IMG/VR virus record: IMGVR_UViG_3300030202_002165
DNA: 29,364 nucleotides
Reading direction: 5' to 3' (one strand)
From: an uncultured virus (IMG/VR IMGVR_UViG_3300030202_002165)
Lineage: Duplodnaviria; Heunggongvirae; Uroviricota; Caudoviricetes
In this document: one piece after another, positions 1-29,364 of the stretch
Position numbering within the stretch: the stretch's first letter is position 1
Layout of the letters: each line of letters begins with the position of its first letter
The notes under the pieces: model-generated
The model's database searches: none
What the model was told of the DNA's origin: nothing
Seen by the model: only the letters and a program-made list of their open reading frames with translations
Position numbers and translations under genes: made by a program

Positions 1-2
1 TT

Positions 3-38
3 AAAAATGAAAACTACAAGAATAAATATAATAGATAA
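3..38 (+). CDS. 3' end of an upstream gene (partial)
   Basis: Open frame KNENYKNKYNR* whose TAA (36-38) overlaps the ATG of the next gene (TAATG coupling). Confidence 0.45.
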   Translation, partial: KNENYKNKYNR

Positions 39-3000
39 TGGCGTGTCCAAATAAAAATCATCCAACCTGGAAAAATTTAGTAGCTAAAGTAGGTGAATAT
101 GAAGCTATGTCTTTATATATGCGTAATGATGAAAGCACCCCTAGTATAGGAAGAGATTTAAAAATACCTAAAAGCGGCATAGTTTCATATCAGCAAAAAA
201 TAAATATATTAAAAAGAATAAGGCCGTATAATACTAAATTAGGGACCGGACACAGAGTAAAATTTATTCCTACGGGAGAATCTTATGAAGGAAAAAGAGA
301 ATACACATATGTAATTACAATTGAAGAAAATTGGAAAAGAAATAAAGATAGTCAAATGGCTTTATTTCAAGATAAAGCAGACCAAACAAAAGAACGAAAC
401 GAAAGAATTGAAGATTCAATGAGAGTGTTCTTAGACACTATTGGAGTTGATTATCAAACTGTTGATCAAATTACTGATCGAGACGGAAATGCTTTAGGAT
501 TTGCAGCTAAAGCTGATATGCTTAATAAAGTTGTTGAAGTAGTTGAAGATAAAGCTGGAATTGATACTTTACCAGAAGAGGCTGCGCATTTCTTTGTCAA
601 TATCTTAGAAGCTGAAGGAGACCCTTTATATCTGTCATTGTATAATAATATAGATAAATATAAAGTCTTTGATGAAGTTGTAGAAAATCCAAATTATCAA
701 AATTACTCAGAGGAAATGCAACGTAAGGAAGCTATTGGAAAAGCTATTGCAAAACATATAATAGGAAATGACAGTGATGCAGAATTATCTGATAACTTAT
801 CTAGATTACAAAGGTGGTGGATTAAACTCTTAAACAAAATAAAAAAATTCTTTAATAAAACAGTTGATGATCCATATAGAACAGCTGCTTTGAACATGCT
901 AAATAATGAAGTTAATCAAAATGCTGCAGAATTAATAACTGAAGAGCAAATAGAATTAGGAGATCTATATCAAGATTCTCCGCAGGACAAACAGGCAAAT
1001 GTTAAGAAATTACTTGACGAAACGGAAACAGATTTAGAAATGCGTTTACGAGATAATGAAGAAATAGCAGCTACATCTAAAGCTATACTAGATCTTCCGG
1101 AAGGTAAACAAACTAGTATGTATTACAGCCGTAGTCGAGGATCATTTGTTCAAGGAAGAGTTTCTCACATGGCTCAAGAAAAGCTTATTAAAAAGAAAGG
1201 TAAGCAATGGATGAGAGAAATTAACCAAAGGCCAGTAAATGAACACAAACGTACTCAAGGTACTGTGCATCACTCTACTATGCAAAATTTAGTAGACTTT
1301 TGGAGAGATTATACTGGAGCTAATAAAGAAGCAGAAAATAGACGATTAGAAGCTATAAAAGAAGCTGCTACTAATGTTGAAGGTTTAAAGATAATGACTA
1401 AAGAGCAATTTGCTATCTTATCAACTAATGTTAAGAAAATTATAGGGGAAATTAAGAAACAGCAAAAAGAAATAGATCCTAATGGAAAGGCTGATATACG
1501 ATCAGAAGCAATGTTATATGCTCCTGCAGAAAAAAGAGGGTTATATTATGGGGATACGGCAGGTACAGTAGATTTATTAGCTGTCTTTTCTGACGGCTCG
1601 GCATCTATTTATGACTGGAAATTTATTAGTCCGAGCCAAACAGCTGGATTTGGGCAAAAAAGAATGATAAGAGAAACGCCTTTCAGGTCAAAAGAAGATG
1701 GATATAATATGCAAATAGGAGCATATAAAAATATTCTTCAAAATTTTTACAGAGTAAAGAAAGTTAGACGTACAAGAATAGTTCCAGTACATGTGCAGTA
1801 TAAATGGGTAGGTAAATCAGGAGAGAAAACTATGTCTCCTGTAGTAGACACGCTTAAGATGGCTTACGATTTACAAGTAGAAGACGGTAAATTTGTAGAA
1901 GTAACAGGAGATCCATATTTAAAACAAATACCTGTAGCAGATGAATTAACAGATAAAAAGGGACTAGATAAGATCTTAAATCAAAAAATTCAAGAAAGAG
2001 CTGTTTTAAAAACAAAAATTGAAACAGAAAAAGATGCTCAGAAAAAACAAAAATTAAGAATAAAATTAGAAAAGCGGGATCTAGCAATTAAGGAAATGCA
2101 ACGTTCAGGAGATTTATACAATCTTATAGCGGATGCAGCTGCTACTATAGTAGAATTAGAAGATAGACTGCCTATTACTGATAAAGAGGATGTGAATTAT
2201 ATTCAATTTGATGAATTAGAAGATTTTGTAAGAGATATTTCATCAGGAGTTTTACTAATAGGAGATTCTACTGAATATCTAAAAAATTTAGAAGATAAAG
2301 AGCTTAAAGATAAGTTAGAAGACGTAATGGATAGGTGGGCTAAACCGCTAAATCAAATGTATGACACATTACGAGATTATAGAAGTTTAAGAATTCAAGA
2401 GTTGGGAGAATCTAGAGGTATAAAAGATGTAACTAGGCCTCAAAGAGAATATGGATTTGGTAAATGGTTTGAACAATCTTCTAGTAGTCTACATCCTATA
2501 TTTCAACTCGCAAGAGATCATGTAGAAAGAGCTAATAATGAGGCTCGAATTAAAACAAAAGAAGTTTATGAAGAAATAGAAGTTCTTAGAAATGATATAA
2601 AAGAAAAATCCGGCTTAGGGTTACAAGAAGCTTATGATGTAATGTTTAATACTGAGACTGGTAATTTACATCCTCGTATTACAAAAGAATTTTGGGAAAG
2701 AAAAAAGAAAGCGATTGAGGAAAATGATTCTAATTGGATGAAAAGAAATTATAAATTAAAATCAGACGCACAGAAAAGATATTTAGAAAGACGAAAGAAA
2801 TTTTTTGCTTATGTAGATAGGAATTTTGCAGATTACCAGGCTTTGTATAAAGACCAAAAGTTAGTTACTCCTCGAAAGAGTCAAAAACAGATGCGTGATA
2901 GATTAAAAGCTCAGTGGGAAGCCAAAAATAATATTAAGCAAAACTCTATGTGGACTGGCCCCGAAGCGTATATATATACAGAGTTAAGAGAAGAAACTTT

Positions 3001-5008
3001 AAATGATAATTATTCTAAAGAGTTTAAAACTATAATGAATAATCCTTCTTTATTAGCATTTTATGAGTATTATCAGAAAAAGAATAGAGAATTTAGTGAA
3101 ATAACTAATATGAGATTTGCAGATAATTTTGTAGGAAATATTCATCAAGATATAATTGACTCATTTTCAGAAAATGGATTTGGATTTAAAGATTTGTTAA
3201 CGAAAAGTTTAGAGTCTTTGGAAATGAGGCAAGATGAAATTACTCCGGAATCTGTAGATGAGCACGGAAATCTAATACAAACTATTCCTTTATTATACAC
3301 TACGCCAGGAACGTTAATAGATCCAGCTACAGGAGAAATAAACTTTAGATTAAAGAGTAGAGATTTAGGTAAATCTTTAGTGGCGATGGCAGCAACAGTT
3401 TATAATTACGCAGAAAAATCAAAAATTGAAGCTATTAATCTATCTTTATTAGAATATCTTCAGGACTCTAAAACTGCTATACTACCTACTGATAGTAATG
3501 ATAATTTATTAATGGGGAAAGCTGGTAAGATTATGGAAAAGATAGCACCGTCTGATGCTGCAGATTTCTTTCAAAGGTTATATATTAATTTTGATTTATA
3601 TGGACAACGTATTCAAAGTAAAGATCAAAAATGGTTTGGGAAGTATAGTAGAAAGAAAGTTCTAGGAGGAATGAAAAGCCTTTTTAGTGCGCAGGCGTTA
3701 GGATTTGCCGTTGTACCTGCACTAGCTGCGGGCGTAGTAGGTAAAATCAGTACCTGGATTGAATCTAAAAAAGCAACATCTTTTACCACAAAACAACTTT
3801 TAGCGGCAGAAAAATCTGCAATAACTGATAAAAACAAGTTTAATGCTGTAGTTAACTATTTTGAAATCTGGCAAGAAGATATGACTGCTAGAAGAATGTT
3901 AAAAAGTTCAGCAGGAATTGTGTCAAGATGGGTTAATTTAGATACTTTATTTGCACCTTTTAGAATAGCTGATAATTTTTTAGATAACACAATTTTAAAT
4001 GCAATGATGAGAAATTTTGGCGCAGATGCAAATGGAATGCCTAAACGTCTTAAGTATTTACCAGAAGGCAGTAAATCATTATATGAATTATTTGAAGTGT
4101 CTACAGAAGGTCCGGGCAATGAAGGAACAGTATTTACAGGCTTAAGTAAAGATGGGGAAGTTAGGTTTAGAGAAATGGCTCAACATATTACAGGAGGTAT
4201 AAAAGGAAGTATGCGTTCTGATGATGTAAGTCCTATTGATACTACTTTAATAGGAGATTTAGTAATGCATTTTAAAGGATGGGCTCCAAGATTATTACAA
4301 GAACGATTTGGTAAGTTTAGATATAGTCCTAAAATGGACATGTATGAGTGGGGAAGGTATAAAGTAGCTGCAAGCGAATTTATGGCAGAAAAGGATTTAG
4401 AAAGTAGACTGCAAACAGTAACAAAGACTTTTGCAAAATGGGCGCTTGAGACAGTAACATTTGGAGCTGTAAAAGGGGTAAAAATGAATGAGGAAAATGC
4501 GGAGAAAGAGTATCATAAGTTTAAAATGGAAAATCCAGACGATCCGGATATTCAAAATATGAGTAAAGAGGAATTTTATGATTCAAAAAGAGCACAATTA
4601 AGAGCTATGGCAGCGGAGTTAAAAGGTCTATTTGGAATATTCCTTGCAATATTTGCATTAACAAGAGAGGGAGAGGATGAGAAGCCTATATATACTAAAA
4701 CATGGGCTACAAGAAAATTAATGATGGTAATGATGAAAGCGCAGCTTGAATTAGGGTTTGCATTAAATCCAACAGATTGGACTCAAATGTTCAGAACTCC
4801 AATACCTTTAACAGGCTTGGCAGTAGAACTTCAAAAATCTTTCTTTAATTTTATACAAGAATCAAATGATTTAATTATGGGGAATGATAACCGGAGAGAT
4901 AAAACTCCTTTTGGTTATTACACATTTAGGATGTTGCCAGGATTTAGGCAAGTGTCTAGGATGGGGGAATTTTATGCACAGGATAAGAAAAATCCTTATG
5001 ATAGATAA
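38..5008 (+). CDS. Giant (1656 aa) crAss-like virion/ejection protein with zincin-like and PD-(D/E)XK nuclease-like domains
   Basis: LPEEAAHFF (575-589, HExxH-like) with a downstream E in KEAIGK. GTVDLL...SIYDWK plus QIGAY (~1562-1726) form a PD-(D/E)XK/RecB-type core. The long helical C-terminus has hydrophobic segments. Size and position opposite the replication block fit crAss-like large virion proteins. Confidence 0.75.
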   Translation: MACPNKNHPTWKNLVAKVGEYEAMSLYMRNDESTPSIGRDLKIPKSGIVSYQQKINILKRIRPYNTKLGTGHRVKFIPTGESYEGKREYTYVITIEENWKRNKDSQMALFQDKADQTKERNERIEDSMRVFLDTIGVDYQTVDQITDRDGNALGFAAKADMLNKVVEVVEDKAGIDTLPEEAAHFFVNILEAEGDPLYLSLYNNIDKYKVFDEVVENPNYQNYSEEMQRKEAIGKAIAKHIIGNDSDAELSDNLSRLQRWWIKLLNKIKKFFNKTVDDPYRTAALNMLNNEVNQNAAELITEEQIELGDLYQDSPQDKQANVKKLLDETETDLEMRLRDNEEIAATSKAILDLPEGKQTSMYYSRSRGSFVQGRVSHMAQEKLIKKKGKQWMREINQRPVNEHKRTQGTVHHSTMQNLVDFWRDYTGANKEAENRRLEAIKEAATNVEGLKIMTKEQFAILSTNVKKIIGEIKKQQKEIDPNGKADIRSEAMLYAPAEKRGLYYGDTAGTVDLLAVFSDGSASIYDWKFISPSQTAGFGQKRMIRETPFRSKEDGYNMQIGAYKNILQNFYRVKKVRRTRIVPVHVQYKWVGKSGEKTMSPVVDTLKMAYDLQVEDGKFVEVTGDPYLKQIPVADELTDKKGLDKILNQKIQERAVLKTKIETEKDAQKKQKLRIKLEKRDLAIKEMQRSGDLYNLIADAAATIVELEDRLPITDKEDVNYIQFDELEDFVRDISSGVLLIGDSTEYLKNLEDKELKDKLEDVMDRWAKPLNQMYDTLRDYRSLRIQELGESRGIKDVTRPQREYGFGKWFEQSSSSLHPIFQLARDHVERANNEARIKTKEVYEEIEVLRNDIKEKSGLGLQEAYDVMFNTETGNLHPRITKEFWERKKKAIEENDSNWMKRNYKLKSDAQKRYLERRKKFFAYVDRNFADYQALYKDQKLVTPRKSQKQMRDRLKAQWEAKNNIKQNSMWTGPEAYIYTELREETLNDNYSKEFKTIMNNPSLLAFYEYYQKKNREFSEITNMRFADNFVGNIHQDIIDSFSENGFGFKDLLTKSLESLEMRQDEITPESVDEHGNLIQTIPLLYTTPGTLIDPATGEINFRLKSRDLGKSLVAMAATVYNYAEKSKIEAINLSLLEYLQDSKTAILPTDSNDNLLMGKAGKIMEKIAPSDAADFFQRLYINFDLYGQRIQSKDQKWFGKYSRKKVLGGMKSLFSAQALGFAVVPALAAGVVGKISTWIESKKATSFTTKQLLAAEKSAITDKNKFNAVVNYFEIWQEDMTARRMLKSSAGIVSRWVNLDTLFAPFRIADNFLDNTILNAMMRNFGADANGMPKRLKYLPEGSKSLYELFEVSTEGPGNEGTVFTGLSKDGEVRFREMAQHITGGIKGSMRSDDVSPIDTTLIGDLVMHFKGWAPRLLQERFGKFRYSPKMDMYEWGRYKVAASEFMAEKDLESRLQTVTKTFAKWALETVTFGAVKGVKMNEENAEKEYHKFKMENPDDPDIQNMSKEEFYDSKRAQLRAMAAELKGLFGIFLAIFALTREGEDEKPIYTKTWATRKLMMVMMKAQLELGFALNPTDWTQMFRTPIPLTGLAVELQKSFFNFIQESNDLIMGNDNRRDKTPFGYYTFRMLPGFRQVSRMGEFYAQDKKNPYDR

Positions 5009-5038
5009 GAAAAGGGGCATTAAGCCCCTTTTTCTTTC
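5007..5038. terminator. Bidirectional intrinsic terminator at the convergent gene junction
   Basis: AAGAAAAGGGGC-ATTAA-GCCCCTTTTTCTTT: GC stem flanked by A and T tracts, between the stops at 5008 (+) and 5047 (-). Confidence 0.85.
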
Positions 5039-5046
5039 TATAATGT

Positions 5047-5388
5047 CTACTCTTCACACAGGTAATTACATATATCATATAAACTATATGTTAATGTTAA
5101 TTCTTCACCGGCTTCAATCTTTTTTATAGTTTTCAATTTTTTGTAATCTGTATTTTCATCATCGTCTATTAATTCACAGTTAGCTTCTTCAGAATGATTA
5201 ATAAATCCGCCAAGTGGCGTACGTATATATTCATGCTGAAAATTTGGATCATACACATGGCTAATACCAACTTCAATATCTTTTGGCACATCATCTTGAG
5301 CAAATATACCTGCTCCGTGTATTCCTGAAGGTCCTATAGCTAAATAGTCCGGCAATGGTTTGTAAGGTTTTTTATTTTTCATTTTCAA
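5047..5388 (-). CDS. SET-domain protein (putative protein lysine methyltransferase)
   Basis: SGIHGAGIFA (GxG), GGFINHSEEANC (NHS motif), IEAGEELTLTY (ELxxxY). Confidence 0.85.
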   Translation of the reverse strand: MKMKNKKPYKPLPDYLAIGPSGIHGAGIFAQDDVPKDIEVGISHVYDPNFQHEYIRTPLGGFINHSEEANCELIDDDENTDYKKLKTIKKIEAGEELTLTYSLYDICNYLCEE

Positions 5389-5794
5389 TTTCTTTTTGTA
5401 AATTAGCTAACGCGCGCCAAGCAACCTTTGCAGAATGTCTTAGGCCATCAGTATCTAAACTTCCCGCATCAATTAAATGCCGTGATAAGGCGTCTAATTC
5501 ATCAGTAGATTTATTTCGATCCCAATGTAAAGGCGTTCCAGGATGATGCTGCGCGTTACCTGCTAACGAAACACGTGCTATTTCTTTAATAGCATCAGGA
5601 AAATATTTTAAAACTCCACTGAACACAGGAGTTCTTTTTCTATTTTCTGCTTCTGTATTTGGAAAAGCTTTATTACGCTCTGTATCCCAATAATGTTCAT
5701 TATGGATTGTAGTATCCATAGTTTCATTAGGAATAGTATAACTCTTTCCAAACTCCATACCATCAGGTACAGACATTTTTACTTTCTTTGTCAT
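5372..5794 (-). CDS. dATP/dGTP diphosphohydrolase-like protein (DUF5664 family)
   Basis: YFPDAIKEIARVSLAGNAQH...W...DALSRHL...D.DGLRHSAKVAWRALA matches the DUF5664 pattern as recognised by eye. Confidence 0.75.
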   Translation of the reverse strand: MTKKVKMSVPDGMEFGKSYTIPNETMDTTIHNEHYWDTERNKAFPNTEAENRKRTPVFSGVLKYFPDAIKEIARVSLAGNAQHHPGTPLHWDRNKSTDELDALSRHLIDAGSLDTDGLRHSAKVAWRALANLQKEIENEK

Positions 5795-6522
5795 AGTATA
5801 TATTTTTTAATGTTAAATTCTTCATTTTCTGGAATACTTAAGAGATCAACGTCTCCAATTTCACAGCCTAATAAACTTTCTAGATAAGCTTTACGCTTTT
5901 TACTTTTAAATAAAACTTGTCCTACTAAATCATCTATATCTTTATTATGGAATTCTAATACTTTTAATCTATAAGTACTAGGAAATTTAGAATACTTTCC
6001 TTTTAAAAATAAAGATACTAAATTTTTATATCTTGGACGTATCTGTAAAGTATAGGCAACAAAATCTTCACCTATCTCTTCTCCTTCAATAAATATTTCA
6101 AAAGACTCTAAAGTACTTCTAAATCTATTAAGCAGCGGATCGTTAAGTATTCTATATACTAAAGTTAATGTTCTATCTTCATTTAAATAAGCATTTACAA
6201 AATACTTATTCCATAAAAATAAATTTCTATTACCTCCTAAAAGAGGCATTAAGAAAGTTGCAGTTTTTGTACGAGTAAGCATAGAAATATCGTAATGAAT
6301 TACTTCTCCAGTCTTATATCGCACAATTTCATTAGCTTGATATTTAATACCTTTAACTTTTATAGTATCTCCTTGAGTTAAAAATATTCCTTTTTCTGTC
6401 TCTAAAGAGGTAATATCATCTTGTTGACTAAGATGGGGTATTATTATCTTAGTTCCTCCTACTATTCTAAAACTAATAGCATTTATAGGAGTATAGATTA
6501 GTTTTTTGCATTTTATACCCAT
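5791..6522 (-). CDS. Hypothetical protein (243 aa)
   Basis: Long ORF overlapping both neighbours in the operon; no motif recognised. Confidence 0.7.
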   Translation of the reverse strand: MGIKCKKLIYTPINAISFRIVGGTKIIIPHLSQQDDITSLETEKGIFLTQGDTIKVKGIKYQANEIVRYKTGEVIHYDISMLTRTKTATFLMPLLGGNRNLFLWNKYFVNAYLNEDRTLTLVYRILNDPLLNRFRSTLESFEIFIEGEEIGEDFVAYTLQIRPRYKNLVSLFLKGKYSKFPSTYRLKVLEFHNKDIDDLVGQVLFKSKKRKAYLESLLGCEIGDVDLLSIPENEEFNIKKYIL

Positions 6523-7268
6523 AATTCGTCTTCATTTTTCTTGGTTATTTCAAAAATTTCCAACTCAGGCAGCTCTATTCCAGTTTCTAGTTTTACTTCT
6601 TCAACAGTTTTTAATATATAAATTAACTGGAAAGTCTCCACAAATCTAAGAATTCCTTCATGATTTCCAAACTTTTCTATATATTTATTAACTGTAAAAG
6701 CAGGCATTTCTACTCTTGCAACGTCTTTTAACCAAGATTCAGCAGTTTTAGGCCCTACTTTAGGCAAACCTGGGATTCCATCAGTAGAGTCTCCCATTAG
6801 CACTTGTTTCCATAAAAATTTATCTTTTTCTACCTCATCAACTACTACAGTTTCTGCTTTTCCATAATTATAATGTATTCCTCGATTCTGATATAACACA
6901 TCCTTATCTGGACTACATATTACAGTCGTTCCAAAAGGATCTGTATGATACACAGACACTAAATCATCTGCCTCTAACTCAGAAACAAATTTAAAATTCC
7001 AAGTTTGTTTTAAGTATTCTTTAATTGCTGGGAATATAATTGGTTTATCTCCGTGTTTTCTATTTCCTTTATATTTTCTAGTTTTTGCTCTATTATATCT
7101 AAAACATTTACCACTTGTTAAAAATCCTGCAAAGTGGGTAGCTTTCGTCTCTTCAAACATCTGTCTTAATCTTGAATCAATACCTGCTAAAGCAATTTCT
7201 AAAGAAGGTTTATTCATTTCGTAATAGATTAGACTGTCACCATCTATTAAGGCTATTTTATTTTTCAT
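6513..7268 (-). CDS. 5'-3' exonuclease / flap endonuclease (T7 gp6/FEN-like)
   Basis: LIDGDS, YKGNR, LEADD, SPDKD, and the H3TH motif GDSTDGIPGLPKVGPKTA. Confidence 0.9.
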   Translation of the reverse strand: MKNKIALIDGDSLIYYEMNKPSLEIALAGIDSRLRQMFEETKATHFAGFLTSGKCFRYNRAKTRKYKGNRKHGDKPIIFPAIKEYLKQTWNFKFVSELEADDLVSVYHTDPFGTTVICSPDKDVLYQNRGIHYNYGKAETVVVDEVEKDKFLWKQVLMGDSTDGIPGLPKVGPKTAESWLKDVARVEMPAFTVNKYIEKFGNHEGILRFVETFQLIYILKTVEEVKLETGIELPELEIFEITKKNEDELWV

Positions 7269-7286
7269 ATTTTAAATTTTAAGTTC

Positions 7287-7316
7287 GATATAAGGGGGCA
7301 CAAGGCCCCCTATATC
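7287..7316 (-). terminator. Stem-loop downstream of rIIB (terminator or processing hairpin)
   Basis: GATATA-A-GGGGGC ACAAG GCCCCC-TATATC inverted repeat; the U-tract is weak. Confidence 0.55.
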
Positions 7317-7334
7317 TTACCAATTAAACACTAG

Positions 7335-8501
7335 CTACAGAGCATTAATCTCTGCAACTTCCCTGTCACATTGAGCTTTCTTTTCAGCTTTTTCTTCAAC
7401 CGCTGTAGCCCGCATTTCGTCCCACTCAGCATCAGTCATTGCTGCATAAGTAGAACTATGGTAAATTGAACCGTTCACTCCTGCTAAAGAAGAATGAACA
7501 AAGTACTGCTTACATCTAATAGCGCCGTCTTCATCACAAGGTACTGCACCTATATGCATAGGGTCAATAAATACATTGTGAATCTCACCGCTATACCAAG
7601 AGATATACTTTAAACCGCCTACATGAAGTCCTTTAACACATGATATAGTATCGTTAACGTTAACTTGCTTCCAATCAGCTAGTCTATGAGTACATCCAAC
7701 TTTGATAAAATGTTGAGGACTACTATAGCCATTAGGTCCTTCACAGAAGAAAGCATCTCCACTTGAACCCATAATAGATGGTTCAAATAATCTGTCTTCT
7801 ACATGCTCTGGTAATCCATCACCTTCTATCTCACCAGTGTCAGGATTGAAAGTACGTTTGTATCTATCAACTTGTTCACCGGTTTCTGTGTCATACTTAT
7901 GAAGCACTTCTCTAGAGACTTTGTAACCATTTAGTAATCCCTCATGGGTGATTTTCATTTGGTACATCATTGCTCTTTTAGAAGCTGCTTCATCAGTAAG
8001 ACCTTGCTCTATAAGTTCATCTTTAAACTTTGGGTGCTCATACTGCAAATTAACAAAGTTAAAGAATCTCTCACAGAAATCGTTCCCGTGACCTTGCTTC
8101 ATCTTTCTCCACAAGATTGGGTTACGTAACCATCTAGTCCACATTTTAACAAGAGGCATAAAGTCTAATTCTTTATCTAAAGAATCAAATATTCTATCTA
8201 CTAATGCTTGTGGCATAGGTATTGTTGATACCACTCCATTATGCTTAAGAAAGAATTCTCCTGTAGCTCTGTTAACATGAATGTATTCACATTGTGTTTC
8301 AATGGTTTTAGTATAGTCTACAACACATAAAGGCGCAAACGACTTTAAAATTCTATTGTAGTCTTCCACTGTTTCTACAGTACTAGCTTGACTAGCTAAT
8401 ACTTGCATTTGATCGTACAGCTCTTTACTGTACTCAACTGTGAACGGAGTATCTCCGTATGATCCACAGATTTTGTTTTCTATTACATTTATTGTAATCA
8501 T
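7335..8501 (-). CDS. rIIB: rIIB-like protein
   Basis: C-terminal SCVKGLHVGGLKY...FIDPMHIGAVPCD..GAIRCKQY matches the rIIB conserved block; lies downstream of rIIA. Confidence 0.8.
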   Translation of the reverse strand: MITINVIENKICGSYGDTPFTVEYSKELYDQMQVLASQASTVETVEDYNRILKSFAPLCVVDYTKTIETQCEYIHVNRATGEFFLKHNGVVSTIPMPQALVDRIFDSLDKELDFMPLVKMWTRWLRNPILWRKMKQGHGNDFCERFFNFVNLQYEHPKFKDELIEQGLTDEAASKRAMMYQMKITHEGLLNGYKVSREVLHKYDTETGEQVDRYKRTFNPDTGEIEGDGLPEHVEDRLFEPSIMGSSGDAFFCEGPNGYSSPQHFIKVGCTHRLADWKQVNVNDTISCVKGLHVGGLKYISWYSGEIHNVFIDPMHIGAVPCDEDGAIRCKQYFVHSSLAGVNGSIYHSSTYAAMTDAEWDEMRATAVEEKAEKKAQCDREVAEINAL

Positions 8502-8519
8502 AATTAATAATTTAATTGG

Positions 8520-9380
8520 TTAAAAAATATACCGTATTTTATTCCACGGTATTTTGGAATTGTGTAACTGTTTAAAATCAGCTATAAATTGAGATTTCAT
8601 TCCTAATTTATATCTAACATTTTCTCCACCATACTGAGATTTCTTTATTTCCTGTTTATTTAGGACCCAAAGATCTACTTCAGTAGCAGGATTTTTAGTT
8701 AAGTTAATTGTATGTTTCTTAAAGTTATGAGTCAAGAATATACATTCTGACAACACTTCTTTTTTATAGGATACATGATCATTCATCATATCAAACAACT
8801 CTGAGTAATCATCTAACCACCCATCGTAAACTATAATAGGACTATAATTTACGTGTACGTCATACCCTGCTTCTATAAATGTATTAATAGCTTTTATTCT
8901 ATCTATAATTTTAGAAGTATGAGGCTCGTGTAGATCTGACTTATGTTGAGGCATTAAGCTAAATCTAATACGTATTTTCTTTAGAGGATTAAAGTCTAAC
9001 AACTTAGTATTTACATACTTTGTTGCAAAGCTGCCCATAGCAACAGGGTGATCTCTAAAGAACTCGAAGATTCTTTCCCACTCGTGGTGTTTAGCGTGCA
9101 GCGCAAAGTCCTCATTACAACTAATGTCGTAAGTTGTAAACTCTGCATGCGTTTGATTAGGTTTTTCCACTGGTGTGAAATACGCATGATTATTGACTGA
9201 AGTCAATATATCACCCGTATTCACAGCAATAGATAATCCCTCATCTTTATGGCGTTTCATATAACAGTATGAACAGTTATATAAGCAGCCATAACCAAAA
9301 CTTGGACTTATAAAATCTGTGGATCTACCAGAAGGACGTATTTTAAACGTCTTCCTGGTATCCTTAGTTATGAGTCCCAT
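8520..9380 (-). CDS. Spore photoproduct lyase-like radical SAM protein
   Basis: GCLYNCSYCY (CxxxCxxC), ISCNED (equivalent to the SPL H-donor Cys region), FATK, IRFSLMP, RIKAIN..IEAGY. Confidence 0.85.
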   Translation of the reverse strand: MGLITKDTRKTFKIRPSGRSTDFISPSFGYGCLYNCSYCYMKRHKDEGLSIAVNTGDILTSVNNHAYFTPVEKPNQTHAEFTTYDISCNEDFALHAKHHEWERIFEFFRDHPVAMGSFATKYVNTKLLDFNPLKKIRIRFSLMPQHKSDLHEPHTSKIIDRIKAINTFIEAGYDVHVNYSPIIVYDGWLDDYSELFDMMNDHVSYKKEVLSECIFLTHNFKKHTINLTKNPATEVDLWVLNKQEIKKSQYGGENVRYKLGMKSQFIADFKQLHNSKIPWNKIRYIF

Positions 9381-12148
9381 GTTTCACGAGATTTTGCTCT
9401 TAAATAAATTCTTAGTTCTTTCTCAAGTTCAGGTGACATGCCACACTTTCTGTTATGAAGAATTTCAAGTTCATCTAATAGCGGTTTAATTTCTTCTGCA
9501 AACTCAACTATATTATTATATTTAGCTAATAATTCTAAATCTGCAGCGCAGCCTTCTCCTATATCAGATAAAACAAATAATTCTTCAGATTTTTGTTGTA
9601 TTAAATCTGTATCATCACAAGTATTACAAAATTTTTGAAACTCAAATATTTTATCCATATGTTTAACTATCGCCGGAGCGTGTTTTTCTACATATTGGTA
9701 TTGAGTCTTGTCATAATGATTTTCTTTTAAATCTAAAAGTTCACAATAATCTTTTTGTAAGTTGTCATGTATACATCCTAAACCTTGCATAAATCTAAAG
9801 TCTCTTATTTTATCTAATTTAGATGCTGTATAAAATGTTGTTAATGATTTGTCCATAGTATATCCGTTATTATTAGTTAATTGTAAAAATATTTCATCAA
9901 TGTGTTTCACATTAGGGTTTTGCGTAATATGCTTAACCTTATTTTGACTCACACGAATAAGTTGAGGCGTATCCCAGTCTTTTTTACGCTTAGCTGCCCA
10001 ATCAGGATATTTGCCGCTGTAATTACTCATATATCTAATAGGTACATGTTCATACCAAAAGACAGGATAATTACGGCCTGCCATCTCGCCGTCATTAGCA
10101 TAATTAGGCGCATCAGGATAAACTTTATGAAAAGCTGGAGATATAAATCTTAGCATCATTGCAGCTACTTTCATCTTACCCTCATCTTCTTTAGTACAAT
10201 AATAAATTCGATTGGTGCTATTCATAAGATCTTTTGCTTTTGGCTCAATCTTTTCCATAGTCCACGGATCTTCGTTATTGTTGTTTTTACGTCTATCCCA
10301 TCTAACTGTATACGCAACCATACGTTTTTCTATTTCACGTCGCTCTGCTGGAGATAGATTACTAAATTTAGATTTTTCTGCAGCTTCAGCTTCTAGATCT
10401 TTACAATCAGATAGCCACTCTGCAGGAACTTCTATTTCATCGTAATTTTTATACCACTCAGATTGTTGAATAAATTTATGAATAGCAGCACGTTTAGCTG
10501 TAACTCTCATTTTTTCTTTTGAAAGTTTAAGCTGTACATCGCCAATAGTTTTAGCTATTTTTTCATCATATTTTTCATCTAAATCTTCTAATGTAAAAGT
10601 AGATACGTGATTTCTGTCATATGTATTTTCTAAATCTTCTTGTAATAAGTACATATCTTTATATTTACTCCAATCACCAGTTTTATAATAAAAATGTTTA
10701 GCATCAAATCCTTCCCAACCTTTTAATGGCTCTCTTTCTACTTTACTATTTATTTCTTGAGGACGCATTAATTTAAATCCTTCAAATAACTTAGTAGCAG
10801 GACCATATTTAATTCTAGGATCAGGCCCAAACTTAGGCTTGATGTCATCTTTATTAATTATACGAGCTATTTTATTTAGAACTGGATTTGAACTGCTATT
10901 ACCTGTAAGAATAGATCTACAAGCGTCAACCCACTTAAGAAAGTCAGTTTCTTTAAGTTCTTCTTGAACCATATCACTAGCTTCTTGTGCAGCCGCCATA
11001 ATTACACCTTTAATGTATTTCTTAGTAGCTTCATTCCATATAACTTTTTCACGAGACGGAGTAACATCTACACCCTCTTGTAATACAGTTTCTGTCCCAT
11101 CCTCATTAGTTATAACTTGACGTGTTGGGCATTTAAATGCAATAGAACCGTACATCTGCTCCATTTCTAATTCTTTAAAATCAATAAAACCATAATTAAT
11201 ACCAGTTGAAGCATTTTTATCTTTAACAAGTACAATGTGTGGTTTATTGAAATAATATGAATCAGAAACTATAAGGTTTTCAGAGTTAAATAAAACATCA
11301 GCTTTAAAGTCAACTTTTCTTTCATATCCTTCATCTTCATTATCGATAGTTTTAAAGTTTACATTATTAAAGTACATTAACTGCTCTTCAATAGCTTCTT
11401 CAAACTTATTACGATTGTGCCTCTTAACACCAAACGACACAGTAGTTCGATTCTTGCCATCATCTTCATTATCACCGCCATATAGCTCATAATATACTTT
11501 AGTACCATCACTAAACGTAATAAATGGATTAGGCTTACCTTCTTCTGCATTAAAAGAAGGTATAATAAAATCAGTTTTGTAATTATAACAATTACATTTA
11601 AATCTCATTCCATTATATATAGTTTCTATAGTATAAAAGTCTACACCTGTTGATAGTGCAGCTTTTGCACCAAGACCAAAGGCACCAAAATTTTCACTAG
11701 TATTTCTTTTCGTAGAATAACCTAGTTCCAATATACCTTCTAAACGTCTTGCGCCAATACCTACACCATAATCGGTAACTTTAAATATATCGCAATATCC
11801 AACACCTTCATTCTTTTCATATATTAGATCTATATGATTTTTATCACGGTTTAAATATCCAATACTATAATAATCTTTATTAAAATTACTATCTTCATAC
11901 TGATCGCCGTGGCGTTCAATATAGTAGTCTTCAACTTTCTTTTCTCCTAATATTATTTCTCTAGCCACTTCTTTCTCCCGTTGAGAGTCACATGCATTTG
12001 TAACTAACTCTCTAATTGTAGATTGAACTGGCATAGAATATTGTGTAGATTGAAGAATGTCAAATACCATCTTCTCAGCGCCTTTGTTAATTTTCTTAGC
12101 TATGCCGGCGCTACCTTGCATAGGCTTATCAATTGTTTTGATACTCAT
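9368..12148 (-). CDS. rIIA: rIIA-like protein with N-terminal GHKL ATPase
   Basis: IRELVTNACDS (N box), DYGVGI (G1), YSTKR...GAFGLGAKA (G2), DVTPSRE. Confidence 0.85.
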   Translation of the reverse strand: MSIKTIDKPMQGSAGIAKKINKGAEKMVFDILQSTQYSMPVQSTIRELVTNACDSQREKEVAREIILGEKKVEDYYIERHGDQYEDSNFNKDYYSIGYLNRDKNHIDLIYEKNEGVGYCDIFKVTDYGVGIGARRLEGILELGYSTKRNTSENFGAFGLGAKAALSTGVDFYTIETIYNGMRFKCNCYNYKTDFIIPSFNAEEGKPNPFITFSDGTKVYYELYGGDNEDDGKNRTTVSFGVKRHNRNKFEEAIEEQLMYFNNVNFKTIDNEDEGYERKVDFKADVLFNSENLIVSDSYYFNKPHIVLVKDKNASTGINYGFIDFKELEMEQMYGSIAFKCPTRQVITNEDGTETVLQEGVDVTPSREKVIWNEATKKYIKGVIMAAAQEASDMVQEELKETDFLKWVDACRSILTGNSSSNPVLNKIARIINKDDIKPKFGPDPRIKYGPATKLFEGFKLMRPQEINSKVEREPLKGWEGFDAKHFYYKTGDWSKYKDMYLLQEDLENTYDRNHVSTFTLEDLDEKYDEKIAKTIGDVQLKLSKEKMRVTAKRAAIHKFIQQSEWYKNYDEIEVPAEWLSDCKDLEAEAAEKSKFSNLSPAERREIEKRMVAYTVRWDRRKNNNNEDPWTMEKIEPKAKDLMNSTNRIYYCTKEDEGKMKVAAMMLRFISPAFHKVYPDAPNYANDGEMAGRNYPVFWYEHVPIRYMSNYSGKYPDWAAKRKKDWDTPQLIRVSQNKVKHITQNPNVKHIDEIFLQLTNNNGYTMDKSLTTFYTASKLDKIRDFRFMQGLGCIHDNLQKDYCELLDLKENHYDKTQYQYVEKHAPAIVKHMDKIFEFQKFCNTCDDTDLIQQKSEELFVLSDIGEGCAADLELLAKYNNIVEFAEEIKPLLDELEILHNRKCGMSPELEKELRIYLRAKSRETWDS

Positions 12149-12168
12149 AAATAAAATGTTTAATTGGT

Positions 12169-12366
12169 TTATAATCCTAGACGTGCATCATCCATCCTAT
12201 CTTCTAGATATGATTCTCTCATACGTTCTTGAAATTCATAATCTTCTAACGGTTCTGGAAACTCTTCTTTGCACTTAGGGTTCTCACATATATAGACCTC
12301 ATAACCTTCATGGTCTATAGTTTCGCTGTATTCATAGCCACAGCAAGGGCTTACTAAATAAGTCAT
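12169..12366 (-). CDS. Small Zn-ribbon-like protein
   Basis: SPCCG...YICENPKC; preceded by the AACCAATTAAA motif. Confidence 0.7.
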   Translation of the reverse strand: MTYLVSPCCGYEYSETIDHEGYEVYICENPKCKEEFPEPLEDYEFQERMRESYLEDRMDDARLGL

Positions 12367-12386
12367 AATTTAATGTTTAATTGGTT

Positions 12387-12453
12387 AAAAAAGGAAGGGC
12401 CCAATCAGTGCGTTGCTTTATCTGACCTTAGTTAACACGCGTGGGCCCAACCT
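12387..12453 (-). terminator. Large stem-loop followed by a U-tract
   Basis: On minus: AGG-UU-GGGCCCA...UGGGCCC-UU-CCU then a U run, with an inner GCGU/ACGC helix. Confidence 0.55.
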
Positions 12454-12456
12454 ATA

Positions 12457-12903
12457 TTAAAGTTGTTTGATTAGATCAACAACCTCATCTACTTGTTTCT
12501 TATTCCTTGGCATAAATAAGACATAGTGATGATTGTTATCTTTGAGATGTTTTTTAAACAGTTTCCACCTCAACGGAAATGATTCATTAGCATATCCTTT
12601 AGTTTCTATTATGAATTTACCATTCGGATCTACAAAATCAGGTGTGTAAGTAATTGGTCGTATCTTACTACCTTTATTATATAGTTTCTTTTGAGTTCCT
12701 TCATAACAAGCTTGAGGATATACTAATCCATTAAATATAGTGAATGTATTTTCTTCATATTCCACTAATATTTCTGCTTCTTCTAATTGTTTATAGCAGT
12801 AAAGTTCTAAATTCGATTGAAAATTTTTACCATCGTAACTACTTTTCTTAGCATTTTTAACTTTAGTTCTTCCAGGTTTCTTAGCTCTTCTTTTCCACGC
12901 CAT
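12457..12903 (-). CDS. PD-(D/E)XK endonuclease, T7 endonuclease I/DUF1064-like (putative Holliday junction resolvase)
   Basis: FQSNLE...YE...YTPDF...IIETKG. Confidence 0.8.
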   Translation of the reverse strand: MAWKRRAKKPGRTKVKNAKKSSYDGKNFQSNLELYCYKQLEEAEILVEYEENTFTIFNGLVYPQACYEGTQKKLYNKGSKIRPITYTPDFVDPNGKFIIETKGYANESFPLRWKLFKKHLKDNNHHYVLFMPRNKKQVDEVVDLIKQL

Positions 12904-14050
12904 AATTCATGATATTAGTTTGGAGGTACCCTTCCAGACCTCTATTCTTATTCCAGATATATGCTTGACCACATCTAAGTGTTCCAACATAGCCTTGTGT
13001 TTTATGCCACGTGTCGTTAGCGCAGATAGATGGTATAAATCTAACTTTAGTTCCCATGTATTCATTTAGCATTTCTTTATGCTTATGCCCACAATGTACT
13101 TCTCTAACTTTACATCTACTCCACATTTCCGGCTGTTCAGTAGCAATTAATAGAGGAAGCTCTGCAGCTTTCTCTTTATCACCGTGTGTGAACATAATCA
13201 TATTAGTACCATATTCATAATATTTACGTGACTCTAGACTATTGTCTACAGTTACATTTTTATTATTATGATATAAAGCATCTAATACTTCACCAACATA
13301 AAACATACGCTCAAAGTCATGATTACCTTGTATAACTACTACATCTACTGGAGCAAACTCTGCTAAATAGTCAATTGCTTTTGTAACTAAATGCCAATAA
13401 CCTCTAAAAGATTGACGCCAACGCATACTATCTTGTTGAGGTGTTCCTTTAGTGGTAGCTCTACTCATACCTTCAGAATTAAGTCCATCATTACCTACAG
13501 GTAAAAGAAACCTTTCAATTTCTAAACCATCAGCTTTTCTATGTAAATCTTGAATAGCTTGTAAATAATTCTTTTCTAATGTTTCTGGAGATTCGTCAGT
13601 AATTTTACCATAATGTATATCTGGTAAAGATATTTCATAGCAAATAGGATCGTTAGGCTTTTTATACTTAAGCTTTGGAACTTTAGCAGATCTACTCTTA
13701 ATATAATTTAGCAACTCATCTTTAACTTGTGGCTGTTCATGCCATTGATTGTGTGTTACTATACTATACCTTTGTTCACCATTAAAGTTTTGCCAAAACT
13801 TAACAGACTTTACATCAGCCATAGTTAAGCCATTATCTAATAGATGCTTAGAAAATGCCTGACTTTGACTCAACTCGTGACCATTGTCGTTATTCATTCT
13901 CTCTTGTACCCACTCTTCAGAGGTTACAATTTTCTTACAATCTCTAATAATAGATACATCTATGTCCCATTTGTCTGCTAACCACTGCGCTCCTTTTTTT
14001 AAAAATCCTGGACGTGTTCTAAATTTTTCGATTAACTCTTCTCTGTTCAT
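12881..14050 (-). CDS. Calcineurin-like metallophosphoesterase
   Basis: PDIHYG, GND, GNHD, THGD, CGHKH motifs. Confidence 0.85.
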   Translation of the reverse strand: MNREELIEKFRTRPGFLKKGAQWLADKWDIDVSIIRDCKKIVTSEEWVQERMNNDNGHELSQSQAFSKHLLDNGLTMADVKSVKFWQNFNGEQRYSIVTHNQWHEQPQVKDELLNYIKSRSAKVPKLKYKKPNDPICYEISLPDIHYGKITDESPETLEKNYLQAIQDLHRKADGLEIERFLLPVGNDGLNSEGMSRATTKGTPQQDSMRWRQSFRGYWHLVTKAIDYLAEFAPVDVVVIQGNHDFERMFYVGEVLDALYHNNKNVTVDNSLESRKYYEYGTNMIMFTHGDKEKAAELPLLIATEQPEMWSRCKVREVHCGHKHKEMLNEYMGTKVRFIPSICANDTWHKTQGYVGTLRCGQAYIWNKNRGLEGYLQTNIMNYGVEKKS

Positions 14051-15035
14051 TTAATATGTTTTTAAGTTCATTAAAATTACCTACCTTATGGATTAAATCT
14101 GATGGATCTTTTGATTTAAATTCATTAGGTATGTAAATGTTATTAAAGCCATATAAGTCACAAATTTTCTTAGCCATAGTTTGACCTGGGTTACTTTCCT
14201 TGTCAAAATCATTATCATATAAAATGTCTATTGTGTTGAATCGATCTTTTAGCTCACTTATTAATGTCTCATCAGGCATCTGCATTTCACTTTGCATAGC
14301 TATCGAATGATACCCTGCAGTATGTAAACATATGACATCTTTTAGAGAAGAAGTAATGATAAGTCTCTCACCTTTATTCGGGAGTTGGTTATAACCTTGT
14401 ATATCGGTTTTTCTTGTATTACTTAACCACTTATTTTTATCTTCGTAAGGAGAATAGATTTTATATCGGTTTTTAAATTTAAAGGCATAAGTAATTGATT
14501 TACAAGTAAATCTGTTACCATTAACCCAAAAATGACTTATTGGTTCGACAGCAAACATAGATAAAATTTTCTGAGTTACCAAATATTTAGACCAAAAATT
14601 GACATCTTCGGTGTTCCATTTGCGACGTCTTTTTTGTATAAATACTGGAGGTTTAGAATAAATTGGAGCTTGTTGTCTATAGCCCATTACTCCCATAGTA
14701 AATTGTATCTTTTCATCTTTAGGGCTTAAATTTAAATTAAAATCATTATCGATTACTCTTAATGCTTCTATAAATGTACAACTGTATTTATATTTAATAT
14801 AGTTAAAACAATCGAATGTATGATCTGAATGCCCAAAATCTTTATATAACAACTTACCATTATAAGGAATAATAGATACAGTAGGAGATTTATCTGTCCT
14901 TAAATCGCTTAGAAATTTTTTACCTAATTCTTTAAAGTTAGAACAGTAATACACAAAAATGTCATACTCAGTAATTTTACTAAGTATGACACTTGTGTGT
15001 AAACGATCATCACTGCTTCTGCAGTCAATCACCAT
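14019..15035 (-). CDS. DNA primase (TOPRIM, crAss-like)
   Basis: SDLRTDKSPT..KDFG N-terminal domain; ITSSLKD, YDND and KDPSD TOPRIM motifs. Confidence 0.85.
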   Translation of the reverse strand: MVIDCRSSDDRLHTSVILSKITEYDIFVYYCSNFKELGKKFLSDLRTDKSPTVSIIPYNGKLLYKDFGHSDHTFDCFNYIKYKYSCTFIEALRVIDNDFNLNLSPKDEKIQFTMGVMGYRQQAPIYSKPPVFIQKRRRKWNTEDVNFWSKYLVTQKILSMFAVEPISHFWVNGNRFTCKSITYAFKFKNRYKIYSPYEDKNKWLSNTRKTDIQGYNQLPNKGERLIITSSLKDVICLHTAGYHSIAMQSEMQMPDETLISELKDRFNTIDILYDNDFDKESNPGQTMAKKICDLYGFNNIYIPNEFKSKDPSDLIHKVGNFNELKNILNEQRRVNRKI

Positions 15036-15832
15036 TAGAAAGGATCGTCGCCTGCTACATCTGCAGTAACTGCTTCTTTTGTTTCTCCTTGTGGAGCATC
15101 AGGAAATTCCCAATCATCTCCGTCTTCAGTATCAGGAGTAACTAAGTTTGCAGTAGGATTATGAACTCCCCACTTTAAATCTGCATTAAAGTCTGCATTA
15201 AATGAACCATATTCTTTATTTAACTCATTAATAAAGTAATCTGTACGATTAATGCTAGTTTTACCAAAATATTTAGTATATACGCTTTGATATTTATTAT
15301 CTTTAACGCCTACTAGTACTTTAATCTGATTAGTTGCTAATGCAGTTACATAAGTTCTTAATTCTGTTACATTACCTTGTGATAGTAAATCAATACTATC
15401 TAAAGTTACTTCTCCGCCTCTAAGAACATTAGCCCATGCAATCATAAATTTAATTAAAGTTTCCTCACCAACATAAGCTTTACGCTGTCCATCGGCTTTG
15501 AACCAGTCATAAGTAGGTTCTGCTTCAGACCAGCATGTAATTCCAAATTGATTTATCCATTGAAATTTACCGCTTTGTGAAACTCTGTGTTTAGGTTGCA
15601 TTAATATCTCAGCTTTTACTTTAGTATCTGCATTACCTAGCCAGAAAACAATCTTTTTATATTGCTCTCCGCTAAATTCAACATCATAACTAGGTTCTGA
15701 TTTAGCATTAATATCCATAGCATTTAATTCTGCTAATGTTGGATTAATTGCTAAAACTTTCATGTTTGTGATTCCAGAGTATAGTTCCATTCCTACCTCT
15801 GCCACATCACTAGGGTTGCTTTGTATAGCCAT
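15035..15832 (-). CDS. Putative single-stranded DNA-binding protein
   Basis: Acidic tail ending in DDPF; lies between the Sak4-like ATPase and primase. Confidence 0.6.
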   Translation of the reverse strand: MAIQSNPSDVAEVGMELYSGITNMKVLAINPTLAELNAMDINAKSEPSYDVEFSGEQYKKIVFWLGNADTKVKAEILMQPKHRVSQSGKFQWINQFGITCWSEAEPTYDWFKADGQRKAYVGEETLIKFMIAWANVLRGGEVTLDSIDLLSQGNVTELRTYVTALATNQIKVLVGVKDNKYQSVYTKYFGKTSINRTDYFINELNKEYGSFNADFNADLKWGVHNPTANLVTPDTEDGDDWEFPDAPQGETKEAVTADVAGDDPF

Positions 15833-15844
15833 CTTTTATTTATT

Positions 15845-16168
15845 TTATTGGTTATTAAATTCATTTATTTCTTCAAAATCTATATCAGTATCAATAGCAT
15901 CAGGGATGCTAGTTTGATTAGGATTCACACCAGATGTATTATCTACAATCTCAAATGGTAATTTTCTAATTTTCTTAGCTTTCTTACCTTTTAGTTCAGG
16001 ATGTTTAAATAGCTCTGACACCATCCAAGACTCAAGATTATACTTCTCTTTGATTCCATCTCTATTTATACCATTGTCTAAATCTTCTATGATTTGAGAC
16101 GTAGTAATTTTTGCTGGCCTCTCTTGTTTTACAACCTGACCAGTGGTTGGCAAATTTGCTTCTATCAT
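15845..16168 (-). CDS. Hypothetical protein, possible HTH
   Basis: IIEDLDNGINRDGIKEKYNLESWMVSELF is HTH-like; acidic C-terminus. Confidence 0.65.
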   Translation of the reverse strand: MIEANLPTTGQVVKQERPAKITTSQIIEDLDNGINRDGIKEKYNLESWMVSELFKHPELKGKKAKKIRKLPFEIVDNTSGVNPNQTSIPDAIDTDIDFEEINEFNNQ

Positions 16169-16186
16169 TTTTTAATATTTAATTGG

Positions 16187-16885
16187 TTAATCGATAAAAA
16201 TCTCTGACCATTTCAGAGGCATGGTCTGCCCTTTTAAATGTGCGCATCTAGATCCTGCAGTTATATCGTCTAGAGAATCAAATGAAACCATAGTTTCTTC
16301 TCCTTCTCTATAAATATAACCAACAGCATCTGCATTAGCGCAGGTAATCTGCTTAATCTTACCAGTTAAATCAAGGTCCTTAACAGCAACCTCTTTTCCT
16401 TTCTTTTCAAGCATCTTATCCTTCAGGTGTCCAACTAAGATAATATGATCCGCTAGTTTATTCAATTTATCTATCCATTCTTTGTAGGCCATTCTTAAAT
16501 ATAAGTAGCCAGCGCCATTAGGCAGTGATAGTACTGATGCACCAGGGTTCTTTTGATCAAAGTTTTTACCCATAGGAGTTTTCATATAAATATGTTTAGC
16601 ATATGACTCACACATCTCTTCTAACTTAGATATAGTGTCAATTGCTATATATTTATATGGTCTTCCTTCTTTTATAATTGCTGTCCCTACAGCTTGGAGT
16701 TCTTTTAGACTATTAGCTTTCACTTTTAAAGCGTCAACCATGTCTGAACCGTCTTCCAAATCTATAATTAAACAATCATCAAGCTGTGATAATACCGTAG
16801 TCTTGCCTATTTTAGGTGGACCATATATTATCATATTCTTAGGCGATTTACGGCTCGCCTTAACCTTTTCTGTTGGTAACTTCAT
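16187..16885 (-). CDS. AAA_24/Sak4-like P-loop ATPase (putative recombinase)
   Basis: YGPPKIGKTT Walker A, IDLEDG, IAIDTIS Walker B, ILVGH, ADAVGY. Confidence 0.85.
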   Translation of the reverse strand: MKLPTEKVKASRKSPKNMIIYGPPKIGKTTVLSQLDDCLIIDLEDGSDMVDALKVKANSLKELQAVGTAIIKEGRPYKYIAIDTISKLEEMCESYAKHIYMKTPMGKNFDQKNPGASVLSLPNGAGYLYLRMAYKEWIDKLNKLADHIILVGHLKDKMLEKKGKEVAVKDLDLTGKIKQITCANADAVGYIYREGEETMVSFDSLDDITAGSRCAHLKGQTMPLKWSEIFID

Positions 16886-17096
16886 AAAGTTCTATATCTT
16901 TAAAATTAATATTATGTTTTTCCATTAGCTCTTTTCTTTTAGCTTTTAAATCTTTCTTACGAGCTCTTGGCGCCTTAAACATATCTAATGGAGACTGTAA
17001 ACCGTCTGAGTCTCCCATTATGTTAATTGTTCTAGTTAGCTCGGAACAAATGTATGTAGCTAATTCTGTTCTAGTTTTAAATTCTCCGTATTTCAT
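16860..17096 (-). CDS. Hypothetical protein (78 aa)
   Basis: ATGA-coupled to the DnaB stop and overlaps the next gene. Confidence 0.6.
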   Translation of the reverse strand: MKYGEFKTRTELATYICSELTRTINIMGDSDGLQSPLDMFKAPRARKKDLKAKRKELMEKHNINFKDIELYEVTNRKG

Positions 17097-18043
17097 TTTG
17101 TTCTTTCTTTAATTGTAAATGTTGACATTTCAGCTTCATAAGGTATCATACCTAATAAGCCATCTCTATTTTTCTCTACATGACATGCTAGTAATCCTAG
17201 TGGATCCTCTTGACAATATGTATCTGTGATACCATATAAATCATGAGGTCTTTGTAGCATTATAACAACATGTGCATCCTGGCCAATACTATCACCACCA
17301 AATAAATCCGTAAGTAATGGCTGGTATTGCGCTTTAGCTCTATGTTCCTGTTCTATATTTCTATTCAATTGAGATAATAATATATTAATACAACCCATTG
17401 TTGATTGCATCCACATACATCCTTTACTAACCTCATTTAACTTAAGTAACTCTTTATCCTTATCACTTAATATAAGTCTAGAGTGGTCAAAAACATTCAC
17501 TATAGTCTTATCAGGATACTTTTGTGTTATCTCTGTATTAGCTTCTTTTATGAATTCCATATCTCTAGGAACATTATTAAAATGGACCGGATAATTAGCA
17601 TACTTCATTACTTCTTTCTTGAAATGATTATATGCATCATTATCTAATCTATTTGTAACTGATAATAAATCTCCTACCTGTTTACCTGAACCTTTTGATC
17701 CTGCACGTAGTATCTGTTGATACCCGGGCATCTCAAAGCTCCAGTATAAAATCATTAGTTTATTCTTATCATTAGCATCTAATAAATCAAATATCAATTG
17801 ATTACTAAATGCTGATTTACCTACACCCGGTCGTCCTGCAATTACATACATTTTACCTGGTTGTAATCCGCCTAGCAAATTCTTATTTAGTCTAGGCCAT
17901 TTTGTTGGAAACACAAGTCTTTTACCCGTCATACCATTGACTACCTGGTGTAACGACGCAGATATGGCTTTGTTTATACTCTTAAAGCCTCTTTTCTTAA
18001 AGGGATCTTGTGATTCTTGGTTTGTTTTTGTTTTCTGTTGCAT
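17093..18043 (-). CDS. dnaB: DnaB-like replicative helicase (RecA-type C-terminal domain)
   Basis: AGRPGVGKS, SFEM, VFDH, LSQLNR, IGQDAHVV, EKNRDG. Confidence 0.9.
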   Translation of the reverse strand: MQQKTKTNQESQDPFKKRGFKSINKAISASLHQVVNGMTGKRLVFPTKWPRLNKNLLGGLQPGKMYVIAGRPGVGKSAFSNQLIFDLLDANDKNKLMILYWSFEMPGYQQILRAGSKGSGKQVGDLLSVTNRLDNDAYNHFKKEVMKYANYPVHFNNVPRDMEFIKEANTEITQKYPDKTIVNVFDHSRLILSDKDKELLKLNEVSKGCMWMQSTMGCINILLSQLNRNIEQEHRAKAQYQPLLTDLFGGDSIGQDAHVVIMLQRPHDLYGITDTYCQEDPLGLLACHVEKNRDGLLGMIPYEAEMSTFTIKERTK

Positions 18044-18548
18044 AATCGTTTAAGTTTTCATACTTTTCCCAAGTATAGTTATTAATCCAAACCTCTAGAT
18101 TTTGTAAAAATCCGAGATCTTCTTTATTTACTAGCAATTGTCTATCTAAACATTGCATAATATGTCTGTGCAATACAGGCTTATTATTAACAATTTTTCT
18201 ATACCTATTTCTAGCTTTATCATTAGACTTTGCCTTGGGATCGATGGCATGCAACACTCTTACTCCTCTGCTGGATGTAACTTTCCAGGGATATTTAGTT
18301 ACCAAATCTGTAAACATTTGATCGAAATTAGATACAAAGAGATTAATGAAGTTTTGAGTAACTCGCTGAGTCTCAACACTATCACCCGCCTCTAAGTATC
18401 CATTTTCTATCAATTCGTCTATATTTGGTTTTAAATTGAGGATGTTTAAATAATTAAATCCTTTTCTATATATTAGGTACAGATACATATAGTCGTCAGC
18501 ACTCATCTTTGTTTCTTTAAGTACTTCGAAATCTATCTCTAACATCAT
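17997..18548 (-). CDS. Putative replication initiator/helicase loader
   Basis: Directly upstream of and overlapping dnaB. YP..K...Y and FLQNLEVWINNYTWE resemble phage replication-initiator C-terminal domains. Confidence 0.5.
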   Translation of the reverse strand: MMLEIDFEVLKETKMSADDYMYLYLIYRKGFNYLNILNLKPNIDELIENGYLEAGDSVETQRVTQNFINLFVSNFDQMFTDLVTKYPWKVTSSRGVRVLHAIDPKAKSNDKARNRYRKIVNNKPVLHRHIMQCLDRQLLVNKEDLGFLQNLEVWINNYTWEKYENLNDYATENKNKPRITRSL

Positions 18549-18588
18549 AATATAAAAGAATTTTGTATAGTTAAACGGAACATTGATA

Positions 18589-18596
18589 CAAATATA
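18589..18596 (-). promoter_or_regulatory. Possible Bacteroidota sigma70 -7 element
   Basis: TATATTTG (TAnnTTTG) on minus, 40 nt upstream of the 18548 start; no clear -33 TTTG. Confidence 0.4.
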
Positions 18597-18635
18597 ATCA
18601 TTTTTTTCATAATAAAAAATTTATTTAATTAATTT

Positions 18636-19808
18636 TTATAACCATTTTACGCCCTTCAAATCACGCACTGAATTTCTTAGCCATTTTTCTTCTTGAGAAT
18701 CTTTAACATATAAGATATATATCTTACCTATTTTATTCTCTTCAAATCTAATTAGCCTACCTATTCTTTGGATCATTGACAAAGCTTTAGAAGTTAATCC
18801 ACATATTATACCTACATTAGCACTAGGAATATCAAATCCCTGGTTCAATGCTTTTGTTGAGCATAATACATTAACCTCTCCTTCTTTAAATCGTCTCAAA
18901 GCTTCTCTTCTCTGTTTTAATGTTCTTTTACTATGATATACTTCTGCTAAAGGTTCAACACTTTCTGCCAATTTACTGGTAAAAGCATTTAAACCTCCAA
19001 AAGTTATTATCTTATTATCTAAATTCTTATTTACTAACTCTTTAAATTTCTCTATCTTAGCATAAGCTTGATCTACAATAGCTTTTCTTTCTCTTATAGT
19101 TTTATAAAATCCTGCAGCATGATACTTTTCTTCTGATGAGGCTTGTGGACTTTTAATAAATACTTTAGCCAAACTAAATGCATCTGGCCCTAGTGCTACT
19201 TTATGTTCAACAAACTCTCTTTGAATATCATCATATTCTAATTTCTCTCCAAATGTTAATTCAAGAGGTATACAATATATCTCATAAGGAGACACCAAAT
19301 TCATTGCTACACATTGATCCAGTGTTATTTCATATACTTTAGGAGCTATTTTTAATAGTTCTATCTTATGGTAAACATCTTCAGGCCAGGTAGCAGTCAT
19401 TGCAAGGATAGAAGTATAATGATTATTCTTAAAGAATTTAATATATTCTCTGCTTAGCCCTAGATGGACCTCATCACACACTACTAGCGCATACTTCTCA
19501 TTTTGTAGTTTATAAGCACTCTGGTAACATATAATTTCTACTCTATCTAAATAACTAGCACAACCCCACTTGTGAAACTCTTCAGCAAACTGTTCTTGTA
19601 ATTGTATAGTAGGAACTAAAATGGCAGCCTTTGAATCAGCAATACGATCTAGTACATGCTTACATGCTAGTACACCACATCTTGACTTACCAAAGCCAGT
19701 ACCTGCAATTATACTACCAACATAATTATTACGTGCCCAAGCATTTAATGCTTTACGCTGTTGTTTATTCTTCTCTTCATTTATATTATTTCTTCCCATA
19801 ATCCCCAT
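18636..19808 (-). CDS. Superfamily 2 helicase (DExH, XPB/ResIII-like)
   Basis: AGTGFGKS, DEVH, TAT, QGFDIP, QRIGR. Confidence 0.9.
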   Translation of the reverse strand: MGIMGRNNINEEKNKQQRKALNAWARNNYVGSIIAGTGFGKSRCGVLACKHVLDRIADSKAAILVPTIQLQEQFAEEFHKWGCASYLDRVEIICYQSAYKLQNEKYALVVCDEVHLGLSREYIKFFKNNHYTSILAMTATWPEDVYHKIELLKIAPKVYEITLDQCVAMNLVSPYEIYCIPLELTFGEKLEYDDIQREFVEHKVALGPDAFSLAKVFIKSPQASSEEKYHAAGFYKTIRERKAIVDQAYAKIEKFKELVNKNLDNKIITFGGLNAFTSKLAESVEPLAEVYHSKRTLKQRREALRRFKEGEVNVLCSTKALNQGFDIPSANVGIICGLTSKALSMIQRIGRLIRFEENKIGKIYILYVKDSQEEKWLRNSVRDLKGVKWL

Positions 19809-20047
19809 AATGTTACTGTTCTATTAGTATCTTTATCAAAATGTGTTCCAACAGCAGCAATCATACCTAAGTTAACTAGCTCAGTCACTCTGCCTGTAAC
19901 TCTATTAATATCCCAGCCTAACTCTGTAGCTATCATTCTATTTGTAACTTTCTTTTTAGTTAGAATTACATCATATACTTGCTGTCTTTTCCCACTAATT
20001 GTAGGTTTTAACTGTTTAAGGGAGTCAACCTGTGTTTTTCTAATCAT
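19781..20047 (-). CDS. Winged-helix DNA-binding protein
   Basis: TNRMIATELGWDINRVTGRVTELVNLGMI followed by a beta wing. Confidence 0.75.
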   Translation of the reverse strand: MIRKTQVDSLKQLKPTISGKRQQVYDVILTKKKVTNRMIATELGWDINRVTGRVTELVNLGMIAAVGTHFDKDTNRTVTLWGLWEEII

Positions 20048-20068
20048 ATCTATTTAATTTAATTGTTA

Positions 20069-20134
20069 TACTCCGGGACGGACAAGTGTATTAACGGTTG
20101 TGGCAATAGCGCCTTTATGTCCGCCCCTTCGTAA
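20069..20134 (-). other. Intergenic RNA stem-loop after polA
   Basis: Minus GGGGCGGACA/UGUCCGUCCC, a 10-bp stem with a G-U pair and an inner GGC/GCC hairpin. Confidence 0.55.
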
Positions 20135-20137
20135 TAC

Positions 20138-22024
20138 TTATTTTTCCCAACATTTACTTACTGATACTTCAGCTTTTAGCAATCCATTTGTTACAATTTC
20201 ACGCGCAGCCATTTCCATTAATGTTTTCATTAGTTCTGACCACTGTTTTACATAACTATCTTTACATATTGTATCTATCTGGTCATGTACAGTCATTACT
20301 ATTTTAACTGGCAAATCATGTGCTTTTATACAACTACGTATAAGTATTAAAGCAGATTTAGTCATATCAGCACTAGCACCTTGGATAGGCGTATTTTTAC
20401 TAGCACGCTCTATACTACCAAGCTCCATAGTAGATGATTTATTATCCCAAATCTTTGGGTACCAATTAGTAAACCATCGACGCCTTCTATAAGGAGGAAA
20501 GGTAGTAATATAACCTCTCCTTTTACCAAAGTTTCCTAATTTATCTAAAAAGCCTTTAATTGATGGAAACGCTGTAAAGTATCTCTGAATCAAATCTTTA
20601 GCTTGATCTATGCTAATATTTAAAGTATCAGCAAGCTTATTAGGACCCATACCATATGCTAAACCAAAATTAATTGTTTTAACATTTGTTCTGAGCTTTT
20701 TGTGGGAAGGACAATTGCACTTTTCCTTTTTCTTAAGGTAGGCGCAATCGTCTTCTCCACTAGACAACCAGTCTTGTCCATATACTAATTCTGCACACGT
20801 AGAATGTAAATCTTGACCTTCTTCTAAAGCCTCCAACCACACTGGATCCTTAGATCCAAAGGCGATTACATTTAATTCTTGCGATGAGTAGTCTGCACTC
20901 ACATAACTCCATCCTTGTGGAGCAATAAAACAATTTCTGTATTTATTGTCTGCAGGAATTTGTTGCATATTAGGTTTACTACTGCTGACACGACCGGTAT
21001 CTAATATTTGATGAAAATTTGTATGTATTTTATTATCTGCAGATAGATTTTTAAAGAAAGCCTCACCATATGATGTACATAACTTCATAGCTTCTTTATA
21101 TTCTACATAAGTGTCAATGATAGGAAATTTATATCTATATTTATACATCTCTTTACCATTAACATTTTCTAAATTAGGTATAAGTGTTTGAAACACAGCT
21201 AACACCTGCTTAGGTGATGTCCATTTAACATTAACTTTTCTTAAATCATTAACAGATTTAAACATATCTGCCTGAATATATTTATAGACAAAATTTGTTA
21301 ATCTATGATCTTCTAGTAATGTATTGTCTAAATTTATTAATAAAGCATCAGCTTTAAGAGTATTGCTTTTTTCTATCTGTTTCCAAGACTCTGTATCTAA
21401 ATCTAATCCATTATATTCTATATCAGCAAATGCTAATACAACTTGATTTTCTAACTCTACTACTTTATTTAATTTATTAGCTTCAGTTTTAGGCAGTTGT
21501 ATCTCTCGTAATTTACATAAATACTCTACATCTTTAGCCCCATAAACTATCTGCGATTGTGTATATGGTGCACCATTTAAACCAATAAATTTATTTCTGA
21601 CTTCTTTATCTAAATCTTCGTTAAATTCTCTTTTAACTAAATCTTTTAATCCAAAGCCTATTTTTTTACCACAATTATTAATTAACTCAGTTAAAAATGT
21701 GTCATAAATACCTTCACATTCTATATTAGCCCATTTTTTAATGAATTTATAGTCAAATTTAGCATTGTGAAATATCTTTGTTATGTTAACATTTTCTAGA
21801 ACTGACCTTAATGGTTCTATGCTAACATGTCTGGTATCGATTACAAATTGAGCATCTTCATCACCTATTTGAAACATAATCATTTTCTTACAAGTAAAAT
21901 CAAAGCCTTCAGTCTCTGTATCAACACCTAATACTTTCTTAGTACTACAATATTCTACAACTTTATCTATTGTACACATAGTACAACACGGAAGTATTGG
22001 ATCAGGTCCTACAAAATATATCAT
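20138..22024 (-). CDS. polA: Family A DNA polymerase with 3'-5' exonuclease domain
   Basis: DTET (ExoI), HNAKFD (ExoII), YGAKD (ExoIII), TGRVSS, ADYSSQE (A), KTINFGLAYG (B), NTPIQG, VHDQ (C). Confidence 0.95.
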   Translation of the reverse strand: MIYFVGPDPILPCCTMCTIDKVVEYCSTKKVLGVDTETEGFDFTCKKMIMFQIGDEDAQFVIDTRHVSIEPLRSVLENVNITKIFHNAKFDYKFIKKWANIECEGIYDTFLTELINNCGKKIGFGLKDLVKREFNEDLDKEVRNKFIGLNGAPYTQSQIVYGAKDVEYLCKLREIQLPKTEANKLNKVVELENQVVLAFADIEYNGLDLDTESWKQIEKSNTLKADALLINLDNTLLEDHRLTNFVYKYIQADMFKSVNDLRKVNVKWTSPKQVLAVFQTLIPNLENVNGKEMYKYRYKFPIIDTYVEYKEAMKLCTSYGEAFFKNLSADNKIHTNFHQILDTGRVSSSKPNMQQIPADNKYRNCFIAPQGWSYVSADYSSQELNVIAFGSKDPVWLEALEEGQDLHSTCAELVYGQDWLSSGEDDCAYLKKKEKCNCPSHKKLRTNVKTINFGLAYGMGPNKLADTLNISIDQAKDLIQRYFTAFPSIKGFLDKLGNFGKRRGYITTFPPYRRRRWFTNWYPKIWDNKSSTMELGSIERASKNTPIQGASADMTKSALILIRSCIKAHDLPVKIVMTVHDQIDTICKDSYVKQWSELMKTLMEMAAREIVTNGLLKAEVSVSKCWEK

Positions 22025-22044
22025 AATTTAATAATTTAAACAAA

Positions 22045-22088
22045 TATAAAGAAATTAAGTATATTGCTATACTTAAAATCTTTATATT
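22045..22088. other. Long AT-rich inverted repeat upstream of polA
   Basis: ATATAAAGA-AA-TTAAGTATA TTGC TATACTTAA-AA-TCTTTATAT; overlaps a minus-strand TATATTTG at 22041-22048. Confidence 0.55.
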
Positions 22089-22116
22089 CTCACTTAATTA
22101 ATCTAGTTCTCGACAA

Positions 22117-22752
22117 CTAGTCCTCTGTTTCTACTGTATCTAACATGCTAACTTCTTCAAAATCTAAAACTTCTTCTTGTAAAGAGTTTACTTTTCTTGG
22201 ATCAGCCTTAAGAAGTGTATGTTCAACTACATCCGCTTCATCATTAGGATCAATTCCTACAATTGCTGTATTTCTAAATATTAATTGCCCTTCATGTAAA
22301 ATATGACTTCCACCTTGACCATAAGTCTTAGCAGCTTTGTCAGAATTAGCGGCTTGCCAATCATTTGGCTCCACAGTTTCAGTTATTTCCATTTTATACA
22401 CGTCTCCAGTTTCAACATCTACTGGATTAAGTACATTTAAATCCATAACTTCTTGGTCTTCTTTAACTGTATCTATATACCAAGACTCATTGTCGTCTCC
22501 TAAATCAAGACCTAATGCATCTAATGTATCTTGTACAGTACCTGAAAACCATGCTCTTTGCGCACCTGAACTAAATGCAGGATCACTAGCATTAAATCTA
22601 GTAATTGCACTTCTTCCACCTGTGCCTTGCTTGAACTTCTCAGCCCATTCTAATTGAATTTTACCATTTTTTACTTTTCTTGCTCTTAATAGCAAGGTTT
22701 GTCCTGTTTTTAGAGTGTCTAAATTACCAGAACCTATCACATTTTTACTCAT
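22117..22752 (-). CDS. Hypothetical acidic protein (211 aa)
   Basis: Long ORF with the AACCAATTAAA motif upstream; very acidic C-terminus. Confidence 0.75.
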   Translation of the reverse strand: MSKNVIGSGNLDTLKTGQTLLLRARKVKNGKIQLEWAEKFKQGTGGRSAITRFNASDPAFSSGAQRAWFSGTVQDTLDALGLDLGDDNESWYIDTVKEDQEVMDLNVLNPVDVETGDVYKMEITETVEPNDWQAANSDKAAKTYGQGGSHILHEGQLIFRNTAIVGIDPNDEADVVEHTLLKADPRKVNSLQEEVLDFEEVSMLDTVETED

Positions 22753-22776
22753 ATCGTTTAATTGGTTTTAATGAGA

Positions 22777-22971
22777 TTAATGAACAGTTTCGTAGGATTC
22801 ACTGTCAACCTTTTTTAATTTTTTATTAACTATACCTATTACAAGTTCCATCCATTGTAATTTATAGCCACTTTGTCTACTTTTTAGATTATTACAAATA
22901 TTTGCAATTCTCTTTAATCTATCTCTATTTTTTCCTAAAGATATAATCTTACCTTTCAATTTAATTTTCAT
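22777..22971 (-). CDS. Small basic hypothetical protein
   Basis: Fills the operon gap with correct strand and spacing. Confidence 0.55.
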   Translation of the reverse strand: MKIKLKGKIISLGKNRDRLKRIANICNNLKSRQSGYKLQWMELVIGIVNKKLKKVDSESYETVH

Positions 22972-22976
22972 GTCTT

Positions 22977-23357
22977 TTAATATTTATGTGTTAATTCATC
23001 GTTAGGTAATACTTGTTTAATAGTTTTTATCCTTACAATTCGTTCATAGTTTGTATCTTGTTCTATAATACAATTAGGATTCTCATCATTATTTAATACA
23101 CATGCTATACCTAAAGGCATAACCTCATCCCAATCAGTTTTATTTATCCACTGACCAAAGAACTTATAATGTATTAATGCATGATTTGTGTGTGGTAACC
23201 TATCTTCAGCTACCACACACTCTTCAATGATTGTATCTTTTGGAATCTTATTTATAGCAAATACACCATAACCTCTTCCTTGAGATGCTCTAATTTCAAT
23301 ATCATTGCTTCTTATTAATGTTGATTTATATAAATCATTACCAATTTTCTTTATCAT
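22977..23357 (-). CDS. Second SET-domain protein (vSET-like, variant NHS motif)
   Basis: SQGRGYGVFA, IIEEC, PLGIACVLNNDENPNC, VLPNDELTHKY. Confidence 0.8.
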   Translation of the reverse strand: MIKKIGNDLYKSTLIRSNDIEIRASQGRGYGVFAINKIPKDTIIEECVVAEDRLPHTNHALIHYKFFGQWINKTDWDEVMPLGIACVLNNDENPNCIIEQDTNYERIVRIKTIKQVLPNDELTHKY

Positions 23358-23634
23358 CTTTTTTAATATGTTTATTTAAATCTATTTCTAAAGTTTTATA
23401 TTTTTCATCAAATTTATCTTGTAGTTTATCTCTTTCTATTTGTACAGGAGTTAAAAAGTTTCCATATTTTTTCCTCTCTCTTGATACCCACATACCTAAA
23501 TTCTCTTGCGTTTGTTCTACTTTACCGCTGTTTCTAAAATAATTACTAAAACTTCTCACATTTCTATCATGCCTTTCTTTTAATTCTTTCTTTAATTTAA
23601 GCTCTTCAATCATATGTTTAGTTTCATTTGTCAT
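23338..23634 (-). CDS. Hypothetical protein (98 aa)
   Basis: Overlaps the SET gene start; AT-rich leader. Confidence 0.65.
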   Translation of the reverse strand: MTNETKHMIEELKLKKELKERHDRNVRSFSNYFRNSGKVEQTQENLGMWVSRERKKYGNFLTPVQIERDKLQDKFDEKYKTLEIDLNKHIKKDDKENW

Positions 23635-23658
23635 AATACTTATTTTAATTAATACTAT

Positions 23659-23799
23659 TTATTCATACCACACTCCATATATTTTCACATTATCTTTAGT
23701 AGTGCACATCAATATTTTCTTCTTAATTTTTGGCCCTTCTCTTTTTTCCTTTGGCCAATACTTTGGATTTTTGCTTCCCAGCTTTCTCTTTTTTGTCAT
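23659..23799 (-). CDS. Small basic protein (46 aa), not in the ORF track
   Basis: MTKKRKLGSKNPKYWPKEKREGPKIKKKILMCTTKDNVKIYGVWYE*; fills the gap before 23634 and overlaps the upstream ORF by 77 nt. Confidence 0.45.
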   Translation of the reverse strand: MTKKRKLGSKNPKYWPKEKREGPKIKKKILMCTTKDNVKIYGVWYE

Positions 23800-23926
23800 A
23801 CTCTTCTATATTTTTAATGATTCTATTCTTATTATTTGAGATGTATACCTCTATTTTATCTAATATTTTCATTATTATTAAAAATATTATAATACTTAAT
23901 ACTACTAGTTTTACTATTTCATACAT
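23723..23926 (-). CDS. Small membrane-anchored protein
   Basis: N-terminal hydrophobic LVVLSIIIFLIIM with a basic tail. Confidence 0.55.
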   Translation of the reverse strand: MYEIVKLVVLSIIIFLIIMKILDKIEVYISNNKNRIIKNIEEYDKKEKAGKQKSKVLAKGKKRRAKN

Positions 23927-23944
23927 ATCTTTATTTATGTTAAG

Positions 23945-24199
23945 TTAATATTCAGGTTGTCCATAAACTCTTTCTTCTAACTCATTAATACTATTACCCA
24001 ATCTTTTTATCGTATCTTTAAGATTAGTATTTTCTTCTAATAATTTAATCAGTTTAGATTGAGTATTTGTAATTTGAACTTGTGCTTGAATTAAATAATA
24101 TACATCTACCAAGTTAATACCTTCTGCTTCATAGATTAGCATTTCATTCTCTTTACGTAGATATGTTGTTTTTAATTTAATTGTTGATTTATCTTTCAT
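23945..24199 (-). CDS. Hypothetical coiled-coil protein
   Basis: Preceded by a variant AACCACTTAAA motif. Confidence 0.6.
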   Translation of the reverse strand: MKDKSTIKLKTTYLRKENEMLIYEAEGINLVDVYYLIQAQVQITNTQSKLIKLLEENTNLKDTIKRLGNSINELEERVYGQPEY

Positions 24200-24230
24200 C
24201 TCTTTATTTATTTAAGTGGTTAATAATGTT

Positions 24231-24266
24231 AATAGAATGGATAAGAATATTCCTACCCATCCTATT
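24231..24266 (-). other. Intergenic RNA hairpin
   Basis: Minus AAUAGGAUGGGUAGGA/UCUUAUCCAUUCUAUU is fully paired with three G-U pairs, which are mismatches on plus. Confidence 0.65.
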
Positions 24267-24303
24267 GTTAACATTTGCATTGCATTTTTATATCTATCAG
24301 GGC

Positions 24304-24534
24304 TCATTTCTTGTCTTTTTTATAATATTCTATCATTAAAGAGTCATGTTTAGAAGTATATTCATTCCAAAGCTTTGTTGCTTCGTAATCAATTGTACGT
24401 CTACGTTGTTGCTCTTCAGCTGATAAATTATTGGTTAAACCACAAGAAGATAAAGCCATAATTACAGCAAATAATAAAATTAGGCCTATAATTACACCTA
24501 ATTTATTTACTATTGTTTCGAACTTGTTATTCAT
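24304..24534 (-). CDS. Putative lipoprotein
   Basis: Hydrophobic LGVIIGLILLFAVIMA followed by lipobox LSS-C. Confidence 0.7.
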   Translation of the reverse strand: MNNKFETIVNKLGVIIGLILLFAVIMALSSCGLTNNLSAEEQQRRRTIDYEATKLWNEYTSKHDSLMIEYYKKDKK

Positions 24535-24568
24535 AATTTAATTAATTTAAGTTAGTTTAATTGTAATA

Positions 24569-24671
24569 AAACTACATAAACAGAGGAAGTGTAATCGTTC
24601 ACAAAGTATAACCGCTGAGTTATATTTGGCAGTATTGCCATTAAATTACTAACCTCTGTTTATTGTAGTTT
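24569..24671 (-). ncRNA. Candidate structured RNA element (multibranch)
   Basis: 18-bp closing stem AAACTACA(A)TAAACAGAGG/CCTCTGTTTATGTAGTTT encloses GTAAT/ATTAC and two hairpins (TGGCA/TGCCA, TATAAC/GTTATA). Strand is inferred from operon context. Confidence 0.45.
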
Positions 24672-24840
24672 ATTTATTTCATCTCCAGTTCTCTATTACC
24701 GAGTGTAGTGCCTGGAGTTAGACCACATTTATCTACTTTGTATCTAACCACTTTGCGCGATTAGTTTAGTATAAGTTAGAGAGTTTATTCTACCGTCTAC
24801 GTTAGCCTAAAGCTTATTAATAGATCATTTATCAATAGAA

Positions 24841-24903
24841 TTACTCTCTTATCTGTCTTATCAACCATAATACTATGGCAGTAAATATTACCCAGCCAAT
24901 CAT
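24841..24903 (-). CDS. 20-aa single-TM peptide, not in the ORF track
   Basis: MIGWVIFTAIVLWLIRQIRE*; ATGA-coupled to the stop of 24900..25211. Confidence 0.55.
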   Translation of the reverse strand: MIGWVIFTAIVLWLIRQIRE

Positions 24904-25211
24904 TTTCCAACTACTTTATTACCATTTACATCTATTATTTCTTGAACTAGTTGTTCATTTCGAACATCAAGTTGTTGTTGTAAACTTTTATTCTTTTCTT
25001 TTAAAATGATAAGCTCTGTTGTTAATTTGTCAACAATTTGAAGTGTTTTAGTTAACTCCAAGTTCTTAGTTCTTATTCTTTGATCATACTCAATATTGTT
25101 ATTCATTTCTTTATCTTTTTTTTGATTATTATCCAGTATATCAGCCAATATTAAGTCTCCAATGGCTTCTAGTTCTAGTCGAATGTAATAGTCCATAGTG
25201 TTATAATTCAT
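24900..25211 (-). CDS. Hypothetical coiled-coil protein
   Basis: AT-rich leader; heptad-rich C-terminal half. Confidence 0.6.
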   Translation of the reverse strand: MNYNTMDYYIRLELEAIGDLILADILDNNQKKDKEMNNNIEYDQRIRTKNLELTKTLQIVDKLTTELIILKEKNKSLQQQLDVRNEQLVQEIIDVNGNKVVGK

Positions 25212-25245
25212 TCTTTATTTATTTAGTTAATGTTTAGGTTAATAA

Positions 25246-25314
25246 AAATGACTTGGTTTAGCCTTTCCTACTTACCTCAACGAAGGGCAAACCCGGCGCT
25301 TAACCAAATCATTT
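25246..25314 (-). other. Intergenic long stem with large loop
   Basis: Minus AAAUGAUUUGGUU/AACCAAGUCAUUU, 13 bp with one U-G, enclosing a GC-rich loop. Confidence 0.55.
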
Positions 25315-25453
25315 AGCTATAGCGTCCATATCCATCCATTCCTTGACCATCTTCAAAGGCATGGTTAGCATACTTTACTATTAATTCTCTTAACTTTGCT
25401 CTTATGATACTGTTGTGTATCCACTTGTTGAGCATTTCGTCTATTTCTTTCAT
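25313..25453 (-). CDS. Small protein (46 aa), not in the ORF track
   Basis: MKEIDEMLNKWIHNSIIRAKLRELIVKYANHAFEDGQGMDGYGRYS*; starts 1 nt after the previous stop. Confidence 0.6.
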   Translation of the reverse strand: MKEIDEMLNKWIHNSIIRAKLRELIVKYANHAFEDGQGMDGYGRYS

Positions 25454-25454
25454 A

Positions 25455-25697
25455 TTAAATTGTATATCTTTTATCTTCATTAATACGTCTGATTAACATT
25501 TTCTCTAGTAGTTCAAATGATCCACTATTTTGTGGTAACATTTTAATACTGTTAATCATCTCACTTTTTATATCTTGTAGGTTTTTATCTTCATTTATAT
25601 ATTCAATTAACATTTCTTTTATTAATTTAAATGCTTCATAAGTGTGAGACAACATTTTAATAGTGTTAATCATGTTTTGTCTTGCTCTACTTTCCAT
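25455..25697 (-). CDS. Small protein made of two tandem ~38-aa repeats
   Basis: MINTIKML...F.L...MLI..INEDK occurs twice. Confidence 0.65.
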   Translation of the reverse strand: MESRARQNMINTIKMLSHTYEAFKLIKEMLIEYINEDKNLQDIKSEMINSIKMLPQNSGSFELLEKMLIRRINEDKRYTI

Positions 25698-25861
25698 AGT
25701 TGTGTTATATAGTTTAATTATACGATTAGTTAGATGATCACAATATGCTTAAAATGCTGCGAATGTGACGTGACATGCACAATCACAAACGCAACAAGTT
25801 CACTTGATTAATTACTAATCAAACAACACTAAGCTGATATATGTGGTCAGGTTGTGTATAA

Positions 25862-25892
25862 ATGCACACCACTCACGAAGAGTGATGCGCAT
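25862..25892 (-). terminator. Stable hairpin directly after the 25898 stop
   Basis: Minus AUGCGCAUCACUC-UUCGU-GAGUGGUGUGCAU, 13 bp with two G-U pairs; short U tail. Confidence 0.6.
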
Positions 25893-25897
25893 TATTA

Positions 25898-26335
25898 TTA
25901 AATCTGCTCTTTCATTTCAAGGAGCTGAGGGCGATTAGCAATGTAGCTTGCAGCGTCAGCCACTGTGTTGAGCTTGTTCATCAAGGTGAAGAACAATCTA
26001 GTTTCACCTTTGTCAGTTACAAAGTGATTGCATTTAACTCTGATGACAGCCCAGTCAATCTCAGGCGTGACATGCTTGAATTGGCCAACAACCTCGTTGT
26101 CGTAATAGACTTTGAAGTTGAAGCGCTTGTCATAGACTGGAGCACCATCAGCATCAAAGACAGGTTTACCATCTTTGAAGATGCGGATTGGCTGGCCAAT
26201 ATCGCTGAAGTCGTCAAACTTTGAAAGAGTGAGGAGCTGTCCATCAGTTAGTACTTGCTCGATTGGGAGCGTTAGTTCTGTTGCAGGCTGAGCGTCGAGT
26301 TGCTCATCTACTTTGGTTTTGGCTGTGTTTGCCAT
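25898..26335 (-). CDS. First gene of the minus-strand block, hypothetical (GC-elevated)
   Basis: 145-aa ORF with an AT-rich leader and a 3' hairpin; about 46% GC by hand count. Confidence 0.75.
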   Translation of the reverse strand: MANTAKTKVDEQLDAQPATELTLPIEQVLTDGQLLTLSKFDDFSDIGQPIRIFKDGKPVFDADGAPVYDKRFNFKVYYDNEVVGQFKHVTPEIDWAVIRVKCNHFVTDKGETRLFFTLMNKLNTVADAASYIANRPQLLEMKEQI

Positions 26336-26365
26336 AGTGTAAAATGTTTAAAATTAATAAATAAG

Positions 26366-26474
26366 TGAACGAATTGCACCCCGGGGGTGTTCAATCCGTA
26401 GAAAGTAGGTAGGGTGGTTTCACAAATACCCCCACACGTTCACAAATCTCCCTCAAAAAAATTTTTTTTATTTG
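26366..26474. repeat. Strand-switch element: GC palindrome, direct repeats and A/T tract
   Basis: CACCCC-G-GGGGTG (26377-26389), TTCACAAAT at 26419 and 26439, then an A run abutting a T run at ~26455-26469. Confidence 0.6.
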
Positions 26475-26528
26475 AAAATTTAACATTACCTTAACACTGC
26501 CTAGAGAAAAGAAAGTTAAGTTTGTAAT

Positions 26529-26600
26529 ATGAAAACAATAGATTTATCACCGGTAATATATATTTTTTTAATGATTTCTATATTTTTAATTGCATTGTAA
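26529..26600 (+). CDS. 23-aa hydrophobic peptide, not in the ORF track
   Basis: MKTIDLSPVIYIFLMISIFLIAL*; TAAGTTTG (TAnnTTTG) lies 4 nt upstream. Confidence 0.35.
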   Translation: MKTIDLSPVIYIFLMISIFLIAL

Positions 26601-26619
26601 AATATTTTTACTACTTTTG
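26590..26619 (+). promoter_or_regulatory. Bacteroidota-type sigma70 promoter
   Basis: TTG at 26590-26592 and TACTTTTG (TAnnTTTG) at 26612-26619, 19 nt apart. Confidence 0.6.
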
Positions 26620-26628
26620 TCCCGCAAT

Positions 26629-26868
26629 ACTTTCATCCCTTGGTAACCAAAAACGGGATTAGACATCGGATTGGTAGTTCTAAATAAGAACGAGATTTTC
26701 TCCGGTAGTTGCAAAAGAGTAGCGTATAAGCTATGGTTAGGATAGATTGCACACAGGTAAGTGCGGTGAATTAACATCAGTATTACTATCCTTGGGTCCC
26801 CAGAGTAAAATGGGAGAACTATCATAGTGAAATCCAAACTTGAAACTAACGTCCACAAGGGGGAAAGT
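26629..26868 (+). ncRNA. Candidate ~240-nt structured non-coding RNA or structured 5' leader
   Basis: The ends pair (26629-26642 with 26856-26868). Nested helices with G-U pairs are valid on +. Starts ~10 nt after a TAnnTTTG element, is GC-richer than its flanks, and has no credible ORF. Confidence 0.6.
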
Positions 26869-26913
26869 TATATCCCTTTGAGAAATATTAATAATTATAA
26901 AAAAATAAAAACA

Positions 26914-27696
26914 ATGGTAAATTACAATTCAATTACTGTAGATAGTCCAGGTACAGATAGAAGACCTATATCAAGAGTAGTAATAAATGAAAATGTTACA
27001 CTAAGAGATTTTGAAACAGGTGAGACAATATTTTTAGCAATAACAGGAAATAGTGATATTAGTATTACATTACCATCTCCAAAAAAAGGATTAAACTTTA
27101 CGTTCATTAATACACTATCTCCGTCAGGAACTGGAGATGCAGTTATTACTAGTGGAAAAGGAAATGATAATATAGTGTCACATTCAATTGGTGGCACAAG
27201 TGTTGCAGCTACTGCTACTATTTCTTTTACAAGTAAACCACACGAAACTAAAGTACTTACAATAGTAGATGCTGATGGTACTTCATTTACTTTTGAAGTT
27301 GATGATGACGGTGATGGTGTAGTAGGTAGTAATATAGCTTTGAATATGGGTGGATCCAGCACTGCTGCAGCAATAGCAACTGAATTAGCTTCTGAAATTA
27401 ATGGTGAAGCAACTTTAGATATAACGGCAACTAATCCTACTGCTTCAACGGTATTGCTTACTATGGATGAAACTGGTACTGCAGGAAATACTACTATAAC
27501 GAGTGATTTTACTAACTCTACTGTTCCTGCAGCTTTTACAGGAGGTAGTGATGGTGGTAATAATTTACTAGCAGATAATATCACAGTAGAAGCTGCTTCT
27601 ATAGGAGGTGAGTGGTTAGAATTTATGGCTGATGCTAATTTCTGGTACTGTAAAGTAACTAAGAGTGCTAATTCTTCAATAACTATGCAAGGATAG
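26914..27696 (+). CDS. Putative virion structural protein (260 aa; likely start ATG 26914 rather than GTG 26827)
   Basis: T/S/G/A-rich beta protein with ITLPSPKKGLNFTFI and terminal LEFMADANFWY; A-rich leader before ATG 26914; own terminator. Confidence 0.65.
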   Translation: MVNYNSITVDSPGTDRRPISRVVINENVTLRDFETGETIFLAITGNSDISITLPSPKKGLNFTFINTLSPSGTGDAVITSGKGNDNIVSHSIGGTSVAATATISFTSKPHETKVLTIVDADGTSFTFEVDDDGDGVVGSNIALNMGGSSTAAAIATELASEINGEATLDITATNPTASTVLLTMDETGTAGNTTITSDFTNSTVPAAFTGGSDGGNNLLADNITVEAASIGGEWLEFMADANFWYCKVTKSANSSITMQG

Positions 27697-27718
27697 TATT
27701 TATTAAGATTATTATAAG

Positions 27719-27750
27719 ATGGGTGGTAAAGTAATTTACTGCCCATTTTT
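27719..27750 (+). terminator. Intrinsic terminator
   Basis: ATGGGTGGTAAA-GTAA-TTTACTGCCCAT-TTTT; GNRA loop and G-U pairs valid on +. Confidence 0.8.
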
Positions 27751-27778
27751 ATTTACATTGAAAAAATTTTTAAAATCA

Positions 27779-27811
27779 TTTGGAAGTATAAAGAAATATT
27801 TTATATCTTTG
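27779..27811 (+). promoter_or_regulatory. Canonical Bacteroidota sigma70 promoter
   Basis: TTTG (27779-27782), 21 nt spacer, TATCTTTG (27804-27811), 22 nt upstream of the groES ATG. Confidence 0.75.
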
Positions 27812-27833
27812 CGCAAACTAAAATATATAAAAT

Positions 27834-28103
27834 ATGAAATTCAAACCAAACGGAAACTGGCTAGTCTTGCCAGATCCAACAATTACACAAACAGAGTCCG
27901 GAATATATTTAGACGAAAAGACAGCAGACGAAAATGCTAAAAAGTCTAATGTATTAGATGTATTAGCAGTAGGTCCTAACTGTATTTTTGTAAAAGCAGG
28001 GGATACTGTAATGGTAGATCCTAGAACAGAAGCTGTAAGAGCTGTGATAGATGAGAAAGAGTACTTACTTATAGGTGAGCACCAGATTTTAGGAAAGTGG
28101 TAG
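27834..28103 (+). CDS. groES: GroES/Cpn10 co-chaperonin
   Basis: KPNGNWLVL, TESGIYL mobile loop, VLAVGP, VKAGDTV, EHQILG. Confidence 0.9.
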   Translation: MKFKPNGNWLVLPDPTITQTESGIYLDEKTADENAKKSNVLDVLAVGPNCIFVKAGDTVMVDPRTEAVRAVIDEKEYLLIGEHQILGKW

Positions 28104-28351
28104 AAGGATCTGTAACTATATCTATAGCAGATTTTCAAGCTTTACTAGAAGCGTCTGTAAAAGCGGGAGAGTTAACAAAATCAACGACAAGAGCTTCTAA
28201 AGAGATTCAAGTTTTTTTATCATTTATTCATAAACAATTAGAACTTACAGAACATATAGAATCTTTTAATAGACAATCTAAAAATTCTAAAATTATAATA
28301 GATGATAATGATAGAATAAAAATACAATTTAATGAAGAGAATAATAAATAA
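28097..28351 (+). CDS. Hypothetical protein (GTG start)
   Basis: Overlaps the groES stop; GSVTISIADFQALLE. Confidence 0.6.
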   Translation: MVEGSVTISIADFQALLEASVKAGELTKSTTRASKEIQVFLSFIHKQLELTEHIESFNRQSKNSKIIIDDNDRIKIQFNEENNK

Positions 28352-28475
28352 ATTACGATACATTAAACACAGGATGGGATTTCACAATTCTAAATGTAGA
28401 AGACGTGTATTTACAACTGAGGAAGATTATGTATGTTTAATAACTGGTAATACTCACAAAAAATTTACATTATGA
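28332..28475 (+). CDS. Small protein (47 aa) with possible H/C metal site, not in the ORF track
   Basis: MKRIINKLRYIKHRMGFHNSKCRRRVFTTEEDYVCLITGNTHKKFTL*; ATGA-coupled to the next gene. Confidence 0.55.
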   Translation: MKRIINKLRYIKHRMGFHNSKCRRRVFTTEEDYVCLITGNTHKKFTL

Positions 28476-28693
28476 GTTACTTAACACATTTAAAAAGAAC
28501 TGATACTCCAAACGACATTCGATGGATTGTCAAATATGATAAAATAGGTAAAGTCAGAGAAGTTAAACAAATATATAAACCATCTGAATATTATGCTATG
28601 AATAAACATAAAGGTAAAAATGCAAGACCTTTACATAATAAAAACGCATTAATTAAAATTTTAGAAGATGATAAAAAGAAAAATAACAGTTAA
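28472..28693 (+). CDS. Small basic hypothetical protein
   Basis: ATGA coupling; part of the operon. Confidence 0.6.
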   Translation: MSYLTHLKRTDTPNDIRWIVKYDKIGKVREVKQIYKPSEYYAMNKHKGKNARPLHNKNALIKILEDDKKKNNS

Positions 28694-29003
28694 TATAGAT
28701 AGTACGTATAAATATCTACAGATATGGAATGGGATATTTAATCTGACTAATAAAGAGTTAAGTATATTAGCTCAATTTATAGATGTACAGTCTATAAAAC
28801 AAGATATAAATTTATGTAGTGTTGCAGTTAAAAAAAATGTAGCACATTTAATAGGTATTAAAGATCCTAATACTTTAAATAACTATATTAAAAAATATAA
28901 AGATAAGGGAGCAACAATAAAAGAAAGAGGATTATATAAATTAAATCCTATGCTAGACCCAAAGACAGAATTAGTAGAAATAACTATAACAAGAAATGTC
29001 TAA
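28668..29003 (+). CDS. Winged-helix protein
   Basis: LTNKELSIL...KKNVAHLIGIKDPNTLNNYIKKYKDKG...YKLNP. Confidence 0.7.
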   Translation: MIKRKITVNIDSTYKYLQIWNGIFNLTNKELSILAQFIDVQSIKQDINLCSVAVKKNVAHLIGIKDPNTLNNYIKKYKDKGATIKERGLYKLNPMLDPKTELVEITITRNV

Positions 29004-29109
29004 CGTAATAAGCCATTTAGTTATTTCAGTATTTGACACAATACATTATAGAATAGTAGTATTTCAAGATATAGAGGGTAATTATTTAACAATGAATATA
29101 GAAATATGA
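28996..29109 (+). CDS. Small protein (37 aa), not in the ORF track
   Basis: MSNVISHLVISVFDTIHYRIVVFQDIEGNYLTMNIEI*; overlaps both neighbours. Confidence 0.5.
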   Translation: MSNVISHLVISVFDTIHYRIVVFQDIEGNYLTMNIEI

Positions 29110-29363
29110 CAGAAGAAAATAAAAAAAATCAACCAGAGGAGGTAAAACCGCCATCAATGTTTCAAATGATGAAAAGTTTTGGAAAAGATTTGGGAAAATG
29201 GATTAAAGAAGGAGTACCAGCAACTAGTCCGGCCGATTATATACAACGGTTAAATGCATGTAAAGCTTGTCCACATTTAATAGAAAAACATATGAGATGT
29301 GGTAAGTGTGGATGTATGATAGAGCATAAAGCTAAATGGAGAACAACTACATGCCCAGACGAT
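29106..29363 (+). CDS. Cys-rich Zn-finger-like protein (partial, runs off the window)
   Basis: RLNACKACPHL...RCGKCGCMIEHKAKW...TCP. Confidence 0.75.
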   Translation, partial: MTEENKKNQPEEVKPPSMFQMMKSFGKDLGKWIKEGVPATSPADYIQRLNACKACPHLIEKHMRCGKCGCMIEHKAKWRTTTCPDD

Positions 29364-29364
29364 C

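Follow-up and report, generated by a model that had tools for sequence, protein, structure and literature searches.

The stretch analysed here, referred to as the window, comprises 29,364 nucleotides of DNA from an uncultured virus (IMG/VR record IMGVR_UViG_3300030202_002165). A minus-strand replication block, encoding PolA, DnaB, a primase and rIIA/rIIB, is followed from 26.6 kb by a plus-strand block, which in the window opens with a groES-like gene (27834..28103, plus strand), the first gene of the late block. In relatives, the late block continues after groES with HU/IHF, terminase, portal, capsid and a giant protein containing the polymerase motif D[FY]DID. The terminase of these relatives is 43% identical to Suoliviridae records, their capsid matches the Pfam family Crass_capsid (PF23898, E 5e-81), and the D[FY]DID motif lies within a protein of more than 2000 amino acids in the genomes G002 and G005. 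Given that the relatives carry a crAss-type terminase, capsid and giant D[FY]DID protein, the window phage is, judged by gene content, a marine crAss-like phage, the marker genes having been checked on the relatives. The replication block also encodes two small SET-domain proteins (5047-5388 and 22977-23357, both on the minus strand; Pfam E 1e-8 and 1.7e-7) and, between rIIA and rIIB, a spore-photoproduct-lyase-like protein (8520-9380, minus strand). A similar layout, with a strand switch, a chaperonin and a terminase, is found in the gut phage cr114_1 (L499, 18140-19063 and 915-1179), which has a 920-nt gap without genes after its capsid gene; the model of the RNA described below finds no match there.

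A structured RNA is encoded on the plus strand at 26624..26876, at the head of the plus-strand block. In all, 122 distinct full-length copies were recovered, and the 3' end was placed where conservation stops (about 26874). The original prediction had located a Bacteroidota promoter element, TACTTTTG, at 26612-26619, and both its letters and its coordinates are correct. It had also proposed a structure beginning about 10 nt past this box; the RNA is real, but it starts at 26624, 5 nt earlier than proposed. In flavobacteria, the sigmaA -7 box TAnnTTTG spans positions -12 to -5, according to excerpts of PMC9723704, and the box at 26612..26619 gives a +1 at 26624. The spacing between the box and helix P1 is 4 nt in 89 of the 122 copies, 5-8 nt in 26 and 33-34 nt in 3; the remaining 4 have no box, in a search that accepted TTTA as a fallback, and these sit behind an upstream gene. 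In the 89 copies, the promoter geometry would place the +1 on the first base of P1. The claim of a host-type Bacteroidota promoter beside the strand switch is therefore supported.

A cargo gene of 260 amino acids, belonging to no family, lies directly behind the RNA with no promoter between them (26914..27696, plus strand). The unit formed by the RNA and this gene is closed by a strong intrinsic terminator (27716..27759, plus strand; -16 to -17 kcal/mol), whose stem is preserved by base changes in the window, L001 and L004, the only 3 of 35 cargo loci with a strong terminator ahead of the groES promoter. The groES/late operon has a separate -7 box at 27804..27811 (plus strand), and in 108 of 108 loci such a box of its own lies no more than 90 nt from groES. 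No gene separates the RNA from the groES promoter in 73 of 121 loci, while the other 48 carry unrelated cargo genes between the RNA and groES, mostly without a promoter of their own and starting as near as about 20 nt behind the G-run of the RNA. As groES has its own promoter and 73 of 121 loci have no intervening gene, a leader role is unlikely, and the cis-regulatory leader suggested by the original prediction is correspondingly weakened. A 3' U-run is present in 35 of 73 cargo-free loci versus 6 of 48 cargo loci, a trend that is not significant after kinship correction (median p 0.125, 94 rows). The site 3' of the RNA appears as a cargo hotspot, where we observed a 62-amino-acid cysteine-rich protein, LamG-like and other structural-looking proteins, and a basic 70-amino-acid protein.

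Two further elements were noted upstream of the RNA. At 26517-26600 (plus strand), a second TAnnTTTG box has its +1 on the ATG of a 23-amino-acid hydrophobic peptide, a leaderless small ORF that ends inside the promoter of the RNA and has a clear homologue at equal distance in 20 of 111 loci. At 26375-26470, conserved spaced G-tracts precede a CAC..TCAC motif and an A/T tract; the spaced G-tract element adjoins the first leftward gene, on its upstream side, in most relatives. It is a candidate early promoter for the virion polymerase, or a candidate genome end or packaging site. With regard to public RNA runs, 10 of the 12 listed contain part of the stretch and 3 contain half or more of its words. 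Contigs from four runs span 26654-27191 (X1 and X2, which seem to be a single data set) and 26690-26937 (X3), as well as pieces of early genes. These contigs were not counted as support for expression, as DNA carry-over is possible and contigs carry no information on strand, ends or level.

The alignments showed the predicted RNA to fold into two compact, multiply branched domains, in which single-stranded motifs are invariant while inserts at the periphery vary. The 5' domain (26624..26712) is closed by P1 (26624-28/26708-12) and comprises P2 (26636-39/26655-58), P3 (26665-70/26701-06), P4 (26677-81/26687-91), whose AAAUA loop is present in 117 of 122 copies, and an invariant UUUUC at 26696-26700. 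The 3' domain (26717..26841) comprises a long-range helix (26717-20/26838-41), a single pair 26724:26834, P7 (26732-37/26821-26), P8 (26739-45/26786-92), P9 (26749-52/26761-64), P10 with an AAUUAA loop (26765-68/26775-78) and P11 (26795-26800/26813-20). The long-range helix is restricted to the main subtype: it can pair in about 95 of 122 copies and fails in divergent subtypes. An AGGGGG run and the 3' tail follow at 26858..26880; the G-run is intact in 121 of 122 copies, and the tail forms a weak, variable hairpin, with a U-run in some copies. The divergent subtypes have exchanged P1 and P3 wholesale and added peripheral hairpins. Peripheral variants include an extra hairpin after P1, an extra GNRA hairpin in P2 and an insert of about 60 nt in P4, the last of which replaces the otherwise invariant AAAUA loop in L046, L049, L054, L142 and L181.

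Covariation supports 10 helices in the two domains. In a MAFFT alignment of 43 main-type copies, 99.4% of 2234 cells are paired in the comparative fold, a score that favours this fold since it was read from the tested sequences themselves. Both sides have changed in 21 of its 52 pairs, a number reached by 0 of 500 shuffles and compared with at most 7 pairs in slid controls; doubly changed cells number 180, where shuffles give 53.5 and slid controls no more than 16. Across the 122 copies, nine column pairs exceed the maximum of 20 tree-based null simulations, all of them in P1, P2, P4, P8, P9 and P11; this alignment was hand-anchored, with P1 and P4 anchored by complementarity, so that both lean towards the result. 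The original prediction had noted that its G-U pairs work on the plus strand only, and the plus strand is supported: over 39 pairs and 122 sequences, G-U cells far outnumber A-C cells (368 versus 11), which assigns the RNA to the plus strand.

The fold originally proposed, a rod with paired termini, is not the conserved one. All of its complements can be drawn in this genome, and its terminal helix is part of the window's own minimum-energy fold. However, its 48 pairs hold in 80.8% of cells in 43 homologues, compared with 99.4% for the comparative fold, and only 10 pairs have changed on both sides, where shuffles average 10.7 and 414 of 500 score at least as high. In the same homologues, 71.6% of cells are paired for the terminal helix and 56.4% for UAGC/GCUA; the terminal pairing exceeds a probability of 0.5 in no more than 5 of 41 sequences. 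Among the nested pairings, AGGAUAG/CUAUCCU, the GCAC/GUGC core and the CCC/GGG hairpin are conserved; the other listed helices fall outside the conserved fold. The covariation and conservation expected of a genuine RNA are thus strong in the homologues, though for another fold than the one first drawn.

Folding energy is less telling. The window has a z-score of -2.48 on the plus strand, with 3 of 200 shuffles as good, and -1.77 on the minus strand (6 of 200); in 25 of the 122 homologues, the mean is -1.0 (plus) and -0.9 (minus). Given these modest homologue scores, energy by itself would be weak support. In 41 sequences, the comparative fold is about 8 kcal/mol less stable than the predicted minimum, which suggests that tertiary contacts, a partner or co-transcriptional folding would be needed. 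A candidate pseudoknot joins UAUA at 26725-28 to the tail at 26869-72; its changes are one-sided and wobble-compatible with none two-sided, and it is unproven. Pairing of the G-run with UUUC is uninformative, as both sides are invariant. The 70 column pairs with the highest covariation scores include none that links one loop to another.

The modest z-scores could be taken to favour chance folding, or the signal could reflect constraint on the antisense ORF at 26586-26858. The covariation lies far above the controls, and the antisense frame is open in only 4 of 122 copies, with lengths that fall in all three frames, and no antisense ORF is conserved. This explanation is therefore refuted, and we assign it a negligible probability; the antisense ORF was rejected as a source of constraint.

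The RNA was found to be a constant component of its clade. All 122 distinct full-length copies come from marine viral contigs, with a mean identity of 73%, and 88 columns are near-invariant (unchanged in at least 120 of 122), many of them unpaired. The RNA measures about 250 nt in the window and about 240-330 nt in homologues. In the pattern scans, 352 of 423 sequences match, of which 331 are complete and 122 distinct, 21 having been left out because they were truncated or had no anchor. Loosening the DNA patterns in IMG/VR revealed no intermediate homologues (71 of 422 loci have no profile match), while a metagenome scan added 120 further loci, all matching the sequence profile, with no new type among the lowest-scoring loci examined. 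Among loci selected by groES, 63 of 67 carry the RNA, and the remaining 4 have groES at most 370 nt from the contig edge. Among 80 loci selected by terminase, 47 extend at least 300 nt above groES and all 47 carry it; the other 33 are too short. It is present as a single copy in 10 of 10 long records. On these sequence surveys, it is a core, single-copy gene in every clade member that could be checked. One metagenome contig with both the RNA and groES (L533, 303,891 bases) is about 3.5 times the usual genome length, which could reflect misassembly or a concatemer.

Outside the clade, no relatives were detected. A blastn search of 50,697 GenBank phage records gave only 34-nt AT-rich chance matches, and a single pattern found nothing in GTDB genomes, although diverged forms escape such a pattern. 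For remote homologues, the covariance model covers the 3' domain, the 5' domain being covered by a sequence profile only. This model has no match in any of five reference phages (cr114_1, ProJPt-Bp1, Fpv1, phi14:2 and IAS), where no candidate survived the initial screen, and its unfiltered run on two loci gave a best E of 0.1, without the core. Rfam 15, whose families include tmRNA, RNase P, SRP, 6S, introns, riboswitches and pRNA, has no match in the window at gathering score. At E up to 10, there are two chance matches (E 3.9-4.1), both outside the RNA and neither a ribozyme, and at E up to 1 the RNA of five divergent loci is not matched. The initial impression that the RNA is undescribed was thus borne out by Rfam. 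No description was found in the literature; in Fremin 2023 (PMC10690425), 8495 candidates of 29-151 nt were predicted from IMG/VR, and that set may list a fragment. On comparative grounds, we consider the RNA to be a real, uncatalogued family of structured phage RNA.

The closest resemblances among known RNAs are of two sorts: the RNA is similar in kind to GOLLD/ROOL but differs from them in sequence, size and distribution, and its position is like that of put/EAR/conAn2. Like GOLLD (RF02032) and ROOL, it is phage-encoded, multibranch, rich in covariation and of unknown function, and GOLLD/ROOL also have a variable periphery around a conserved core (excerpts of 10.1101/2024.12.08.627333). In contrast, it measures about 250 nt rather than about 660-830 nt, has no Rfam match and is present in 10 of 10 records, compared with a sporadic 2 of 10 for GOLLD. 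The 3' domain of RF02032 does not match it, although the same model finds a true GOLLD in G005 (212 bits, 2.2 kb away), at a separate locus on the opposite strand. GOLLD and ROOL associate with tRNA arrays, whereas the window, G002 and G005 contain no tRNA genes (ARAGORN finds none in the window). GOLLD and ROOL also form homo-oligomeric cages via kissing loops; no covariation between loops was seen in the present RNA. Two relatives carry GOLLD itself in their early block, at a distance of about 2 kb from the RNA (L506, 12186-12568, 212 bits; L441, 4835-5220, 222 bits; both minus strand). The marine crAss-like Cellulophaga phage phi14:2 produces abundant intergenic non-coding RNAs without known function (excerpts of 10.1101/2020.03.07.982082). 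Unlike the present RNA, these lie among early genes (g004-g006), and our model finds nothing in phi14:2. Excerpts of the crAss001 transcriptome paper (PMC8375218) contained nothing relevant. The conserved fold also differs from 6S RNA, a single rod with paired termini and a central bubble, in having two multibranch domains, the terminal helix holding in the 71.6% of cells given above. Several further candidates were rejected: a Shine-Dalgarno mimic, as a perfect GGAGG core occurs in the G-run of 0 of 122 copies, and group II intron domain 5/6, a tmRNA 5' end, SRP helix 8, a T-box and group I P7, which have no Rfam support and whose key positions vary.

Among the alternatives to a trans-acting RNA, the main rival, which we nevertheless regard as unlikely, is a cis-acting processive antiterminator akin to HK022 put, EAR or conAn2, in which the nascent RNA would stay on the host polymerase through the 65-kb late block. 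Those elements are likewise structured RNAs at the start of very long operons read by host polymerase (excerpts of PMC9378689 and PMC8191782), and the present RNA is always the first transcribed element of the late block. Its size overlaps that of conAn2 regions, given as 260-600 bp in excerpts of PMC8191782, and host polymerase reads the late genes of phi14:2 (excerpts of 10.1101/2020.03.07.982082). The two complete genomes that were inspected each have one strong terminator behind the capsid module, and the roughly 49 kb of genes beyond it show no recognisable strong promoter. The RNA does lie between its own promoter and the long operon; however, the second, downstream promoter bypasses the RNA in 108 of 108 loci, and the operon, unlike those of put, EAR and conAn2, is not terminator-rich: over about 66 kb in two genomes, sense and antisense intrinsic terminators number 1 versus 1 (G002) and 4 versus 5 (G005). 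The window terminator at 27716-27759 is reached only by transcripts carrying the RNA, and a Pfam scan of 16 + 36 proteins found none that is NusG-like. A ConAn1-type neighbour was sought beside the RNA, but no gene is constant there; several small genes have no assignment. Unlike put, EAR and conAn2, many copies end in a hairpin of their own. Another regulatory reading, a riboswitch or attenuator, would have downstream transcription gated by two alternative folds, the comparative one and the originally proposed rod with its pairing between the P2 C-run and the G-run. The short alternative cores CCC:GGG, GAU:AUC and GUAG:CUGC can pair in 41-43 of 43 sequences, and some copies allow the G-run to fold into a hairpin resembling a terminator. 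These cores are made of invariant bases nearly without two-sided change, the alternative terminal pairing is probable in few sequences (the 5 of 41 above), most loci have no gene before the next promoter (73 of 121) and the cargo genes share no common function, all of which renders such a switch improbable.

The remaining readings assign the RNA a role in replication, catalysis or packaging. A primer or R-loop RNA follows the logic of ColE1 RNA II and the T4 origin: the folded body would position the G-run on the template strand and prime the phage PolA at the strand switch. The single-copy occurrence at a constant site beside the divergence, the presence of PolA and a separate 5'-3' exonuclease, and the intact G-run, which shows no G-to-A change although internal wobble pairing would tolerate one, are consistent with this. 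However, the phage codes for its own primase and DnaB, cargo genes may begin about 20 nt behind the G-run, and the only evidence for an origin is a skew that tracks gene direction; we hold this reading to be improbable, if marginally less so than the switch. A new ribozyme, with itself or another RNA as substrate and the invariant junction bases as its catalytic core, would account for the 88 near-invariant columns, many unpaired, alongside tolerant peripheral inserts, and for the possible pseudoknot tying the 3' tail back. Rfam yields no ribozyme at the relaxed thresholds given above, the window, G002 and G005 have no tRNA genes, and the RNA-run contigs reveal no joint or defined end, so that catalysis has about the same low probability as the switch. 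Finally, phi29 pRNA is likewise an essential-looking structured RNA of a podophage, encoded near packaging functions; it has two interlocking complementary loops. A packaging-motor or virion RNA of this type would fit a core gene heading the terminase/portal/capsid block. In contrast to pRNA, the present RNA has no Rfam match, no covarying complementary loops among the top pairs and an AAUUAA loop that is not self-complementary in some copies. Packaging here is performed by a different enzyme, a crAss-type large terminase, and no match is found in the five reference phages, whose terminases are related, which makes this proposal very improbable.

The explanation that we favour, giving it about an even chance, is a stand-alone, single-copy core RNA of the marine crAss-like clade that would act in trans through its shape. 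The host sigmaA RNA polymerase would start at 26624, the first bases closing P1, and the transcript would fold into the two domains and end just past the G-run, either at a weak terminator or by trimming of a longer transcript of RNA plus cargo. It would then work in middle or late infection as a folded particle or scaffold like GOLLD/ROOL, binding a partner that evolves slowly, most probably a component of the host such as its RNA polymerase or ribosomes. This reading is favoured by the core single-copy status, the covariation, the promoter register and the independence from downstream genes, and by an invariant core within a varying periphery. The terminator that closes the RNA unit before the groES promoter in the window, L001 and L004 points the same way, as do the precedents of the phi14:2 non-coding RNAs and of GOLLD in 2 of 10 clade records. 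Against it stand the unvarying placement in front of the late genes, unnecessary for an RNA that acts in trans, the rarity of that terminator (3 of 35 cargo loci), the 4 of 122 copies without their own promoter and the lack of loop-loop covariation as a sign of self-assembly. The fold about 8 kcal/mol above the predicted minimum, the loss of the association between U-run and cargo after kinship correction and the RNA runs, which give assembled contigs only, weigh in the same direction.

The promoter, start and fold of the RNA are sharply defined, and its 250 nt can be synthesised in vitro as a single molecule, which renders its structure, self-assembly, catalysis, polymerase binding and antitermination directly testable. 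An outcome in favour of antitermination would also be notable, only three RNA-based processive antiterminators having been described according to excerpts of PMC8191782. Large structured phage RNAs such as GOLLD and ROOL are sporadic and without known function; the RNA described here is unrelated to them, yet it is kept throughout the checked clade. It is possible, though doubtful, that it represents a new functional class: a two-domain, pseudoknotted core RNA of 250 nt in a lytic phage clade that binds and reprograms host Bacteroidota RNA polymerase or ribosomes for late expression, or that is catalytic. If so, it would give crAss-like phages their first example of an RNA factor that looks essential.
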